Part shown: positions 1 to 64,000 of the stretch, in pieces
Position numbering within the stretch: the first letter of the stretch is position 1
Layout of the letters: the number at the start of each line of letters is the position of its first letter
Assembly: GCA_030679035.1 (NCBI GenBank)
Contig: JAUXTH010000002.1
Span: forward strand, 56,132-120,131
DNA length: 64,000 bases
Reading direction: 5' to 3'
Source of the DNA: Methylobacter sp.
GTDB lineage: Bacteria > Pseudomonadota > Gammaproteobacteria > Methylococcales > Methylomonadaceae
The notes under the pieces: model-generated
The model's input: the letters and a program-made list of their open reading frames with translations, nothing else
Database searches by the model: none
What the model was told of the DNA's origin: nothing
Translations under genes and position numbers: made by a program

Positions 1-308
1 CGATCCAGAAAACACTGGCTGCCAAAATCCTCCAGCAGTAAAAATCCGTCAGTCAGGTTTTGCTGGAAAATGCTCGGGACGTTGATTTGGGACTCTGCCA
101 GCAGCTTGGCAATTCTTATGAAAGGCTCAATGTTTTCTTTGGTTGGCGGGGCATCCATGACAATAAATTGTCCGCCTGGAGTCGTTACCCTAAAGTACCG
201 CCGGAAACTGGCATCGCTGGAAGCGGGTTCGCAATGGTTGATGGTGAGCAATAGATCATTCTCAAGCCAGTCGAACATGGATAGTGTTCTTAAATCTTCA
301 GGCATCAT
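1..308 (-). CDS. Aminoglycoside-phosphotransferase-family kinase, N-terminal part (AmgK-like MurNAc/GlcNAc anomeric kinase); continues past window start
   Basis: My own minus-strand translation from the ATG at 308 gives MMPEDLRTLSMFDWLENDLL..ASSDASFRRYFRVTTPGGQFIVMDAPP..GFLLLEDFG, which carries APH-type N-lobe motifs. The ORF is open to the window edge, so it is absent from the ORF track. It is divergent from lptD-surA, as in the known Pseudomonas amgK/lptD/surA synteny. Confidence 0.6.
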   Translation of the reverse strand, partial: MMPEDLRTLSMFDWLENDLLLTINHCEPASSDASFRRYFRVTTPGGQFIVMDAPPTKENIEPFIRIAKLLAESQINVPSIFQQNLTDGFLLLEDFGSQCFLD

Positions 309-379
309 GATGTTTAGGATAGATTAGTATAATGCTGTCGTAGTGGGGTAAAATAAGCGTCCGGCATTCTATTCGATTT

Positions 380-3300
380 ATGATTCATTACGCTACTAAA
401 CTTATACCCTCTATGCGCCGCCGCTTATTCCTGCTTTTTTTACCCTCCATTTATGCGCCTGTCAGTATTGCTAATGAGGCGCTTTGGAATTGTGCGCAAA
501 ACAAAGACAATAAAGAGTGGGTTTGCGTGGGTGAAAAAAAAACTGCTGATAAAGCCAGTGTGGTCAAGGCTCCTGCGAAAGTTCAGGAGGAGTCCTCTGT
601 TAAAGGCGAACAATCAGCACCGGTCGAGGCTGTTGACCAATCCGCCGGGAGCGGATTGGCACGCAAAGCGCCTGAAGGGGCACGGGCAGGGACAGCCAGT
701 GATGAAAACACTCAGCCGACTGTGTCAAAGCCTGAGCGCGCCATGGCCCAGCCTAGTCCTACTGAGAATGCGGTAATAGAATCCAGTACGACGGACAAAC
801 TCCCGGTTAGCACTAAGAAAGATAAACGGAAAGTTACCGTAGCATCTAAATCAGTCGCCCAGTCTCCGGTCGATTCCGATGCAACTAAATTACTTCAAAC
901 TGAAACCAATCGTCCTGGCTGGAGCTGCGATGCTAAGGCGGCCGATAAAAACTGGAATTGTAAATTGGTCGGGGCCGATCCAAAGGGGCAAGCGCGGATT
1001 ATGGCATCATATGAACCGGGCGCAAGTTTGCTTACCCCTGCGTTTGACTATAATGAAGAACAAACCTTTAGCAACCTTAAATCGCAACTGAAATATGATC
1101 CCTGGCAAAACTGTGCTGCGCCAAAAGGCACAAAGCCTAGTTTTGTGCCTGGAAAGGATTTGAGAGAGGAGACGCCGCTGGACATTAATTCCGATTATGC
1201 GGAAATATTAGACAATGAGATATACAGTTATAACGGTAATGTTGAAATGACCCGTGCGGATCAGCATTCAGTTTCTAAAAAAGCGACTTATGACAATGTT
1301 TCCGAAACATTGGACTTACAGGGTAGTGTCTATTACAACGAAGATGAATTGGCGTTGCATAGTGAGTCTGCCTCACTTAATTTGGCGTCCGACCAGATCA
1401 AGCTGAGGGATGCCTTGTTTATTTCTCCGGCTGCGCCGCTCAGAGGCCGGGCGAAAACGATTTACCGGGAGAATGCTTCCCTAACGCGATATAAAGCGGT
1501 TGCTTACACCAGTTGTCGTCCCGGCAATCAGGATTGGGTTGTACACGCGACCGAGTTGAAGATGAATAAAACTACCGGTCAAGGCGCCGCTAAAAATGCC
1601 TGGTTAGAGTTTAAAGGTAACCCTGTCTTTTATACGCCGTATCTTTCTTTTCCGATAGATAACAGAAGACTTACCGGTTTTCTTGCTCCTTCATTTGGAC
1701 ATACGCAACGGGGCGGATTTAGTTTAGCAGTACCTTTTTATTGGAATATAGCCCCCAATTATGATGCAACAATACGACCACGGTATCTTGCAAATAGAGG
1801 GGCCATACTGGGGGGCGGATTCCGTTATTTGACTGAGATGTCAAAAGGAACAAATAATTTTGAATTTATGCCTAACGACAGTCTGCTTAATAAGCCCCGT
1901 TATATGGCAGCGCTTAAGAATGACACCCAATTTACGACCCATATAAGATCAAACTTTGATTTGAATTATGCGTCGGATAAAGACTATTTCTCTGATTTGG
2001 GCAATGCGCTTAGCACATCTACATACAGCAGTTACCTTATAAGCCAAGCTAATCTGGGCTATTTAAATAAAGGAGTTTCTTTAAGAGGTCATGTCGATAG
2101 TTATCAATCGATTAATAAAGCAGTAACCAGTGCGGGATTGCCGTATCGGAGATTGCCGCAAGTTAATTTGAATTTGAAGCACTCATTCGATTTTATGCCT
2201 TTGGATACATCGATGGATGCTGAATATGTGTATTTTCAGCACAGCACTCTGACAAACGCACAGAGAACCAATGCTAAACCGTCAGTTAGTTTTCCAATGA
2301 AATCGCCCGGTGCTTTTTTAATACCTAAAGCCTCTTTGCAACATACCGACTATGTGATAACCAGCCAAGGTGCTGGATTAGATCCTGCATGTTTATTTAA
2401 TACAACCATCCAGTGCTTAAATAACAGTAGTGGAGGAGTACGAGCATATAACAATATTTCCCGTACTTTGCCTATTTTTTCTGCTGATAGTGGTTTGTAT
2501 ATGGAAAAAAATCTGGACTTTTCTAATAGAGCTTATTTGCACACCCTTGAGCCGAGATTGTTTTATTTGTATATTCCCAATACAAATCAACAGGATATTC
2601 CTATATTCGATACTGCTTTGAATGATTTTTCATTTAATAGTATGTTTTTGGAAAACCGCTTTAGTGGTATAGATAGAGTACAGGATGCTAATCAGGTTAC
2701 GGCGGCTTTAACAACGCGCCTGATTGATGCCAAGTCGGGCAAGGAAAAGCTAAAACTCAGCGTAGGTGAAATTGCTTATTTTCGAGCTAGAGAGGTTACT
2801 TTGCCGGGTTATCCCGTAGAAACCGATAAACTGTCAAATTTGGTGACTGAACTCAATGCCGAATTGACGGACCATATATCCCTGACTTCAGGGGTGCAAT
2901 ATAATCCTTATTTGAATAATGTTCCCAGACACAGCGCCGCGCTGCATTATCTTAATAAGCCTGATGCTAATAAGCCTGGTGAGATTTTTAATCTTGGCTA
3001 TCGATATAGAAAAAATATAATTATTCCAACTGCGCCGGGAACGAGACCTTATGACATTTTTCAAACTGATGTTTCCATTCACTGGCCGGTTTATAAAGAG
3101 TGGTCTGCGGTTGGGCGTTGGACCTATTCCATACTGAATAAAGCGACTCAGGAAAGTTTTATTGGCGTGGAAAAAGAAAATTGTTGCTGGACTTTTCGCT
3201 TTATTGGGCGGCGCTGGATTAATGGTATCAGCCTTACTGCAAACAACCCAAACCTTCCGAGCAACCCTTTTGTTGTCGATGCTACGGGTGTTCCCCAGAC

Positions 3301-3406
3301 GGGCGTATTTTTTGAGATAGAACTTAAAGGACTGACCGGTGTCGGGGAAAAGCTGGATCAGTTCTTTGATCAGCAAATTTATGGTTATCGGAAAGCGAAA
3401 CAATGA
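380..3406 (+). CDS. lptD: LPS-assembly outer membrane protein LptD, with a long N-terminal extension
   Basis: 1008-aa ORF with an LptD/OstA N-domain and beta-barrel-like sequence (DYAEILDNEIYSYNGNVEMTRADQ, FYWNIAPNYDATIRPRY, C-terminal CC pair EKENCCWTF). It shows 4-nt ATGA coupling to surA. The start is more likely the ATG at 413 (MRRRLFLLFLPSIYAPVSIA signal peptide). Confidence 0.9.
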   Translation: MIHYATKLIPSMRRRLFLLFLPSIYAPVSIANEALWNCAQNKDNKEWVCVGEKKTADKASVVKAPAKVQEESSVKGEQSAPVEAVDQSAGSGLARKAPEGARAGTASDENTQPTVSKPERAMAQPSPTENAVIESSTTDKLPVSTKKDKRKVTVASKSVAQSPVDSDATKLLQTETNRPGWSCDAKAADKNWNCKLVGADPKGQARIMASYEPGASLLTPAFDYNEEQTFSNLKSQLKYDPWQNCAAPKGTKPSFVPGKDLREETPLDINSDYAEILDNEIYSYNGNVEMTRADQHSVSKKATYDNVSETLDLQGSVYYNEDELALHSESASLNLASDQIKLRDALFISPAAPLRGRAKTIYRENASLTRYKAVAYTSCRPGNQDWVVHATELKMNKTTGQGAAKNAWLEFKGNPVFYTPYLSFPIDNRRLTGFLAPSFGHTQRGGFSLAVPFYWNIAPNYDATIRPRYLANRGAILGGGFRYLTEMSKGTNNFEFMPNDSLLNKPRYMAALKNDTQFTTHIRSNFDLNYASDKDYFSDLGNALSTSTYSSYLISQANLGYLNKGVSLRGHVDSYQSINKAVTSAGLPYRRLPQVNLNLKHSFDFMPLDTSMDAEYVYFQHSTLTNAQRTNAKPSVSFPMKSPGAFLIPKASLQHTDYVITSQGAGLDPACLFNTTIQCLNNSSGGVRAYNNISRTLPIFSADSGLYMEKNLDFSNRAYLHTLEPRLFYLYIPNTNQQDIPIFDTALNDFSFNSMFLENRFSGIDRVQDANQVTAALTTRLIDAKSGKEKLKLSVGEIAYFRAREVTLPGYPVETDKLSNLVTELNAELTDHISLTSGVQYNPYLNNVPRHSAALHYLNKPDANKPGEIFNLGYRYRKNIIIPTAPGTRPYDIFQTDVSIHWPVYKEWSAVGRWTYSILNKATQESFIGVEKENCCWTFRFIGRRWINGISLTANNPNLPSNPFVVDATGVPQTGVFFEIELKGLTGVGEKLDQFFDQQIYGYRKAKQ

Positions 3407-4707
3407 TCAAACGAGAAAACTCTAAAAGAGCCATCTTAGTCGCACTGCTGTGTAATTTACTGTTCGGCAGCTTTTTAGTACACGCTGAAATTCTTGATAC
3501 CATTATTGCAGTGGTTGAAGATGACGTTATTCTTGAGCGGGAATTGCAAAAAGAAGTGGCTGTCATCGAGCAAAGAATCCAGCAAGGTGGCGCCTCGCTT
3601 CCGCCAGCTTATGTGTTGCGCAAGCAAGTGCTGGAAAAAATGATTGTTGACAAGCTCCAACGGCAGTTAGCGGAGAAGGCCGGGATTACTGTCAGCGAAG
3701 AGCAGCTTAACAGTTCGGCCGCTGATATAGCCCGAAGAAATAATATGGATGTGGAACAATTCAGGGCAGAGCTGGAAGGACAGGGCATGAGCTATCAAAG
3801 CTTTTTGGACAATATGCGCAATGAAATCATTATTAATCAATTGCGTGGCAGAGAGATTGGCGGACGCATTAAGGTGACCGATCGGGAAGTTGAGCACTAC
3901 ATGGAAACCCAGGATAAAATTGGCGAAGAATCCACGCAGTATCATCTGGGACATATTTTGATTGCTGTTAAAGAAGGCGCGTCATCGACAGAGATTCAAA
4001 AAGCGATGAGTAAAGCCGATGATCTGGCCAGGAAGCTTCAGGCAGGACAAGATTTTAGCCAAATAGCAATAAGCGAGTCAGATGATGCCAATGCCCTAAA
4101 GGGTGGTGATTTGGGTTGGCGTACCTTAAGTGAAATACCAAGCTTGTTTGTTAATGAAATCCGTCAAATGAAACAGGGCGATGTGTCCGAGCCTATACGC
4201 AGCCCGAGCGGTTTCCATATCATTAAAATGTTGGAGCTGAAAGGCATGGATAATCACATGATTATCAAAACCAAAGTTAGGCATATTTTAGTCAAAACCA
4301 ATGAGTTGGTTGATGATGCCGAAGCAAAAAAACGCTTGTTGGCATTAAAAGCCCGTATAGCGGATGGTGACGATTTTGCGGCATTGGCGCGGGCGCATTC
4401 CGATGATAAAGGTTCGGCATTAAAAGGCGGTTCACTCGACTGGGTAGGGCCGGGCGATTTGGTTAAACCGTTTGAAGAAGCCATGGCAAAACTTGGCGTT
4501 AACGAAGTTAGCGAACCTGTACAAACCCAGTTTGGCTGGCACATCATTCAAGTATTGGGTCGGGAAAATAAGGATGACAGTAGCGAGTTTAAGAAAAATC
4601 TGGTGCGGGATGCCATTCGTAAGCGGAAAATTGAAGAAGAAACAGAGCTCTGGGTACGCAGATTACGCGACGAGGCTTTTGTGGAAATTTATCAAGACAG
4701 GCTTTGA
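3403..4707 (+). CDS. surA: Periplasmic chaperone / peptidyl-prolyl isomerase SurA
   Basis: Signal peptide, SurA N-domain and two parvulin domains (GGDLGW..FHIIK; GGSLDW..GWHIIQV). Conserved lptD-surA order. Confidence 0.9.
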   Translation: MIKRENSKRAILVALLCNLLFGSFLVHAEILDTIIAVVEDDVILERELQKEVAVIEQRIQQGGASLPPAYVLRKQVLEKMIVDKLQRQLAEKAGITVSEEQLNSSAADIARRNNMDVEQFRAELEGQGMSYQSFLDNMRNEIIINQLRGREIGGRIKVTDREVEHYMETQDKIGEESTQYHLGHILIAVKEGASSTEIQKAMSKADDLARKLQAGQDFSQIAISESDDANALKGGDLGWRTLSEIPSLFVNEIRQMKQGDVSEPIRSPSGFHIIKMLELKGMDNHMIIKTKVRHILVKTNELVDDAEAKKRLLALKARIADGDDFAALARAHSDDKGSALKGGSLDWVGPGDLVKPFEEAMAKLGVNEVSEPVQTQFGWHIIQVLGRENKDDSSEFKKNLVRDAIRKRKIEEETELWVRRLRDEAFVEIYQDRL

Positions 4708-4765
4708 GTCAGTGTCGCCTGTGCCGAGCACGGGCGAGGTGTGCGGCTAACTCTTCAAGATCGGA

Positions 4766-5155
4766 ATGAACAGCAATAATAAATCAGGCCGCATCGCCGT
4801 AAAGCCGGCGGCAGTCCAACCGGGCATTAAAATGGTTCGCTATCGCCTAGATGTAGGTTGTAAACATCAGGTTGCCGCAGAAGAACTTAAAAAAATATTG
4901 ATTGAAGAGTCAGGGGTCGACAAAAACAATATTAATATTATTAATATTCAAGGTGATTACACGCTTGTTGAGTTGCCTGATGAAATGCCTCAGGATATAT
5001 TCCTGCATTTAAAATCGGTGGAAATCAAGCAACATAAGCTGGATATAAAACGGCTAAAAACCCGCAATAAAAAGCGTGGTAGCAACCGTAGCCGACGGGG
5101 AAAGCAACAACGTGCTACCCAGTCTGACAATGAAAATCCTGATCAAACCCTTTGA
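4766..5155 (+). CDS. Small DbpA-like RNA-binding-domain protein with a basic C-terminal tail
   Basis: 129 aa. The core VRYRLDVGCKHQVAAEELKKILIEESGVDKNNINIINIQGDYTLVELPDEM resembles the C-terminal RNA-binding domain of DbpA-type DEAD-box helicases. The tail is rich in K/R. Confidence 0.45.
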   Translation: MNSNNKSGRIAVKPAAVQPGIKMVRYRLDVGCKHQVAAEELKKILIEESGVDKNNINIINIQGDYTLVELPDEMPQDIFLHLKSVEIKQHKLDIKRLKTRNKKRGSNRSRRGKQQRATQSDNENPDQTL

Positions 5156-5163
5156 GATAAGAA

Positions 5164-5796
5164 CTAAACGCCGACGTAGGGATTGCTGCGCATTTCCTCT
5201 CCAAAAGTGGACATCGGGCCGTGACCGGGAATAAACATAAATTGTTCGCCCAACGGCCATAGATTATTTTTGATGGAATTAATCAAGGTATTGAAATCGC
5301 CTTTTGGCAAATCGGTTCGACCAATTGAACCTTTGAACAATACATCGCCGACTATGGCTAGTTGCGTGTTGCGGTGAACAAAAACAACATGTCCCGGTGT
5401 ATGTCCAGGGCAGTGAAAAACATCCAGCTCCACTTCGCCAATTTTAATAATATCACCCTGACTTAACCAGCGTGACGGGGTAAATGAGTCGCAGGCTGGA
5501 AAATGAAAAGTCTGGCATTGTAGAGGAATCGCGTCAATCCAGAATTGGTCGTCTCGATGAGGTCCTATAACCGGAATGGAAAGCAGGGCCGCCAGTTCAG
5601 CCGTCGCACCAATATGATCAAGATGACCGTGGGTGATCAAGATGGATTCGGGCGACACCTTTTCCTTGTCGATGGCTTTTAGAATCATGTCAATGTCGCC
5701 GCCGGGATCAACGATTGCTGCTTTATGGGTTTGTTCGCAAATCAGCAACGAACAGTTCTGCTGATAAGCGGTAACGGGAATAATACAAAATCGCAT
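5164..5796 (-). CDS. MBL-fold metallo-hydrolase (YcbL / glyoxalase-II-like)
   Basis: HGHLDHIG and HCPGHTPGH metal-binding motifs. The track ORF extends to 5820, but the ATG at 5796 (MRFCIIPV) fits the family N-terminus. Confidence 0.8.
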   Translation of the reverse strand: MRFCIIPVTAYQQNCSLLICEQTHKAAIVDPGGDIDMILKAIDKEKVSPESILITHGHLDHIGATAELAALLSIPVIGPHRDDQFWIDAIPLQCQTFHFPACDSFTPSRWLSQGDIIKIGEVELDVFHCPGHTPGHVVFVHRNTQLAIVGDVLFKGSIGRTDLPKGDFNTLINSIKNNLWPLGEQFMFIPGHGPMSTFGEEMRSNPYVGV

Positions 5797-5902
5797 GTGC
5801 AAGTGAAGGCAAAAAAACAAATTCTATCATTAAAATAGAAAACCACCTTAACCGTAAAATGTGTGAATTTTACGGTGTGTTAACGACAGATCATTCAACA
5901 CT

Positions 5903-7078
5903 ATGACAAATATCCAATATATAAATACCCCTGATCAATTGGCTAATCTGTGTGAACAGATAAAAAAAGAAACCTGGTTGGCTCTTGATACTGAATTCTT
6001 GCGGGAAAAAACCTATTATCCTAAGTTTTGCCTGCTGCAAATAGCAACGCCGGAATGGGTGGCTTGTGTTGATCCGATTGCATTGCCTTCGCTGGACATT
6101 CTTTTTGAAGTTCTATACAACCCATCCATCGTCAAGGTGTTTCATTCCTGTAGGCAGGATTTGGAAATTTTTTATCAATTAACCGGAAAAATACCTGAGC
6201 CGCTTTTTGATACCCAAATCGCGGCCCCATTGCTGGGTTTTCAGGAAAATCCTGGTTATGCGATGCTGGTTTCCAGCCTGTTAAATGTTAATTTAAACAA
6301 GGCTCATACCCGTGCGGATTGGAGCAAACGGCCGTTGATAGCCGCAGAAATTCAATATGCTGCGGATGATGTAATTTATTTGTGCAAGATTTATCAAATG
6401 ATGTTGCAGAAATTAGCCGAATTGGGACGGATCGATTGGTTGGAGCGTGACTTTGCCGAGCTGACAAATCCTGATCTTTATGAGGTAAAGCCTGAAAAAG
6501 CCTGGTTAAAAATTAAAGGGAAAAATAAGCTGACCGGCAGGCAATTAGCCATTGTTCAAACTTTGTCCGAATGGCGGGAAAAAACCGCGCAGGCTGAAGA
6601 TCGCCCCAAGAGCTGGCTGTTGCGTGATGAAATGCTATTCGATTTGGCCAAACTGCAACCGGAAACAGTGAGCGAATTAGCCAATGTGCGAGGCATTAAT
6701 GAGCGAGCAGTTAATCGTTACGGCGCAGAACTGTGCCAATTGATTGCGGCTGCCAAGGACCGTGCACCGATACCATTGAATGAAAAAGGCCGACCCACTA
6801 AAAAAACCCAACAACAGGAAGCGATACTGGATATTTTAACGGCACTGGTCAGAATTCGCGCCGAAGATAACTCGCTAAATCCAGTTATTCTTGCGACACG
6901 TAAGGACTTGGAAGTGTTGATGTTTAATGACGATGAGGAGTGCCCATTGTTGCACGGCTGGCGTTTTAAAATGGCCGGCAGGGAATTGGTAGGCCTGTTA
7001 AAAGGGGAGTTGTTACTCGGAATTGAGTCCGACAGGTTGGCCATTATTGAAAATAAATTTCTGGCTCAGGCTTGCTGA
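5903..7078 (+). CDS. rnd: Ribonuclease D
   Basis: DEDD 3'-5' exonuclease motifs (LALDTEF, YAADDVIYL) followed by an HRDC-like region. 391 aa, typical length. Confidence 0.9.
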   Translation: MTNIQYINTPDQLANLCEQIKKETWLALDTEFLREKTYYPKFCLLQIATPEWVACVDPIALPSLDILFEVLYNPSIVKVFHSCRQDLEIFYQLTGKIPEPLFDTQIAAPLLGFQENPGYAMLVSSLLNVNLNKAHTRADWSKRPLIAAEIQYAADDVIYLCKIYQMMLQKLAELGRIDWLERDFAELTNPDLYEVKPEKAWLKIKGKNKLTGRQLAIVQTLSEWREKTAQAEDRPKSWLLRDEMLFDLAKLQPETVSELANVRGINERAVNRYGAELCQLIAAAKDRAPIPLNEKGRPTKKTQQQEAILDILTALVRIRAEDNSLNPVILATRKDLEVLMFNDDEECPLLHGWRFKMAGRELVGLLKGELLLGIESDRLAIIENKFLAQAC

Positions 7079-7338
7079 TTTAGCGTTTTTAATTCAAGTA
7101 TCGCGCGCAATAATCTGAAAATATATTTTCACAAATTGCTTTGTACTACTCATCTTCATATTTCGCATGCCGAGTGACGCGGTAGATGATTGACAATATG
7201 TATACGTTAAGTTAGTGTTGGCTTAAGGGAATTTTAAGTTAAGTCATCCCTTAGCTAGACTCCTTGGGTTAAATTTATAACCGAATTGATTAAGGTTATA
7301 AAAGACCTGGCTGATTAAACATTGAATGAGGAACAAAA

Positions 7339-7749
7339 ATGAATAAGAAAAACCTCTTTACTGCCTGTGTACTTTGCAGTGCGCTATTGTCAACAGGGTC
7401 TGCTTATGCAGAGCATGAGCAGAGTTATATATCCGGTGTTGGCTCTAAATTAGGCCAGGGATTTGCAAACATAACAACTGGTTTTGTTGAGATACCGAAA
7501 AACATGGTCAATATCAGTCATGATCAAAATGTTTTTGTTGGATTAACCTGGGGTCTGTTACGTGGGGTTTTGCAAACTGTCAGCAGAACCACTGTGGGTG
7601 CGGCAGAATTAATTACTTCCCCTATTCCTACCAAAGATTTCATCACTCCACCTTATATATGGGATCGTTTTAGTGAAGATAGCCGTTATTTTGGCCTTCA
7701 TATGCCAGGATTTTGGACTACCTACGGACCGTTAGATGACGGCGAATAA
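7339..7749 (+). CDS. Exosortase-system-associated small secreted protein (TIGR04073-like)
   Basis: Signal peptide plus the GFANITTGFVEIPKNM and GLLRGV..TVGA.ELITSP motifs I associate with TIGR04073. Confidence 0.55.
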   Translation: MNKKNLFTACVLCSALLSTGSAYAEHEQSYISGVGSKLGQGFANITTGFVEIPKNMVNISHDQNVFVGLTWGLLRGVLQTVSRTTVGAAELITSPIPTKDFITPPYIWDRFSEDSRYFGLHMPGFWTTYGPLDDGE

Positions 7750-7828
7750 GCCCCATTGACCCATTAATAATCGTTGTATTCATTCGCCATAAAATAGCGT
7801 TTGGTTAGGATTGAAAAAGGATAAACTT

Positions 7829-8530
7829 ATGAACAAACAATTTATTCGCGTGCCATTTGCCGTATTAGTTGCTGCCCTTGCGGCCTGCACAACGCCACAA
7901 AAAGATATTCCGGGTTTAAGTGCGGGAATTGACGCTGCAAATGCAGGTCATTATCGCCAAGCCATTATGCATGAGGAGTTAGCCGAGGAAAAGTTGAATG
8001 AAGCTGATAAAGCTTTAGCGAATTGGAAAAAGGATCATTACTGGAATATTAACGATCAGCAAAAAGCTAAGGATGCCGCACAGGCAGCTGCCGAGCATCG
8101 GCTTGCATCGGAAAAAGAAATGTGCCAGTGGTTGACACAGGTTCACAGTCAAAACCACCTTCAGGATGCGTCTTTGTCAACTCAACATAGCGCGGTATTT
8201 TTCGCGGATGGCAGTGCGACGCCTTACAAAACTGACGAACATGAAATTGCTATCATAGGCACATTTTTGGAAGCGCATCCAGAGGCTAGCGTTGATGTAA
8301 CTGCTTATACCGATACAGTTGGCAATGCGGCAAGCAATCAAAATTTAGCGGATAAAAGAGCTTCTTTTGTCAGCAAAATATTGATCAAGCATGGAGCCAA
8401 GTCGGAACAATTGCATATCAAAACTGTGGGTGAAGCTCATGGACCGGATAACACTCGTGATCAGAACCATCGGGTAGTATCAATGGTTACCGTTCATCCT
8501 GCTTATGCCGATTGCGCTGATTTGAAATAA
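7829..8530 (+). CDS. OmpA-family lipoprotein
   Basis: Lipobox LAAC. C-terminal OmpA-like peptidoglycan-binding domain (VTAYTDTVGNAASNQNLADKRASFV). ATG at 7829 preceded by AAGGA; the track ORF starts at the TTG at 7811. Confidence 0.75.
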   Translation: MNKQFIRVPFAVLVAALAACTTPQKDIPGLSAGIDAANAGHYRQAIMHEELAEEKLNEADKALANWKKDHYWNINDQQKAKDAAQAAAEHRLASEKEMCQWLTQVHSQNHLQDASLSTQHSAVFFADGSATPYKTDEHEIAIIGTFLEAHPEASVDVTAYTDTVGNAASNQNLADKRASFVSKILIKHGAKSEQLHIKTVGEAHGPDNTRDQNHRVVSMVTVHPAYADCADLK

Positions 8531-8544
8531 CCCTCATCAAAAAA

Positions 8545-8583
8545 GGCTCCCTGTAGTCATTATCAGACTACAGGGAGCCTTTT
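8545..8583 (+). terminator. Rho-independent terminator after the OmpA-family gene
   Basis: Perfect 14-bp stem GGCTCCCTGTAGTC / GACTACAGGGAGCC with a 7-nt loop, followed by TTTT and preceded by AAAA (could work bidirectionally). Confidence 0.75.
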
Positions 8584-8784
8584 ACATTAAATACCCCCCG
8601 TTTAATTGAATAATCTCACCAGCTGTAACCGTCAGTAACAGCAAAAATCACAACGCGGTAATAAAAAGATTTGTCGGACTTGTTTCCTTATATTGTATTT
8701 AAACGCGCTAAGCTGATGCTTGCAGCGTCTGGTTGTCATATAATGCGCGTTTTAGTTTTTTATGTTCCCAAAGGGTAAGTTAAT

Positions 8785-9348
8785 ATGAAGAAAATTACTT
8801 TATTTGTTTCAGTTTTACTGTTCTTTTTTACCGCAATAGCCAGCGCACATGGCCCTGTGCGTCAAAAAGCCGAAGAGAAAATTACCATCGACGCACCTGC
8901 TGCAAAGGTTTGGGCGATTATTAAGAATTATGGTGATATGTCTTGGCATCCGGATATTTTTAATACAACAGTTAAAGGCGATAACACCAAAGGTGCAATT
9001 CGCGTTTTGACCTTAAAAGACGGCGGCACGATTACCGAAGAATTAAAAAAGCATGACGATGCAAAAATGTCTTATGCCTATAAAATCACTGACATGAGTT
9101 CTTCTAAAACCATTACTCATGCTGGTGCGGAAGAAAAAGTTCCAGCATTACCCGTCAATGATTACGCGGCAAGCATTGAATTGGCCGATAAAGGCGGTAA
9201 GACAGAAGTTATCTGGAAAGCCGGTTATTACCGCGCCTACATGAACAACAATCCACCTGAAGAAATGAACGAAGAAGCGGCTAACACCGCAGTGAAAGCC
9301 GTTTTGGAAACAGGCTTGATTAACCTGAAAAAGTTGGCTGAAAAGTAA
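8785..9348 (+). CDS. SRPBCC-superfamily secreted protein
   Basis: Signal peptide. START/Bet v1-like pattern (VWAIIKNYGDMSWHPDI..). Confidence 0.6.
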   Translation: MKKITLFVSVLLFFFTAIASAHGPVRQKAEEKITIDAPAAKVWAIIKNYGDMSWHPDIFNTTVKGDNTKGAIRVLTLKDGGTITEELKKHDDAKMSYAYKITDMSSSKTITHAGAEEKVPALPVNDYAASIELADKGGKTEVIWKAGYYRAYMNNNPPEEMNEEAANTAVKAVLETGLINLKKLAEK

Positions 9349-9358
9349 GGTTTAACGA

Positions 9359-10420
9359 GTGTTCCCAGTGAACCACCGCCGCACCAGCTCCCGGCTGGTT
9401 TGCGGCATACACACCATTCTTGGCGATCGCCACGCCAGCTCCCGGCTGGCTAGTGGCATACACACCATCCTTGGCGATAAGGCTGTAGCGATTTTTATCG
9501 CCACAGCCTTTTTATCTACACCGCTAGCAGCCCAGCCTTTTGCCTACATTAGCAATCAGTTGGGTGACAGTATATCTGTTATCGATACAGCAACGGGCAG
9601 CGTAGTCGATACCATTGCTGTTGCCGGTAAACCGGCCGGGGTTGCGGTTGCACCTGACGGCAGCCTTATCTATGTCAGTACGCCGGAGGCTAAAGGCTTC
9701 GCCGTCGTCGATACCAAAAAACGCGAAGTCATCGCCAAGGTTGCCGTCAATGACGGCACATTGGGTATAGCGGTTGGCCCGGATGGCAAGCGGATTTATG
9801 TGGCAGATTGGTATAACAATACAGTCTCGGTTATTGATTCCGACAGTTTACAGATAATTAAAACGATAGCAGTCGGCGAATCTCCCTCAGGCCTGGTTGT
9901 CAGCCCTGATAATCGCTGGTTATATGTCGCCAACCGGATCAGTAATTCGGTTTCCCAGATTGACTTGAAAACACTGACCGTTAAGAAAATCGCACCAGTT
10001 GGAACACACCCGTTTGGGCTCACTATTGATGCCAGGGGGGAGCGCATTTATGTCGCCAACGTAAAAAGCGATGATGTCACCGTTGTGGAAACGGCTCGAA
10101 TGAAACCAATTGCCACCATTAAGGTCAATATGCTGCCGTATGCAACAGCGCTGGCGCTGAACGACAGTCGATTATTGGTAACCAACCAGGATGACGGTAC
10201 GGTTTCAGTTGTCGATACCGAAACATTAAAGGAAATTGCCCTGATTACCGTGGGCACTAAACCTGAAGGCATCAGCACTCATCCTGATGATCGGCATGTC
10301 TATGTGGCTAACTGGTTTGACGGTAACGTGTCGGTACTCGATGCCAGAACCCTGAAAGTGATAGCCACCATTAAAACCGGCGAGGGCAGCCGTGCGTTTG
10401 GGCAGTTTATGGGTAAATAA
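9359..10420 (+). CDS. YVTN-family (YncE-like) beta-propeller repeat protein
   Basis: Repeated units of the type P.G(V/L).(V/T)SPDG..(I/L)YVAN....VSVID. The GTG start at 9359 is uncertain; the hydrophobic AIFIATAFLSTPLAAQP looks like a signal-peptide H-region. Confidence 0.75.
   Translation: MFPVNHRRTSSRLVCGIHTILGDRHASSRLASGIHTILGDKAVAIFIATAFLSTPLAAQPFAYISNQLGDSISVIDTATGSVVDTIAVAGKPAGVAVAPDGSLIYVSTPEAKGFAVVDTKKREVIAKVAVNDGTLGIAVGPDGKRIYVADWYNNTVSVIDSDSLQIIKTIAVGESPSGLVVSPDNRWLYVANRISNSVSQIDLKTLTVKKIAPVGTHPFGLTIDARGERIYVANVKSDDVTVVETARMKPIATIKVNMLPYATALALNDSRLLVTNQDDGTVSVVDTETLKEIALITVGTKPEGISTHPDDRHVYVANWFDGNVSVLDARTLKVIATIKTGEGSRAFGQFMGK
9377..9478 (+). repeat. Tandem 51-bp (17-codon) duplication inside the 5' end of the beta-propeller ORF
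   Basis: Copies at 9377..9427 and 9428..9478 are identical at 45 of 51 positions by my count. They encode RRTSSRLVCGIHTILGD / RHASSRLASGIHTILGD. Confidence 0.8.
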
Positions 10421-10424
10421 TTCG

Positions 10425-10589
10425 GTAACTATTAATAGAACACGGATGCCAAAAGTAGGCGCCTCTAGGCGACGCAGATTGGACGGATTTACGCGGATTT
10501 TTAAAAAGCCGAAACCAAATTTGCTATGCGCTTTTTAATCAGTGTTTATCAGCCTAATCCGTGTCATCCGTGTTCCATTTCTAATAGTT
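10425..10589. mobile_element. MITE/REP-like element with imperfect terminal inverted repeats (GTAACTATT..GAACACGGATG family)
   Basis: The left end is GGTAACTATTAATAGAACACGGATG. The reverse complement of the right end is AACTATTAGAAATGGAACACGGATG. The interior holds further CGGAT(T/G) repeats. It starts 5 nt after the stop of the upstream gene. Confidence 0.5.
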
Positions 10590-12001
10590 TTAATACAAAC
10601 CGCCCTCCAAATCCTCTCATAAAAATGCCCTCTCCAAACCAACTGATTGCCCCTCTTCCTTATTTCGCCGACAGTGCGGAGCTGTTTGCCGTTTGCGCAG
10701 ATAAGCCTTGGGCTGTTTTTCTGGATAGCGGATTTCCTCACAGCAATCAGGGTCGATACGACATTATTGCGGCTGAGCCGGTGTGTACCCTGGTTACACA
10801 TGGCGAGATGACCGAGATTACTCGTGACGGAGTGACGCAAAAATCAACTGAAAATCCGTTCGATTTGGTTAAGCAACAGCTTTGTCAGTTCCCAAGCTTT
10901 AAGCGGGATGACTTGCCGTTCAACGGCGGAGCGATCGGCTATTTTTCCTATGATTTGGTTCGCCGATTGGAAGCGTTGCCGGCGACAGCCCAAGATGCTG
11001 AACATATCGCCGAAATGGCCGTAGGGATATACCAGTGGGCAGTCATCGTCGATCATCACCGGCAAAAAAGTTATCTGGTTGGACATTGCGACCAGCAAAA
11101 ATGGCAAGACTTAATCAATCAGTTCAGCCATAAACCGGCAAAGCAGGATGAACATCTGTTTAAGGTGATCGGCGAGACTAAATCCAATATGGGCAAGGAG
11201 GCCTATGTCCGTGCATTTAACAGGATCAAGCATTACCTTAGGGAAGGCGATTGTTATCAGGTGAATCTGGCGCAACGGTTTGCAGCCAGCTGCGAGGGCG
11301 ATCCGTGGACTGCCTATCAAGCCTTGCGCAAATTAAATGCAGCCCCGTTCAGTTGCTATCTTAATCTGCCCGAAGTGCAGATTTTAAGCTCATCCCCGGA
11401 ACGTTTTTTAAAGCTGACCGATGGCGTGGTAGAGACCAAGCCAATTAAAGGGACGCGGCCAAGAAAAACCGATTACGCGGAAGACCGGCAGCAAATAGAA
11501 AACCTGGAAGCCAGCAACAAAGACCGGGCTGAAAACCTGATGATCGTTGATTTGCTCAGGAATGACATCAGTAAAACCTGCAAAAAAGGGTCAGTCAAAG
11601 TGCCCAAGTTGTTCGATGTGGAAAGCTACGCCACCGTCCATCATCTGGTCAGCACCGTAACCGGCCTACTGGCGGATAATCAGCACGCGTTGGATTTGCT
11701 AAAAAGCTGTTTTCCGGGCGGATCGATTACCGGTGCGCCTAAGATCAGGGCCATGGAAATCATCGAAGAGCTCGAACCCAACAGGCGCGGCGTTTATTGC
11801 GGAGCTATCGGCTACATCGGTTTTGACGGCAATATGGATACCAATATTGCTATCAGAACGTTGGTGCATTCGGAAAACACCATTCGTTTCTGGGCCGGTG
11901 GCGGCATCGTTAATGATTCCGTAGCCGAAGATGAATACCAGGAAAGTTTTGACAAGGCTGCGGCCATGCTCGATTTATTGCGGCAATTTACGGCTAGGTA
12001 A
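10526..12001 (+). CDS. pabB: Aminodeoxychorismate synthase component I
   Basis: Chorismate-binding family motifs (SSSPERFL, GGSITGAPK, RGVYCGAIGY). The true start is probably the ATG at 10625 (MPSPNQLIAPLPYF), because the first 33 codons lie in the repeat element. Confidence 0.85.
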   Translation: MRFLISVYQPNPCHPCSISNSFNTNRPPNPLIKMPSPNQLIAPLPYFADSAELFAVCADKPWAVFLDSGFPHSNQGRYDIIAAEPVCTLVTHGEMTEITRDGVTQKSTENPFDLVKQQLCQFPSFKRDDLPFNGGAIGYFSYDLVRRLEALPATAQDAEHIAEMAVGIYQWAVIVDHHRQKSYLVGHCDQQKWQDLINQFSHKPAKQDEHLFKVIGETKSNMGKEAYVRAFNRIKHYLREGDCYQVNLAQRFAASCEGDPWTAYQALRKLNAAPFSCYLNLPEVQILSSSPERFLKLTDGVVETKPIKGTRPRKTDYAEDRQQIENLEASNKDRAENLMIVDLLRNDISKTCKKGSVKVPKLFDVESYATVHHLVSTVTGLLADNQHALDLLKSCFPGGSITGAPKIRAMEIIEELEPNRRGVYCGAIGYIGFDGNMDTNIAIRTLVHSENTIRFWAGGGIVNDSVAEDEYQESFDKAAAMLDLLRQFTAR

Positions 12002-12594
12002 TGCGCCACTTAATCGCCACGGACGACATGATTATCATCAAACTGGGCGGCAGCCTATCCCGCTCAGATACCCTTGTTGACTGCCTGAATGCGGCGGAGA
12101 AAAACTATCAGGGCAGGGCGGTGGTCATTGTCCCCGGTGGCGGCGCGTTTGCCGACCAGGTCAGGCTGGCGCAGCAGCACTGGCAATTTGACGATACCAC
12201 CGCTCATCACATGGCCCTCTTAGCCATGCAGCAAATGGCCTTGCTGTTCAAAGGACTTAAACCCGATTTTGTTATTGCCGATACCGTCGCGGCGATTAAA
12301 GACCAACTAGTTCAGAAAAAAACCGTCATCTGGTCGCCGAATATAATTGAACTTGATAGTGCAGGCATACCGGCAAGCTGGGATATAACCTCAGACAGCC
12401 TCGCGGCATGGCTAGCCAATACCCTTTTGGCAGCCGAACTTGTCCTGATAAAATCAGCCGCTATTGATAGCGGCCTTAGCCTGCAACAACTCGCAGAACA
12501 AAACATAGTCGATAAAGCTTTTTGCTATTTTGTTGGGCAAGCGGCGTTTAAAATACAGATTATTGATGCACAAAGCTTAGGGACTAGGTTATAG
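12001..12594 (+). CDS. Amino-acid-kinase-family protein (small uridylate-kinase-like type, as linked to methanopterin biosynthesis in methylotrophs)
   Basis: IIKLGGSL and VIVPGGGAFAD nucleotide-binding motifs. TAATG overlap with pabB. The functional link is from memory of methylotroph gene clusters. Confidence 0.55.
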   Translation: MRHLIATDDMIIIKLGGSLSRSDTLVDCLNAAEKNYQGRAVVIVPGGGAFADQVRLAQQHWQFDDTTAHHMALLAMQQMALLFKGLKPDFVIADTVAAIKDQLVQKKTVIWSPNIIELDSAGIPASWDITSDSLAAWLANTLLAAELVLIKSAAIDSGLSLQQLAEQNIVDKAFCYFVGQAAFKIQIIDAQSLGTRL

Positions 12595-12740
12595 GCCGTA
12601 CCGTATCCATGATGTTGGCAAAAACGCATTTTATCACCATGGCTACCGTCCCCGCAGCGATCTCGGCGGTATTCCGCTGCCTGATCGGCAGCTCACTGGC
12701 AGGAATTTGGGTTAGAAGAGAGTAACTGGTCATGCCAAAG

Positions 12741-12775
12741 TTACCCACATTTTCTGTGGATAACTTTGTGTATAA
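12741..12775. promoter_or_regulatory. Cluster of three DnaA-box-like 9-mers
   Basis: TTACCCACA (12741..12749, + strand, 8/9), TTATCCACA (complement of 12755..12763, 9/9) and TTATACACA (complement of 12767..12775, an R2-type box). A further TTTTCCACA lies on the complement of 12979..12987. Confidence 0.4.
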
Positions 12776-13292
12776 GCTGAAAATAAATGTCCTAACCCAT
12801 CACTTCTTAAGCTTTTTTGTTAGATCGGCCAGATTGTGCTCAATGGCTGGAGGCATATGGTCGTAGTTTTAACTATCAATGACTTAGGATGGGTTGGGAT
12901 GATTTTATTAGGGTTTTTTTATAGCTGGAGTGAGGTCTTGCGGCTATGCTGCTGAACCAAAATTATATTGCAGCTGGCTGTGGAAAAGGCTTTTGCGGAT
13001 ATTTGATGTCAAGTCTTTTCTTAAAATATGATTAGGCTTGAGCATTCACTCAACGGCTCAAAATTATCGTCTAGGGTATTTTGGTGCGGCGGGATTCTAT
13101 TAGTAATAGAGAGTGCAAACAAGGAGGTTGGTAACAAGAGTTTTGCAGCCTCAAAAAATGATATTTTGATGATGCCAAGGTTGCTAGCCATTGGGGGCGA
13201 CCGGTAATGCGGGTCGCCCAGATAGCTCAGCTATATTCCTGCGTTGATGCTGCTAATGCAGTTAAAGAATGGGGGCTTGCGCTGTTAATGTT

Positions 13293-13559
13293 TCAATGGC
13301 GCCTGCCATTTTTACCGGCAGTCGTATCTTCGAATTTAACTTTTAATGGTTTTCCGCAATATAGATTGCCGTCTAATGCGGCTATCGCGGCTCTTGCTTC
13401 GTGACCTTCCATGCCGATAAAGCCGAAGCCCCGGCATTTTCCGCTAAATATATCGGAAACAAGCTGAATGGAGCGGACTTTGCCGTATTCAGAAAATAAA
13501 GCCTGTACAGTTTCTTCAGTGGCTTCGCTAGGTAAGTTTCCTACAAAAATTCGTTTCAA
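13293..13559 (-). CDS. RRM-type RNA-binding protein
   Basis: RNP2 IFVGNL and RNP1 RGFGFIGM motifs. 88 aa. Confidence 0.85.
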   Translation of the reverse strand: MKRIFVGNLPSEATEETVQALFSEYGKVRSIQLVSDIFSGKCRGFGFIGMEGHEARAAIAALDGNLYCGKPLKVKFEDTTAGKNGRRH

Positions 13560-13668
13560 AAGACATGTCCTAAATTAGGGGGTGAGTTGATTGGCCGGGC
13601 GAACCGGTTATATGCCACAACCCCGTGTAGATTGAACGCGGGGTTGGGTGTCAGAAAGTAAGGCTGTT

Positions 13669-13875
13669 TTAAGCTGAGCTTACTTGTGATGCTTGTGGGC
13701 CTTTAGGGCCTGATTCTACGTCGTACTTAACCGCTTGGCCTTCAGCCAATGTGCGGTAACCGCCGTCGCTGGCGATTGCAGAAAAGTGTACAAACACGTC
13801 TGCGCTGCCATCGCTAGGCGAAATAAAACCGAAACCTTTAGACTCGTTAAACCACTTAACAGTACCTGTTGCCAT
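13669..13875 (-). CDS. Cold-shock protein (CspA family)
   Basis: [28 protein letters not shown] is a canonical CSD with RNP1/RNP2. The ATG at 13875 gives a 68-aa protein. About 200 nt of untranslated leader lies upstream, as is typical for csp genes. Confidence 0.92.
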
Positions 13876-14117
13876 AAAATTACCTATATAAATCAATGAA
13901 AAATGTTTGATTGCAAATCATGCCTGGCAATTTTAAAGAGAAAAGCGAATGGAATTTCTGAAAAGTGCTGAATAACATGCAAAACTTACAGTAGAAGTCT
14001 CACGTTTGTGTGGAGTTCTGTCTACTGTGCCTTGCATTATAGAGGCTAATGCTTAGTATAGCCATTGAAATTTAGCAGGCGGCATTTTGTAGGGGACAAG
14101 GCGTGATCGATAAGCCG

Positions 14118-14396
14118 CTAATGATAGTGTCTACGGCCAAAGTTATTGTGACGACTGTTTCCGTCGTTAAAGTGATGATCATCATGATGGTGACGATGTG
14201 AAGAATAGGCGTTACCTCGGCCATAGCCGTTATCATAATAACGCGGCCTTTCGCCATACTGGTTTCTGTGCATAATGTATCCGCTGTCGTAAGCGTCATG
14301 GCCGGAATAATATGAATACCGCTGTGGATAATGGACACAAGCGGAGAGCAGCAGCGCAAAACTGACCAACAGCATTTTTTTGATGATCGAATTCAT
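14118..14396 (-). CDS. Small His/Tyr/Arg/Gly-rich lipoprotein
   Basis: MNSIIKKMLLVSFALLLSAC lipobox followed by a low-complexity tail (..SSHRHHHDDHHFNDGNSRHNNFGRRHYH). The start is moved to the ATG at 14396. Confidence 0.5.
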   Translation of the reverse strand: MNSIIKKMLLVSFALLLSACVHYPQRYSYYSGHDAYDSGYIMHRNQYGERPRYYDNGYGRGNAYSSHRHHHDDHHFNDGNSRHNNFGRRHYH

Positions 14397-14501
14397 TTTT
14401 ATAGCCCGTGACAGTTGACCTGTGCTAAATAATATCGGTAGATCGCTGAACGCAGAATGAATCGAGCCGGTAAACACACTGACATAACAAGAAGGAATAG
14501 C

Positions 14502-15872
14502 ATGAAATACCCCGTAGTTGACGCTCGTATCACCCCTGAAGGCCGCTTGGATGTATTGTCCAAGGCTGAAGTCACCAAACTGCTTGATACCAGTCAGGGC
14601 GGCTTGTACCGTCTGTTTCGCAATTGCTCGCTTGCGGTATTAAATTGCGGCAGCACCTTGGATGACGGCAAGGAATTGCTGGAGCGCTATCCCGATTTTG
14701 AGGTACGCGTCGTTCAGGAACAGCGTGGTATTAAGCTGGAGGTTAAGTCCGCCCCCGCCCACGCCTTTGTCGACGGCATAATGATCAGAGGCATCAATGA
14801 ACATTTGTTTGCGGTGCTGCGCGACATTATTTATGTCAGTGACGAGATCAATAATAATCCGATGTTTGACCTGAACACCTCGGACGGCATCAGCAGCGCC
14901 GTATTTCATATCTTGCGCAACGCCAAAATTTTGCGACCGATGACTATGCCAAAACTGGTGGTATGTTGGGGCGGGCATTCAATCAGCCGCAAGGAATATG
15001 ATTACACTAAGGTAGTCGGTCACGAGATGGGACTACGCGGCCTGGATATTTGCACCGGCTGCGGGCCGGGTGCGATGAAAGGGCCGATGAAAGGGGCGAC
15101 CATCGGTCACGCCAAGCAGCGGATCAAACACGGCCAGTATTTAGGGATAACCGAACCCGGCATTATTGCCGCCGAATCGCCTAACCCGATTGTCAATGAG
15201 CTGGTAATCCTGCCGGATATTGAAAAACGCCTGGAGGCCTTTGTCCGTACCGGGCATGGTATCGTGGTGTTCCCCGGCGGTGCGGGTACGGCTGAGGAAA
15301 TACTTTATATATTGGGCATATTGCTGCATCCCGATAATGAAGACATGCCGTTTCCTCTGATATTTACCGGCCCGGACTGTTCAGGGGATTATTTCAGGGA
15401 AATCGATCGGTTTATTGCCGGCACCTTAGGCGAATCAGCGCAGCAGCGTTACCAAATCATTATTGATGATCCCGTGCTGGTGGCTCAAGAAATGCAGGCG
15501 GGCATTCAGCAGGTGCGGCAATTTCGCAAAGAAAAAGGCGATGCTTATTATTTCAACTGGCAGCTTAAGATCGACCATGTATTTCAGCAGCCGTTTATCC
15601 CCACCCATGACAACATGAGAAATCTGGCTCTGCATAAAGAGCAGGAAAATCATCGGCTAGCCGCCAACCTGCGCCGTGTGTTTTCCGGCATTGTGGCAGG
15701 CAACGTAAAAGACGAGGGCATACGCGCGATCGAACAATACGGCCATTTCGAAATTTGCGGCGATGAGGAGATCATGGCGCTGATGGATTCCCTGTTGGCT
15801 TCATTTGTCGAGCAACACCGGATGAAATTGCCGGGTAAGAAATATGTGCCGTGTTATAAGATTATCAAATAA
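14502..15872 (+). CDS. ppnN: Nucleotide 5'-monophosphate nucleosidase PpnN (LOG-family, YgdH-like)
   Basis: Near-collinear similarity to remembered E. coli PpnN (LFRNCSLAVLN, VVCWGGHSI, CTGCGPGAMKGPMKGA, PGGAGTAEE, RRVFSGIVAGNVK, HRMKLPG). ATG at 14502 with a GAAGGA SD. Confidence 0.85.
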   Translation: MKYPVVDARITPEGRLDVLSKAEVTKLLDTSQGGLYRLFRNCSLAVLNCGSTLDDGKELLERYPDFEVRVVQEQRGIKLEVKSAPAHAFVDGIMIRGINEHLFAVLRDIIYVSDEINNNPMFDLNTSDGISSAVFHILRNAKILRPMTMPKLVVCWGGHSISRKEYDYTKVVGHEMGLRGLDICTGCGPGAMKGPMKGATIGHAKQRIKHGQYLGITEPGIIAAESPNPIVNELVILPDIEKRLEAFVRTGHGIVVFPGGAGTAEEILYILGILLHPDNEDMPFPLIFTGPDCSGDYFREIDRFIAGTLGESAQQRYQIIIDDPVLVAQEMQAGIQQVRQFRKEKGDAYYFNWQLKIDHVFQQPFIPTHDNMRNLALHKEQENHRLAANLRRVFSGIVAGNVKDEGIRAIEQYGHFEICGDEEIMALMDSLLASFVEQHRMKLPGKKYVPCYKIIK

Positions 15873-15894
15873 TGGAATGTATTTTTAATCGTTC

Positions 15895-18237
15895 ATGAAA
15901 GTCATCCTGGCCGAAAAGCCTTCAGTCGCCCGCGACATAGCCAAATGCCTGAGTATCAACAACAAGCGCGACGGCTATTTTGAGGGCAATGGCTATCAAA
16001 TCACTTGGGCGTTCGGCCATCTGGTCGAATTGAAAGAACCGGATGAATATGACCCGGCTTGGAAACGCTGGACTTTGGAATCCCTGCCGATTATCCCCGA
16101 ACAGTTTGGCTTAAAAGCCAGGGGCGATGCCTCTGCGCAAAAGCAGCTGAACACCATCAAGCGCTTGTTCAAGGCTGCTGACGAAATCATCTGCGCGACT
16201 GATGCGGGACGGGAAGGGGAGTTGATATTCAGGTACATTTTGTCCTGGACGGAGTGCGTGCAAAAACCGTTTAAACGCCTGTGGATCAGTTCCCTAACCG
16301 ACGATGCGATACGTAAAGGCTTTGCCCGGTTGCAGGAAGGCCGTGCTTACGACGGACTTTATCGCGCCGCCAAATGCCGTAGCGAATCGGACTGGATCGT
16401 CGGCTTAAATGCCACGCGGCTTTATACGCTGAAGTTCGGCCAGCAAGGCAGCTTATGGACGATAGGCCGGGTGCAAACGCCGGTGCTGGCGCTGATCGTG
16501 CAAAAAGATTCGGAGATCAGCAATTTCGTAGCCAAAGATTTTTGGGAATTGCATACCCTGTACCGGGACGCCGATTTTCAGTATGCCGGCGGACGGTTTG
16601 ATCACAAAGCCGATGCGGAAGCCCTGCTCAGTCAGATTGAGGGACGGGATTTTCAGGTTACCGAGGTCAAGGGCAAGAAGGAAACGCTCAGCCCGCCGTT
16701 ATTGTACGATTTGACCGATCTGCAAAAAGACATGAGCATCCGCCACGGCCTGACTGCCGATCAAACCTTAAGCGCTGCCCAACAGTTGTACGAGAAAAAA
16801 CATGTCACCTATCCGCGTACCGACAGCCGTTATTTAACCAACGACATGAAGCCGGGCATGAAGCCTTTGTTGATCAAATTACGGGCTAAATTTGAGCAGC
16901 AGATTGAATCGCTCGATCTGGATAAACTGACACTGAGCAGCCGCATCTTCAATGACGCCAAAGTCTCCGATCACCATGCGATCATCCCCACGACAGCATT
17001 GCCGGGTTCACTGTCCGGTAATGAGGCTAAAGTCTACGAAGCGATAGCCTTGCGGTTTATTGCGGCGTTTTATCCGCCTTGCATCAAGCAAATCACTACC
17101 GTCCTGGGCAGCGTTTGCCCGAACGGCCAGGCCGGCGCAGTAAAATTCAAAACCACCGGCACGATGATCGAATCGCCAGGCTGGCAGGTGTTGTACAAAA
17201 ACGATGCCTCAAGCCAGTCCGATAAAACTCAAAAAATCCTGCCCAACTTTGTCCAAGGCGAAACCGGCCCGCAGCAGCCGTCGATAAACCAGGGCAAAAC
17301 CACGCCGCCCAAGCCCTACAACGAAGCAAGCCTGCTCGGCATCATGGAATCGGCCGGCAAAACCTGCGACGACGAACAACTCAAAGAAGCGTTAAAAGAA
17401 AAAGGCCTTGGCACACCGGCAACCCGAGCCTCGATTATCGAAGTGCTAATCAAACGAAACTACATCCAGCGGCAAAAGAAAAACCTGCTCAGCACCGAGT
17501 CGGGGCGGCATTTAATCTCCATCATCGCCGACGACCGGTTAAAGTCTGCGGCGATGACCGGCGAATGGGAGGCCAAGCTCAAAAAAATAGAACATAACGA
17601 GTACGACCCCGACCGGTTCATGGCCGAAATCATCCAGTTTACCCAAAAAATCAAAGATGAATCAGATCGGCCGCAGTACGATCAAAGCCGTTTCGGCGAC
17701 TGCCCGCTGTGCGGACAGCCCGTTATCGAAGGCAGAAAAGGCTACGGTTGCAGCGACTGGAAAGCCGGTTGCCAGTTTGTGTTATGGAAAGAAATTTATG
17801 GTGTGCCGGTCACTCGTGATATGGCCTGCCAGTTGCTGCAAAACAGCCGAACCCTGCATAGTTACGCGGTTAAGTTAAACGACGAAGTGTTCAATGCCCA
17901 AATGACTCTCAACAAACAGGGTGAGACAGACTATGTCAAAGCCGAGTCGAGTCATCGGCCCTCCATTACTGAAGCCCTTGCCGATTGCCCGCTGTGCAAC
18001 GGCAAAATCGTTGAAACTGTAAAAGCCTACAGCTGTAGCGAATGGCGTAGCGGTTGCAAAATGACAATCTGGAAAACCGTCGCGCATAAAAAAATCAGCA
18101 TAGCGATGGCCAAAAAACTACTCAGCAACGGTGAGACGGGGCTGATGAAAGGCTTTAAATCCGGCAAAGGTACCGAGTTTGAAGCCAACCTGAAACTGGT
18201 CAATGGTAAGGTTGAAATGGATTTTGCAGGGCGTTAA
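15895..18237 (+). CDS. topB: DNA topoisomerase III with duplicated C-terminal zinc-ribbon-like repeats
   Basis: Toprim N-terminus MKVILAEKPSVARDIA. Active-site region TYPRTDSRYL. Two repeats of the type CP(L)CG..V....K.Y.CS.W..GC...(L/I)WK. Confidence 0.9.
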   Translation: MKVILAEKPSVARDIAKCLSINNKRDGYFEGNGYQITWAFGHLVELKEPDEYDPAWKRWTLESLPIIPEQFGLKARGDASAQKQLNTIKRLFKAADEIICATDAGREGELIFRYILSWTECVQKPFKRLWISSLTDDAIRKGFARLQEGRAYDGLYRAAKCRSESDWIVGLNATRLYTLKFGQQGSLWTIGRVQTPVLALIVQKDSEISNFVAKDFWELHTLYRDADFQYAGGRFDHKADAEALLSQIEGRDFQVTEVKGKKETLSPPLLYDLTDLQKDMSIRHGLTADQTLSAAQQLYEKKHVTYPRTDSRYLTNDMKPGMKPLLIKLRAKFEQQIESLDLDKLTLSSRIFNDAKVSDHHAIIPTTALPGSLSGNEAKVYEAIALRFIAAFYPPCIKQITTVLGSVCPNGQAGAVKFKTTGTMIESPGWQVLYKNDASSQSDKTQKILPNFVQGETGPQQPSINQGKTTPPKPYNEASLLGIMESAGKTCDDEQLKEALKEKGLGTPATRASIIEVLIKRNYIQRQKKNLLSTESGRHLISIIADDRLKSAAMTGEWEAKLKKIEHNEYDPDRFMAEIIQFTQKIKDESDRPQYDQSRFGDCPLCGQPVIEGRKGYGCSDWKAGCQFVLWKEIYGVPVTRDMACQLLQNSRTLHSYAVKLNDEVFNAQMTLNKQGETDYVKAESSHRPSITEALADCPLCNGKIVETVKAYSCSEWRSGCKMTIWKTVAHKKISIAMAKKLLSNGETGLMKGFKSGKGTEFEANLKLVNGKVEMDFAGR

Positions 18238-18409
18238 TGGAAATCGGGCGGCATATCCTAATACATATACTTTCCCAAGGGGCAGTGTAATATATACCTA
18301 TCGCATATCAGATTTCGGCATCCTCTTCCTTTTCGATCATAGAGGAGGCTAAAAACCGACGTTGATAAGCAAAAAGTATAAGCTGCCATAAAATGGTAAG
18401 GACTCCAAC

Positions 18410-21325
18410 ATGGATAAATCAACCGATACCCACGGGCTCTTTCCTCTGGGCATTGCGACTGATGCCGATAGATTATTCCCAATCATCGGTATCGGCGCTT
18501 CGGCTGGCGGGCTTGAAGCGCTCGAACAATTTTTCAGCCACATGCCTGATAACATCGGTATCGCTTTCGTTGTCATTCAGCATCTCGCTCCCAATCACAA
18601 GGGTATGATGCCCGAATTGCTGCAACGCACGACGGCGATGACTGTGTTAGAGGCCCAAAATCGCATGTGCATAAAACCGGATTGCGTTTATGTAAACCCT
18701 CCGAATAAAGAGCTGTCCATCCTGCACGGCACACTTTATCTGTTCGAACCGGTTGCACCGCACGGATTGCGCCTGCCTATCGATGCTTTTTTCTATAGCA
18801 TGGCCGAGGACCAAGGCGATCAAAGCATCGGCATCCTGCTTTCGGGTATGGGTTCGGATGGTACGCTGGGCCTACGCGCCATTAAGGAAAAATCCGGTCT
18901 GGTACTGGTACAGGATCCCGCCGATGCTAAATACGACAGTATGCCGCGTAGCGTTATTGATGCCGGACTAGCCGACATTATCGGCACTGCGGCAGAATTG
19001 CCTCAGCACATCATTGATTATCTTCAGCATCCCTCCAGAAATATTTTTGCCGGTTTAGACTCGATATTAGAAGACAATTCGCTGAGTGCACTCGGAAAAA
19101 TTGTCGTACTGCTACGCACTCAAACAGGCAATGATTTCTCATTGTACAAGAAAAGTACGCTATATCGCCGTATTGAGCGTCGTATGGAACTGCACCAGCT
19201 CGATCATATCGCCACTTACGTTCGTTATCTTCGCGAAAATCCGCAGGAGCAAGATTTATTATTCAAGGAGCTGTTGATCGGCGCTACCGGCTTTTTTCGC
19301 GATCAGTTAGTCTGGGATTACCTAAAGACCGACGCCATACCCGCTCTGCTGACGAACTACCCGGAGGGTAAGACAATAAGAGCCTGGATACCGGCCTGTT
19401 CCACCGGCGAGGAAGCCTATACGCTGGCAATCATTTTCATCGAAGCGATCGAACAAGCCAAGCCTCGCGTCCACTATTCGCTACAGATTTTTGCTACCGA
19501 CCTCAATGCGGATGCGATAGCTCATGCACGTCAGGGATTTTACGCGGCCCATAGCGTGATTGATGTTTCACCGGAGCGTCTGGCCCGCTACTTTGATGCC
19601 GAAAACAACGGTTACCGGATAAAAAACGAACTTCGTGAAATGATCATCTTTGCGCCGCAGAACATTATTAATGAGCCGCCGTTTACCCGGCTGGATATAT
19701 TGAGTTGCCGCAACCTGCTGATTTATTTTTCCGCCGTCTTGCAGGAAAAATTGTTGCCGCTGTTTCAGTATGCGCTAAACCCGCATGGCCTGCTGTTGCT
19801 GGGGTCTGCCGAAAGCATCGGCAACTTTGGCTATCTGTTTACGCCCTTGGATCCCAAAACACGGCTCTACCAGCGTGTTGACAACCCTTTGCCGAAACCC
19901 GAAGTGGATTTTCCAAATAAAAATTTTATCACCATGCCCGCTGTCAGGCAGGTTGTTGATGACGCCGGTTTACCGGCCAATCTGCAACAACTGATGGATC
20001 ACACACTGCTTGAACAGTACGCCCCGGCAGCGGTGCTGGTTAATGCCGAGGGCGACATCCTGTATTTTAGCGGTCACACCGGCAAGTATCTGGAGCCTTC
20101 TGCCGGTAAAGTCAATATGAATATTTATGCGATGGCGCGTGAGGGTTTGCGTCAGGAGCTGACCGGTTCGATTCGTCTGGCGTTGCAGCACAATACAGCG
20201 GTACACCTGAATGGCCTGCAAATAACGGGGGAAAGCAGTACACATATTATCAATGTAACCGTACAAGCTATCGAGCAGGTAAAGGCACTACGCGGTAAGG
20301 TTATCATCGTGTTTACCGACGTTGCGACGGCGCGTATCCGCAAGCGTACCTCCAAGATCCCGCAGCCCGAGGCACTGCAACAGGCCCGGCTGGAAATACA
20401 GGCCTTGCGCGATGAAATGCAGTTTTTGCAAGAAGAACTCAAAGCCAGTCATGAAGAGCGCCAGTCTGCAAATCAGGAAATGCTTATTTCCAAGGAAGAA
20501 ATGCAATCAATGAACGAGGAAATACTGACTGTGAACGCGGAACTGCAAGCCAAACTGGATGCGTTGCTGTGGGTTAACAACGACATGCAGAATCTGCTTA
20601 ACAGCACCGAAATTGCCACAGTGTTTCTTAACAACAAATTGCATCTACGGCGTTTTACCGTTCATACCACGCAGATATTCAGACTGTTGCCGCAAGACGA
20701 AGGACGACCGTTATCCGACATCGTGACCGATCTAGACTACCCTTTGTTACAGCAGGATGCGACAGAAGTATTGCGTACGCTGGTGGTTTCGGATAAACAA
20801 ATCCAGACTCATGATGGACGCTGGTTTGATGTGCGCATCATGCCTTACCGGACGATGGATAATATAATAGACGGCGTGGTGATCACGTTTGTTGATATCA
20901 GTCTCGCCAAAAACCTTGAGCTGGCACTCAATGAACATGCGATTGTAGCGATTTCCGACCGGAAAGGCGCCATCACCTATGTGAATGACAAGTTCTGCGC
21001 CATCTCCAAATATCAGCGCGAAGAACTGCTTGGACACGATCACCGCATCATCAATTCAGGGTATCACTCCAAGGAATTCATGCATAATCTGTGGCAAACT
21101 ATTGCACACGGTCATATCTGGAAGGGAGAAATCCGTAATCGCGCCAAAGACGGTTCCCTCTATTGGGTCGATACCACCATCGTTCCTTTTCTTAACGCAA
21201 AAGGCAAACCGTATCAGTATGTCGCTATCCGTACCGTCATTACCCAGCATAAGAAGAACTCAGGATCTGTGCGACAGGAAAATTCGGACGCAGAGAGTGG
21301 TTCCAATTCCGAGATTTATTTGTAG
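18410..21325 (+). CDS. CheB methylesterase / CheR methyltransferase fusion protein with coiled coil and C-terminal PAS domains
   Basis: CheB-like [23 protein letters not shown]. CheR-like FFRD and SAM-binding [19 protein letters not shown] coiled coil ([19 protein letters not shown]..), then PAS/PAC segments. No kinase or output domain is recognisable. Confidence 0.85.
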
Positions 21326-21456
21326 CCTCTAATACTGGGTTGTTTGTTGTAAGGAAGCATAAAGCTACATGGTAAAAGTTCATTAGCTTACGTAACATCA
21401 GTTTATAATACCTTCCAGAACTGGCGGGATATATTTACAATGTACAGAGATAACGT

Positions 21457-23673
21457 GTGACAAAAAACGAGCCATTTACCGACACCAACAGCCTGCGCCG
21501 ACGTGCCGAACAACAGCTTATCCAACAGCATTCAACCCTATCCGGCATTGAAGTGGACGCAAAAAAACTGCTGCACGAACTGCAAGTTCATCAGATCGAG
21601 CTGGAAATGCAAAATGAGGAGTTGCTTATAGCGCAGACTGAAGTGGAAGCGAGCCTGAAGCGCTACACTGAGCTCTATGATATGGCGCCGGTCGGCTATC
21701 TTACGCTGGGGCGTGATGGCGTTATCCATCAGATCAATCTCAAGGCCGCCAAGCAGTTGGGAATATTTCGTGCTCAGCTAAAACAGCAACGGTTTTCAAT
21801 TTTTATCAGTGCTGACTCCCTGCCGGTTTTCAACGATTTCCTGTCTGACGTATTTGTAGGCAAGACGGCTCATGGCTGTGAGTTGACCCTGCTTCCTGCC
21901 GACAGCAGCCCAGCCCGGATTATACAGCTCGAAGCCATTGCCAATGATGACGATCAAACCTGTCGCGCGATACTCGTCGATATAACCGAACGTAAAGGCA
22001 ATGAAGAGAAACTGAAACTCGCGAATCTGGTTTATCAGGCGATAGGCGAGGCCATCATGGTGGCAGATGCCGATAATCAGATTGTCACCGTCAATCCGGC
22101 TTTCACGGAACTGACCGGTTACACATTGCAAGAGGCCGTCGGCCAATCTACAACGCTGCTCAAGTCAGGACATCAAAATGAAGCGTTCTACCAGATTATG
22201 TGGCATGCGCTGGAAACAACTGGGCATTGGCAGGGTGAAATATGGAACCGGCGCAAGAACGGCGAAACTTACCTAGAATGGCTGACGATCAATACCGTTT
22301 ATGATGATAAAAACAACGTGCGACATCGAGTCGCGACGTTTTCGGATATCACCGATCAGAAGCATGCGGAACAGACCATCTGGCAGCAGGCCAACTTTGA
22401 CTCATTGACCGGACTGCCCAACCGTCACATGTTTTACGAGCGTCTGGCGCAGGAGATGAAGAAATCCCGACGAGTGGGCCTGCCGTTGGCATTGCTGTTT
22501 CTTGATCTTGATCATTTCAAGGATGTTAATGATACCCTGGGGCACTGCAAAGGCGATCTGCTGCTCAAGGAGATGGCGCAACGCCTGCTTAATTGCGTGC
22601 GCAGTACCGACACTGTCGCACGTCTGGGCGGCGATGAATTCACTATTATCCTGGCAGAATTACACGAGCAAGACAGTATTGAACGTCTTGCTCAGGACAT
22701 TCTGTGTCAGCTTACCAAACCGTTCGAGTTAGCGGGCGAAGTTGCGTATGTATCAGTCAGTATCGGTATCACCTTATATCCTGAAGATACCGATGACATC
22801 GATGTGCTGATAAAAAATGCCGATCAGGCCATGTATGCCGCAAAGGATCAGGGCCGTAACTGTCGCCATTATTTTACCATCTCGATGCAGGAAGCCGCGC
22901 TGACCAGAATGCGGCTGATCAATGATCTGCGCAGTGCACTGGCCGAATGCCAGTTCCGGCTGGCTTACCAGCCGATTGTGGAATTGGCCACCGGCTCCAT
23001 CCACAAGGCGGAGGCGCTTATTCGCTGGCAGCACCCGACCCGCGGGTTAATCAGTCCGGCTGAGTTTATCCCGGTCGCCGAAGCAACCGGTATGATCATT
23101 GACATCGGTGAGTGGGTATTCCGCGAGGCGGCGCAACAGACGGCTCAATGGCGTACCGAGCACCATGACGATTTCCAGGTCAGCATTAACAAATCGCCTG
23201 TGCAATTCCAAAAAGAAGGCAACGGACATCTTGCCTGGTTCGACTATTTGCGCGAACTCGGCCTGCCTGGACAAAGCATCGTCGTAGAAATTACCGAGGG
23301 ACTGTTGATGGACGCCGGTGTTTTAATTACCGGGCAACTGTTGGCCTTTCGCGATGCCGGTATTCAGGTGTCGCTGGATGATTTCGGCACAGGCTATTCT
23401 TCATTGTCTTACCTGAAAAAATTCGACATCGACTATCTGAAGATTGACCAGTCGTTCACCCGCAACCTCGGCCCCAATGCAAATGATCTTGCGCTGTGCG
23501 AAGCAATCATTGTGATGGCGCATAAATTGGGCATCAAGGTAATCGCAGAAGGCATAGAAACGCAGGAGCAGTGTGATTTACTGATGGCTGCCGGTTGCGA
23601 TTATGGACAAGGTTATCTGTTTTCGAGACCGGTGCCCGCAGATGAATTTAGCAAACTGCTGGTTGCAAACTGA
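21457..23673 (+). CDS. PAS-PAS-GGDEF-EAL c-di-GMP signalling protein
   Basis: RLGGDEFTIIL (GGDEF), EALIRWQHP, DDFGTGYSSLSYL and AEGIETQEQ (EAL). PAS segments lie N-terminal. GTG start. Confidence 0.9.
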   Translation: MTKNEPFTDTNSLRRRAEQQLIQQHSTLSGIEVDAKKLLHELQVHQIELEMQNEELLIAQTEVEASLKRYTELYDMAPVGYLTLGRDGVIHQINLKAAKQLGIFRAQLKQQRFSIFISADSLPVFNDFLSDVFVGKTAHGCELTLLPADSSPARIIQLEAIANDDDQTCRAILVDITERKGNEEKLKLANLVYQAIGEAIMVADADNQIVTVNPAFTELTGYTLQEAVGQSTTLLKSGHQNEAFYQIMWHALETTGHWQGEIWNRRKNGETYLEWLTINTVYDDKNNVRHRVATFSDITDQKHAEQTIWQQANFDSLTGLPNRHMFYERLAQEMKKSRRVGLPLALLFLDLDHFKDVNDTLGHCKGDLLLKEMAQRLLNCVRSTDTVARLGGDEFTIILAELHEQDSIERLAQDILCQLTKPFELAGEVAYVSVSIGITLYPEDTDDIDVLIKNADQAMYAAKDQGRNCRHYFTISMQEAALTRMRLINDLRSALAECQFRLAYQPIVELATGSIHKAEALIRWQHPTRGLISPAEFIPVAEATGMIIDIGEWVFREAAQQTAQWRTEHHDDFQVSINKSPVQFQKEGNGHLAWFDYLRELGLPGQSIVVEITEGLLMDAGVLITGQLLAFRDAGIQVSLDDFGTGYSSLSYLKKFDIDYLKIDQSFTRNLGPNANDLALCEAIIVMAHKLGIKVIAEGIETQEQCDLLMAAGCDYGQGYLFSRPVPADEFSKLLVAN

Positions 23674-23688
23674 GCTGTTTTTACCGGT

Positions 23689-24672
23689 CTAGATATTATT
23701 CGGAACCACTGTGGCAAACTGGCTGCCTAAAATGGAATAAGCCATCCAAGCAGCGATAACGCTGTAAACCAAACGCGGCAGCCATTCGGCCAAGGCGTCA
23801 TCTTGCAGACCGATGGTTTCCGTTTCCAGCCGGTAAAAATGCAGTATGCCGCCAGCCAGTTTGCCGCTTTGTTCGCTGCTGTTCACAATATGGCGCATCG
23901 TGGCGTTGATAACCGACACTTTCGTCAACGTGTCGCTAACACTGGCACCACTTGCACACATCGACAGCGCCGGGTTGAATTGTTCTCTTAAGCAGCCGTT
24001 CTTAATACCCGCTACCGCTTTCGGCAAGGCTTCAGCAAAAGCCAAACCGCTCTCCAACATCATCGCCAGAATAAAAAAGAATTGATTGAGCTGGCGTTTA
24101 ATAATCCACTTGGCAACGGCAGGCGTTCCCATCAGCAAACGATGCCAAGCGACTTCCAGGCCAACGCTGCGCAAAATCATAGGTACCCGAACCAATAAAA
24201 ACACGGTCAAACCAATGAAAACAAGCCGTCCCAGACTAAGCAGCAAATAATCGAACCCGGTGATTTTAGAACCGATCAGGTCGGGCAGGGGTTGAACGAA
24301 CAATGCGATAATCAATGTCAGGGCGGGGAAGTACAAGCGCGATTTTACTTTTTTAATGCGGCTGGCTAAGCCGGTGTAATAGTCGGCAAGCTGACCGTAA
24401 ACTTCCGTCAGTCGGCCGCTGGTTTCGGCGGCATGAATTAGCGTTTTATGGGTGTCATTAAAAATACCCGCCCTAAAGCCCGCCTCGGAAATCGGCCGTC
24501 CTGATTTCAATTGCTGCTGCATTTTTGCCAACGGCTTTTTTAGCTCAGGCTTCAATTTCGCTAAAACCGCGAAAGCTTGGAAAGTAGGTAGTCCGGCTGA
24601 TTCAAGGTGTTTTAGCTGGGTAAATAAAGTAGCCAGTTGTCCGGCGTTTAAAGGGGGATTTGTTTTGGACAT
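23689..24672 (-). CDS. Type II secretion system F-family (GspF/PilC-like) inner membrane protein, orphan
   Basis: Two T2SSF-like half-domains with three hydrophobic segments. No neighbouring pilus or secretion genes. Confidence 0.7.
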   Translation of the reverse strand: MSKTNPPLNAGQLATLFTQLKHLESAGLPTFQAFAVLAKLKPELKKPLAKMQQQLKSGRPISEAGFRAGIFNDTHKTLIHAAETSGRLTEVYGQLADYYTGLASRIKKVKSRLYFPALTLIIALFVQPLPDLIGSKITGFDYLLLSLGRLVFIGLTVFLLVRVPMILRSVGLEVAWHRLLMGTPAVAKWIIKRQLNQFFFILAMMLESGLAFAEALPKAVAGIKNGCLREQFNPALSMCASGASVSDTLTKVSVINATMRHIVNSSEQSGKLAGGILHFYRLETETIGLQDDALAEWLPRLVYSVIAAWMAYSILGSQFATVVPNNI

Positions 24673-24972
24673 GGGGCGTGGCTTTTAAGGTTAGAGTGAA
24701 GTATGGCGCTTGTCCATCCCAACGGTGAGATCATGTATACGCGGTAAGGTGCGAAGAGTTGTCCTGCGTAAATAGTAGCGCGGCGGGAACAGATAACGCA
24801 AAAATATTTGGCGGGGACTGGTCAGAGGAAAAATCGCTGGCAGCTTGCCGTTTTTTTGGTATAAGTTCACACAGCTTTATAGTACACGTCAACATCGGAC
24901 ATAAACAGCAAGCTCGCGATTCGGCTTTGAGCTTGCGCTTTGCCGACACCATCACACTTGCAGGGCATTAGC

Positions 24973-25761
24973 ATGACGCTATTCAAAATTATCCGCATCC
25001 TGATTTTACTGGCCGTATTTGTCGTCGTGGCCTTTTATGCAAAAAACCAAAAACTAAAATCCAGGTCGTGGACTGAGCCTGTAAGCGTGGTCATTTATCG
25101 TATCAACGGCGATAACAACAGCCCGGTCGTCAATGAATATATCAATGAACTGGATGAGGGCGTCTTTGAGCCGGTAGACCGGTTTTTGCAGCAACAAAGC
25201 GCAAAATATAAGCTGATCGCCAAGCAGCCCACCCAAATCCGCATGGGACCGGTGTTGACGGTACTGCCGCCCGAAGCCCCATTGCCCGGCGAAGGTTATG
25301 TCGCAATTATTTGGTGGGGGCTTAAGTTTCGCTACTGGACGTATAAAAATGCGGTTGATTCGGATTCCGGTATGCGCCGTATCGATGTTTTTGTACTTTA
25401 CCATGAGGCTACGAAAGACAGGAGCCTGCAACATTCATTAGGACTCGACAAAGGCTTGGCTGTCGTGGTTCATGCCTTTTCCTCTGTCGAGCAGGATCAA
25501 CAAAACAATATCGTCATTGCCCACGAATTACTGCACACAGTCGGTGCTACCGACAAGTACGCAGCCGATAACAGCGCCCTGTTTCCGATAGGCTACGCTG
25601 ACCCTGAGCAGTCGCCGCTATATCCGCAAGCCAAGGCCGAAATCATGGTAGCCCGCATTCCGCTGTCGGCAAGCACTATGCGCATGGCGGACAGTTTGGA
25701 CGAGTGTGTGATTGGGGAACAAACAGCCAGAGAAATCAATTGGCTGCAGGAAGAAAAATAG
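24973..25761 (+). CDS. Membrane-anchored hypothetical protein with an HExxH motif (putative zinc peptidase)
   Basis: N-terminal TM segment IIRILILLAVFVVVAF. VIAHELLHTVGATDKY. The start is moved to the ATG at 24973. Confidence 0.4.
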   Translation: MTLFKIIRILILLAVFVVVAFYAKNQKLKSRSWTEPVSVVIYRINGDNNSPVVNEYINELDEGVFEPVDRFLQQQSAKYKLIAKQPTQIRMGPVLTVLPPEAPLPGEGYVAIIWWGLKFRYWTYKNAVDSDSGMRRIDVFVLYHEATKDRSLQHSLGLDKGLAVVVHAFSSVEQDQQNNIVIAHELLHTVGATDKYAADNSALFPIGYADPEQSPLYPQAKAEIMVARIPLSASTMRMADSLDECVIGEQTAREINWLQEEK

Positions 25762-25765
25762 TTTG

Positions 25766-27301
25766 CTAAAACCACTCCAAGCGATACAAATCGGGGCGGC
25801 GATTTGCGAGATTTCTGGCAGCACCGCGTGTGCGAACCTGTTTTAATAAATCCAGGTTAACATCGGCGATTAGCGTCATTTCGGTATTCGGTGTCGCTTC
25901 CGCTAATATCGCATCATGCGGAAATGAAAAATCGCTGGGACTAAAAATGGCCGCCTGCGCATATTGGATGTCCATATTTTCCGCATGCGGCAAGTTCCCG
26001 ACACTGCCGGTAATCGCGACAAAACATTCGTTTTCAATGGCGCGGGCTTGAGAACAATAGCGCACCCGTTGGTAGGCGTTTTTGGTGTCGGTCCAGAACG
26101 GCACAAAAATGATTTGCGCGCCCTGGATGGTCGCTAAGCGGGCCAGTTCGGGGAATTCGGAATCGTAACAGACCAATACCGCAATCTTGCCGCAATCGGT
26201 ATCGAATACTTTTAACGCATCCCCGCCTTTAACGCCCCAGCATTTGACCTCGTCAATCGTGACATGGATTTTGTATTGCGCTTCAAAAGTGCCGTCGCGC
26301 CTGAGCAGCCACGCCACATTATAGAGTTCATGCGCACTGTATTCAGGCATGGAACCGGCAATAATATTGATGTTGTAGGACATCGCCATGTCCAATAAAC
26401 CGTTCCTGATTTCGCTGGTAAAACCCGCCAGGGCGCGAATCGCATCGGGAGGGCTTTTGTCGTTAAACAAGCCCATCAGCGGCGCACTCATGTACTCGGG
26501 AAACAGCACGAAGTCGGCATGGTAACCGGCTACCGCATCGATAAAAAACTCGGCATGCTTGAGCAACTCTTCAACGCTGGTCAGGGTGCGCATTTGCCAC
26601 TGCACAACGCCCAAGCGGATGATATTTTTGGGGCTGCCAATTGAAGGGATTTTATCGACATAATCCAGATTGACCCATTCAAGGAGGGTCGCAAAGCCTT
26701 TCGATTCGGCATCGACCGGAAGATAACCGGTTAACAGCTTGCGGACATGGAAGCCGTTAAACAGCTGGAATGAAAGCACCGGGTCGAATATCTCCCGATT
26801 TTTGACCTCTTCGATATAACGCACCGGCGTTAAGGTGTCGGCGTATTGGGCATAGCCGGGGATCCGTCCGCCGGCAATAAACCGGCGCAGGTTCAGGTTT
26901 CGGCATAACTCTTTGCGCGCATCGTACAACCTTCGGCCCAAGCGTAGTCCCCGATATTTCGGATGGACGAAAATATCGACACCGTACAAGGTGTCGCCCA
27001 GCGGGTCATGATGGGTCAGATAACCGTTACTGGTAATTTGGGCGTAGGTATGGACATCGCCAAAGCGGGCATAATCGACGACCATACTTAATGCGGCGGC
27101 GACCAGTTGGCCGTTATCCTCAATGACAATCTGACCTTGGGGGAATCGGGTGATTTGAGACGTGTACTGGTCTTTTTTCCAGGCCCCGCCCAAATTTCCG
27201 TAAACATGCTCCATTAAAACCGCAATATTATCGTAATCGTCAAGAGTCAGATGACGAAGCAGAAGCTTATGTTTTTTGATTTTGTCTTTTTTCATAGTCA
27301 C
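25766..27301 (-). CDS. Bifunctional GNAT N-acetyltransferase / carbon-nitrogen hydrolase (nitrilase-superfamily) protein
   Basis: N-terminal GNAT core (VHPKYRGLRLGRRLY). C-terminal CN-hydrolase with an E..K..C triad context (LFPEY.., VLVCYDSEFPE). Confidence 0.8.
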   Translation of the reverse strand: MTMKKDKIKKHKLLLRHLTLDDYDNIAVLMEHVYGNLGGAWKKDQYTSQITRFPQGQIVIEDNGQLVAAALSMVVDYARFGDVHTYAQITSNGYLTHHDPLGDTLYGVDIFVHPKYRGLRLGRRLYDARKELCRNLNLRRFIAGGRIPGYAQYADTLTPVRYIEEVKNREIFDPVLSFQLFNGFHVRKLLTGYLPVDAESKGFATLLEWVNLDYVDKIPSIGSPKNIIRLGVVQWQMRTLTSVEELLKHAEFFIDAVAGYHADFVLFPEYMSAPLMGLFNDKSPPDAIRALAGFTSEIRNGLLDMAMSYNINIIAGSMPEYSAHELYNVAWLLRRDGTFEAQYKIHVTIDEVKCWGVKGGDALKVFDTDCGKIAVLVCYDSEFPELARLATIQGAQIIFVPFWTDTKNAYQRVRYCSQARAIENECFVAITGSVGNLPHAENMDIQYAQAAIFSPSDFSFPHDAILAEATPNTEMTLIADVNLDLLKQVRTRGAARNLANRRPDLYRLEWF

Positions 27302-27445
27302 AAAGTATAAGCTTACTTTTTGACGGCTTTATTACAATCCGATTGTTGGAGCCAAAAGCAGGGGATTCCAGTCAACGCTTTTTCTCAGTCGATTGTCATA
27401 CGGGCGTCACAGTGAGGCGGTTTAATAGCCGACATTACCTTCGCT

Positions 27446-29845
27446 ATGAAATCAATTTTGGATATAAAAACCATGACCACCGAACTGACCCAGCTACCCC
27501 AAGAAGAAATCGACAAAATTAACGCCTACTGGCGTGCCTGCAACTATCTTGCGGCGGGCATGATTTATCTGCGCGACAATCCGTTATTGCGTGAACCATT
27601 AAAAATGGAGCATGTGAAGAGTCGCCTGCTGGGCCATTGGGGTTCAAGCCCCGGTCTGTCTTTCACTTATATCCACCTCAACCGGCTGATCAACAAATAC
27701 GATTTGAGCGCTATTTTTATGGCGGGTCCTGGGCACGGCGCACCGGGCGTACTAGGGCCGGTTTATCTGGAGGGCGCTTACAGCGAAACCTACCCGAACA
27801 AGAGCGAAGATGAACACGGCATGCGCCAGTTCTTTAAGGAATTCTCCTTTCCGGGCGGCATCGGCAGCCATTGCACACCGGAAACACCGGGCTCGATTCA
27901 TGAAGGCGGCGAACTCGGCTACAGCGTTTCGCATGCGTTCGGCGCTGCTTATGATAATCCGGATTTGATCGTTGCGGTGGCGGTAGGGGACGGCGAATCG
28001 GAAACCGCGCCGCTGGCCACTTCCTGGCATTCCAACAAATTCCTCAACCCGATTCGCGATGGCGCCGTGCTGCCCATCCTGCATCTTAACGGCTACAAGA
28101 TCAATAACCCGACCATCCTGTCGCGTATCTCGCACGAAGAATTGGAAAGCCTGTTCAAAGGCTACGGCTGGGCGCCTTATTTCGTTGAGGGCAGTGACCC
28201 GGAAACCATGCACCAAGCTATGGCGGCCGCTATGGAGCAGTGCGTACTTGAAATCCGCCGCATTCAACAGGAAGCGCGCAGCAGCGGCTTACCTGTTCGC
28301 CCTCGCTGGCCGATGATCGTGTTGCGCAGCCCGAAAGGTTGGACCGGGCCGAAAGAAGTTGACGGCAAGAAAGTGGAAGGCTTCTGGCGCGCTCACCAAG
28401 TGCCTCTTGGTAACGTGCGCGACACGCCTGAGCATTTCAAGCAGCTGGAAGACTGGCTGCGCAGCTACAAGCCGGAAGAACTGTTCGACCAGGACGGTCG
28501 CTTGTTACCCGAACTCAAAGCGCTTGCACCCAAGGGCGCGCGGCGCATGAGCGTCAACCCGCACGCCAACGGCGGCCTGTTGCGCAAAGCCCTGCATATG
28601 CCGGACTGCCGCGAATATGCTGCGGTGGTGACCAAGCCGGGAACCACCAGCGCCGAAAACACGCGTCCTTTGGGCAAGTTCCTGCGCGACATCATGCGTC
28701 TGAATATGAATAATTTCCGCGTGTTCGGCCCCGACGAAAACAGCTCGAACAAGCTTGACGATGTCTATGAGGTCAGCAAAAAAACCTGGCTGGCCGATTA
28801 TCTTCCCGAAGACGCCGATGGCGGCGAACTGTCGCCGGACGGCCGGGTCATGGAAATGCTGTCCGAGCACACCCTGGAAGGTTGGCTGGAAGGCTATCTG
28901 CTGACCGGTCGCCACGGTTTTTTCTCCACCTACGAAGCCTTTGTGCATGTGATCGATTCGATGTTCAATCAACATGCCAAATGGCTGGCCATGTCCAAGG
29001 AAGTCCCTTGGCGCGCGCCGGTGTCGTCGCTGAACCTGCTGATTACCTCGACCGTATGGCGTCAGGATCACAACGGCTTTACGCACCAGGATCCCGGCTT
29101 TCTCGACGTGGTGGTCAACAAAAGCCCGGAGGTAACGCGCATCTACCTGCCGCCCGACGTAAACTGCCTGCTGACAGTTACCGACCATTGCTTAAAGAGC
29201 ACCAATTACATCAACGTGATCGTCTGCGACAAGCAGAAGCATCTGCAATTTCTGGACATGGATGCGGCGATCAAGCATTGCACCAAAGGCATCGGCATCT
29301 GGGATTGGGCTAGCAACGATCAAGGCGTCGAGCCGGATTTGGTGATAGCCAGCGCCGGCGATATACCGACCAAGGAAGCGCTGGCTGCGGTGGTGTTGCT
29401 GCGCGAGAATTTCCCCGAACTGATGATTCGCTTCATTAACGTGGTCGACCTGTACAAGCTGACGCCCGAAGCGGAGCACCCGCACGGTTTATCGGACAAG
29501 GATTTCGACAGCCTGTTCACGCTGGACAAACCCATCCTGTTCAACTTCCACGGTTATCCGTGGCTGATTCATCGTCTGGCTTATCGTCGCAATAATCACA
29601 AGAATCTGCATGTGCGCGGCTACAAGGAAAAAGGCAGTATCAATACCCCGCTGGAACTCGCGATCCAGAACGAGATCGACCGTTTCAGCCTGGTAATAGA
29701 TGCCATCAACCGCATCCCGGCTTTGCGTGTGGCGGGCGCGCATGTAAAAGAAAACATGCGCGACAAGCAGATCGAATGCCGCAACTACGCTTATGAACAC
29801 GGCATTGATTTGCCTGAAGTCGACAACTGGGTGTGGCCTTATTGA
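27446..29845 (+). CDS. xfp: Phosphoketolase (xylulose-5-P / fructose-6-P)
   Basis: Strong family similarity ([30 protein letters not shown]-binding GDGE). The alternative start is the ATG at 27473. Confidence 0.92.
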
Positions 29846-30903
29846 TGAATCGCTCAGTATTAACTATCAATAGCGGCTCGTCGTCGATCAAGGCGAGCCT
29901 GTTTTCCGCTAACAGTGCGCGGCGCAATTTCCGCTATGAGCATGTGCGCGATCAAAGGGAAGCGTTCGATCAGCTCCTGCACGATTTGGCGGGCGACATA
30001 CCGGACCTAGTTGGGCATCGTTTTGTCCATGGCGGCGATATTACTGACTCGGCAAGGCGGGTCGATGCCGTCGAGCGTTCTCGGCTGGAAGAACTGATCC
30101 ATCTTGCCCCGCTGCATTTGCCGGGCAATTTGCTCGGACTGGATTTGTGTCTACAACGTTTCGATGCGCCGCAGGTCGCCTGCTTCGATACGGCTTTTCA
30201 TGCCACCATGCCCGATCTGGCTAAACGTCTACCGATCCCTGACGAGCTAGGCTTGCGCCGCTTCGGTTTTCATGGACTCAATTATGCCTACATTGCCAAA
30301 ATGCTTACCAGGGTTTTGGATGACGTGGCTTATAAGAAAGTGGTCGTCGCGCACTTGGGCAGCGGCGCCAGCCTTTGCCTGATGGAAAACCTCAAATCCG
30401 TGGACACCACGATGGGTTATACCCCGGCGGGCGGAATCCCGATGGGAACCCGTAGCGGCGACCTTGATCCCGGCGTGATGCTGGAATTGGCGAAACGCTA
30501 CGATCCCGAGAAGTTGAGCGACGTGGTGTTTCACCAGATGGGGCTGATGGCTTTGTCTGCGGGTGAAAGTTCCCAAATGAATGAGCTGCTTTCCAGTAAC
30601 AGTGACAACGCAAAATTCGCTGTCGACTATTTTTGCCGTCAGGTGAGGGCGGCGATAGGTGGTTTTGCAGCCAAAGCGGGCGGTATCGATGCGTTGGTTT
30701 TTACTGGTGGCATTGGTGAACATTCTGCTGAAGTCCGAGAAAAAATCTGCGCACCATTGGATTTTCTGGGATTTGCCTTGGATAAGCCGGCCAACTATTT
30801 AGGCGCTAACGAAATCGGTCTTCCCGGTCGCAAGCCGGTTCTGATTATTCAGGCTGATGAAGAAGTGATGATACGCAACCTTTGCTTAAGTATTTGTTCG
30901 TAA
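29845..30903 (+). CDS. ackA: Acetate kinase (short form, Xfp-coupled)
   Basis: LTINSGSSSIKASLF, HRFVHGG, FDTAFH, GFHGLNY, HLGSGASL, FTGGIGEHS. The ATG at 29845 overlaps the xfp TGA by 1 nt. Confidence 0.8.
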   Translation: MNRSVLTINSGSSSIKASLFSANSARRNFRYEHVRDQREAFDQLLHDLAGDIPDLVGHRFVHGGDITDSARRVDAVERSRLEELIHLAPLHLPGNLLGLDLCLQRFDAPQVACFDTAFHATMPDLAKRLPIPDELGLRRFGFHGLNYAYIAKMLTRVLDDVAYKKVVVAHLGSGASLCLMENLKSVDTTMGYTPAGGIPMGTRSGDLDPGVMLELAKRYDPEKLSDVVFHQMGLMALSAGESSQMNELLSSNSDNAKFAVDYFCRQVRAAIGGFAAKAGGIDALVFTGGIGEHSAEVREKICAPLDFLGFALDKPANYLGANEIGLPGRKPVLIIQADEEVMIRNLCLSICS

Positions 30904-30948
30904 CCTAAAACAATCAATTGAATTTGTTTTTCTGAGCTGCCGTATAGT

Positions 30949-30968
30949 GGGTGACCGGCCGGTCACCC
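30949..30968. terminator. GC-rich perfect palindrome between convergent genes (possible bidirectional terminator)
   Basis: GGGTGACCGGCCGGTCACCC lies between the ackA stop and the stop of the minus-strand gene. There is no clear U-tract. Confidence 0.3.
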
Positions 30969-31007
30969 CTACATAGCAGTCAGGCATTTCAGTTCACAAC
31001 GCTATGG

Positions 31008-31706
31008 TTAACCGATTTTTTTAGGATTAGCAATGTTCTTTTGCTCAAGCAGGGCAACCACCTCTTCACAGTCAATAATGTTTTTATTGCTATTGAGAAT
31101 ATAGTTAGCCAGCTTGGTAATGGCTGCCCAGTTTGCCCGATCATTTATGAAATTAAACGCTACGTCAAACAACTCATCCAGTTTTTTGTCCTGTTGCTGT
31201 TTACAGGTGGAAAAACATTGCAAATATTCATAGGCCAGTTCAAGGTCTGAACTGCCGCCGTAATTTTTCAATGCTTCCAGATCGACTAATTTATGATTAA
31301 ACAGCTCATCATCGGTATGAGCAATGTATTTAGCCTCGGCTAGCGGGCCGATAAGCAGATTAATGATGTCCACTTCAAAGGCGACGATGTGATCCTGTAT
31401 TAAAGGTCCCATTGTATTATTATGGTCTGTGGCATGCGCCAAAGTATCAGCAGAATAGGGTAATGATTTGATTGATCGCCCTCCCTTTACTCTCGCAATA
31501 CAATCAACTTGATAAACCATGATGCTTTCTTCAGACATGCCGTTTAAGTCTTTAAGCATGATTTGAAAAAAAACCGGCGGAAGATTCCTGGCTTTGTTAT
31601 TTAAATAAATAGCCGTCGCATGCCCTGCTTCATGGAAAGCAATACATTGCTTATGTCCTAATAATTTATCCTGGCTGATATTCTTAAATATTTTGTTACG
31701 TTTCAT
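31008..31706 (-). CDS. Hypothetical stand-alone M41(FtsH)-like metalloprotease-domain protein
   Basis: FHEAGHATAIYL (HExxH in FtsH-like context) and a later GPLAEAKY segment. No ATPase or TM domain. Lies in an AT-rich islet. Confidence 0.4.
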   Translation of the reverse strand: MKRNKIFKNISQDKLLGHKQCIAFHEAGHATAIYLNNKARNLPPVFFQIMLKDLNGMSEESIMVYQVDCIARVKGGRSIKSLPYSADTLAHATDHNNTMGPLIQDHIVAFEVDIINLLIGPLAEAKYIAHTDDELFNHKLVDLEALKNYGGSSDLELAYEYLQCFSTCKQQQDKKLDELFDVAFNFINDRANWAAITKLANYILNSNKNIIDCEEVVALLEQKNIANPKKIG

Positions 31707-31782
31707 GTGGATACCATACTATTGAATCAACAAAGATCGGGTGGATCGTCAAGGTATATTGAGATTAGTACCCAGAATAGGG

Positions 31783-31872
31783 TGATTTTATTACATGGAT
31801 ATTTCTTTAAGATGACATGAATATTTCCGCGTATAACCATAGAAAGAGATGAATGATATAGTCTATTGAAAT
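31783..31872 (-). promoter_or_regulatory. Conserved ~90-bp upstream element, copy A
   Basis: Collinear with 44999..45096. The 32-nt core GGATATTTCTTTAAGATGACATGAATATTTCC (31797..31828) matches 45023..45054 at 30/32 positions. Both copies lie 5' of minus-strand genes. Confidence 0.5.
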
Positions 31873-32131
31873 TTATAATATTTCTGCATTATTGACAGAC
31901 AATTCATAGTCCTATGAACTTTCCCGAATTCCATAGGATTGGTGGGGCCGGGCGGACAGTCTTAAAAGCTGAACAGGGAAAAAAGGAAAAACTTAATCAT
32001 GCTGTCATTTAAGGCAATTACCATTGCAGTGGACTGTCACAGTTTACGTTTTTGGAAGGTTCTAAAGAAAGCCGCAATCCGTGCCTGTGTTAAGCATATA
32101 AGTGCAATGTAAAAAACTAACCGGTATAAAA

Positions 32132-32563
32132 ATGACTAAATATATGAAGGATTTTTACAGCTGGGCGCGAGAACAGATCAAGCTATTAAAGAAAGGTCAA
32201 TTTGACAAATTAGACGTACCAAATTTAATCAGGGAGTTAAAAACCAAGGGAAGAAGTGAAGAGCAGGAACTCGAAAGACGATTAACTTTATTGTTAGTTT
32301 ATCTTTTGAAATGGAAGCACCAACCGGCAAAAAGAAAAAAAAGCTGGAAATTGATGATTCAGGAAGAGCGTACAGAATACGGACATGTGTTAAAAGAAAA
32401 CAACGGCCTAAAATCACAATTGGAAAATATTTTAAGCAATGCTTACGATCTAGCTAGAGTAAAGGCGGCAAAAAAAACAGGGTTAAACATCAATACATTT
32501 GAAATAACATGCCCTTGGGGGCTCGATGATATAACAGATGATGATTTTTACCCTAAACAATAG
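32132..32563 (+). CDS. DUF29-family protein
   Basis: DFYSWAREQIKLLKKGQFDKLDVPNLIRELKTKGRSEEQELERRLTLLLVYLLKWKHQP matches the DUF29 consensus as I remember it. ATG at 32132. Confidence 0.7.
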   Translation: MTKYMKDFYSWAREQIKLLKKGQFDKLDVPNLIRELKTKGRSEEQELERRLTLLLVYLLKWKHQPAKRKKSWKLMIQEERTEYGHVLKENNGLKSQLENILSNAYDLARVKAAKKTGLNINTFEITCPWGLDDITDDDFYPKQ

Positions 32564-32658
32564 GCTGTGGCTAATCGAAATTTAAAACTATCAACAGAAC
32601 TGGAACACCATCCATAATACTATCTTGAACATTCCAAAAATCTCTGGATACGTCAATC

Positions 32659-34032
32659 ATGTATAAAACCCACATCGCCCATCAGGCCTACGATTTCAAA
32701 ACCTTGCGCAACCTGATGGCTAAGGCCACACCGGCACGCTCGGGCGATTACCTGGCCGGTGTGGCTGCCGTCGATAATCTTGAGCGGGTCGCCGCCCAGT
32801 GGGTGCTTGCCGATGTGCCGCTAAAACGGTTTCTTAATGAAGCGCTGGTGCCTTATGAACAGGATGAAGTCACCCGTTTGATTATTGACGAGCACGATAG
32901 CGCGGCTTTTGCGGCCATCAGTCATCTGACGGTCGGCGATTTCCGTAACTGGCTGCTGTCCGAGCAGGCGACAACAGCAACGCTAACCGCGATAGCCCCA
33001 GGTGTGATGCCGGAAATGGCGGCCGCTGTGTCCAAAATTATGCGTATCCAGGACTTGATTCTGGTCGCTAAAAAATGCCGTGTTATTACCAGCTTCAGGA
33101 ACACGATTGGCCTGGAAAACCGCTTGTCCACACGGTTGCAACCCAACCATCCTACCGACAATCCGGCCGGTGTTGCCGCCAGCCTGCTGGATGGCTTACT
33201 GTACGGTTGCGGCGATGCGGTTATCGGCATTAACCCGGCTTCAGACAATCTCGAGGCAACTTCGCGCTTGCTGCACATGCTGCACGATGTGATCGAACGC
33301 TATCAAATTCCGACGCAATCCTGTGTGCTGGCGCATGTGACCACAACCTTGAAAGCGATAGAGCAGGGCGCACCTGTCGATTTGGTGTTTCAATCCATAG
33401 CCGGGACTCAAAAAGCCAATGACAGCTTCGGCATCAACCTGGATTTATTACAGGAAGCGCATCTTGCCGCTCTGGAATTGGGGGGTGGAACGTTAGGCGA
33501 TAACTGCATGTATTTTGAAACCGGACAAGGCAGTGCGCTGTCTGCCAATGCTCATCACGGATTGGATCAGCAAACCTGCGAAGCCAGAGCTTATGCGGTC
33601 GCGCGTAAATTTAAACCGTTGCTGGTCAATACCGTGGTCGGTTTTATCGGCCCGGAATATCTTTACGACGGCAAACAGATTATCCGCGCCGGTCTGGAAG
33701 ATCATTTTTGCGGCAAATTACTGGGCTTGCCGATGGGTTGCGATGTCTGTTACACCAACCACGCCGAAGCCGATCAGGATGATATGGACATGCTGCTGAC
33801 CCAATTGGCTGTCGCTGGTGGCACGTTTATTATGGGCGTCCCCGGCGCTGACGACGTGATGCTGAATTATCAATCCACGTCGTTCCATGATGCGCTTTAT
33901 CTGCGCCAAGTGCTGGGATTGCGACCCGCGCCAGAGTTTGAGCTATGGCTGCAACAACACGGTATTTTTAATGCCGACAATCAGTTGCAACATCTGACTG
34001 ATGTGCCGGCGTTGTTTAAACTTTCTTTGTAA
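32659..34032 (+). CDS. eutB: Ethanolamine ammonia-lyase large subunit
   Basis: Collinear with remembered E. coli EutB (RSGD.LAGVAA, CVLAHVTT, YFETGQGSALSA, VNTVVGFIGPEYLYD, IIRAGLEDHF, MLNYQ(S/T)T.FHD). Confidence 0.93.
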   Translation: MYKTHIAHQAYDFKTLRNLMAKATPARSGDYLAGVAAVDNLERVAAQWVLADVPLKRFLNEALVPYEQDEVTRLIIDEHDSAAFAAISHLTVGDFRNWLLSEQATTATLTAIAPGVMPEMAAAVSKIMRIQDLILVAKKCRVITSFRNTIGLENRLSTRLQPNHPTDNPAGVAASLLDGLLYGCGDAVIGINPASDNLEATSRLLHMLHDVIERYQIPTQSCVLAHVTTTLKAIEQGAPVDLVFQSIAGTQKANDSFGINLDLLQEAHLAALELGGGTLGDNCMYFETGQGSALSANAHHGLDQQTCEARAYAVARKFKPLLVNTVVGFIGPEYLYDGKQIIRAGLEDHFCGKLLGLPMGCDVCYTNHAEADQDDMDMLLTQLAVAGGTFIMGVPGADDVMLNYQSTSFHDALYLRQVLGLRPAPEFELWLQQHGIFNADNQLQHLTDVPALFKLSL

Positions 34033-34271
34033 CTATTCAGCCACAGATTGCACAGATGAACACTGATAAACTGAAATATAAAGAATTTACTTATCTGGTT
34101 ATCGTAACTGCTTATGCTTTTTATAATTGGCCAAAGCAAGCTTTGGACTCCAGAATGTGGGCCGTTGGAGTTCAAAGCTAGCTTTGAACGAGCATCAAAT
34201 AGGGTGGGTAGTTACTGGTTATCAAGAGTTTATATCGTATTTACAAATGCAATCTGTAGCTGAATAGTTAC
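34029..34271. mobile_element. 243-bp TIR-bounded element in the eutB-eutC gap, carrying a decayed GxxExxY-like ORF
   Basis: The left TIR is GTAACTATTCAGCCACAGATTG (34029..34050, containing the eutB TAA). The reverse complement of the right TIR (34250..34271) is GTAACTATTCAGCTACAGATTG, a 21/22 match. An internal 41-codon ORF at 34056..34181 (MNTDKLKYKEFTYLVIVTAYAFYN..) resembles the N-terminus of GxxExxY proteins and then degenerates. Confidence 0.6.
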
Positions 34272-34303
34272 ACCTTCTTAACAAACACTGAGCGAATAAG
34301 GTG

Positions 34304-35107
34304 ATGAGCAATATTAATGAACCCACGATTGCCCAAGATCCATGGCACAGCCTGAAACAATTCACTCCGGCGCGTATCGCTTTGGGACGGGCGGGAATAA
34401 GTCTGCCGACACGCGCCTGTCTGGATTTTCAGCTGGCGCATGCGTTGGCCCGCGATGCGGTCAACATCCCGCTGGATTTTGCAGGACTCGAACAACGCTT
34501 GAATGTGCGGGGCTATCAAACGCTGACTTTGCAAACCCAGGCAGAAAATCAGTCGGTGTATTTGCAGCGCCCCGATCTTGGACGCCTACTAAGCGCGTCG
34601 GCTACGGCCTGTTTGCATAACAGCCCAGTAATCCCGACCGACGCGGTTGTCGTTGTTGCCGACGGTTTATCGTCTACAGCCATTGAACATCACGCTGAAC
34701 AGTTCCTGAGTTTATTGCTGCCCGAACTGCAACAAAAGGGCTACAGACTGCCTCCGGTGTGTCTGGTAAAACACGGGCGTGTAGCGATTGGCGATGCTAT
34801 CGCGGAACACTATGCAGCCAGTCTGTGTATAGTATTGATTGGTGAAAGGCCGGGCTTAAGCTCGCCCGACAGTATGGGTATTTACTTCACCTATCAGGCC
34901 AGATCAGGCATAAGCACCGATGCTGACCGCAATTGCATTTCCAATATTCATAACAACGGACTGAGTTATCAGCAGGCGCTAAAGAAATTGTTGTTTTTAA
35001 TTGATGAGGCCGAAAAATTGCAGCTTTCGGGGGTTAATTTGAAAGATGAAACTACAGATACTGAATCGAATAGTCAGTTGGAACAGGCTAATTTTTTACT
35101 GGACTGA
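34304..35107 (+). CDS. eutC: Ethanolamine ammonia-lyase small subunit
   Basis: ARIALGRAG.SLPT, GLSS.A, IGERPGLSSPDS motifs. Follows eutB. Confidence 0.9.
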   Translation: MSNINEPTIAQDPWHSLKQFTPARIALGRAGISLPTRACLDFQLAHALARDAVNIPLDFAGLEQRLNVRGYQTLTLQTQAENQSVYLQRPDLGRLLSASATACLHNSPVIPTDAVVVVADGLSSTAIEHHAEQFLSLLLPELQQKGYRLPPVCLVKHGRVAIGDAIAEHYAASLCIVLIGERPGLSSPDSMGIYFTYQARSGISTDADRNCISNIHNNGLSYQQALKKLLFLIDEAEKLQLSGVNLKDETTDTESNSQLEQANFLLD

Positions 35108-35137
35108 ACTATTACAAGTGAACACAGGGCTAGGTTT

Positions 35138-35452
35138 TCAAATATTTCCCTCAACCCTCCGAATGACTGGTTGTAACAGACGGCTGCCATGAATAACAGC
35201 TACTACCAATGCTCGTTCCGGCTCAATTTGATAAATGACCCGGTAGCTATAAACAAACCGCTCTCGGATGTTTTTACGGCCAATTTCAGGAACCACCCGG
35301 CCCATTTCAGGATTTAACGGTATAGACTCGGCGGTGCTGACAATTTTTGACGCAACAATTTGCGAAAACCACGGAGAGTCACGCTCGATGTAAGTCGCGA
35401 TGGACTCAATATCTTCAATGGCTTCTGGCGACCACTCTAACCAACAAGCCAT
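35138..35452 (-). CDS. RelE/ParE-family type II toxin
   Basis: 104 aa. The ..RERFVYSYRVIYQIEPERALVVAVIHGSR pattern is typical of RelE/ParE. Overlaps the upstream antitoxin gene by 16 nt. Confidence 0.8.
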   Translation of the reverse strand: MACWLEWSPEAIEDIESIATYIERDSPWFSQIVASKIVSTAESIPLNPEMGRVVPEIGRKNIRERFVYSYRVIYQIEPERALVVAVIHGSRLLQPVIRRVEGNI

Positions 35453-35625
35453 TTATTTAAACGCTTTTTAACTTCTTCATGCGGAACCGCGCCTTCAGAC
35501 TCAACCCTTTCAAGACCACGATTAACTTTTTCGAGGACATATAAATGGTACTGAATATCTTCAAAGTTTACGTCATCGGCAAGCGCCTCCAGCATAGATG
35601 CCACTTCCGCTTTAGGACTGCTCAT
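35437..35625 (-). CDS. Cognate antitoxin (small acidic protein)
   Basis: 62 aa, acidic, immediately upstream of and overlapping the toxin. The ATG at 35625 is preceded by GGAGA. Confidence 0.6.
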   Translation of the reverse strand: MSSPKAEVASMLEALADDVNFEDIQYHLYVLEKVNRGLERVESEGAVPHEEVKKRLNKWLVG

Positions 35626-35832
35626 AATGATCTCCATTGGTGATGATTCGTCTAACTACGTTGCCTGATTGTACCCCAATAAAATAATGATTCAAATTTG
35701 AACAGATTCGTCAAAACCGGCTCCCAAACCATATCAACCCAATCACAAGTTATATCGAGTATTTTATAGGGCCAAAGACAGCATATACGCTATCGTAGCA
35801 ATCGAAAGGTACGCATAGCGGACCCTACAAGG

Positions 35833-35967
35833 CTGGCGCTAAAGAAATTGCTGTTTTTAGTCGATGAGGCCGAAAAATTACAGCTTTCGGGTGTTAATTT
35901 GAAAGATCAAACCACTGACACCGAACCGAATGATCGGCTGAAACAGGGTAATTTTTTACTGGATTGA
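35833..35967 (+). pseudogene. Detached duplicate of the last 44 codons of eutC
   Basis: Aligns without gaps to 34973..35107, with about 116 of 135 positions identical by hand count. It keeps the frame and the TGA stop (LALKKLLFLVDEAEKLQLSGVNLKDQTTDTEPNDRLKQGNFLLD*). Confidence 0.85.
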
Positions 35968-36171
35968 CATTTTCTGCGCTAATGTTTTCACAAAACCCGT
36001 AGATAATCTAACAACGCTGAATGACAGTTTATCGCAGTGTGGCGAATCCCCTTATAGCTTTTAGCACAGCAAACCAGATTTTTCGAGATCGTGATGTGAT
36101 ACGTTAGACTTTAAGGTACGCGTAGTGTACCTTATCGGGCTTGTCAATTTACCTCATTGGAGTAACCCCAC

Positions 36172-36789
36172 TTGCCTTTTGACTTAAAAACTGCCATCAC
36201 TTTGGGGACACGGCGTTATTTAGCTCCTACGGTCGTCGTCATCTTGTTGCTTGCGGGTGGCATGAGGTACGTGTTTACCGAGTACAAAATTCTCGCGAAT
36301 GAAAAGGAGCAACTTGCGACAGACCGGAAAGCGCTCTATGACGAACGAGTGCTCTCTGAAAGAACTCGTGCCGATGCATCAGTTGCATTGATTGCGCAAA
36401 AGATCGAAATTGAGAAGCGTGAATTTATCCTGAAACAACTCGAAGGTCAGAACAAAGAACGGCTTGTAGTGCTTCAGCAACGAACAACCGAGTATGAAAC
36501 CGCTTTTGAAAAGTTGCAGCAGGCACAGTCAACCGTTAGCCAAAGTCAGCGACAGAAAGAAGTCGAAGAGACGCTTCAGAAGTTGATGGCGGAATTTTCA
36601 GCAATGGGTGTTGACCTGAACACTCAACTACGATGTGGCGACTCTGAAGGCTTGATGAGGTTTAACTCCGCAAAGGCTAAATTCGCCGAAATTTATACAT
36701 TGGCTGAGGCCAATGGTTTGGTTAAGCGATTCAACCATTTCTTCTTTAAGAACGGTCAGCACCTTATTTTCGTTGAATGTGAAAAATAG
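36172..36789 (+). CDS. Hypothetical membrane-anchored coiled-coil protein
   Basis: TTG start. One TM segment (VVVILLLAGG), then heptad-like charged sequence. No family recognised. Confidence 0.35.
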   Translation: MPFDLKTAITLGTRRYLAPTVVVILLLAGGMRYVFTEYKILANEKEQLATDRKALYDERVLSERTRADASVALIAQKIEIEKREFILKQLEGQNKERLVVLQQRTTEYETAFEKLQQAQSTVSQSQRQKEVEETLQKLMAEFSAMGVDLNTQLRCGDSEGLMRFNSAKAKFAEIYTLAEANGLVKRFNHFFFKNGQHLIFVECEK

Positions 36790-36848
36790 CCAAGGTCGGG
36801 CATAAAAAGCATACCCGACAAGGCTGTGCTGAGTTGTAGTGGTTAAGA

Positions 36849-39362
36849 TTATTTCCCCTTTACCGATGGCTGCGGTTCGAGTTTCCATATATCCCGGTTA
36901 TATTCGCCAATCGTCCTGTCGGTAGAAAACTTGCCGCTGTTCGCACAATTCAAGATGCTCATTTTGGTCCAATGATCGTTATCCCGATAAGCGTCTTCAA
37001 CGCGTTTTTGGGCATCGATAAAACTTCTAAAATCGGCAATCGTCATCCAGGGGTCGTGCGGGCTTTTTATCGAGTTGATCAGGTCGTCGAATATGCCCGG
37101 TTCGAACTGGTTAAAATAGCCGGATTCCAGCAGATGCATGACCTGCTGCAAGTCTTCATCCTGGTCGATCATTTCAAGCGGATCGTAGTGGGCTCGTCTG
37201 GCTTCGATTTGCTCTTCGGTTAAACCGAACAGGAAGAAATTTTCATCGCCCACTTCTTCGCGTATTTCAATGTTCGCGCCATCCAATGTGCCGATGGTGA
37301 TCGCGCCGTTCATCATCAGCTTCATGTTGCCGGTGCCTGAAGCTTCCTTTCCGGCGGTGGAAATTTGTTCGGATAAATCAGCGCCGGGGCAGATTTTTTC
37401 CATCGCTGAAACGCGGTAATCCGGCAAAAACAGCAAGGTCAGTTTATCGCCTACGTCGGGATCCGAATTGATAATCTGGGCGACATTATTGATCAGCTTG
37501 ATGGTTTTTTTCGCCATGCGATAACCGGGAGCCGCTTTGCCGCCGATTAACACGCATCTTGGCACCCGGTCGGCGTCGCCTTTTTTAATGCAGTTATAAA
37601 GATGGATGACATGCAGGACATTGAGTAGTTGGCGCTTGTATTCATGAATGCGCTTAACCTGCACATCGAATATCGCATCGACATTAAAATGCAGTTCCGA
37701 GTCGTGTTTGTGTTTTTTATAGTCGATCAAGCGCTGTTTTGCCGCCTGTTTGATGGCGTGCCAGCGTTGCCGGAATTGCGCGTTGTCGGCGTAGGGCTCC
37801 AGTTTTTTCAGTTGCGATAAATCGGTAACCCATTTGTCGCCGATTGTTTCCGTTATCAGTTTTGCCAGCTCGGGATTGCAGGCGGCCAACCAGCGCCGTG
37901 GCGTCACGCCGTTGGTTTTGTTGTTGAACTTATGCGGCCACAAGGCGTAAAAGTCGCTGAATAAGTCTTGCTGCAATAATTGGGAATGTAACTGGGCAAC
38001 GCCGTTCACGGAAAAGCTGCCGACGATAGCCAGATGGGCCATTCTTACCCGCTGCTGATCGCCTTCTTCAATGATGGACATCCTGCTTAAACGCTCGCTA
38101 TCGGCAGGCCAGCGCATCGCCACTTCAGCCATAAATCGGGCGTTGATTTCAAAAATGATTTCCATCAGTCGAGGCAATAACCGTTGCATCAAGCTGACCG
38201 GCCATTTTTCCAACGCCTCGGGTAACAAGGTGTGGTTGGTATAGGCCATGGTGTTTTTGGTGATCGCCCATGCTTTGTCCCAAGTCAAACCGTGCATGTC
38301 CATCAGCAGGCGCATCAGTTCGGCAATCGCAATGCTCGGGTGGGTGTCGTTTAACTGGAAGCAGCTTTTTTCGGCGAAGCGGCTGAAATCATTGCCATGA
38401 ACACCGCCAACCCAGTGCGCAAGAACATCCTGCAAACTGGCGGAAGCCAGGAAATATTGTTGCCGCAATCTCAGCTCTTTGCCGTTTTCATTGGCGTCAT
38501 TGGGGTACAGCACCATGGTGATGTTTTCGGCCGTATTTTTTGCCGCGACGGCTTCTGCGTAATCGCCGGCATTAAACTCATCCAGGTTGAATTCTTCGGT
38601 AGCCACCGCTTTCCATAGCCTCAAGGAGTTGACGGTTCCGTTTTGATAGCCGGGTATCGGCGTGTCGAAAGGCACTGCCAGTACATGGCTGGTGGACATC
38701 CAGCAATGCCGCTGATTGCCGTTTTCGTCGGTTTGAATTTCGGTATGGCCGCCGAATTTGATGCAATGCGAATATTCCAGCCGTTCGATTTCCCAGACAT
38801 TGCCGTGACGCAGCCAATGGTCGGGTTTTTCGACCTGCTCGCCATTGACGATAGTTTGGGTAAACATGCCGTATTCATAACGCAAACCATAGCCGATAAC
38901 CGGCAGCTGCAAGGTTGCGCAACTGTCTATAAAGCAGGCGGCAAGACGGCCCAGACCGCCGTTGCCCAGCCCCGCATCCTGTTCGCTGCTGATCAGTTCT
39001 TCAATGGCAATGCCGAGATCGTACATGGCCTGGGTCACGGTATCGGTTACGCCCAGGTTAAGCATGGCATTGCTCAAAGTCCGGCCCATCAGGAATTCCA
39101 TGGACAGATAATAGCCCCGTCTGCAATCATTGCTTTTATAGGTTTGGTGGGTGACTTTCCAGCGCTCCATCAAGCGGTCGCGAATCGCCTGTGATAAGGC
39201 TTCCCCTGCATAATAAGGCGAGCGGCAGTTTTCATCCCGGCCCAGCAAATGGACATAATATTGTTTGAAGTCATCAATAAAATCCGTTTTTTTTCGACCC
39301 TGTTCAGGGAGCTTGGTGATTGATGGCTTGGGTTTACTGATTACAAATTTGTTAGTGGGCAT
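36849..39362 (-). CDS. glgP: Glycogen / maltodextrin phosphorylase
   Basis: 837 aa. PLP site EASGTGNMKLMMNGA, plus GLGNGGLGRLAACF and HEYKRQ motifs. Confidence 0.93.
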   Translation of the reverse strand: MPTNKFVISKPKPSITKLPEQGRKKTDFIDDFKQYYVHLLGRDENCRSPYYAGEALSQAIRDRLMERWKVTHQTYKSNDCRRGYYLSMEFLMGRTLSNAMLNLGVTDTVTQAMYDLGIAIEELISSEQDAGLGNGGLGRLAACFIDSCATLQLPVIGYGLRYEYGMFTQTIVNGEQVEKPDHWLRHGNVWEIERLEYSHCIKFGGHTEIQTDENGNQRHCWMSTSHVLAVPFDTPIPGYQNGTVNSLRLWKAVATEEFNLDEFNAGDYAEAVAAKNTAENITMVLYPNDANENGKELRLRQQYFLASASLQDVLAHWVGGVHGNDFSRFAEKSCFQLNDTHPSIAIAELMRLLMDMHGLTWDKAWAITKNTMAYTNHTLLPEALEKWPVSLMQRLLPRLMEIIFEINARFMAEVAMRWPADSERLSRMSIIEEGDQQRVRMAHLAIVGSFSVNGVAQLHSQLLQQDLFSDFYALWPHKFNNKTNGVTPRRWLAACNPELAKLITETIGDKWVTDLSQLKKLEPYADNAQFRQRWHAIKQAAKQRLIDYKKHKHDSELHFNVDAIFDVQVKRIHEYKRQLLNVLHVIHLYNCIKKGDADRVPRCVLIGGKAAPGYRMAKKTIKLINNVAQIINSDPDVGDKLTLLFLPDYRVSAMEKICPGADLSEQISTAGKEASGTGNMKLMMNGAITIGTLDGANIEIREEVGDENFFLFGLTEEQIEARRAHYDPLEMIDQDEDLQQVMHLLESGYFNQFEPGIFDDLINSIKSPHDPWMTIADFRSFIDAQKRVEDAYRDNDHWTKMSILNCANSGKFSTDRTIGEYNRDIWKLEPQPSVKGK

Positions 39363-39390
39363 TGTTTATTCCTGAATAAATTAATCTTCT

Positions 39391-39525
39391 CTCGTTCACA
39401 CATGCTGCGTGGGAATGCAGTATCAGCGCGCTGCGCTGTGTGAAACAGTTCGGCACGGCTGTAGTTGTGGTATTGTGGGACGCGGCGCGTCCTGGATGCA
39501 TTCCCACGCAACGCGTGGGAACGAG
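39391..39525. repeat. 135-bp REP/MITE-like element (GTTCCCACGC family)
   Basis: The ends are CTCGTTCACACATGCTGCGTGGGAATGCA and TGCATTCCCACGCAACGCGTGGGAACGAG, inverted at about 25/29. Internal GC palindromes are present. Track ORFs 39409..39612 and 39440..39646 are artefacts of it. Confidence 0.6.
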
Positions 39526-39542
39526 AAATTCGATATGTCTGG

Positions 39543-40670
39543 TTACGCTGCTACGCTTATCCGTTTTTCAAACTCATCCAAAGGCATCGGCTTGCCGAAC
39601 AGAAAGCCTTGATAGGCGGAACATCCAAGTTGCTTTAGACAAGTGAATTGCTGTTCAGTTTCCACGCCTCCGCCAATCACGTTGACTCCCAGTTTATTAG
39701 TCATGTCGATGATGGTTTTTACGATCATTGCATCGCAACTGTCGATGGCGATATCGCGCATCAGAAACTGGTCGATCTTTAGCTGGTCTATAGGCAATTT
39801 CTTTAGATGACTCAACGAAGAATAACCCGTGCCGAAATTATCCATTGAAAACCGGACGCCGAGCTGTTTTAGCTTCTCCATTTTTTCGATGGTGTTGGCG
39901 ATGTCGTGCAGCATCAGGCTTTCAGTCAATTCCAGTTTAAGCAGTGCTGGGTTGATGCCGGTTTTTTTCAGCAGTTGGCGCAACTGTTCAGCAAACTCAG
40001 GATGGCTAAATTGCCGGGGGCTGATGTTGACGGCGAGCGATAAATTTTTTTTAAGCGGATCGTTCTGCCATAGTTTGAGTTGTTTACAAGCGGTTTGCAA
40101 CACCCATGCACCTATGGGCAGGATCAAAGCTGTTTGCTCGGCGATGGGAATGAATTGTTCAGGGACAATCAGGCCGTATTGCGGATGCTCCCAGCGCAGC
40201 AGAGCTTCAGCTCCAAGGATTTGACTGTCACGGTCTACCTGGATTTGATAGTAAAGCTTGAGTTGGCGCTTTTCTAACGCAAAAGGTAACTCTGATTCCA
40301 GCGGCATCCGGCCATGTTCATGATCGGTTCCTATTTCTAGGGGCGTTGAGATTGTCTTGCCGTACCAAGCAAGGTCGTGGAGTTTAAACAGACGTTTGGT
40401 CAGTTTATTGGTGATCAGTTTGCGTCCATCCCTATCCTTTAACAGAATAGTATTTGGTATCGCATCAATTAGCTGGGTAAGTTGGCTGTTAAAAACATGT
40501 AGTTTGTCCGCGTTCTTTTGTAAGATTTGCAGCGTCCTACTGTGTTTTTTAGTTAAGGCGTATTGATTTTGCCTGACATGTGCAGCTGTTTTTTTTAATT
40601 TTTTTGTCATAACTTTTTCGCAAGGAATAGGGTTGTCATCGGTAGTTTGATCGGCATATAAAGTGTTCAT
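39543..40670 (-). CDS. EAL-domain c-di-GMP phosphodiesterase
   Basis: EALLRWEHP, MDNFGTGYSSLSHL, GGGVETEQQ, QGFLFGKP. Starts 3 nt after the upstream MCP gene. Confidence 0.85.
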   Translation of the reverse strand: MNTLYADQTTDDNPIPCEKVMTKKLKKTAAHVRQNQYALTKKHSRTLQILQKNADKLHVFNSQLTQLIDAIPNTILLKDRDGRKLITNKLTKRLFKLHDLAWYGKTISTPLEIGTDHEHGRMPLESELPFALEKRQLKLYYQIQVDRDSQILGAEALLRWEHPQYGLIVPEQFIPIAEQTALILPIGAWVLQTACKQLKLWQNDPLKKNLSLAVNISPRQFSHPEFAEQLRQLLKKTGINPALLKLELTESLMLHDIANTIEKMEKLKQLGVRFSMDNFGTGYSSLSHLKKLPIDQLKIDQFLMRDIAIDSCDAMIVKTIIDMTNKLGVNVIGGGVETEQQFTCLKQLGCSAYQGFLFGKPMPLDEFEKRISVAA

Positions 40671-40672
40671 AA

Positions 40673-43114
40673 TTAAAACTCATCCCAATCACAATTGCCG
40701 TTTGCAATAGCAAAAGCCAGCTGTTGCGGTTTCGATTGGGCTGTTGCTGCATTTTCAAGACTGTACAGGGCATTACTGCCCCCGGTTTTTATGGTGTCCC
40801 AGATGATGTGTTCTTTATGTTCCCGGTGATCGCGTAACCGTTGGAGTTCCGGCGCTACGGCGACCGCGTCTTCAATCGTATAAACAGCGTTGCGGTCGGC
40901 CGAGGCAGACTTGTCAGCTATTTTAAAACCGCTGACCGTGACGACCAGGTTTTGCGCCTGCTCTTCCAACGATCCCGCCGTGGCGGCGGCTTGTTCCACC
41001 AAGGCGGCATTCTGTTGGGTCACATCATCTATTTGGCCGATGGCTAGATTGACCTGCTCGATACCGGCGCTTTGTTCAACTGAGGCAGCGGTTATTTCCG
41101 ACATCATGCCGGTGACACCATGGATGGCGCTGAGGATTTCTTCCATGGTGGTACCAGCCTGTGCAGCCAGCTTGCTGCCGTCATCGATCTTTTCTACCGA
41201 ATCTTCAATCAGGATTTTTATTTCTTCTGCGGATGCGGCGGCGCGTTGTGCCAGATTTCGCACTTCGCTGGCTACGACCGCAAAACCTTGACCGTTTGTA
41301 CCGGCATGGGCGGCTTCAATGGAGGCGTTGAAGGCGAGGATATTGGTCTGGAAGGCGATGTCGTCTAGTACCGTAACGATCTCCTCGATCTTCTGTGAAG
41401 ATTCTTTTATCGCATTCATAGTACTAACGACTTGACCGACCACGACACCGCCCTGGCTGGCTATTTCGGCTGCACCAATGGTCAGCAGATTGGCCTGTTT
41501 GGCGTTTTCGCTATTGGCTTGTACGGTAGAGGTCAGCTGATGGATGCTGGCGGCGGTTTCTTCCAGGCTTGCAGCTTGCAATTCGGTGCGGCGCGACAAA
41601 TCATGATTGCCGGAAGCAATTTCTTTGGCACCGTTGTTGATGCAGTCGGTGGCATCCTTGATTTGATGAATGATCTGCTCGAGTTTTGCCACCGTGGTAT
41701 TGGCGTTGTCCTTAAGTTGCCCGAACGTGCCTTCATAATAATTGTCGATGGTTTCGGTCAGGTCGCCGCGGGACAGAGCAGCCAGTACACGCGCCACTTC
41801 ATTGAGGCCGGTTTCGCTGGTATACAGCATCTGGTTCAGGCCTTCGCCCAGCTCACGCAGAAAGCCGGATTTGTCATGGATGTCGAAGCGTTTGGAAAAA
41901 TCGCCCATGCTGGCGGCAACCACGATGGTGGACACTTCTTTTTCGACGGCGACTTCGGCGGTGCGGTCATGCCATTCGGTGACGGTGCCGATACGTTCAC
42001 CTTGTTGGTTGATGACCGGGTTGGCGACGACCATCATGGTGCGGCCGCCCAGTTCGATGTCTTCGCTGTGAGCGCCGGTTAAGTCGGCGACAAGTTCCGC
42101 CCGCTGTGCCGGATTTTGGTAAAAATCATCCATGCTGCTGCCGATCAGGGCTGTGGTTGAGAAGCTGGGTATCTGCTGGCGAATTTTTGCTTCTATTTTA
42201 CTGAACGCGCTAACCACCGATTTGTTGACGTAAATGATGTTGCGGTCATTGTCCGCAATCATGATGCCGATGCTGGTGTTGTCCAGGGCCATTTTGATGC
42301 GCAGGATTTCTTCTGCCGCTTTATGTTCCGCCGTTCTGCGGGCCAACAGTTTTTGCTGCATGTTTTTTATCGCATGCAACAGGCTGTCTTTGTCGTCCTC
42401 ATCCAGCTGGATAGACCGGGACAAATCGCCTGCGGCAATTTCCTTGGCGATGCCTTTGGCATAGAGAGGATCGATGCCGATTTGCTTACTGAGATGGCGG
42501 GTTAAAAAGAAAGCGATACCTAACGCCAGGGATATAATTGCAAGCGACATCGTCCATAACACCGCAGAAACCTGGTGTGTGGTTTCGGTAATGTTGTTGA
42601 CGTGATACTTGGCGGCGTTGACCTCAGTATTCCTGAGTTTGATCATTTGCGAGGACAATTTGTACGACTCATGATCGAAGTCATGCATGATGGCATTGCC
42701 GCCTTCCAAGCCTTCATTGGTATAAGCTGAGGCCATGCGCTTGCCGTCCTGATAAAACAGGTCGAAGTTCGCCTCCAGTATGTCCACTTCCTTGAGTTTT
42801 GCGCTGTTGCCAATATGCTGACGGAACTGCAGCAATCCCTGCTTGAAATCCTGGACGGATTTTTCCGCATCGTCATAGCCCGCAGGAGAATGGGAGGCCG
42901 AAACGTCGGATAAGAATTGATGCACCAGCACAATATCGCGCGCCATTTGTCCCATCAGCAGGGCATTGGGCAACAGGGTATTGTTGATCTCGGTCAGGTC
43001 GCGCTCTGTGTTAGATAAATTAATTAGACTCGATGCAGAAATGACCGTCATCAAGCTGATGATGGCAAGAAAACCTAGCAGTATGCGGGCTTTGAAACTG
43101 ATATAGTTAAGCAT
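40673..43114 (-). CDS. Methyl-accepting chemotaxis protein (periplasmic sensor-HAMP-PAS-MA), paralog 1
   Basis: Two TM segments, HAMP, PAS ([16 protein letters not shown]). The signalling hairpin is [32 protein letters not shown]. The C-terminus is DWDEF (xWxxF CheR/CheB-docking-like). Confidence 0.9.
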   Translation of the reverse strand: MLNYISFKARILLGFLAIISLMTVISASSLINLSNTERDLTEINNTLLPNALLMGQMARDIVLVHQFLSDVSASHSPAGYDDAEKSVQDFKQGLLQFRQHIGNSAKLKEVDILEANFDLFYQDGKRMASAYTNEGLEGGNAIMHDFDHESYKLSSQMIKLRNTEVNAAKYHVNNITETTHQVSAVLWTMSLAIISLALGIAFFLTRHLSKQIGIDPLYAKGIAKEIAAGDLSRSIQLDEDDKDSLLHAIKNMQQKLLARRTAEHKAAEEILRIKMALDNTSIGIMIADNDRNIIYVNKSVVSAFSKIEAKIRQQIPSFSTTALIGSSMDDFYQNPAQRAELVADLTGAHSEDIELGGRTMMVVANPVINQQGERIGTVTEWHDRTAEVAVEKEVSTIVVAASMGDFSKRFDIHDKSGFLRELGEGLNQMLYTSETGLNEVARVLAALSRGDLTETIDNYYEGTFGQLKDNANTTVAKLEQIIHQIKDATDCINNGAKEIASGNHDLSRRTELQAASLEETAASIHQLTSTVQANSENAKQANLLTIGAAEIASQGGVVVGQVVSTMNAIKESSQKIEEIVTVLDDIAFQTNILAFNASIEAAHAGTNGQGFAVVASEVRNLAQRAAASAEEIKILIEDSVEKIDDGSKLAAQAGTTMEEILSAIHGVTGMMSEITAASVEQSAGIEQVNLAIGQIDDVTQQNAALVEQAAATAGSLEEQAQNLVVTVSGFKIADKSASADRNAVYTIEDAVAVAPELQRLRDHREHKEHIIWDTIKTGGSNALYSLENAATAQSKPQQLAFAIANGNCDWDEF

Positions 43115-43152
43115 TTTGAACCTCTTTAGAGTGCGGTTTGTGTAAAGTCACG

Positions 43153-44964
43153 CTAATTAACGGCATGCAGTTTGGCTGTTGATTTATGCACTACGGTTTG
43201 AAAATTATCCGGGTTTTTTGCACCCATTCGCTGGTTAATAAAGAAACTGTTGCCGGTGACCTTTTTAGCCATTTTTTTCGCCTCGGAGGCCAAATCGGCT
43301 ATATCGACATGAGACTGGCACAGACTGGTTGATACAGGATCTACCAGTCCGATGGACAGACTGACCAGTGGGAAAAAGCATTGTTCTCCGGTCCTGTTTT
43401 CAGTATGAATGCCGCCGGCTTTTATATCTTGGTCGTTGTAATAGGCCGGGACGGTATTCTTAAAGGTTTCCAGTATGTTCTCGCAACGCCTCAGCCAGTC
43501 ATTGCAGGTGAAAATCACAATAAAATCATCGCCGCCGATATGACCGACCACGCCGCTCTCTGCCGGGATGTGATTTATCAACGTATTGGCAACGGCTTTG
43601 ATGATGTCGTCGCCCGCATCGTAGCTGTAAACATCGTTAAAGGGTTTGAAGTTATCAAGATCGAAGTAGCCGAAACTAAACGGTACTTTGCTCGCCAGTA
43701 ATTGATTGACCTGGTTATTGATTGGAACGCTGCCCGGCAATAGCGTCAGGGGGTTGGCGTGTTTGGCATTATCGATTTGCTGACGGGTGAATTCGGCGAG
43801 TAAATCCAGCAGCGTGCCTACGCCCATATATTCCCCGTTATGGGTGATGATAAAAGCCGGGTCATTGGTCATTAAGGAGGTCAGCTGCTTGCTGACCAAA
43901 TCAATCGGCATGTTGTGGTCGATGCATAACGGGGTATTTTCGATAAAGGTTTTTATCGGGTTTTTTCCGTGCAGGTCGATGCCGTATCGGCTGGAGAATA
44001 GTTTGGTAAGGAACTTGTCGCGAAAAATAATGCCGGAAGCCATATTGTCATCAACCAACGGCAGGATGGTGAGTTCGCTGTTGTGGTGAAACAGACTCAT
44101 CACCTCACTGATGCAGGTTTTTGCTGAAATAGGCGTGATGTCCCTGATGATATGCACCGCGGTTGTGGCGTTATTAAAGGGGACGGTTTTGTAATCCTTA
44201 GCGTGGTCGATAGTAAATACAGTGCTGTCGATTTTCTCTACGGGAATAGCCGATGGCCTGGCAAAATAATAGCCTTGGGCATGGGTGATGCCGAGCTTTT
44301 CTATGGCTTTAAATTCATCTTCAGTTTCGATGCCTTCGGCAATGACGCTGCAATTGAGCGAGACGGCCATGCTTTGGATAGATCGAACAAAATTAAGCTT
44401 GACCGGGTCGTCATGAAGGCCATGAATAAAGTGTTTATCTATTTTTACGTATTCAGGCAGTAGTTCCGCCCATAGTCTTAAACCTGAATAACCAGCGCCC
44501 AAGTCGTCAAGGGCAATCTCAAAGCCCATGCTTCGGTAGTGTTTGGCCGAGGCACGCATGATTTCGTAATTATCGGCGGGTTTGTGTTCGGTTAATTCAA
44601 TGACCACAGAGCGCGGGTTGACGCCGTATTGGTCTAGCAATCTGAGTGTTTCGCCTTTTTTAAATTCCGGTTGCAGCAGCACCAAAGGACTGGCATTAAT
44701 AAACAGCTTTTCTTTAATGCCCAGATCGGCGTAGCGTTGTATGGTTATCTCCCTGCAAAGGAATTCGAGCCTGGTGCTTAAATCAAATTGCTCGGCAGTG
44801 GTAAACAAGTTAAACGGACTATGCAATGGATTATCGGATGGACCTCGGATTAGCGCTTCGTAGCCCATTATTTTCTTTTGAGCCAACGAAACAATAGGCT
44901 GGAAATGCGGCGTTAATAGCTTGCCATCAAGGATAGTGATTATTTCTTTACGTAGATCCGGCAT
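43153..44964 (-). CDS. EAL-CBS pair-GGDEF-like signalling protein, paralog 1
   Basis: YEALIRGP, DDLGAGYSGL, AEGIETEDE, QGYYFARP (EAL). A central CBS-like pair. C-terminal HIGGDDFIVIF (GGDDF variant of GGDEF). Confidence 0.85.
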   Translation of the reverse strand: MPDLRKEIITILDGKLLTPHFQPIVSLAQKKIMGYEALIRGPSDNPLHSPFNLFTTAEQFDLSTRLEFLCREITIQRYADLGIKEKLFINASPLVLLQPEFKKGETLRLLDQYGVNPRSVVIELTEHKPADNYEIMRASAKHYRSMGFEIALDDLGAGYSGLRLWAELLPEYVKIDKHFIHGLHDDPVKLNFVRSIQSMAVSLNCSVIAEGIETEDEFKAIEKLGITHAQGYYFARPSAIPVEKIDSTVFTIDHAKDYKTVPFNNATTAVHIIRDITPISAKTCISEVMSLFHHNSELTILPLVDDNMASGIIFRDKFLTKLFSSRYGIDLHGKNPIKTFIENTPLCIDHNMPIDLVSKQLTSLMTNDPAFIITHNGEYMGVGTLLDLLAEFTRQQIDNAKHANPLTLLPGSVPINNQVNQLLASKVPFSFGYFDLDNFKPFNDVYSYDAGDDIIKAVANTLINHIPAESGVVGHIGGDDFIVIFTCNDWLRRCENILETFKNTVPAYYNDQDIKAGGIHTENRTGEQCFFPLVSLSIGLVDPVSTSLCQSHVDIADLASEAKKMAKKVTGNSFFINQRMGAKNPDNFQTVVHKSTAKLHAVN

Positions 44965-44998
44965 CTGATAGATCCCCTAATCATGTTGAGGTTAACAT

Positions 44999-45096
44999 CA
45001 GAATAGAGGGCTTTTATGACGTGGATATTTCCTTAAGATGACATGATTATTTCCACTCATCACAAAAAAATAGATAAATGATGCAGCTTATTGAAA
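44999..45096 (-). promoter_or_regulatory. Conserved ~90-bp upstream element, copy B
   Basis: Collinear with 31783..31872. The core is at 45023..45054. It begins 35 nt upstream of the start of the EAL-CBS-GGDEF gene. Confidence 0.5.
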
Positions 45097-45130
45097 TGTA
45101 GGTGAATTAAGTTTTACTGCGGCATTTATT

Positions 45131-45165
45131 CTTGTGGTTCCCACGCGGAGCGTGGGAACCACAAG
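45131..45165. repeat. Palindromic REP (GTTCCCACGC family)
   Basis: CTTGTGGTTCCCACGC-GGA-GCGTGGGAACCACAAG has perfect 16-bp arms. Confidence 0.7.
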
Positions 45166-45202
45166 TAAAAAAATCAGTTGGATATGATATTTATGAGCTA
45201 CC

Positions 45203-45283
45203 GTAGGAGCGGGCCGCGCCCGCGACATTGAGACAGCGATTTATAAATTGTGCTCCATCATCGCGGGCATGGCCCGCTCCTAC
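45203..45283. repeat. Inverted pair of GTAGGAGCGGGCC..GCCCGC-type REP units
   Basis: GTAGGAGCGGGCCGCGCCCGCGAC (45203..45226) and TCGCGGGCATGGCCCGCTCCTAC (45261..45283). A third, degenerate unit lies near 45332..45358. Track ORF 45191..45376 is an artefact. Confidence 0.65.
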
Positions 45284-45381
45284 AACGCTTAACTTATTGG
45301 CATTGACCCTATACGCTCGGCAACTGCTCCGGTAGGAGAGGGATGTTGCGCTTCGCGCTGAATAGTCACGAACCATTTAGG

Positions 45382-47757
45382 TTAAAATTCTTCCCAATCC
45401 GTAGCATTAACGGTTGCTAATGATGTTGTGGCAGTTATTGTATGAGGAACAATGCGGTAAAAACTGCCTGGGTTGTCATCCACTTTAAAACTGCTTACCG
45501 TGACCACCAGGTTTTGCGACTGTTGTTCCAGCGATTCCGCTGCCGCTGCGGCTTGTTCTACCAAGGCGGCATTTTGTTGAGTCACATCATCCATTTGAGC
45601 AATGGCTTGATTGACTTGCTCGATGCCGGAACTTTGCTCAGCTGAGGCTGCGGTAATTTCGGCCATCATCTCCGTAACGCCACGAATGGAGCTGACAATT
45701 TCTTCCATGGTCAGCCCCGCCTGGGCGACCAGCTTGCTGCCGCCAGAGACTTTGTCTACCGAATCGTTAATCAGGTCTTTAATTTCCCCGGCAGCCGTCG
45801 CGGCGCGTTGCGCAAGATTGCGAACTTCTATAGCCACGACGGCAAAGCCCCGGCCTTGCTCGCCGGCGCGGGCGGCTTCTACCGCAGCATTCAGCGCAAG
45901 GATGTTGGTCTGGAAAGCGATCTCGTCGATCACCGCGATAATATCCCCGATTTTACGCGAAGATTCATTGATTTCACCCATTGTCGCAATGACTTGACCG
46001 ACCACGTTAACGCCTTTGCCCGCGATGTCCGTCGCGTCAACGGCAAGCTGGTTGGCATGTTGGGCGTTTTTGGCGTTATGCTGCACGGCTGAGGTCAGTT
46101 CTTCCATGCTGGCGGCGGTTTGTTCCAGGCTCGCGGCTTGCTGTTCAGTGCGATGTGACAGGTCATTATTGCCGGAAGCGATTTCTTTAGTCCCGATGTC
46201 AATGCCGTCAGCGGCGTCCTTGATTTGGCTGATAATGTCTTTCAGTTTTTCTACCGTGGTATTGGAATCATCCTTGAGTTGGCCGAAAGTGCCGGAATAG
46301 TCGTTACTGATGGTTTCGGTAAGGTCGCCACGGGACAGGGCATTGAGCACGCGCACGACTTCGTTAAGACCGGTTTCGCTGGTGTACATAAGTCGGTTTA
46401 TGTCTTCGCCCAGATGACGCAAAAAGCCTTCCTTGCCATCCAGGTCGAAACGCATACTGAAGTCACCCATTGCTGCTGCTCCTACAATCGCCGCTACCTC
46501 ATTTTCGGCTATTACCTCGTCGGTGCGGTCGTGCCATTCAGCCACCGTACCCAATCGCTGGCCTTGCTCATTAATGACCGGGTTTGCAATCACAACCATC
46601 GAGCGACCGCCTACCATCATGCTGGCCTCATAGGTGCCGGTTAACGAGGTAAGCATTTTTGCCTGATTCGAGGGGTTTTCGTGAAAATCATCCATTTTGG
46701 CGCCGACCAGACTATTGATAGAGAATTTCGCGAATTGCGGACTGATTTCTGCTTCAGTTTTGGCGAGGATATTGATCACTTCTTGATTCGTATAAATGAT
46801 GTTGCGGTCGTTATCTGCAATCATGACGCCGGTGCTGACATTGTCCAACGCAATCTTGACGCGCAAAGTCTCATCAGCCGCTTTACGATCCGCCGTTATG
46901 CGCTCCAGCAGTTGCTGCTGCATGTGCTTCATCGCATATAACAAGCTGCTGCTGTCTTTTTCCTTAACCTGAATATCCCTAGTTAAGTTGCCCCCGGCAA
47001 TTTCCATGGCTATCCCTTTGGCAAAATAAGGATCTATGCCCAATCGCTTATCCAGGTAGTGTGTTAAGTAGAAGGCGATGCCGAGCCCCAGGCTGATGCC
47101 GGTCAACGATATAACCAACATGATCATAGTCGCATACTTGGTTGATTCAACGATGGCATGGGCGTTATTTTTTGCGTCGTTCACACCCTGATTTTTAATT
47201 CTATTCAGTTGTGTGCGTAAGTTTTTCGCCAATTTATTGAAGTCTTTTAAGACCAGATTGCCGGCATCAACTCCTTCATTAGCATAGACTGTGGTCATGC
47301 GTTTGCCTTCGCTGAAATACCAGTCAAAGCCGGTCTCAAGAGCGGCCAATTCTTTCAGTTTTTGTTCGGGTGTAGCGACGTTATTTAATGTTGTAGCATG
47401 GCCGTTTTTATTAGCCTCCGATTCCGGGGTTATTTTTACCGATTTTTCTTTGTCTAAAACTTCACGGAACTGCGCGATGCCCTGTTTAAAGTCTTCGGCG
47501 GCTCTTTCCGCATCCTGTAAACTGTCAGGATCCTGGCTGATTGAAGCTTGGGTGAACAGTTGTTGCACTTGTACGGTATAAGTTGCCATACGCTCTGCCA
47601 ACAGCGCATTGGGTAGAAAAGTATCATCCACTTTCGCCACATCGCGCTGAGTCTGCGAAAAATTAAACAAACCCACAGCAACAATGCCTATCATCAAGCT
47701 TATGATGGCAAGAAAACCGAGCATTATGCGGATCTTGAAACTTATGTAACCAAACAT
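45382..47757 (-). CDS. Methyl-accepting chemotaxis protein, paralog 2
   Basis: Same architecture as 40673..43114. The hairpin is canonical: [32 protein letters not shown]. The C-terminus is DWEEF. Confidence 0.9.
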
Positions 47758-47887
47758 TTAATATCCTTTTTTAGATGTTATTGCCTCGTTCCCACGCTTT
47801 CGAGACTGTGAAAGTATTCGTTTTTAGAAAAAATTAAAGCCTCTTTCGCATGGCAACGTGAAGAAATGGGGTATCTGCGTTTAAGGG

Positions 47888-49684
47888 TTAATTAACGGCG
47901 TGTAGTTTTGCGACTGATTTATGCGCAAAAGATCGAAAGTTGTCCTGGCTTTTTGTTGCTACTCGATGGTTAATAAAGAAGCTGTTCCCTTCAATCTTTT
48001 TGGCCTGTTTTTTTGCTTCGGATGCCAAGTCGGCTATATCGACATGAGATTGGCACTGGCTGGTTGAGTCGGGGTCTACGAGGCCTACTGACAGGCTTAT
48101 CATAGGAAAAAAGCATTTTTCTCCGGCCCTGTTTTCAGTATGGATACCGCCTGTTTTTATATCTTTATCTTTGTAATAGTTGGGGACGGCTTTTTCAAAG
48201 GCATGCAGGATATTTTCACAGCACGATAACCAGTCATTCCCTAAGAAAATGACGATAAAATCATCCCCGCCTATGTGACCGACCAAGCCGCTTTCTGCGG
48301 GAATATGCTGAGTCAGTGTATTGGCAACCGCTTTAATAATATCGTCGCCGGCACTGTAGCCATACACGTCATTAAAAGGTTTGAAGTGATCAAGATCAAA
48401 GTAGCCGAAACTGAAAGGTATTTTGGCTGCCAGTAACTGGTTGATCTGCTCATTGATGGGAACGCTACCCGGCAATAAGGTAAGCGGATTAGCGTGTTTG
48501 GCATTATGGATTTGTTGACGGGTGATTTCTTCAAGCAAATTCAGGATCGTTCCTATGCCGACATATTCCCCGGCATCGGTAATAATAAAAGCCTGATCAT
48601 TGCGCATGGTCGAGGTCAGTTGTTTACTGACTGACTCAATGGCTGTGCTTTGATCGAAACTTAACGGCGTTGTTTCTATAAATGATTTTATGGGTTTTTT
48701 TCCATGCAACTCGATGCCATAGCGATTGGAAAATAGTTTGAACAGAAAGTGGTCGCGAAAAATAATGCCGGAAGCCTCGTTGTTATCAACCAAAGGCAGA
48801 ATAGTTAAGTCGCTGTCGCTATGAAATAAATGCATGACATCACTGATAGCGGTTTCTGCTGAAACAGGCGTTATAAATTTAGCGATATGAGCGGCTCTTA
48901 TAGCGTTAAATTGATTGGGCTGGCTGCTGATAATAAATAAGGATTTATCAACTTTTTCTACAGGAACAGCCGATGGCCGGGCAAAATAATAGCCTTGGGC
49001 ATGAGTGATGCCCAGTTGTTCTACCGCTTTATATTCATCTTCTGTTTCGATGCCTTCAGCTATCACGCTGCAATTGAGCGAGCTGGCAATATTTTGAATG
49101 GATCGGACAAAGTTCAGTTTGACCGGGTCATTATGAATGCCTTGAATAAAGTGCATATCTATTTTGACATATTCAGGCTGTAACTCCGACCAGAGCCTTA
49201 GTCCCGAGTAGCCTGCGCCTAAATCATCAATCGCTATTTCAAAGCCCATTTTTCTGTAATGGGTGACCGCTTCAAGCATTAATTGAAAGTCATCAGTCGG
49301 TTGGTGTTCTGTTAATTCAATAACAATTGAGCGTGGATCAACGCCAAATTGATTCAGAAGTTTTAGTGTTTCGCCTTTTTTGACGTCAGGCTGTAACAAT
49401 ACAGAAGGGCTTACGTTAATAAACAGCTTCTCTTTGATATTTAAGCTGGCGTAACGTTTTATCGTGGCTTCCCGGCAGATATACTCGAGTTTTGCGCTTA
49501 AATCAAAACGTTCGGCCGTATCAAACAAATTAAACGGACTGTGCAACGGGCTATCGGAAGGGCCGCGGATTAAGGCTTCGTAGCCCATGATTTTCTTTTG
49601 TGACAAAGAAACAATAGGCTGGAAATGAGGTGTTAACTGCTTGTTATTGAGTATTTTTATGAGTTCGTTGTGCAGTATCGACAT
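47888..49684 (-). CDS. EAL-CBS pair-GGDEF-like signalling protein, paralog 2
   Basis: Collinear with 43153..44964 (YEALIRGP, DDLGAGYSGL, HIGGDDFIVIF). Confidence 0.85.
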   Translation of the reverse strand: MSILHNELIKILNNKQLTPHFQPIVSLSQKKIMGYEALIRGPSDSPLHSPFNLFDTAERFDLSAKLEYICREATIKRYASLNIKEKLFINVSPSVLLQPDVKKGETLKLLNQFGVDPRSIVIELTEHQPTDDFQLMLEAVTHYRKMGFEIAIDDLGAGYSGLRLWSELQPEYVKIDMHFIQGIHNDPVKLNFVRSIQNIASSLNCSVIAEGIETEDEYKAVEQLGITHAQGYYFARPSAVPVEKVDKSLFIISSQPNQFNAIRAAHIAKFITPVSAETAISDVMHLFHSDSDLTILPLVDNNEASGIIFRDHFLFKLFSNRYGIELHGKKPIKSFIETTPLSFDQSTAIESVSKQLTSTMRNDQAFIITDAGEYVGIGTILNLLEEITRQQIHNAKHANPLTLLPGSVPINEQINQLLAAKIPFSFGYFDLDHFKPFNDVYGYSAGDDIIKAVANTLTQHIPAESGLVGHIGGDDFIVIFLGNDWLSCCENILHAFEKAVPNYYKDKDIKTGGIHTENRAGEKCFFPMISLSVGLVDPDSTSQCQSHVDIADLASEAKKQAKKIEGNSFFINHRVATKSQDNFRSFAHKSVAKLHAVN

Positions 49685-49988
49685 GTAATATTCTGACCAT
49701 AAGAGTTGGTGATTTTCAATTAGAATATGACAAGTTCGTTACGTGAATGTGACGAGTTTGTTACCGTAGTGTGACAGCCGGAAAAATGCCGGTTTTGAAT
49801 TGACAGCTTGGTTTTGAAGAGGGGAGGGCGCGTAGGGTTTATATAGTTTGATAGGTTTTTCGGGGTAAAAATATAAACCGGCAAGGGATTAAAAAAGCTT
49901 GATAGGCTGCTTTTTTTGGGAGGTAATGAAGCTCAAATATAGGCAGCCGCCTAAGAAGGGACTGCCGCTATTTCGGTAAAATGTAGGC

Positions 49989-50993
49989 TTATGACGCCTT
50001 TGCAAACCTTGGATTGTGGCTGTATTCCCATTGCCATGCGTGTTCTACGATGGTATCCAGGTTGAAATAGGCAGGCTGCCAGCCCAGTTCTTGTTTTATT
50101 TTGCTTGCATTGGCCACTAAGCGGGCGGGGTCGCCTAAGCGGCGACGGCCCTCCTGTACCGGGATGGTCTCCCCGGTGACCCGCCTTGCGGTTTGGATGA
50201 CGCTCTCGACCGAATAGCCGTTGCCGTTGCCCAGGTTAAATGCGGAGGATTCTCCCCCCGATTGCAGGTATTGCAGAGCCAGCCAATGCGCTTCGGCCAA
50301 GTCAAGAATATGGATGTAATCGCGGATGCAGGTGCCGTCCGGGGTATCGTAATCGCGCCCGAAAACGCTGATGTGCGGACGACGACCGGAAGCCGCTTGC
50401 AGCACCAGCGGAATCAAATGCGTTTCAGGTTCGTGCCGCTCGCCCAGCAAGCCGTCCGGGTGCGCTCCGGCCGCATTGAAGTAACGTAAGCAAACCGATT
50501 TGAGGCCATAAGCGCGGTCGTAATCGGCTAACGCCTGCTCAACCATCAGTTTGCTCCAGCCATAGGGGTTGATAGGCCGCTTGGGATGCGACTCATCGAT
50601 GGGGCTGTATTCCGGCTCGCCAAAGATCGCGGCGGTGGAGGAGAAAATGAATTTATCGACGCCATGCGCGCACATCGCGTTAAGCAGGTTGAGCGTGTTG
50701 ACTACGTTGTTCTGGTAATACTTGGCCGGGTCTTGCATGGATTCGCCAACCTGGATGAACGAAGCAAAGTGCATGACGGCATCGAACTTGTATTTCCGAA
50801 ACACCTTGTCGAGTATCTGCCGATCTGCGATGTCGCCATGCACAAACTCGCCATGCAACACCGCGTCGCGATGGCCGCTGGAAAGATTGTCCAGCGTCAC
50901 CACATCGACGCCTTTCCGGCCGAGCAGCCAGACCATATGCGAGCCGATGTAACCGGCGCCGCCAACAACCAGCACAGTTTTAGGCGAGGTCAT
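49989..50993 (-). CDS. galE: UDP-glucose 4-epimerase
   Basis: VLVVGGAGYIGSH Rossmann motif, YGWSK catalytic motif, typical length. Confidence 0.88.
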   Translation of the reverse strand: MTSPKTVLVVGGAGYIGSHMVWLLGRKGVDVVTLDNLSSGHRDAVLHGEFVHGDIADRQILDKVFRKYKFDAVMHFASFIQVGESMQDPAKYYQNNVVNTLNLLNAMCAHGVDKFIFSSTAAIFGEPEYSPIDESHPKRPINPYGWSKLMVEQALADYDRAYGLKSVCLRYFNAAGAHPDGLLGERHEPETHLIPLVLQAASGRRPHISVFGRDYDTPDGTCIRDYIHILDLAEAHWLALQYLQSGGESSAFNLGNGNGYSVESVIQTARRVTGETIPVQEGRRRLGDPARLVANASKIKQELGWQPAYFNLDTIVEHAWQWEYSHNPRFAKAS

Positions 50994-50996
50994 TGG

Positions 50997-52037
50997 CTAG
51001 TGCTCAATGTGTGAAACATTCACGGTATCCCAAATGTCTTCGATAAAATCTGTGTCCATTTTGGGCATGCCATCCTGTATCCATTGCACCAACACCTTGG
51101 CGATATTGGGATAGGTGATATGGACGGCGTGGTTGTCGTGCAGCCAGTGCTCAATAACCGAACTGTCCATGTCATGCATGATATGCCCGTAACCTAACTG
51201 CTGTAAGGCGGCGGCATTGGAGATTTGTTCCATTTGCGCATGCAGCGGTTTAGCCAGGATTTTTTTGCCCATCTGCAACGATTCGCTGGCCAGTTCAAAC
51301 CCGGCATTGCTGATAATACCGGCGCAATCGTACAAGTCTTTCTGGAAGCCGTCGCGCGACAGCGGATTGCAGGTAATGTGACTGAATGTAGAAGGAACCG
51401 GTTCCGGCGAATAAAGATGAAAGTCGAAGTTTTTAAACGGCGACAACAGCCGGATGACTTCATTCTGGTCTTCAAAAGGCAGGTAGACGATGATCTTGTT
51501 TTTGACCATGCTTTTGGGCATTTCCGGCGTATCAATAATCGGCGGCAATATGGGCTGGCCGAAATGATGCCAGTGCAAGCCGACACCCACATCGGCCGGG
51601 GCAAAATGTTTCATGACCTGATCGGCGATAGGATCCGAACCTTTTCTGGGAATGTCATGATTGAACGCATATTGATGGCCGATGCCTAAAACCGGTATTT
51701 TCTGGCTCTTTGCCGCCCAAGCGGTCACTGGTTCAAAATCGCTGATCACCAGATCGTAGCCGCTTAAATCCAGAGACTTCATGTCTCTTATGAAGGTAAT
51801 CGGTTTGGCGTCCAGCGCAGTTTTCAAATAACTGACTTGCCCTTTCTCGGTATGAAAAGTCAGGCCGGTACGTAACTGGTAGCCGTTAAAGACTTCCATG
51901 TCGAAATACTTATCCGCAGGGCGTCCGGTAAATTGAAAGTGAACATCAATGCCGGCGGCAGAAAGTTCTTTTGCCATGACCCGTGCGCGAGTGATGTGGC
52001 CGTTGCCGGTGCCCTGTACGCCATAAAAAATCTTCAT
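50997..52037 (-). CDS. Glycosyltransferase (MJ1255/TIGR00661-like)
   Basis: MKIFYGVQGTGNGHITRARVMAKEL N-terminus and a GT-B-like C-half (ISNAGFELASE). Confidence 0.65.
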   Translation of the reverse strand: MKIFYGVQGTGNGHITRARVMAKELSAAGIDVHFQFTGRPADKYFDMEVFNGYQLRTGLTFHTEKGQVSYLKTALDAKPITFIRDMKSLDLSGYDLVISDFEPVTAWAAKSQKIPVLGIGHQYAFNHDIPRKGSDPIADQVMKHFAPADVGVGLHWHHFGQPILPPIIDTPEMPKSMVKNKIIVYLPFEDQNEVIRLLSPFKNFDFHLYSPEPVPSTFSHITCNPLSRDGFQKDLYDCAGIISNAGFELASESLQMGKKILAKPLHAQMEQISNAAALQQLGYGHIMHDMDSSVIEHWLHDNHAVHITYPNIAKVLVQWIQDGMPKMDTDFIEDIWDTVNVSHIEH

Positions 52038-52558
52038 ATTACGATTTGTCCCAAACTAAAAAGTGCGGTGCTGATACCCAAAATGGCGCCTACCAAAGTG
52101 TCGGTCGGAAAATGCACGCCCAGTACCACACGGGAAAATGCAACCAATGTCGCCCAACAATAGAGCAGGATCATTAAGGGAGGTGAATAAACGCTTAGCA
52201 ATGTCGCCATCATGAACGCGGCGGAGGTATGGCCGGAGGGGAAACTGAACTTATCCGACGGAGTAATGATGCTGCGGAAGTTTTGTAACGCCGCTTGCGG
52301 GCGATTGCGCCTTAAGCCGTTTTTCAGTACAAAATAAATCGGCCTTTCGATTAAAAATGCCAGCAGAATCGCTTGCAGGGTAGGGCAGGCTACGCCTTCG
52401 CGCCAATATAACAAGCCTGCGATAATCAGATACAACAAGCCATCGCCGGTTTTTGAAATATAACGGCTCGTCCTGGTCAATGCACCATGAATTCTGGCAT
52501 TGATCAGCCAGGTGAACATGAAAACGTCGTATTTATGGATGGAATAGAGCAGTTTCAT
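52034..52558 (-). CDS. PAP2-family phosphatase (membrane)
   Basis: KxxxxxxRP (LRRNRP), PSGH (FPSGHTS) and SRxxxxxHxxxD (SRVVLGVHFPTD) motifs. The ATG at 52558 has an AAGGAG SD. ATGA overlap with the glycosyltransferase gene. Confidence 0.8.
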   Translation of the reverse strand: MKLLYSIHKYDVFMFTWLINARIHGALTRTSRYISKTGDGLLYLIIAGLLYWREGVACPTLQAILLAFLIERPIYFVLKNGLRRNRPQAALQNFRSIITPSDKFSFPSGHTSAAFMMATLLSVYSPPLMILLYCWATLVAFSRVVLGVHFPTDTLVGAILGISTALFSLGQIVI

Positions 52559-52677
52559 TTCTTTCTCCTTTTGAGGGAAGTTCTGCAAAACTTGTAGTGA
52601 GCGTTGCCGAACTAGTCGACTGCGATCTTTTGCAGGATGAAAAGCATTAGTCTTCAACGCAAAGAATAAAACTCTTC

Positions 52678-52722
52678 TGTGACAAAGAAATGAACGTTTG
52701 TTTACGATTTTGTGACAAAGAA
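52678..52722. promoter_or_regulatory. Direct 12-bp repeat TGTGACAAAGAA x2, 33 bp apart (candidate operator)
   Basis: Copies at 52678..52689 and 52711..52722, in the 300-bp divergent region between the PAP2 operon and the WYL regulator gene. Confidence 0.3.
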
Positions 52723-52860
52723 TTATGGCTTTTGCATAATTCCCCCTTCCGTCGGGATAGGGGATAAAATGTTTAGGTTATTTCATGCGGGTTCCCTATC
52801 GAAGCGATCGACAGATCGTTCATAAAGACGACTAAGATATACAAAACAGGAAAAAACCAA

Positions 52861-53838
52861 ATGGACCGATTCGACAGAATATATCGATTACACAATCTAT
52901 TAACCAACCGGCGCATACCGATACCGTTAACAGTCATCATGAACGAACTCGAATGCGCCAAGGCAACAGCGACGCGTTACATCGAAGACATGCGCACTTA
53001 CCTTGATGCGCCGCTGGAATACGACCGGAAACTCAACGGCTATTACTACGACAGGCAACATGCAAACAAGCCCTACCAACTGCCCGGACTCTGGTTCAGC
53101 GCCGAAGAACTCAACGGCCTGCTGATCTGTCATCAAATCCTGCAAAACATCAGCCCCGGCATACTCAGCCAGCAGATAACTCAGCTGCAACAAAGAATCA
53201 ACCAACTGTTCAAATTAAAGCCGCACACCCCGGTCAATATTTCACAGAAAATAAAAATCCTCTCCATCGGTCGGCGCTTAAAAGACGATGCCCAGTTCAA
53301 GAAAATAGCCACCGCCCTGTTCAACGACAAACAAATCGACATCCACTACACCGCCAGAGGCGCAAACGCCGCACAAAGCCAAAGAACAGTCTCGCCGCAG
53401 CAACTCATCTACTATCGCGATAACTGGTATCTAGCCGCCCACTGCCATCACCGGGATCAACTGCGGGTATTCGCTGTAGACAACATCGACTCAGCAAAAA
53501 TACTAGATCAAACCGCCCAGCCGACCGACCCAAAACAGCTGGAACAATTCCTCACCTCGTCCTACGGCATTTTCAGCGGCACCGCAGAACACACCGCCGT
53601 ACTGGAATTTACCAAAGCCAGAGCTAAATGGGTCGCCGACGAAAACTGGCACCCCAACCAGCAGGGACAATGGCTGGACAACGGCAACTACCAGCTGAGC
53701 ATCCCGTTCAACGACAGCCGCGAATTGATCATGGACATCCTCAAACACGGCGCAGAAGTGGAAGTTAAATCGCCGCAGTTTTTGGTTGATGGAGTCAGGG
53801 AGCAAGTAGAAGCCATGCAAAAAATTTATAAAAAATAA
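52861..53838 (+). CDS. WYL-domain (HTH-WYL-WCX) transcriptional regulator
   Basis: N-terminal wHTH (RIYRLHNLL..ELECAKATATRYIEDMR), a central WYL-like segment (YYRDNWYLAAHC..RVFAVDNI) and a C-terminal extension. Confidence 0.8.
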   Translation: MDRFDRIYRLHNLLTNRRIPIPLTVIMNELECAKATATRYIEDMRTYLDAPLEYDRKLNGYYYDRQHANKPYQLPGLWFSAEELNGLLICHQILQNISPGILSQQITQLQQRINQLFKLKPHTPVNISQKIKILSIGRRLKDDAQFKKIATALFNDKQIDIHYTARGANAAQSQRTVSPQQLIYYRDNWYLAAHCHHRDQLRVFAVDNIDSAKILDQTAQPTDPKQLEQFLTSSYGIFSGTAEHTAVLEFTKARAKWVADENWHPNQQGQWLDNGNYQLSIPFNDSRELIMDILKHGAEVEVKSPQFLVDGVREQVEAMQKIYKK

Positions 53839-53898
53839 AGATCAACCTCACCGTTTGAGGTTGTGGTCGTGGATAATGGGGCTAAAGTTAATCGTTAG

Positions 53899-56601
53899 GT
53901 GATCAAAGTGACTGGAAAGCTGTATTACAAATATTGGGGCAAGGCCGGTTCGGATGACATGCAGGCCAATAACTTTCATTTGTTGCCGTATCATTGTCTG
54001 GATGTGGCGGCAGTAGGCTGGCGATTATTGAAGCCCGACATGCCGCTTTGTAAACAATTAGCAAAGCAATTGGAAGTAGAGCCCGAATGGCTAAGAACAT
54101 TATTTGTTTTCTGTCTGGCACTGCATGATCTGGGCAAATTTGCTCGAGCTTTTCAGGGCTTGAGGCAGGATTTATCAGCTGATTTGGTAAAAGCCAATTC
54201 CAGAATGTCTTATTCTGAACGACACGACAGTTTGGGCTTTTGTCTTTGGCAAGAAACACTGCAAACCAAACTGCTTGAGCAACCGCCAAGCAATGAGTCA
54301 GCAGGTAACGAATGGCTATTTCATTTAGAGCCTTGGCTGGAAATAGTCTCCGGCCATCATGGCATGCCGCCCAAAACAAATTTACGAACGCGGAATTTCT
54401 TTGAAGTTGAAGATGAGCAAGCGGCAATGGCATTTGTACAGGTTGCTATTGCACTTCTTCTTGGCGATTTCGATTTCAAACCGTTACTGGACAAGGCGCT
54501 TAAGAAACGGCTGAAACCCGTATCCTGGCAATTGGCAGGGGTCGCGGTATTGGCCGATTGGTTGGGCTCGAATCAGGATCATTTTAAATACTGCGATAAA
54601 CCAAAAGATTTGAATGTGTATTGGCGTGAGATAGCTATAAAAAAAGCGGAAGACGCTGTTAATACTTTACCGAAAACACCCGATGTTGCCTCATTTCAAA
54701 CTATCGAAAATCTATTTCCTTTTATTCAGCAACCTACACCGCTGCAAAAATATGCCATCAACGAACCGCTTACCGAACTACCGCAACTCTTTATACTAGA
54801 AGATGTCACCGGAGCTGGAAAAACCGAAGCAGCCTTGATTTTAACCCAACGCCTGATGGCGCAAGGCTTGGCAGATGGTTTATATATTGCCTTGCCCACC
54901 ATGGCGACAGCCAATGCCATGTATAAAAGATTGGGCGATGTTTATCGCAAGTTTTATCAATCGGGCAGTGAACCGTCGCTGATTCTGGCTCACGGTGCCC
55001 GCGAGTTGTCCCAGGATTTCCAGGCTTCTGTTATTTTAGCCAAGCAGTCGATAATAGACGGCGATTATCTGAATGGAAACAATGAGGAGGATCAGGAATT
55101 AAGCGCCACCGCCTACTGCAATGCATGGTTGGCCGACAGCCGTAAAAAAGCGCTACTGGCCGATGTCGGCGTCGGCACATTGGATCAAGCTTTGTTAGCG
55201 GTTTTGCCAGCGCGTCATCAGTCGCTACGCTTGCTGGGATTGGGCCGAAAGGTATTGTTGGTCGACGAAGTCCATGCTTACGACAGTTACATGCAAAAGT
55301 TGCTGGATGCTTTGCTGGAAGCCCATGCCCGGCAAGGCGGCAGCGTGATTTTGTTATCGGCAACCTTGCCGCAAACTATGCGCGAAATCTTGGTCAACGC
55401 CTTTCATAAAGGCCTGGAGCAAGCTGCTCCAACGCTGAGCGATCCGGCTCAATATCCTTTAGCCACCCATACCCCGGCAGCAACCGTTGAACAACAGATC
55501 GATACCCGTGAAGCCGTAAAACGTATCGTCAACATTCAACGCCTGAACAGCGAAGACGAAGTGATTGCGCAAATTCAGATAGCCGTTGCTGCTGGACATT
55601 GCGTGTGCTGGATACGCAACACGGTAAAAGCCGCCAGACAGTCTTATCAAGATTTACTGGATGCCGGTATTGATGCGAATCGGTTAAGTTTGTTTCACAG
55701 CCGCTTTGCGATGATCGACCGCCAAGAAATTGAAAACCGCACCTTGCAATATTTTGGTGATGGCTCGACCCCTGAACATAGAAAAGGTCAGGTATTGATA
55801 GCCACGCAAGTGGTTGAGCAGTCGCTGGACTTGGATTTCGACGTGATGATCACCGATTTAGCACCAATCGATTTGATTATTCAGCGAGCGGGAAGATTGA
55901 TGCGTCATGTCCGGGATGCGCAAGGTAACCGGATCAGACAGGAAGGCGCAAAAGACCAGCGAGGCACACCAACGCTTTATCTGTATTCACCAGAACCGAT
56001 AGAAAACGCGGATGTAAATTGGCTGAAACCGGATCATGCCGGAACGCAGGCGATTTACCCGCATATTGGACAGCTTTGGTTGACGGCGAAACATTTGGTT
56101 GGGCGGGGACGATTCGCTATGCCCGATGATGCGAGATATTTAATTGAAGGCGTGTATTCGTTTGATGCCGAAGCAGACATACCGGATGTATTGTTGGACG
56201 GTTCTATGCAAGCGACAAGCAAAGCCATGGTGCAAAAAAGTATGGCTGATTTGAACGTGCTCAAACTTAATAAAGGCTATACCCGTTCCAGCGGCGATTG
56301 GGATGAGGAAACCAGAATCCCGACTCGATTAACTGAAGAAGAAACCGTCTCGGTAGCTCTGGCGATTTTAGAAAACGGCCAGCTAAAACCTTATGCCAAA
56401 GCGGAGCCTTATGCCTGGGCGTTGAGCACCGTCAAATTACCTGAACACGAATGGAAAAAAGCGCAACAGCAGATCCCGGAAAATCTGAAAAGTTTGATCG
56501 AAACCTTGAAAACCGAGCAAAAAGCATTGCGTTGGGTTGAGATATTACCGTTGGAGGAGGGGCAGCTCATCTACAGTCCGCAACATGGGTTTGTAGGGTA
56601 A
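53899..56601 (+). CDS. cas3: Type I-E CRISPR-associated helicase/nuclease Cas3
   Basis: HD domain (HCLDVAAV, LHDLGKF, SGHHG). SF2 helicase motifs (TGAGKTEA, LVDEVHAY, SATLP, QVVEQSLDLDFD, QRAGR). Confidence 0.93.
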   Translation: MIKVTGKLYYKYWGKAGSDDMQANNFHLLPYHCLDVAAVGWRLLKPDMPLCKQLAKQLEVEPEWLRTLFVFCLALHDLGKFARAFQGLRQDLSADLVKANSRMSYSERHDSLGFCLWQETLQTKLLEQPPSNESAGNEWLFHLEPWLEIVSGHHGMPPKTNLRTRNFFEVEDEQAAMAFVQVAIALLLGDFDFKPLLDKALKKRLKPVSWQLAGVAVLADWLGSNQDHFKYCDKPKDLNVYWREIAIKKAEDAVNTLPKTPDVASFQTIENLFPFIQQPTPLQKYAINEPLTELPQLFILEDVTGAGKTEAALILTQRLMAQGLADGLYIALPTMATANAMYKRLGDVYRKFYQSGSEPSLILAHGARELSQDFQASVILAKQSIIDGDYLNGNNEEDQELSATAYCNAWLADSRKKALLADVGVGTLDQALLAVLPARHQSLRLLGLGRKVLLVDEVHAYDSYMQKLLDALLEAHARQGGSVILLSATLPQTMREILVNAFHKGLEQAAPTLSDPAQYPLATHTPAATVEQQIDTREAVKRIVNIQRLNSEDEVIAQIQIAVAAGHCVCWIRNTVKAARQSYQDLLDAGIDANRLSLFHSRFAMIDRQEIENRTLQYFGDGSTPEHRKGQVLIATQVVEQSLDLDFDVMITDLAPIDLIIQRAGRLMRHVRDAQGNRIRQEGAKDQRGTPTLYLYSPEPIENADVNWLKPDHAGTQAIYPHIGQLWLTAKHLVGRGRFAMPDDARYLIEGVYSFDAEADIPDVLLDGSMQATSKAMVQKSMADLNVLKLNKGYTRSSGDWDEETRIPTRLTEEETVSVALAILENGQLKPYAKAEPYAWALSTVKLPEHEWKKAQQQIPENLKSLIETLKTEQKALRWVEILPLEEGQLIYSPQHGFVG

Positions 56602-56685
56602 ATCCCCACGGGTGTGGGGAACGAATTAATTTATTCTATCAAGAAAGAGATAGAATCGGTTCATCCCCACGGGTGTGGGGAATAT
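56596..56685 (-). CRISPR. Two-repeat / one-spacer mini-CRISPR (psi-array) with I-E-type repeats, antisense to the cas genes
   Basis: The repeats are 56596..56624 and 56657..56685, with 61-bp periodicity (29+32) and an identical 20-nt core ATCCCCACGGGTGTGGGGAA. Read on the minus strand the sequence is ATATTCCCCACACCCGTGGGGATGAACCG, which is collinear with the E. coli I-E repeat. The spacer is 56625..56656. Confidence 0.7.
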
Positions 56686-56724
56686 ATAGTTTAAGTGATT
56701 TTATATTTTTTAGAAAGAGTAATT

Positions 56725-56743
56725 AAGAAAGAGAAAGAATCTT
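56725..56743 (-). promoter_or_regulatory. PAM-flanked partial protospacer for the mini-array spacer (candidate Cascade binding/repression site)
   Basis: The minus strand reads 5'-AAG ATTCTTTCTCTTTCTT-3', and the crRNA-sense spacer 5' end is ATTCTATCTCTTTCTT. That is a 15/16 match with the mismatch at position 6 only. Confidence 0.5.
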
Positions 56744-56813
56744 ATCTTTATCGTTTACTTATTTTTGATTTGAAATTATCATTGTCCTGTCAAAACAGCA
56801 ATGAGGATTTAAC

Positions 56814-56924
56814 GTGGATCAAATTAAGGGGATTATCGATGCAATTAACTCTTTTTCGCCGGCACCGTTAGCTGTTATCGGTTTGGCACTAGTGTTAGCA
56901 ATTATTCTGGCACTGAAAATGTAA
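56814..56924 (+). CDS. 36-aa hydrophobic peptide ORF (candidate small membrane toxin)
   Basis: GTG start 6 nt after a GAGGA SD. It encodes MDQIKGIIDAINSFSPAPLAVIGLALVLAIILALKM, with a single C-terminal TM-like helix. It is below the track's ORF size cut-off. Confidence 0.35.
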   Translation: MDQIKGIIDAINSFSPAPLAVIGLALVLAIILALKM

Positions 56925-57001
56925 ATTGTTAAGAAAACTTAGGAATTGGTAACACGAATTCGGTAGAAATAAATTGATGTATTTAGATATAGGAACCAAC
57001 A

Positions 57002-57205
57002 ATGAAACTTAAAGTAATCGTACACGAAGCAGAAGAAGGCGGTTTTTGGGCGGAAGTGCCGTCAATACCTGGATGCGTAACGCAAGGCGATACCTTCGAT
57101 GAATTGCTGGGCAATATTTACGAAGCGGTAGAAGGTTGCTTGGCTGTTGATATTGATGAAACAACTATAACCGGAAACGACAGAGTCATGGAGATAGCCG
57201 TGTGA
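57002..57205 (+). CDS. hicB: HicB-family antitoxin
   Basis: [43 protein letters not shown] is a typical HicB/UPF0150 N-domain. Confidence 0.85.
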
Positions 57206-57408
57206 AGGCGGTCAGCGGCAAAAGGCTTTGTCGGCTGTTGGAAATCAGGTGCTGGGAATTAAAGCGTATCAACGGTAGTCATCATATTTACGCCAAGTCA
57301 GGCAGCAATCTTCGCATTTCCGTCCCGGTACATGGCGACAGTGCATTAAAAATCGGTTTGCAGAAGCAGATTATGAAAATGGCCGACATCGACGAATCCG
57401 AATTGTAA
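57202..57408 (+). CDS. hicA: HicA-family mRNA-interferase toxin
   Basis: [26 protein letters not shown]....ISVPVHG...[11 protein letters not shown] matches the HicA/YcfA pattern. 4-nt overlap with hicB. Confidence 0.85.
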
Positions 57409-57438
57409 TAGACGGCTTGTGAAAGCCAAGGAGAATAC

Positions 57439-59013
57439 ATGAATTTACTCAATGACCGCTGGATACCGGTCATTCGTCAAAATGGGCTGCCGGACACTAT
57501 CGCTCCTTGCCAAATTGTCGAAGCGGATAATCCTGTTGTTGAGATCAATGCGCCAAGACCTGATTTCCAGGGGGCTTTGTACCAGTTGTTAATCGGTTTG
57601 CTGCAAACTTGTTTTTCACCGGAAGATGAAGAGCAATGGTTGGAGTATTGGCGGAAAATTCCGGAGCCGGAAGCATTGCAGGCCTGTTTTGAAAAAGTGG
57701 CGTTTGCGTTCGAGTTGGATGCCGCCGACGGCCCTGCATTTTTGCAGGATTTCGATTTGCCCGATGGAGAAACCAAAGTAATTTCAGCATTATTGATCGA
57801 ATCACCGGGCGGAAAAACACTTAAAGATAATCTCGATCACTTCGTCAAACGCGATAGGGCGAATCAGCTTTGCCCTAGTTGTACTGCAACAGCTTTATTT
57901 ACGCTGCAAACCAATGCGCCTTCCGGCGGCGTTGGTCATCGTGTCGGACTTCGCGGCGGTGGGCCGCTGACAACTTTTATTTTTCCAAAAGTCCCATCGA
58001 CTACTTTATGGCAAAAGCTTTGGTTGAATGTATTGAATCAAGAAGAACTTGAACCTGCTGAAAAAATTGATTCAAGCATCTTACCTTGGCTCGGTAAAAC
58101 CCGTGTTTCTGACAAAGGGCAAATAACCTCGCCTAGCGAAGTTCATCCATTACATGCTTACTGGGGTATGCCTCGTCGTATCCGTTTGACGAAAAAAATA
58201 GAGGATGCCAATTGCGATCTATGCGGCAACCATGCAGAACTTTTATATCAGGCCTACCGAACCAAAAATTACGGCACCAATTACGAAGGCGCTTGGGTGC
58301 ATCCTTTAACACCTTATCGCTTCGACCCGAAAAAGGTCAATCCGCCATTATCCTTGAAAGGTCAGCAAGGTGGCTTAGGTTATCGGCATTGGCTTGGGCT
58401 TACCCTGCAAGACAATGATAACGGCGATAAAGCGTCAAAAACCATACAGTTCTATAACGAAGAGCGCGGCAGAAGCTTACGGGACAATGGCGGGGCTTCG
58501 CTTTGGTGTTTTGGCTACGACATGGACAACATGAAAGCAAGGTGCTGGTATGAATCGCGATTCCCTATCTATTACCTTAGTGAAATGCAACGCAACAATC
58601 TGACGGATTGGGCTGCTGAGTTCGTTAATGCCGCCAAAGAAACCGTCAAAATGCTGCGTGATGAAGTAAAGTCGGCCTGGTTTAATCGCCCGAAAGACGC
58701 CAAGGGCGATATGAGCCAAATCGACGCGCAATTTTGGCAAACCACAGAAACAGATTTTTATCAGTTACTTGAGCAACTGGCAGTGCTCCCAGAGGATACG
58801 CGAATGGCACCGAGTGAAATTTATGCAAGCTGGTATGAAACCCTCAGAAAGCAGATGTTTCAGGTTTTTGAAGCGGCAACCTTGGCATCAACACCGGAAG
58901 ACCTAAATTTAAAGCGGATTGTGAATGCGAAAAAAGCCTTACGCATTAAGTTTTACGGCAACAAAATCATCAAAAATCTCAAAACAAATGCCAAACCAGA
59001 GGGGGCAGCCTGA
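57439..59013 (+). CDS. cas8e: Cascade large subunit Cse1/Cas8e
   Basis: MNLLNDRWIPV N-terminus and GLRGGGPLTTF, collinear with remembered E. coli CasA. Confidence 0.9.
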   Translation: MNLLNDRWIPVIRQNGLPDTIAPCQIVEADNPVVEINAPRPDFQGALYQLLIGLLQTCFSPEDEEQWLEYWRKIPEPEALQACFEKVAFAFELDAADGPAFLQDFDLPDGETKVISALLIESPGGKTLKDNLDHFVKRDRANQLCPSCTATALFTLQTNAPSGGVGHRVGLRGGGPLTTFIFPKVPSTTLWQKLWLNVLNQEELEPAEKIDSSILPWLGKTRVSDKGQITSPSEVHPLHAYWGMPRRIRLTKKIEDANCDLCGNHAELLYQAYRTKNYGTNYEGAWVHPLTPYRFDPKKVNPPLSLKGQQGGLGYRHWLGLTLQDNDNGDKASKTIQFYNEERGRSLRDNGGASLWCFGYDMDNMKARCWYESRFPIYYLSEMQRNNLTDWAAEFVNAAKETVKMLRDEVKSAWFNRPKDAKGDMSQIDAQFWQTTETDFYQLLEQLAVLPEDTRMAPSEIYASWYETLRKQMFQVFEAATLASTPEDLNLKRIVNAKKALRIKFYGNKIIKNLKTNAKPEGAA

Positions 59014-59603
59014 TGAGCGAAGATTATTTTTTAAATGCGGCGGAAAAACAGGCGGTGCATAGCTGGTACGTATGGCTGGACGATAATCGCGGTGACCGAG
59101 CTCGGCTACGCCGCGCGGAAAGCCCGGAAGATATTTTATTGACCGATGCATTTTTTCATTTTTTAGCGAAGATGCCGGAGCAATGGCAACAAAACAAACC
59201 GATGCTGACCAGTGCCAGCATCGCTGGTGCGCTGTCCCATGTTAAAACTGACAAACAAACGCCCAGCAAGCTATACAACAGCAAAGCCACCGATGCGCCG
59301 AAGAAATCGGCTAGTTTCGCCGAACAACTGGCATCGCCGTCGGAAGGCAAAAGCAAGGCTCCGATGAGCGAATTACGTTTTCAGCAATTACAAAAAAGCC
59401 CAACCACCGATGATTTTTATCGCCGGATTATCAGGGCCATTGGACTGCTTGGCGGTAACGTCAATATTATCTCGTTAGCTAACGACATTATTCATTGGCA
59501 TCGTGAGTTTGAGCAGCAAGTCGACCATCGACAGCCTGCTAACCGCCTAGCTGTGCGTTGGGCCACCGATTATTTCACTGCTTTACCTAAAAATTCTGAC
59601 TAA
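59013..59603 (+). CDS. cse2: Cascade small subunit Cse2/Cas11
   Basis: Position and size (196 aa) between cas8e and cas7e. Helical, basic. ATGA-type coupling. Confidence 0.8.
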   Translation: MSEDYFLNAAEKQAVHSWYVWLDDNRGDRARLRRAESPEDILLTDAFFHFLAKMPEQWQQNKPMLTSASIAGALSHVKTDKQTPSKLYNSKATDAPKKSASFAEQLASPSEGKSKAPMSELRFQQLQKSPTTDDFYRRIIRAIGLLGGNVNIISLANDIIHWHREFEQQVDHRQPANRLAVRWATDYFTALPKNSD

Positions 59604-59614
59604 GGAGAGACCAT

Positions 59615-60679
59615 ATGAGCCGCTTTATCCAATTACATTTATTAACCGCTTATCCGCCTGCCAATTTGAATCGTGACGATCAAGGCAGCCCAAAAACTGC
59701 CAAGATGGGCGGTTATGATCGCTTGCGGGTTTCTTCACAATGCTTGAAAAGAACTTGGCGCACATCGGACTTATTTCAAGCTGCAATGAGTGATCATTTG
59801 GGCACACGTACCAAATTATTAGGGATAGATATTTATAACCAGTTAATCGCTGGAGGGATAAAAGAAAAGGACGCCAAAGAATGGACGAAATCCATAGCCG
59901 GGGTATTTGGCGCATTAAAAAAAGCTGAAAAAGACAAACAATTGGCAGACCTTGAGATTGAACAATTAGTTCATGTCAGTCCTGCCGAACTACAGATGAT
60001 GAAAACGCTGACTGAAAAACTCATTGCTGAACAGCGAGCACCGGACGTTGATGAGCTTAAGCTGCTTCGCTTGAATGAACAGGCAGTGGATATTGCCCTG
60101 TTCGGCCGTATGTTAGCTTCCAGCCCCGCTTTTAATATTGAAGCCGCTTGCCAAGTAGCTCACGCCATAAGCGTACATCCAGTGGTGATCGAAGACGATT
60201 ATTTCACCGCTGTCGATGATCTTAATAACGGCTTGGAAGATATGGGCGCGGCTCATATCGGCGAAACCCGCTTCGCAGCCGGTTTGTTCTATTCCTACAT
60301 CTGCATTAACCGGGAATTGCTGATTAAAAATCTGGATGGCAATGAAGACTTGGCAAACAAAGCCATTCGTGCTTTAACCGAAGCGGCGGTTAAAGTCGCT
60401 CCCGAAGGCAAGCAAAACAGCTTTGCGTCCCGCGCTTATGCTTCGTATGTATTGGCGGAAAAGGGCAATCAGCAACCCCGTTCGTTGTCAATTGCCTACC
60501 TCAAACCGATTAACCATCGTGAAAATGAAGATTTCATCGCCGATTCCATTACCGCCATCATTAAACAAAAAGACAGTTTCGATAAGGTCTACGGTGCCTG
60601 TGCGGATACTCGCTGTGAACTGAATGTACCCAAAGAGCAGGGTACTTTGGCTGAGTTGCTGGATTTCGTCGGTCAATAA
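59615..60679 (+). CDS. cas7: Cascade backbone subunit Cas7e (CasC)
   Basis: FIQLHLLTAYPPANLNRDDQGSPKTAKMGGYDRLRVSSQCLKRTWR is a canonical Cas7e N-terminus. Confidence 0.92.
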   Translation: MSRFIQLHLLTAYPPANLNRDDQGSPKTAKMGGYDRLRVSSQCLKRTWRTSDLFQAAMSDHLGTRTKLLGIDIYNQLIAGGIKEKDAKEWTKSIAGVFGALKKAEKDKQLADLEIEQLVHVSPAELQMMKTLTEKLIAEQRAPDVDELKLLRLNEQAVDIALFGRMLASSPAFNIEAACQVAHAISVHPVVIEDDYFTAVDDLNNGLEDMGAAHIGETRFAAGLFYSYICINRELLIKNLDGNEDLANKAIRALTEAAVKVAPEGKQNSFASRAYASYVLAEKGNQQPRSLSIAYLKPINHRENEDFIADSITAIIKQKDSFDKVYGACADTRCELNVPKEQGTLAELLDFVGQ

Positions 60680-60690
60680 AGGGGCACATC

Positions 60691-61473
60691 ATGGACATTC
60701 TGCTATTCCGTCTTTACGGGCCGATGGCAAGCTGGGGTGAAATCGCCGTTGGTGAAAGCCGCCATACTGCCAGTTATCCCAGTAAATCCGCCATTATCGG
60801 CTTGCTGGGAGCCGCATTGGGCATTGCGCGCGGCGACGAACAAAAACAGCAACAGCTTCAACAAGGCTACGCGTTAGCTGTGGAATTATTGACGGCCGGT
60901 AATTTGCTGCGCGATTACCACACCACTCAAGTGCCCGACTCGGTGGGCAAGTTTACTTATCGCACCCGGCGTGATGAACTGATTTTGGGCAAAGAACGCT
61001 TGGGTACCATTTTATCCAGCCGAGAATACCGCACCGACGCTTTGGCGCTGGTTGCGATTCGTGCTTTAGCAGATGCCCCGTTTACGTTGGCTGAAATTCA
61101 GGCGGCTTTGTTACAACCCAAATATCACCTGTACCTGGGGCGCAAATCCTGTCCTTTGGCAGCGCCTTTGCACCCGCAGCTTATAACCGATCAGCTTAAC
61201 TATTATGACGCGTTTAAAGCTTATCAACATAAACCGATGTTGCCGACGTCGATAGCCAGCGATGGAACTTTGGCTAAGCGTGATTATGACTGGTTGGGTC
61301 GGCCGAATGATCGCCATTATTACTGGGAAGGACTGCCGGAGGATTTTTCCGATGATACTTTGGCTTTAACCCGGCGACAAACGCGCACCCGGCATGATCA
61401 GCCGTTATCTCGCAAACGCTGGCAGTTTATGCCGCGCCAAGAGCATTATTTATTCTGTCCGGGAGGTGAGTAA
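60691..61473 (+). CDS. cas5: Cas5e (CasD)
   Basis: LLFRLYGPMASWGEIAVGESRHTASYPSKSAIIGLLGAALGI is a canonical Cas5e N-terminus. Confidence 0.92.
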   Translation: MDILLFRLYGPMASWGEIAVGESRHTASYPSKSAIIGLLGAALGIARGDEQKQQQLQQGYALAVELLTAGNLLRDYHTTQVPDSVGKFTYRTRRDELILGKERLGTILSSREYRTDALALVAIRALADAPFTLAEIQAALLQPKYHLYLGRKSCPLAAPLHPQLITDQLNYYDAFKAYQHKPMLPTSIASDGTLAKRDYDWLGRPNDRHYYWEGLPEDFSDDTLALTRRQTRTRHDQPLSRKRWQFMPRQEHYLFCPGGE

Positions 61474-62345
61474 TGTATTTTTCCAGAGTCTGCATCCGTC
61501 CCAATATTTTCAAATCATCGCAATTAGGGAGGGTACTTGAAGGCAATGTTTACGGTATTCATCGCCTGTTATGGGATTTGTTTCCTGATGACCAGCAAAG
61601 AACTTTTTTATACCGCGAAGAAATTGCTCGTGAACAGTTGGGGGCATTGCCAACTGTACGCGGCGAAGCTGTTTATTATCTGGTATCGCAAACCAAGCCA
61701 ATCGAAACTGAATTATTCAACGTTGACTCGAAGGACTATCAGCCGCAACTGGAAATAGGACAGCGCCTGACATTTGAATGTCGAGCCAATCCAGTTGTGA
61801 CAAGGCAAGGCAAAAAACATGACGTGGTTATGGATGCGCAGCAGCAGTTTTTAAAATTGTTGGTTAAAGAGTTCAATCTTGATACCGATTTGCCAGCCAA
61901 ACAGGAAAAGAGTGCATACAAAAGACTACTGCTGGATAAAGGTGGAGAAACACTCAGCCAGCGGCTTACCGAAATACTGCAAACTGATCCACTTTATGCC
62001 GAACGTCTACAACAGTCTGGGCAGCTTTCTGACCGGCTGGAATGGGCACTAAAAGCCTGTGTCGATAGAACTCTTGAACACTGGTTCATTAAGCAGGGCG
62101 AACGTCTGGGATTCAAGCTGGTTGCTGATAATAACAATTTAAGCAAGCTGCAAAACAGCACTTATCAGTGGCATAGTTTGTCAGAAAAAGGGGGGAAGGG
62201 CGATAAAGCAGGCTTCAGCTCGGTCGATTTTACTGGAGAACTGCAAATAACCGATATGGAGAAATTCAAGGAAGCTTTGTTTATCGGTATTGGGCGATCA
62301 AAGGCATTTGGTTGTGGATTGCTGATGGTACGGCGATGTGGGTAG
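61473..62345 (+). CDS. cas6e: Cas6e (CasE) crRNA endoribonuclease with a non-canonical C-terminal end
   Basis: MYFSRV..HRLLWDLFP.. and GIGRSKAFGCGLL motifs. The last residues, MVRRCG, replace the usual SLA-type ending. Confidence 0.9.
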   Translation: MYFSRVCIRPNIFKSSQLGRVLEGNVYGIHRLLWDLFPDDQQRTFLYREEIAREQLGALPTVRGEAVYYLVSQTKPIETELFNVDSKDYQPQLEIGQRLTFECRANPVVTRQGKKHDVVMDAQQQFLKLLVKEFNLDTDLPAKQEKSAYKRLLLDKGGETLSQRLTEILQTDPLYAERLQQSGQLSDRLEWALKACVDRTLEHWFIKQGERLGFKLVADNNNLSKLQNSTYQWHSLSEKGGKGDKAGFSSVDFTGELQITDMEKFKEALFIGIGRSKAFGCGLLMVRRCG

Positions 62346-62400
62346 GTATTTTAAGCACCAAGTTTTTAGTCTGCGGGCTGTCATTTTTGGATGTTTGCGA

Positions 62401-62637
62401 ATGATCTTACAAGTAACAAATGTCAAATATCTGCATGATTATCAATTGTGGCTAAGGTTCAATGATGATTCGGAAGGCATCGTCGATTTAGACGGCGAAC
62501 TGTGGGGAACTGTTTTTGATTCACTTAATGACCTGACTTTATTCAGTCAGGCTAAATTGGATAAAGAGTTGGCTACCGTGGTTTGGCCTAACGGGGCGGA
62601 TTTTGCTCCTGAGTTTCTACATGCGTTATTAAAGTGA
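62401..62637 (+). CDS. DUF2442-family protein
   Basis: VTNVKYLHDYQLWLRFNDDSEGIVDL...LDKELATVVWPNGADFAPEFL is a typical DUF2442 pattern. ATG at 62401. Confidence 0.75.
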   Translation: MILQVTNVKYLHDYQLWLRFNDDSEGIVDLDGELWGTVFDSLNDLTLFSQAKLDKELATVVWPNGADFAPEFLHALLK

Positions 62638-62648
62638 TAACCAGATGA

Positions 62649-62711
62649 GTTTACGGCATAGGCCCCGCCAAAGCCTTCGGTTGCGGCCTGCTTTCTTTAG
62701 CAAGGATTTAA
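62649..62711 (+). pseudogene. Displaced remnant of a Cas6e C-terminus
   Basis: Translates to VYGIGPAKAFGCGLLSLARI*, which is the canonical CasE ending. It differs from the current cas6e 3' end mainly at synonymous positions. Confidence 0.7.
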
Positions 62712-62754
62712 GTGAAACTTATATTCAGTTCATTGCAAAACGCGCGAGAACACT

Positions 62755-63030
62755 ATGAATCTATCAAAAAACATTAAACCGATTAGCTATCTCAAGGCTA
62801 ATGCGGCGCAAGTCGCTTTGGAACCAAAAGATTCCGGGCAAGCGATGGTCATTACTCAAAACAGCGAAGCCACTATGATTGTACAGTCCGTTGCTGAGTA
62901 CGAACGCATGCAAGAAACTTTGGCATTGTTGAAAATGCTGGCGCAAAGCCAACAAGCGGTCAGTTTAGGGAAAACCATCCCCAGTGCGGATGCCTTTAGC
63001 CAATTGCGTGCGCGGCGCGGGCTAGCATGA
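62755..63030 (+). CDS. Phd/YefM-family antitoxin
   Basis: KPISYLKANAAQV.....G.AMVITQNSEATMIVQSVAEYERMQETLALLKML. 4-nt overlap with the toxin ORF. Confidence 0.8.
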   Translation: MNLSKNIKPISYLKANAAQVALEPKDSGQAMVITQNSEATMIVQSVAEYERMQETLALLKMLAQSQQAVSLGKTIPSADAFSQLRARRGLA

Positions 63031-63353
63031 CGCTGGAGGTTGTTCTCTCGGAACCGGCGTTGACTGACTTACTGGATATTAATGATTATTACCTATGCGA
63101 AGTCAGTGATCGCGTTGCAGGTAAGATCATTGATGGCTTGGAAGTCGCTGTAAACAATTTAGCTGAATTTCCTGATCGGGGCAGTATTCCGAAGGAGTTG
63201 TTGTCTTTGGGGATTCGGTAGTATCGGCAAGTGATTGAAAAGCCTTATCGGATTATTTATGAAACATTTGCCGATAAAATTGTATTTCATGCAATACTCG
63301 ATGGACGGCGCGATATGGAAAGTTTACTCATGCAGCGTATTTTACGTGGATGA
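63027..63353 (+). pseudogene. ParE/RelE-family toxin interrupted by an in-frame TAG
   Basis: A 109-codon frame with TAG at codon 65 (63219..63221). Downstream, in the same frame, it reads YRQVIEKPYRIIYETFADKIVFHAILDGRRDME.., the conserved toxin C-half. Confidence 0.75.
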
Positions 63354-63421
63354 GATTAGCCGCTCGCTTCCAAGCTGGAGCTATCATTGTTATACACAAG
63401 TATCTGCTAGTCACAACGGTT

Positions 63422-63569
63422 CGTCATCCCGGCAGGGATTGCCGGGATCCAGTGCACAGGGATGTGAATGCTTGGTTTGACAAAGTAATTCTGCGTAGCA
63501 AGGCTTGTTGCCAGCTTCGGCATTGCCATCCATGGCTTCTGGATTCCGGCAATCCCTGCCGGAATGACG
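63422..63569. mobile_element. 148-bp MITE-like element with 31-bp terminal inverted repeats
   Basis: The left arm is CGTCATCCCGGCAGGGATTGCCGGGATCCAG. The reverse complement of 63539..63569 is CGTCATTCCGGCAGGGATTGCCGGAATCCAG, a 29/31 match. Each arm is itself a hairpin. Track ORFs 63350..63685 and 63407..63766 run through it. Confidence 0.6.
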
Positions 63570-63611
63570 TGCTTTCCGCTCATTCCAAAACCTCTTATTA
63601 CCGGAGTAACC

Positions 63612-64000
63612 ATGCTTCCACCCCTAAGACCCATCACCATGAAAGAACGTGTCTCCATGGCTTTTATCGAAAAAGGCCAGGTTGACGTTAAAGACGGCGC
63701 TTTCGTTGTCATCGACGAAACCGGCATCAGAACCCATATCCCGGTCGGCAGTATCGCCTGCATCATGCTCGAACCGGGGACGCGGGTTTCTCATCAGGCC
63801 GTCACTTTGGCCGCCAGAGCCGGAACCTTGCTGGTCTGGGTCGGCGAGGCTGGGGTTCGGCTTTATGCTTCCGGTCAGCCGGGCGGGGCGCGTTCGGATC
63901 GCTTGCTGTATCAGGCCAAATTGGCATTGGACGATGTCGCGCGGTTAAAAGTGGTGCGCAAAATGTACGAAATCCGTTTTGGCGAGAAACCGCCGGAACG
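63612..64000 (+). CDS. cas1: Cas1 (type I-E), N-terminal part; continues past window end
   Basis: My own translation gives MLPPLRPITMKERVSMAFIEKGQVDVKDGAFVVIDETGIRTHIPVGSIACIMLEPGTRVSHQAVTLAARAGTLLVWVGEAGVRLYASGQPGGARSDRLLYQAKLAL.., nearly collinear with remembered E. coli Cas1. A GGAG SD lies 5 nt upstream. It is not in the ORF track because there is no stop codon in the window. Confidence 0.92.
   Translation, partial: MLPPLRPITMKERVSMAFIEKGQVDVKDGAFVVIDETGIRTHIPVGSIACIMLEPGTRVSHQAVTLAARAGTLLVWVGEAGVRLYASGQPGGARSDRLLYQAKLALDDVARLKVVRKMYEIRFGEKPPE

What the first reader, a model, noticed from the sequence alone, without database searches (positions are those of the whole stretch)
56596..56743. 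Antisense two-repeat mini-CRISPR at the cas3 stop codon whose spacer has a PAM-flanked, seed-type partial match 69 bp away (CreA/CreR-like)
**The mini-array.** Two I-E-type 29-nt repeats are spaced exactly 61 bp apart (29+32).
- 56596..56624 is GGGTAAATCCCCACGGGTGTGGGGAACGA and contains the cas3 TAA at 56599..56601.
- 56657..56685 is CGGTTCATCCCCACGGGTGTGGGGAATAT.
- The hairpin core is identical in both; the flanks are degenerate.

**Orientation.** On the minus strand the repeats align with the E. coli I-E repeat GTGTTCCCCGCGCCAGCGGGGATAAACCG. The unit should therefore be transcribed antisense to the cas genes. The resulting crRNA would have a 5' handle AUGAACCG and the spacer ATTCTATCTCTTTCTTGATAGAATAAATTAAT.

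**The target.**
- Spacer positions 1-16 match the minus strand of 56725..56740 (ATTCTTTCTCTTTCTT) at 15/16.
- The single mismatch is position 6, the base that is flipped out and not paired in I-E Cascade.
- Only 5 of positions 17-32 match.
- On that strand the site is preceded by AAG (56743..56741), the canonical I-E PAM. The spacer in the array is preceded by CCG.

**Interpretation.** A PAM plus PAM-proximal partial complementarity to a neighbouring site is the hallmark of CreA (antitoxin of CreTA, known from Haloarcula type I-B) and of Cas-regulating CreR mini-arrays. In those systems Cascade binds without Cas3 cleavage and represses a promoter. I am not aware of such a module described with this layout in a I-E locus: antisense to the cas genes, overlapping the cas3 stop, and next to a peptide ORF.
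Basis: partly seen in the sequence, partly recalled or inferred. Interest (0 to 1): 0.9.

Follow-up and report, generated by a model that had tools for sequence, protein, structure and literature searches.

The report
Regulatory mini-CRISPR guiding Cascade onto itself
An inverted two-repeat mini-CRISPR at the end of cas3 most likely makes a guide RNA that steers the cell's own Cascade complex onto the promoter of a conserved 36-residue membrane peptide gene and the Cascade genes; this kind of switch is already known in type I-E systems, but the peptide family is undescribed.

Summary
The CreA/CreR-like reading is strongly supported by comparative evidence.

- **Conservation:** the same inverted mini-array sits at the cas3 3' end in 28 of 80 related type I-E loci.
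- **Co-variation:** the guides differ between loci, yet each has its own nearby partial target. 25 of 27 targets carry an AAG PAM that the search did not require.
- **Pairing signature:** pairing is near-perfect at positions 1-5, 7-11 and 13-15. It is relaxed at positions 6 and 12, as expected for Cascade.
- **Strand:** the first repeat keeps a 6-bp hairpin through compensatory changes, with G·U pairs only on the minus strand.

The novelty claim fails. Antisense I-E mini-arrays between cas3 and cas8e were described by Shmakov et al. 2023 and Liu et al. 2023 (Salmonella CreR). Basta et al. 2025 showed experimentally, in Citrobacter rodentium, the same layout with a small translated toxin ORF.

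What may be new is the 36-aa ORF next to the target. It is a conserved membrane peptide under purifying selection. It has no match in four family libraries. It is found only between cas3 and cas8e, almost always with a mini-array and target. Whether it is a toxin is untested.

Verdict: a new member of a known kind, of moderate interest.

The parts
53899..56601 (+). cas3; its stop codon TAA (56599-56601) lies inside the second repeat of the mini-array
   Evidence: Pfam Cas3_HD and Cas3-like_C_2; sequence read
56657..56685 (-). PsiR1, the first repeat of the mini-array on the minus strand: ATATTCCCCACACCCGTGGGG + ATGAACCG. The last 8 nt (56664-56657) would form the 5' handle AUGAACCG.
   Evidence: A 6-bp stem ending exactly at the handle is kept in 32 unique variants, with 173 Watson-Crick pairs, 9 G·U pairs on the minus strand and 0 on the plus strand.
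56625..56656 (-). Psi-spacer (guide) ATTCTATCTCTTTCTTGATAGAATAAATTAAT. It is internally self-complementary (ATTCTATC...GATAGAAT).
56596..56624 (-). PsiR2: TCGTTCCCCACACCCGTGGGG + ATTTACCC. The hairpin would form the 3' end of the mature RNA. The tail is degenerate and overlaps the cas3 stop.
   Evidence: PsiR2 overlaps or lies inside the cas3 3' end in most loci that have the element.
56698..56726 (-). Candidate promoter of the mini-array: -35 TTAATT (56726-56721), 17-nt spacer, -10 TAAAAT (56703-56698), 12 nt before PsiR1. The -35 lies inside the Cascade footprint.
   Evidence: Consensus scoring 8/12; better-scoring equivalents at the same place in L006, L018, L008, L051. Inferred, not shown.
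56709..56740 (-). Protospacer. Positions 1-16 (56740-56725, ATTCTTTCTCTTTCTT) match the guide at 15/16, with the mismatch at position 6. The PAM-distal half is unmatched.
   Evidence: (D10)
56741..56743 (-). PAM 5'-AAG-3' on the protospacer strand
   Evidence: AAG flanks 25 of 27 best sites found without requiring a PAM.
56754..56782 (+). Sigma-70-like promoter: -35 TTTACT (56754-56759), 17-nt spacer, -10 TATCAT (56777-56782). It starts 10 bp from the PAM and ends 31 nt before the peptide start codon.
   Evidence: Equivalent promoters are conserved in related loci, with the -35 either overlapping the PAM or 9-10 bp from it.
56803..56924 (+). Shine-Dalgarno GAGGA (56803-56807) and a 36-codon ORF (GTG 56814 to TAA 56924). 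Product: MDQIKGIIDAINSFSPAPLAVIGLALVLAIILALKM, an amphipathic N-terminus, an SPxP hinge and one transmembrane helix.
   Evidence: (dN/dS 0.03-0.2)
57002..57408 (+). hicB (57002-57205) and hicA (57202-57408), a toxin-antitoxin cargo inserted between the peptide gene and cas8e
   Evidence: Pfam. Related loci without hicBA have the peptide stop 1-58 nt before cas8e.
57439..62345 (+). Cascade genes cas8e, cse2, cas7, cas5, cas6e, the presumed downstream part of the regulated operon
   Evidence: Pfam. No terminator-like site between 56400 and 57500.

Best explanation
**What it is.** The region 56596-56685 is a degenerate two-repeat mini-CRISPR read from the minus strand. It belongs to the class called CreR/CreA or crlRNA.

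**Proposed mechanism (inferred, not measured).**
1. A weak promoter at about 56698-56726 starts transcription a few bases before PsiR1.
2. Cas6e cuts after each repeat hairpin. This gives a 61-nt RNA: AUGAACCG, the 32-nt guide, then UCGUUCCCCACACCCGUGGGG.
3. Loaded into Cascade, the guide recognises AAG at 56743-56741 and pairs only with the first 15-16 bases of the site 56740-56725.
4. By established knowledge of I-E R-loop locking, such pairing gives stable binding without Cas3 recruitment.
5. The bound complex sits back-to-back between two divergent promoters. It covers the -35 of the mini-array's own promoter. It abuts the -35/UP region of the plus-strand promoter (56754-56782).
6. That plus-strand promoter drives the 36-aa membrane peptide gene, hicBA and, probably, cas8e to cas6e.

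**Consequence.** Cascade represses its own operon and the peptide. Anything that titrates or blocks Cascade (abundant crRNAs, anti-CRISPRs, cas mutations) would derepress them.

**Shown here.** The anatomy, the conservation, the guide/target/PAM co-variation, the strand, and that the ORF is a real protein-coding gene.
For: 1. **The element is conserved.** Inverted PsiR2 plus PsiR1 with an intact handle occur at the cas3 3' end in 28 of 80 related I-E loci.
2. **Guides differ but each has its own target.** With an AAG-flanked site required and mismatches allowed only at positions 6, 12 and 18, 21 of 29 loci give a run of 12-18 nt. Guides tested against other loci's intergenic regions give at most 7 in 764 comparisons.
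3. **An unbiased search gives the same answer.** With no PAM and no positional weighting, 27 of 29 non-redundant guides have at least 12/18 matches nearby. 25 of the 27 sites are flanked by AAG.
4. **The pairing pattern is that of Cascade.** Match frequency is 0.93-1.0 at positions 1-5 and 7-11, and 0.89-1.0 at 13-15. It is 0.33 at position 6 and 0.41 at position 12, then decays.
5. **Independent loci behave the same.** Among loci found through the peptide alone, L081 and L084 showed a mini-array plus an AAG target automatically. L082 and L083 showed them on manual reading, L083 with an AAA PAM. Thirteen of 14 informative further loci did too (12, L104 by eye).
6. **The RNA is made from the minus strand.** The PsiR1 stem is kept through compensatory changes, with 9 G·U pairs on the minus strand and none on the plus strand.
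7. **The promoter is conserved.** A -35/-10 promoter lies next to the PAM and about 30 nt before the peptide start. In loci without hicBA only 1-58 nt separate the peptide gene from cas8e, so cas8e must share this promoter.
8. **The mechanism has experimental precedent in I-E.** See Salmonella CreR and C. rodentium CreTA.
Against: - There are no expression data. Both promoters are consensus predictions, and the mini-array promoter scores only 8/12.
- In this window the -35 lies 10 bp from the PAM rather than overlapping it as in most relatives.
- hicBA lies between the peptide gene and cas8e and may carry its own promoter. Cascade autorepression is therefore less certain here than in loci without hicBA.
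- The closest relatives by Cas8e identity (L001, L002) lack both mini-array and peptide yet keep intact cas genes, as does L079, whose Cas3 C-terminus is 89% identical. The module is therefore dispensable.
- The guide folds on itself through its seed, which could hinder loading.
Confidence: 0.82

Rival explanations
1. **Toxin-antitoxin guard (CreTA-like, as in Citrobacter rodentium).** The main role of the guide is to keep the 36-aa membrane peptide, a translated toxin, silent. Loss or inhibition of Cascade would then release the peptide and stop growth. This would make Cascade addictive, or cause abortive infection when an anti-CRISPR arrives. This reading is compatible with the best explanation and adds to it.
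For: - The layout matches the C. rodentium I-E module: a small translated ORF behind a promoter and ribosome-binding site in the cas3/casA gap, CreA on the opposite strand, and the target at the promoter edge.
- The ORF is a real gene. dN/dS is 0.03-0.2, and variable columns by codon position are 18/8/33.
- It encodes one strongly hydrophobic helix, with mean hydropathy 2.94 over residues 18-34. Small membrane toxins look like this.
- It is found only in this slot. All 8 looked-up homologues lie next to cas3 and, wherever the contig reaches it, immediately upstream of cas8e or hicBA-cas8e.
- It almost always occurs with a mini-array and target.
- Losses are asymmetric. Mini-arrays occur without the peptide (L010 has a truncated peptide; other clades have none). 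An intact peptide without a mini-array was seen at most once (L039, a weak homologue). L001, L002 and L079 lack both parts.
Against: - Toxicity is untested.
- There is no similarity to any known toxin family in Pfam, NCBIfam, PADLOC or PHROGs.
- The peptide gene is the first cistron of the Cascade operon, so it is made whenever Cascade is made. That fits a benign accessory or membrane regulator as well.
- Many start codons are GTG or TTG.
Confidence: 0.4
2. **Pure Cas autoregulator (CreR) with a harmless passenger.** The guide only tunes Cascade expression. The peptide is a non-toxic small membrane protein or a translated leader that happens to be co-transcribed.
For: - cas8e has no room for its own promoter in loci without hicBA.
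- The Salmonella I-E CreR works without a toxin.
- Mini-arrays occur without this peptide in many I-E loci.
Against: - A mere leader would not keep its amino-acid sequence under strong purifying selection across orders of bacteria.
- The strict link between the peptide and the mini-array needs some explanation.
Confidence: 0.4
3. **Plus-strand role.** The two G+C-rich hairpins and the hairpin between them act on the cas3 mRNA as a terminator or stabiliser. Alternatively, the minus-strand transcript acts as an antisense RNA to the cas3 3' end. On this reading the spacer/target match is incidental.
For: - PsiR2 overlaps or lies inside the cas3 3' end in most loci.
- Three consecutive hairpins fold strongly, with z = -6.6.
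- The PsiR2 tail is T-rich on the minus strand in many loci. PsiR2 may therefore also terminate the small RNA.
Against: - No terminator-like site was found on the plus strand.
- G·U pairs occur only on the minus strand.
- The 8-nt handle is conserved.
- The PAM, the seed and the period-6 mismatch pattern are unexplained by this reading.
Confidence: 0.08
4. **Decayed remnant of an inverted CRISPR array plus a chance match in A/G-rich low-complexity DNA.**
For: - The region is A/T-rich and repetitive. AGAAAGAG occurs twice, and the window carries a 14-nt duplication-like insert relative to L005.
Against: - The element is conserved with co-varying guide and target across about 40 loci from several bacterial orders.
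- The cross-locus control reaches at most 7, against observed runs of 12-18.
- AAG is present at 25 of 27 sites although the search did not require it.
Confidence: 0.02

Closest known systems
Citrobacter rodentium type I-E CreTA (Basta, Campbell et al., Nat Microbiol 2025; PMC12055562)
   Same: - Type I-E, in the cas3/casA(cas8e) intergenic region.
- A crRNA-like CreA lies on the strand opposite to the cas genes.
- The partial target carries a canonical PAM and sits at the upstream edge of a promoter.
- A small ORF with a ribosome-binding site lies downstream and must be translated.
   Different: - Their ORF is 96 bp (31 codons), the PAM is ATG, and the intergenic region is 495 bp. Toxicity and Cascade dependence were shown experimentally.
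- Here the ORF has 36 codons, the PAM is AAG, the ORF sits directly in front of hicBA and cas8e, and nothing has been tested.
- Sequence relatedness of the two peptides could not be examined.
Salmonella enterica type I-E CreR (Liu et al. 2023; bioRxiv 10.1101/2023.03.10.532045, later Cell Host Microbe)
   Same: - A degenerate mini-CRISPR upstream of casA.
- PsiR1 keeps the 5' handle and PsiR2 keeps the 3' part.
- A 15-nt PAM-proximal match flanked by AAG, near the casA promoter.
- Cascade autorepression that senses crRNA load and anti-CRISPRs.
   Different: - No associated small ORF or toxin is reported there.
- In Salmonella the target is about 140 bp upstream of casA. Here a peptide gene and hicBA intervene, and the target is 699 bp upstream of cas8e.
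Predicted I-E mini-arrays of Shmakov et al. 2023 (PMC10120712; Nucleic Acids Res)
   Same: - Mini-arrays between cas3 and cas8 in about 19% of bacterial I-E loci.
- Transcribed opposite to cas3, with the better-conserved repeat next to the seed.
- Target at the cas8 promoter with an AAG PAM.
- Tolerated mismatches at every sixth position, which that paper describes for I-F1 mini-arrays.
   Different: That text does not mention a conserved membrane-peptide gene, the self-complementary guide, or overlap of PsiR2 with the cas3 stop.
Haloarcula hispanica type I-B CreTA (Li et al., Science 2021) and Pseudomonas aeruginosa I-F CreTA
   Same: A crRNA-like antitoxin with partial complementarity guides Cascade to repress a neighbouring toxin promoter inside the cas locus.
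   Different: Those toxins are RNAs that act through rare arginine or proline codons. Here the proline codons vary freely (CCG, CCA, CCT, CCC), and the ORF evolves as a protein.
CrePA (Cascade-repressed protein toxin with a KilA-N domain)
   Same: A protein toxin under CreA/Cascade transcriptional control.
   Different: CreP is a KilA-N protein that targets FtsZ. The 36-aa peptide has no KilA-N or any other Pfam domain.

Membership tests
CreR/CreA-type regulatory mini-CRISPR (crlRNA) | Two repeat-like sequences flank one spacer-like sequence, inside a cas locus and apart from the ordinary array | tested here: met
   56596-56685, 29+32+29 nt. The core occurs only twice in the window. The ordinary array lies beyond the window.
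CreR/CreA-type regulatory mini-CRISPR (crlRNA) | PsiR1 keeps the hairpin and 5'-handle nucleotides. PsiR2 keeps the hairpin (the 3' handle), while its other parts degenerate. | tested here: met
   Handle ATGAACCG is 8/8. The PsiR2 tail is ATTTACCC. The PsiR1 stem is kept through compensatory changes in 32 variants.
CreR/CreA-type regulatory mini-CRISPR (crlRNA) | Partial, PAM-proximal complementarity of the guide to a site in the same locus, flanked by the subtype's PAM | tested here: met
   15/16 match with AAG in the window. The match co-varies across loci, with relaxed positions 6 and 12.
CreR/CreA-type regulatory mini-CRISPR (crlRNA) | The target lies in or next to the promoter of effector cas genes or of a toxin | tested here: inconclusive
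   A predicted -35/-10 lies 10 bp from the PAM and is conserved in relatives. The transcription start sites have not been measured.
CreR/CreA-type regulatory mini-CRISPR (crlRNA) | Cas6-dependent maturation and Cascade-dependent transcriptional repression without Cas3 cleavage | not testable with these tools
   Needs small-RNA sequencing and reporter assays.
I-E CreTA with translated toxin (C. rodentium type) | A small ORF with promoter and ribosome-binding site in the cas3/cas8e gap, and CreA on the opposite strand upstream of it | tested here: met
   Shine-Dalgarno GAGGA, GTG at 56814, 36 codons, divergent from the mini-array. Compare.
I-E CreTA with translated toxin (C. rodentium type) | The ORF product is toxic when Cascade repression is lifted | not testable with these tools
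   Indirect evidence only: purifying selection, a membrane helix, and strict co-occurrence with the mini-array.
I-E CreTA with translated toxin (C. rodentium type) | Sequence homology to the C. rodentium CreT peptide | not tested
   The toxin sequence is not in the paper's text or held supplements. The Citrobacter genome is not in the searchable collections that remained.
RNA-toxin CreTA (Haloarcula I-B, Pseudomonas I-F) | The toxin acts as an RNA through runs of a rare codon that sequester a tRNA | tested here: not met
   Proline codons at positions 16 and 18 vary among CCG, CCA, CCT and CCC. Substitutions concentrate at third codon positions.
CrePA | The toxin carries a KilA-N domain | tested here: not met
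   No Pfam domain in the peptide.
Type I toxin-antitoxin systems (Hok, Ldr, TisB, Ibs and others) | A small hydrophobic toxin whose mRNA is bound by an antisense RNA antitoxin; membership in a known toxin family | tested here: not met
   The small RNA is divergent from the peptide mRNA and does not overlap it. No match to any toxin family at E<=1.

The most novel reading that the evidence does not exclude
**The peptide as a new Cascade-repressed toxin.** The 36-aa peptide may found a new, unannotated family of Cascade-repressed membrane toxins. These would be wired as the first cistron of the I-E Cascade operon in methanotrophs, nitrifiers and marine gammaproteobacteria. One guide RNA would then give both Cas autoregulation and a self-guarding or anti-anti-CRISPR suicide switch.

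**The guide as a self-masked RNA.** The guide's PAM-distal half is selected to pair with its own seed, so target, seed and anti-seed co-vary three ways. That would be a further, undescribed layer. It could set how well the regulatory guide competes with real crRNAs for Cascade.
Probability: 0.3. Interest if true: 0.7.

Novelty: new member of a known kind. Interest (0 to 1): 0.45.

Why it matters
Regulatory mini-CRISPRs are how many CRISPR systems sense their own state, guard against loss and respond to anti-CRISPRs.

- **Natural-variation evidence.** This locus and its roughly 40 relatives give an unusually clean dataset for the I-E version. The guide, target and PAM co-vary. The every-sixth-base relaxation is visible in evolution, not only in structures.
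- **A new candidate partner.** The data also expose a conserved, unannotated membrane peptide tied to the switch. If it is toxic, the single experimental I-E case (Citrobacter) extends to environmental bacteria, with a different and easily testable effector.
- **Practical use.** Such modules matter for deleting or engineering native I-E systems in methanotrophs, and for annotating small genes that pipelines miss.

Tried and rejected
**Searches that found nothing.**
- Rfam scan of 55500-58000: nothing meaningful.
- The peptide against Pfam, NCBIfam, PADLOC and PHROGs: no family, only a marginal generic membrane-helix hit to OppC_N.
- Viral contigs scanned for a phage mimic of this guide (handle plus seed): none.

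**Things that could not be done.**
- Comparing the peptide with the C. rodentium toxin: the sequence is not in the text or held supplements.
- The first profile of the peptide was too diverse for the metagenome scan. A narrower one worked.
- The alignment with the 36-aa window peptide as first sequence was too short for the protein database search. It was re-run with a 40-aa homologue first.

**Ideas considered and rejected.**
- An RNA toxin acting through the out-of-frame mini-ORF MQLTLFRRHR (56839-56871), or through the proline codons. The codon-position pattern and the varying proline codons show selection on the 36-aa protein frame.
- A plus-strand terminator: none was predicted.
- A chance match: rejected by the cross-locus and shuffle controls.

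**Limits of my own scans.**
- My first fixed-geometry repeat filter missed loci with other loop lengths (L037, L104, L026/L101). These were recovered by eye.
- L039 remains a possible peptide without a mini-array.

Full report
**What is in the sequence**

- Window 56596-56624 and 56657-56685 are two 29-nt units 61 nt apart. They share the core CCCCACGGGTGTGGGG.
- That core occurs nowhere else in the 64-kb window, even with three mismatches allowed.
- The first unit contains the TAA (56599-56601) that ends a 900-aa Cas3.

The surrounding genes form a type I-E locus:
- a WYL-domain regulator (52861-53838);
- cas3;
- the mini-array;
- a 36-codon ORF (56814-56924);
- hicB and hicA (57002-57408);
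- cas8e, cse2, cas7, cas5 and cas6e (57439-62345);
- a DUF2442 gene and a phd/parE pair.

The window has no ordinary CRISPR array. Its last 420 nt align with a 303-aa ORF of the 91%-identical Methylobacter contig L005. That ORF lies just upstream of L005's array and is probably cas1. The array should therefore lie just past the window end.

**Orientation**

A Cas8e search brought in 80 related I-E loci from Methylococcales, Nitrosomonas, marine gammaproteobacteria, Desulfobacterota and Enterobacterales. In 60 of them the ordinary array downstream of the cas genes reads GTGTTCCCCACACCCGTGGGGATGAACCG, or a close variant, on the cas-coding strand. The window units are the reverse complement of this.

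Read on the minus strand:
- PsiR1 (56685-56657) is ATATTCCCCACACCCGTGGGG-ATGAACCG, with the 8-nt 5' handle perfect.
- PsiR2 (56624-56596) is TCGTTCCCCACACCCGTGGGG-ATTTACCC, with the hairpin perfect and the dispensable tail degenerate.

This is the pattern of degeneration reported for CreA and CreR.

**Conservation and co-variation, the decisive test**

The same inverted element lies at the cas3 3' end in 28 of the 80 loci. It usually overlaps the stop codon or lies inside the last cas3 codons. About 30 other loci have cas3 and cas8e overlapping or nearly abutting, which leaves no room for it.

The guides differ from locus to locus, yet each has its own partial match 40-110 nt from PsiR1.

*Strict search.* I required AAG and allowed mismatches only at positions 6, 12 and 18. 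Then 21 of 29 loci give a run of 12-18 nt from position 1. Guides tested against other loci's intergenic regions never exceed 7 in 764 comparisons. None of 20,000 shuffles of the window guide reaches 16.

*Unbiased search.* I used no PAM requirement and no positional weighting.
- 27 of 29 non-redundant guides have at least 12/18 matches nearby.
- 25 of the 27 sites are flanked by AAG.
- The match frequency is 0.93-1.0 at positions 1-5 and 7-11, and 0.89-1.0 at 13-15.
- It is 0.33 at position 6 and 0.41 at position 12, and it decays after position 15.

This period-6 relaxation is the known footprint of type I crRNA-DNA pairing.

**Strand of the RNA**

PsiR1 keeps a stem of about 6 bp that ends exactly at the handle in 32 distinct variants. 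Their stem sequences are unrelated: CCCCAC/GTGGGG, CCCAAT/ATTGGG, CTCCAA/TTGGAG, CGCTAA/TTAGCG, CTCTTT/AAAGAG and others. Across these stems there are 173 Watson-Crick pairs, 9 G·U pairs on the minus strand and none that would be G·U on the plus strand. The selected structure is therefore in the minus-strand RNA, as Cas6e processing requires.

**Promoters (inferred)**

On the plus strand, a sigma-70-like promoter starts 10 bp from the PAM and ends 31 nt before the ORF's start codon. Its -35 is TTTACT (56754-56759), the spacer is 17 nt, and its -10 is TATCAT (56777-56782). Related loci have an equivalent promoter. Its -35 (TTTACA, TTGACA or TTTACT) either overlaps the PAM or lies 9-10 bp from it. 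This is partly from the script and partly from my own reading of the printed sequences.

On the minus strand, a candidate promoter for the mini-array has its -35 inside the protospacer. In the window this is TTAATT at 56726-56721 and TAAAAT at 56703-56698. Scores are better in L006, L018, L008 and L051.

One bound Cascade would thus sit between two divergent promoters. No terminator-like site lies between the ORF and cas8e.

**The neighbouring ORF**

The 36-codon ORF has a GAGGA Shine-Dalgarno sequence and a GTG start. It encodes MDQIKGIIDAINSFSPAPLAVIGLALVLAIILALKM.
- Homologues of 36-44 aa occupy the same place in 18 of the 80 loci (17 by similarity search and L053 by ORF scan). They normally end 1-58 nt before the cas8e start, so cas8e must share their promoter.
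- The gene evolves as a protein. dN/dS is 0.03-0.2, with synonymous sites near saturation. Variable columns by codon position are 18/8/33. The two conserved prolines use all four codons, which argues against a tRNA-sequestering RNA toxin.
- Residues 18-34 form a strongly hydrophobic helix, with mean hydropathy 2.94.
- There is no match in Pfam, NCBIfam, PADLOC or PHROGs.
- A profile search of 5.8 billion proteins finds only 30 clusters. All that carry a name are called 'hypothetical'.
- All eight homologues whose contexts I looked up lie just downstream of cas3. Wherever the contig reaches it, they are immediately upstream of cas8e, or of hicBA-cas8e.
- Loci found through the peptide alone, in protein-database contigs and in metagenomes, again carry an inverted mini-array and, with one unclear case (L089), an AAG- or AAA-flanked co-varying target.

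Exceptions and losses:
- L001, L002 and L079 are close relatives. L001 and L002 have 93-94% Cas8e identity, and all three have 86-90% identity in the Cas3 C-terminus. They keep hicBA but lack both mini-array and peptide.
- L010 has a mini-array but a truncated peptide and no target.
- L039 has a weak peptide homologue without a detectable mini-array.

**Comparison with what is known**

The kind of element is established.
- Shmakov et al. 2023 describe I-E mini-arrays between cas3 and cas8. They are transcribed opposite to cas3, with an AAG-flanked target at the cas8 promoter, in about 19% of bacterial I-E loci. The same paper notes sixth-position mismatches for I-F1 mini-arrays.
- Liu et al. 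2023 showed that a Salmonella I-E CreR with a 15-nt AAG-flanked match represses the casA promoter. They also showed that it responds to crRNA load and anti-CRISPRs.
- Basta et al. 2025 showed in Citrobacter rodentium that the cas3/casA gap contains a 96-bp ORF that is toxic only if translated. Loss of Cascade unleashes a toxic element in that gap. They predicted a CreA on the opposite strand and a target at the promoter UP element.
- Other relatives use RNA toxins (Haloarcula I-B, Pseudomonas I-F) or a KilA-N protein (CrePA).

The window element is therefore a new member of a known kind. I found no description of the membrane-peptide family, but the literature search was limited to open-access text.

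**Most likely mechanism and its uncertainty**

I put 0.82 on this reading: the element makes a Cas6e-processed guide that directs Cascade to bind, without cleavage, next to the plus-strand promoter and to repress it.
- In relatives without hicBA this is necessarily also Cascade autorepression.
- In this window hicBA lies between the peptide gene and cas8e, which leaves room for an additional promoter.
- Whether the peptide is a toxin (CreTA reading, about 0.4) or a harmless co-regulated membrane protein (about 0.4) cannot be decided by sequence.
- A decayed remnant plus a chance match is excluded.

**A further observation**

The guide is self-complementary. ATTCTATC (positions 1-8) pairs with GATAGAAT (positions 17-24).
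- The same architecture recurs with unrelated sequences in other loci.
- At least 5 contiguous pairs involving the seed occur in 41% of 29 guides. The figure is 10% for 1,879 ordinary spacers from the same loci and 10% for shuffled guides (p = 3.6e-5).
- The two main papers do not mention this.
- Its function is unknown. One possibility is a self-masked guide that competes poorly with real crRNAs.

Noticed in passing
window 56625-56656 (minus strand); also guides in L030, L053, L042, L065, L049: The guide's PAM-distal half is the reverse complement of its own seed (ATTCTATC...GATAGAAT). This recurs with unrelated sequences in other loci: at least 5 bp in 41% of 29 guides, against 10% of 1,879 ordinary spacers (p = 3.6e-5). 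Target, seed and anti-seed therefore co-vary three ways. It is not mentioned in the two main papers on these elements.
   Followed up: partly
window 56814-56924; L005-L008, L011, L014, L018, L022, L026, L028-L030, L037, L042, L051, L053, L081-L104: An unannotated family of 36-44-aa single-helix membrane peptides. It is found only between cas3 and cas8e of I-E loci, is under strong purifying selection, and has no match in Pfam, NCBIfam, PADLOC or PHROGs. Only 30 clusters exist in 5.8 billion proteins.
   Followed up: yes
window 57002-57408; L001, L002, L079, L086-L088: A hicB-hicA pair is inserted between the peptide gene and cas8e. The same insertion occurs in Methylomonas methanica contigs. 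L001, L002 and L079 keep hicBA but have lost the mini-array and the peptide gene together.
   Followed up: partly
window 56712-56725: Relative to the 91%-identical locus L005, the window has 14 extra bases (AGAAAGAGTAATTA) between the matched part of the target and the mini-array. The target also differs from L005 at guide position 6, a position that does not pair.
   Followed up: partly
window 62338-63221: More toxin-antitoxin-like cargo lies inside the cas locus, between cas6e and the probable cas1. It comprises a DUF2442 gene (62338-62637, overlapping the cas6e end) and a Phd/YefM-ParE pair (62755-63221). The probable cas1 starts near 63612-63649 and runs off the window.
   Followed up: no
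window 52861-53838; L083 126-962; L090 1-524; L082 1-543: A WYL-domain regulator (WYL + WCX here; BrxR-like in L083 and L090) sits directly upstream of cas3 here and in several related I-E loci. This suggests a second, protein-based layer of control.
   Followed up: no
window 61473-62345: Cas6e is 290 aa, about 70-90 residues longer than the usual roughly 200-220 aa. The Pfam match spans the whole protein, so it must contain insertions.
   Followed up: no
L065 9781-9942, L067 9781-9942, L071 9779-9958, L072 9842-9946: Brenneria and Pectobacterium I-E loci have a different conserved small ORF about 160-220 nt upstream of cas8e; in the three that carry a mini-array (L065, L067, L071; none was detected in L072) it lies between the target and cas8e. 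It is 34-59 aa, with a basic C-terminus ...KRDRSLWRSLLNRLK.... Unrelated small genes may therefore occupy this slot in different lineages.
   Followed up: partly
PsiR2 tails: window 56596-56603; L028, L049, L059, L061: On the minus strand the degenerate tail after the PsiR2 hairpin is T-rich (ATTT..., and up to ATTTTTTA in some loci). PsiR2 may therefore double as an intrinsic terminator that stops the small RNA from running antisense into cas3.
   Followed up: no

Follow-up and report, generated by a model that had tools for sequence, protein, structure and literature searches.

A conserved small-protein gene with a predicted transmembrane helix beside a CreR-like mini-array in CRISPR-Cas loci of type I-E, a candidate Cascade-repressed toxin

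A 36-codon ORF situated between cas3 and the Cascade genes of a type I-E CRISPR-Cas locus, next to a degenerate two-repeat mini-array, raises the question of whether such a short reading frame is a gene at all and, if it is, whether it encodes a membrane toxin kept silent by Cascade, as a sequence-only reading of this DNA had proposed. The locus occupies the plus strand of a 64-kb window, the whole stretch of DNA analysed here, and comprises the following features:

52861-53838, gene of a WYL/WCX regulator
53899-56601, plus strand, cas3 (900 aa), read from its ORF; the gene in the same slot of related loci carries Cas3_HD and Cas3-like_C_2 domains
56624-56596, minus strand, PsiR2, the mini-array repeat farther from the leader, TCGTTCCCCACACCCGTGGGGATTTACCC; expected to form the 3' hairpin of a crRNA-like RNA
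56656-56625, minus strand, PsiS, 32-nt spacer-like sequence, ATTCTATCTCTTTCTTGATAGAATAAATTAAT (given on the minus strand)
56685-56657, minus strand, PsiR1, leader-proximal repeat, ATATTCCCCACACCCGTGGGGATGAACCG; it would supply an 8-nt 5' handle, AUGAACCG
56722-56743, minus strand, partial protospacer with its PAM (AAG, 56743-56741), protospacer position 1 being 56740
56754-56759 and 56777-56782, plus strand, sigma70-like promoter TTTACT/TATCAT, 17-nt spacing
56803-56807, plus strand, Shine-Dalgarno sequence GAGGA
56814-56924, plus strand, small ORF from the GTG at 56814 to the TAA ending at 56924, product MDQIKGIIDAINSFSPAPLAVIGLALVLAIILALKM (36 aa), with an N-terminal helix, an SFSPAP loop, a predicted transmembrane helix and a C-terminal KM
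57002-57205, plus strand, hicB (Pfam HicB_lk_antitox, E=5.6e-7)
57202-57408, plus strand, hicA (Pfam HicA_toxin, E=1e-12)
57439-59013, plus strand, cas8e
59013-59603, plus strand, cse2
59615-60679, plus strand, cas7
60691-61473, plus strand, cas5
61473-62345, plus strand, cas6e
3' of cas6e, a DUF2442 gene and a Phd/ParE pair
from 63612 and running past the window edge, cas1

The cas3 stop codon overlaps PsiR2 of the mini-array, and hicBA, which in this lineage has been inserted between the small ORF and cas8e, is missing from that place in most ORF-bearing loci. A suspicion that the locus lacks cas1, cas2 and an array was rejected, since cas1 starts within the window and the relatives have cas1, cas2 and arrays.

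The reading frame and its ribosome-binding site, with GAGGA 6 nt 5' of the GTG, are as first described, and a purine-rich Shine-Dalgarno sequence is kept at the equivalent position in other loci, the remaining leader diverging. The comparison set comprises 80 loci encoding Cas8e relatives (41-94% identity), the nearest from Methylobacter and other Methylococcales, and, in all, 27,493 six-frame segments of 81 loci were scanned with tblastn and in two profile rounds. Besides the window, 17 of the 80 related loci encode a homologue of the peptide, and every match among these segments immediately precedes cas8e, in the orientation of the cas genes, with none elsewhere; in L011, in addition, a remnant of the ORF is left after a deletion. 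Beyond this set, 5.8 billion proteins were searched with a profile whose first alignment row was a 40-aa homologue, which brought up 31 small proteins, named 'hypothetical' and free of Pfam domains, and an exhaustive HMMER scan of 1.84 billion representatives gave 26 cluster representatives at E <= 1e-3, all of 34-62 aa. Four look-ups of divergent members led to seven places, in all of which (7/7) cas3 and cas8e flank the ORF, the four longest continuing through cse2, cas7, cas5, cas6e, cas1 and cas2. A scan of metagenome contigs with a degenerate codon pattern produced 30 matches, 14 of them unrelated and 16 true further members, with cas8e downstream in 16/16 and cas3 upstream in 13/16. The slot from cas3 to cas8e is thus the location of every homologue with a readable context, and the family numbers over 40 different sequences from several orders of Gammaproteobacteria, the homologues, of 34-62 aa, being found in 17 of the 80 related loci, 16 metagenome contigs and about 45 database proteins.

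The substitution pattern of these homologues is that of coding sequence. The frame stays open down to about 33-39% identity, with indels in multiples of three; among seven 36-codon members, variable sites are distributed 19:8:33 over the codon positions, and pairwise dN/dS is 0.03-0.25, dS often being saturated. Conservation at the amino-acid level in related loci, which the sequence-only reading had itself named as the check that could overturn its proposal, is therefore what the comparison discloses. That the ORF is a chance frame in the AT-rich leader of a cas operon, and no gene, would agree with its omission by the gene caller on a Logan contig of identical sequence and with an exact-sequence look-up that returned no record of the exact peptide; a lone 36-codon ORF in AT-rich DNA is by itself not significant. 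Nevertheless, the specificity of the profile and the coding pattern of substitution indicate more than chance, and this spread of distinct, selectively constrained sequences refutes the chance reading, which retains hardly any probability. Judged by homology and codon evolution, the small ORF is a genuine protein-coding gene in a fixed position, and it founds a previously uncatalogued family of small proteins whose insertion into the membrane is predicted from their hydrophobicity.

The peptide reaches a Kyte-Doolittle maximum of 2.9 over 17 residues, and the AlphaFold2 model built with the family alignment (pLDDT 88.8) comprises (i) a helix at residues 2-12, (ii) a proline-rich loop at residues 13-17 (SFSPA), and (iii) a strongly hydrophobic, transmembrane-like helix at residues 18-35, in agreement with the single TM-like helix proposed from the sequence. 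The most conserved residues are N12, P16, A20, L24 and L26, and members as divergent as about 33% identity still retain the SPxP motif and the hydrophobic helix. The peptide would accordingly be expected to insert in the inner membrane. No match to the family was found in Pfam, NCBIfam, PADLOC, PHROG or the PDB sequences, and neither Rfam nor tblastn against phage and plasmid records gave a meaningful match, the low-complexity filter of BLAST being able to hide weak ones. The sole family match at E up to 1 is a spurious transmembrane match to OppC_N, below the cut-off of that family.

The likeness to Fst, TisB and Hok-like toxins drawn by the sequence-only reading holds for size and shape and stops there, as no sequence relation, antisense RNA or structured mRNA was found. 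A classical type I toxin-antitoxin pair, in which a hydrophobic toxin would be controlled post-transcriptionally by an antisense RNA and independently of Cascade, draws on that resemblance (the AlphaFold2 model set beside the features of such toxins: less than 60 aa, a single hydrophobic helix with a short polar portion) and on a promoter-like site of the minus strand, 56932-56904, that could yield an antisense RNA. The sequence of this site is, however, absent from most loci, where cas8e follows directly after the ORF, and L023, L009 and L030 show no conserved promoter-like site overlapping the ORF on the minus strand. In addition, Pfam and NCBIfam contain no type I toxin family (Hok/Gef, Fst, Ldr, TisB and others) matching at E up to 1, Rfam no matching antitoxin, and the predicted fold of the mRNA is no more stable than that of shuffled versions (MFE -28.3, mean of the shuffles -28.7, z=0.12); control would here be transcriptional, exerted by Cascade. 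A type I pair is therefore very unlikely.

The regulatory side of the locus is centred on the mini-array, which, as proposed, is a two-repeat array on the minus strand, divergent from the ORF and 127 nt away from it. The repeat has two matches in the 64-kb window, only here, against 0.05 expected, and the copies are spaced 61 nt apart. Comparison of PsiR1 with the canonical repeat of the clade, GTGTTCCCCACATCCGTGGGGATGAACCG, taken from the full array of a relative, indicates that the 8-nt 5' handle is kept, PsiR1 retaining the handle ATGAACCG of the canonical repeat. The PAM-flanked partial protospacer was likewise recovered, matching the spacer at positions 1-5, 7-16 and 18-19. An AAG-flanked target lies between PsiR1 and the ORF in 19/19 ORF-bearing loci with a detectable handle, and the same arrangement occurs in 15/15 evaluable metagenome loci, 14 by detection and L112 by manual reading. 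Among further ORF-bearing loci read manually, L043 shows a match, L083 a non-AAG PAM and L040 no recognisable target. In L012, L015 and L109 the target is inverted and slightly further upstream.

Pooled over the 19 loci, spacer and target agree at a frequency of 98% at positions 1-5, 7-11 and 13-15, of 39% at positions 6 and 12, and of 28% at positions 21-32. Since the spacers themselves differ between loci (median identity 44% over positions 1-16) while the matches hold, the targets covary with the spacers. In type I-E Cascade every sixth base is flipped out, and the observed match pattern is as expected from this geometry. A pairing of about 15-19 nt is too short for a full R-loop and for the recruitment of Cas3 (PMC10120712). 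The features that define CreR are present, namely two repeat-like copies flanking one spacer-like sequence within a cas locus and an AAG-flanked partial target, whereas CreR is defined as stand-alone and here a conserved peptide gene fills the interval from the target to the cas genes. By these features the mini-array is CreR/CreA-like, and the regulatory half of the locus belongs to the known type I-E class of CreR/crRNA-like RNAs. An inverted repeat pairing 56599-56615 with 56795-56811 was also considered as a regulatory interaction and rejected as chance, being 76% complementary and unlike the Shine-Dalgarno regions of other loci.

The sigma70-like promoter, 10 nt from the PAM side of the target, stands as described and is the only plus-strand promoter-like site in 56400-57500; the transcription start would lie near 56789. 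Promoter-like sites occupy the equivalent position in L023, L009 and L030. An alignment anchored on the PAM discloses a common design, in which the PAM complement CTT is usually part of the -35 element (cTTTACt, cTTTGACA, cTTGATA), followed after 16-17 nt by the -10 element (TATCAT/TATTAT) and by a 25-30-nt leader with the Shine-Dalgarno sequence; the window and L006 carry an extra 10 nt between PAM and -35. The ORF is thus found, as anticipated, directly behind a promoter that carries, with its PAM, a partial target covarying with the spacer of the mini-array next to it, and the promoter appears to be repressed by Cascade through a crRNA-like guide RNA.

The same promoter is also the only one visible for hicBA and for cas8e-cse2-cas7-cas5-cas6e, and no terminator-like site was found in 56400-57500, a span that reaches cas8e. 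The distance from the end of the ORF to cas8e is 11-25 nt in most loci; together with the lack of another promoter or terminator in this span, this makes the peptide the first cistron of the Cascade operon, and the peptide gene, hicBA (in this lineage) and cas8e to cas6e are probably co-transcribed. CreR-type autoregulation of the cas genes, which the sequence-only reading had listed as refuting its proposal of a Cascade-repressed toxin, turns out to be no alternative; both would be true simultaneously, the peptide being the first cistron of an autoregulated operon.

This position invites the reading of the ORF as a cis-acting leader, the translation of which would couple to, or stabilise, the cascade mRNA, the peptide itself being functionless. 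A first cistron with a short 5' UTR, ending a few nucleotides before cas8e in most loci, is what such a leader would look like, but purifying selection acts on the amino acids over the whole length, the hydrophobic helix and SPxP motif outlast extensive divergence, and the ORF is also intact where it is set apart from cas8e, by hicBA in the window, L006 and L015 and by a 290-nt repeat element in L052. A mere leader function is, on this evidence, improbable. The layout also recalls CreT, a strong Shine-Dalgarno sequence and a short ORF beside a creA-like mini-array (10.1101/2023.03.10.532045), and would allow the transcript to act as an RNA toxin that sequesters a rare tRNA by tandem minor codons, the peptide being irrelevant. 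No tandem rare Arg or Ile codons are seen among the ORF codons read, and what is conserved is the amino-acid sequence, synonymous sites being saturated, so that a CreT-like RNA is scarcely to be expected.

The distribution of the ORF and the mini-array over the comparison set highlights their association. With a strict regular-expression detector, and among loci that are phylogenetically non-independent, the counts are:

mini-array detected: ORF present 16, ORF absent 2
mini-array undetected: ORF present 2, ORF absent 56

L043, one of the two loci with an ORF and no detected array, does contain an array, with a shorter spacer. Over all evaluable loci, the ORF occurs together with a mini-array in 36/37, and it occurs in none of the many loci where cas3 and cas8e abut. 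In L002 and L003, whose Cas8e is 93-94% identical to that of the window, cas3, hicBA and cas8e are kept and the mini-array, the promoter and the ORF are missing together, which identifies hicBA as a separate insertion and shows the other three behaving as a unit. L033 and L050 carry a mini-array and an AAG-flanked target without the ORF, and in L065 a mini-array is detected, again without it; given such loci, the ORF is an add-on to a CreR-like circuit and no requirement of the circuit. Two other mini-array loci, L061 and L062, carry in this slot a small hydrophobic ORF unrelated to the peptide, of 59 aa and 46 aa respectively; each is a singleton among database proteins, and both were set aside as no evidence.

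Several known systems share parts of this architecture. The premise that the known CreT toxins, which are RNAs, make up the full picture is outdated, a CRISPR-repressed protein toxin, CreP, having been described in type I-F; in the CrePA system of Acinetobacter baylyi ADP1, the order is cas3, creA, a PAM-flanked target, a small protein ORF and csy1 (10.1101/2024.01.05.574328). The locus studied here presents cas3, a mini-array PsiR1-PsiS-PsiR2, a promoter target, a small ORF and the first effector gene in the same order, the homologues of both small ORFs are confined to the slot between cas3 and the effector genes, and loss or inhibition of the effector would derepress the ORF by the same logic. 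Important differences are (i) the subtype, I-E instead of I-F; (ii) the product, a 36-44-aa peptide modelled as a transmembrane helix as against the 103-aa KilAC domain of CreP, which acts on FtsZ; (iii) the distance between ORF and target, about 60-75 nt here and about 120 nt in CrePA; (iv) the promoter, here apparently shared with the cascade operon; and (v) toxicity, which is putative for the peptide. No KilAC domain was found in the peptide with Pfam, NCBIfam, PHROG or PADLOC, and the AlphaFold2 model consists of two helices.

On the regulatory side, the locus resembles the CreR of type I-E in Salmonella enterica (10.1101/2023.03.10.532045; survey PMC10120712), likewise a mini-array of two degenerate repeats that lies between cas3 and cas8e and is transcribed against the direction of cas3. 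Its complementarity to the promoter region of casA/cas8e covers about 15 nt on the seed side, with an AAG PAM and predicted autorepression of Cascade. CreR, however, is defined as standing alone without a toxin partner, whereas a conserved peptide gene lies here between the promoter and cas8e, and the PAM here usually overlaps the -35 element, the S. enterica site being about 140 bp upstream of casA. In the type I-B systems of haloarchaea, a single CreA represses both creT and cas8 (10.1101/2023.03.10.532045), and CreTA, a type VIII toxin-antitoxin system, resembles the present locus in that Cascade with CreA represses a promoter beside the mini-array; CreT differs in being an RNA with tandem rare codons, in place of the protein-level selection seen here. 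The CRISPR-supervised immune systems (CRISIS) of type I-C cas operons also place non-cas cargo within a cas operon under the target of a crRNA-like RNA, some of it membrane proteins, the difference being the subtype and the nature of the cargo, multi-domain defence systems as compared with a 36-aa peptide (10.1101/2024.12.27.630466). By family searches and codon content, the peptide is outside CreP (no KilAC), CreT (not an RNA toxin) and every type I toxin family compared. The searchable literature yielded no description of a small membrane peptide linked to type I-E mini-arrays; the locus is a known circuit with a new, conserved cargo, the CRISPR-repressed protein toxin being an already known category.

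In the proposed mechanism, the divergent mini-array would give rise to a crRNA-like RNA comprising the PsiR1 handle, the 32-nt PsiS and the repeat hairpin, and Cascade loaded with this RNA would pair with the AAG-flanked site adjoining the -35 element over about 15-19 nt. With so short a pairing, Cascade would occupy the promoter without recruiting Cas3, and transcription would be repressed, a control of the CreR/CreA type under which the low, autoregulated level of the peptide may be tolerated. If Cascade disappeared, or if an anti-CRISPR, for instance, blocked it, the promoter would be derepressed and the peptide would accumulate in the inner membrane, leading to arrest or death of the cell. 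The CrePA-like layout, taken with a hydrophobic helix as a common design of membrane toxins, favours the reading of the peptide as a dose-dependent, CreP-like guard or addiction toxin of the membrane type, in type I-E and within the cascade operon, which we hold tentatively and at somewhat below an even chance. Its toxicity is argued from position and peptide type, and many small proteins with a single transmembrane segment are harmless. Against a toxin speaks the promoter common to the peptide and the cascade genes, by which the peptide is made whenever Cascade is made, so that a potent toxin would tax the normal induction of Cascade. Likewise, CreR autoregulation alone accounts for the mini-array, as the CreR-like loci without the ORF (L033, L050, L065) illustrate, no known toxin family is matched, the mRNA is unstructured, and L040 and L083 depart from the target and the PAM, respectively.

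In a different, possible if less likely, reading, the peptide is a small membrane protein that is not toxic and assists or regulates the function of type I-E, co-regulated as a member of the operon, and the mini-array is an ordinary CreR. Such a protein could anchor Cascade/Cas3 at the membrane, modulate them there or adjust another membrane protein. Its operonic place 11-25 nt upstream of cas8e in most loci agrees with this, as do the Shine-Dalgarno sequence and ATG, which are often strong and fit a protein expressed under normal conditions, and the strong purifying selection, which includes the N-terminal helix and an LNxxSPxP motif that mere membrane damage would not need. On the other side, most type I-E systems work without the peptide, including relatives with 88-94% identical Cas8e, and the ORF is tied to the mini-array, as the counts above attest. 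No type I system is known to include a subunit in the membrane, which also weighs against an accessory protein. A toxin-free CreR is established in type I-E (10.1101/2023.03.10.532045) and counts in favour of this reading. A more specific proposal, unlikely as it stands, is that the peptide is a hitherto unrecognised membrane component of a type I-E subclass, a small Cas-associated protein, which would couple Cascade/Cas3 to the inner membrane, e.g. at sites of phage DNA entry, or signal the state of the membrane, its dosage being locked to Cascade by the crRNA-like RNA.

If the peptide is indeed a Cascade-repressed membrane toxin, the idea of CRISPR-guarding toxins, as embodied by CreTA and CrePA, would reach type I-E, the best-studied subtype, and the simplest possible effector, one transmembrane helix; one crRNA-like RNA and one promoter would then provide both the autoregulation of the cas genes and a guard against anti-CRISPRs. 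The hypothesis is tractable, given a gene of 111 nt and a promoter fragment of 130 nt. Whatever its function, the peptide represents an uncatalogued small-protein family almost strictly tied to type I-E mini-arrays and often missed by automatic annotation. The covariation of spacers and targets over the 19 loci, with its tolerance of mismatches at positions 6 and 12 and an end of pairing at about 15-19, in turn offers a readout, from natural variation, of Cascade binding without cleavage.

On the cas8e side of the 36-codon membrane-peptide gene (the small ORF), the window contains two features that set its type I-E lineage apart from most related loci with this ORF; loci are numbered here with the prefix L.

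Features of the window adjoining the small ORF
57002-57408: hicB-hicA pair, between the small ORF and cas8e, downstream of the same Cascade-targeted promoter
56932-56904, minus strand: promoter-like site TTAACA-17-CAGAAT, with TG, just beyond the small-ORF stop

The hicBA pair also occurs in L006, L015, L002 and L003, with hicB only in L007, and is absent from most loci that carry the small ORF. Because the pair sits behind the Cascade-targeted promoter, CRISPR would control a second potential toxin in this lineage; for Cas13a, a CRISPR-linked HicAB is the subject of one published study (PMC13448076). The sequence of the minus-strand site is confined to the hicBA-containing lineage, and RNA starting there could run antisense to the small ORF and extend into the mini-array.

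The mini-array comprises a spacer between a leader-proximal repeat, PsiR1, and a leader-distal repeat, PsiR2. PsiR1 is far more degenerate than PsiR2 in L007, L009, L012, L027, L029, L052 and L082, where it usually retains an AT-rich hairpin, though one that differs in sequence, together with the GGTTCA handle. Retention of both elements despite this degeneracy suggests selection for Cas6e processing of the mini-array RNA. Unusually, PsiR1 and PsiR2 alike retain the canonical G+C-rich repeat stem in the window and in L006; L019 and L023 also display hairpins in both repeat copies.

In a Methylomonas subgroup represented by L012 (5015), L015 (5342) and L109, the AAG-flanked target of the mini-array spacer lies on the opposite strand, upstream of a TTGACx -35 element and without overlapping it, an arrangement in which the orientation of Cascade binding would be reversed. 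L061 and L062 are two further type I-E loci in which a mini-array is accompanied by a partial target (PAM AAG in L062, not AAG in L061); in the slot before cas8e they carry small hydrophobic ORFs unrelated to that of the window, each a singleton in the protein database.

Small hydrophobic ORFs in the slot before cas8e
L061, 4045-4224: 59 aa
L062, 5690-5830: 46 aa

Two loci preserve decayed modules. In L011 (4268-4409), PsiR2 survives along with a portion of PsiR1, and the small ORF is reduced to its final 17 codons. In L008 (5635-5829), the small ORF is 64 aa long because it reads through beyond the C-terminus typical of the peptide, and palindromic repeat sequence separates it from cas8e. L009, from a contig labelled as an Elusimicrobiales MAG, encodes a Cas8e 78% identical to that of the window and a small-ORF peptide of Methylococcales type; this locus may be mis-binned or horizontally transferred.

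Features of the window upstream of cas3 and between cas6e and cas1
52861-53838: WYL/WCX-domain protein gene, immediately upstream of cas3
62338-62637: DUF2442 gene
62755-63030: Phd/YefM antitoxin gene
63027-63221, then 63231-63353: ParE toxin gene, apparently interrupted
63423-63568: Methylobacter repeat element GGATTCYGGCAATCCCTGCCGGRATGAC, inverted pair, between the ParE remnant and cas1

WYL/BrxR-like genes likewise precede cas3 in L083, L084 and L087, and a WYL-type gene in this position may provide a second regulatory layer for cas3. The DUF2442, antitoxin and toxin genes form three insertions (62338-63353) in the cas6e-cas1 interval. A copy of the Methylobacter repeat element is also found in L002 (5380-5450), at the place of the missing module of mini-array, promoter and small ORF.
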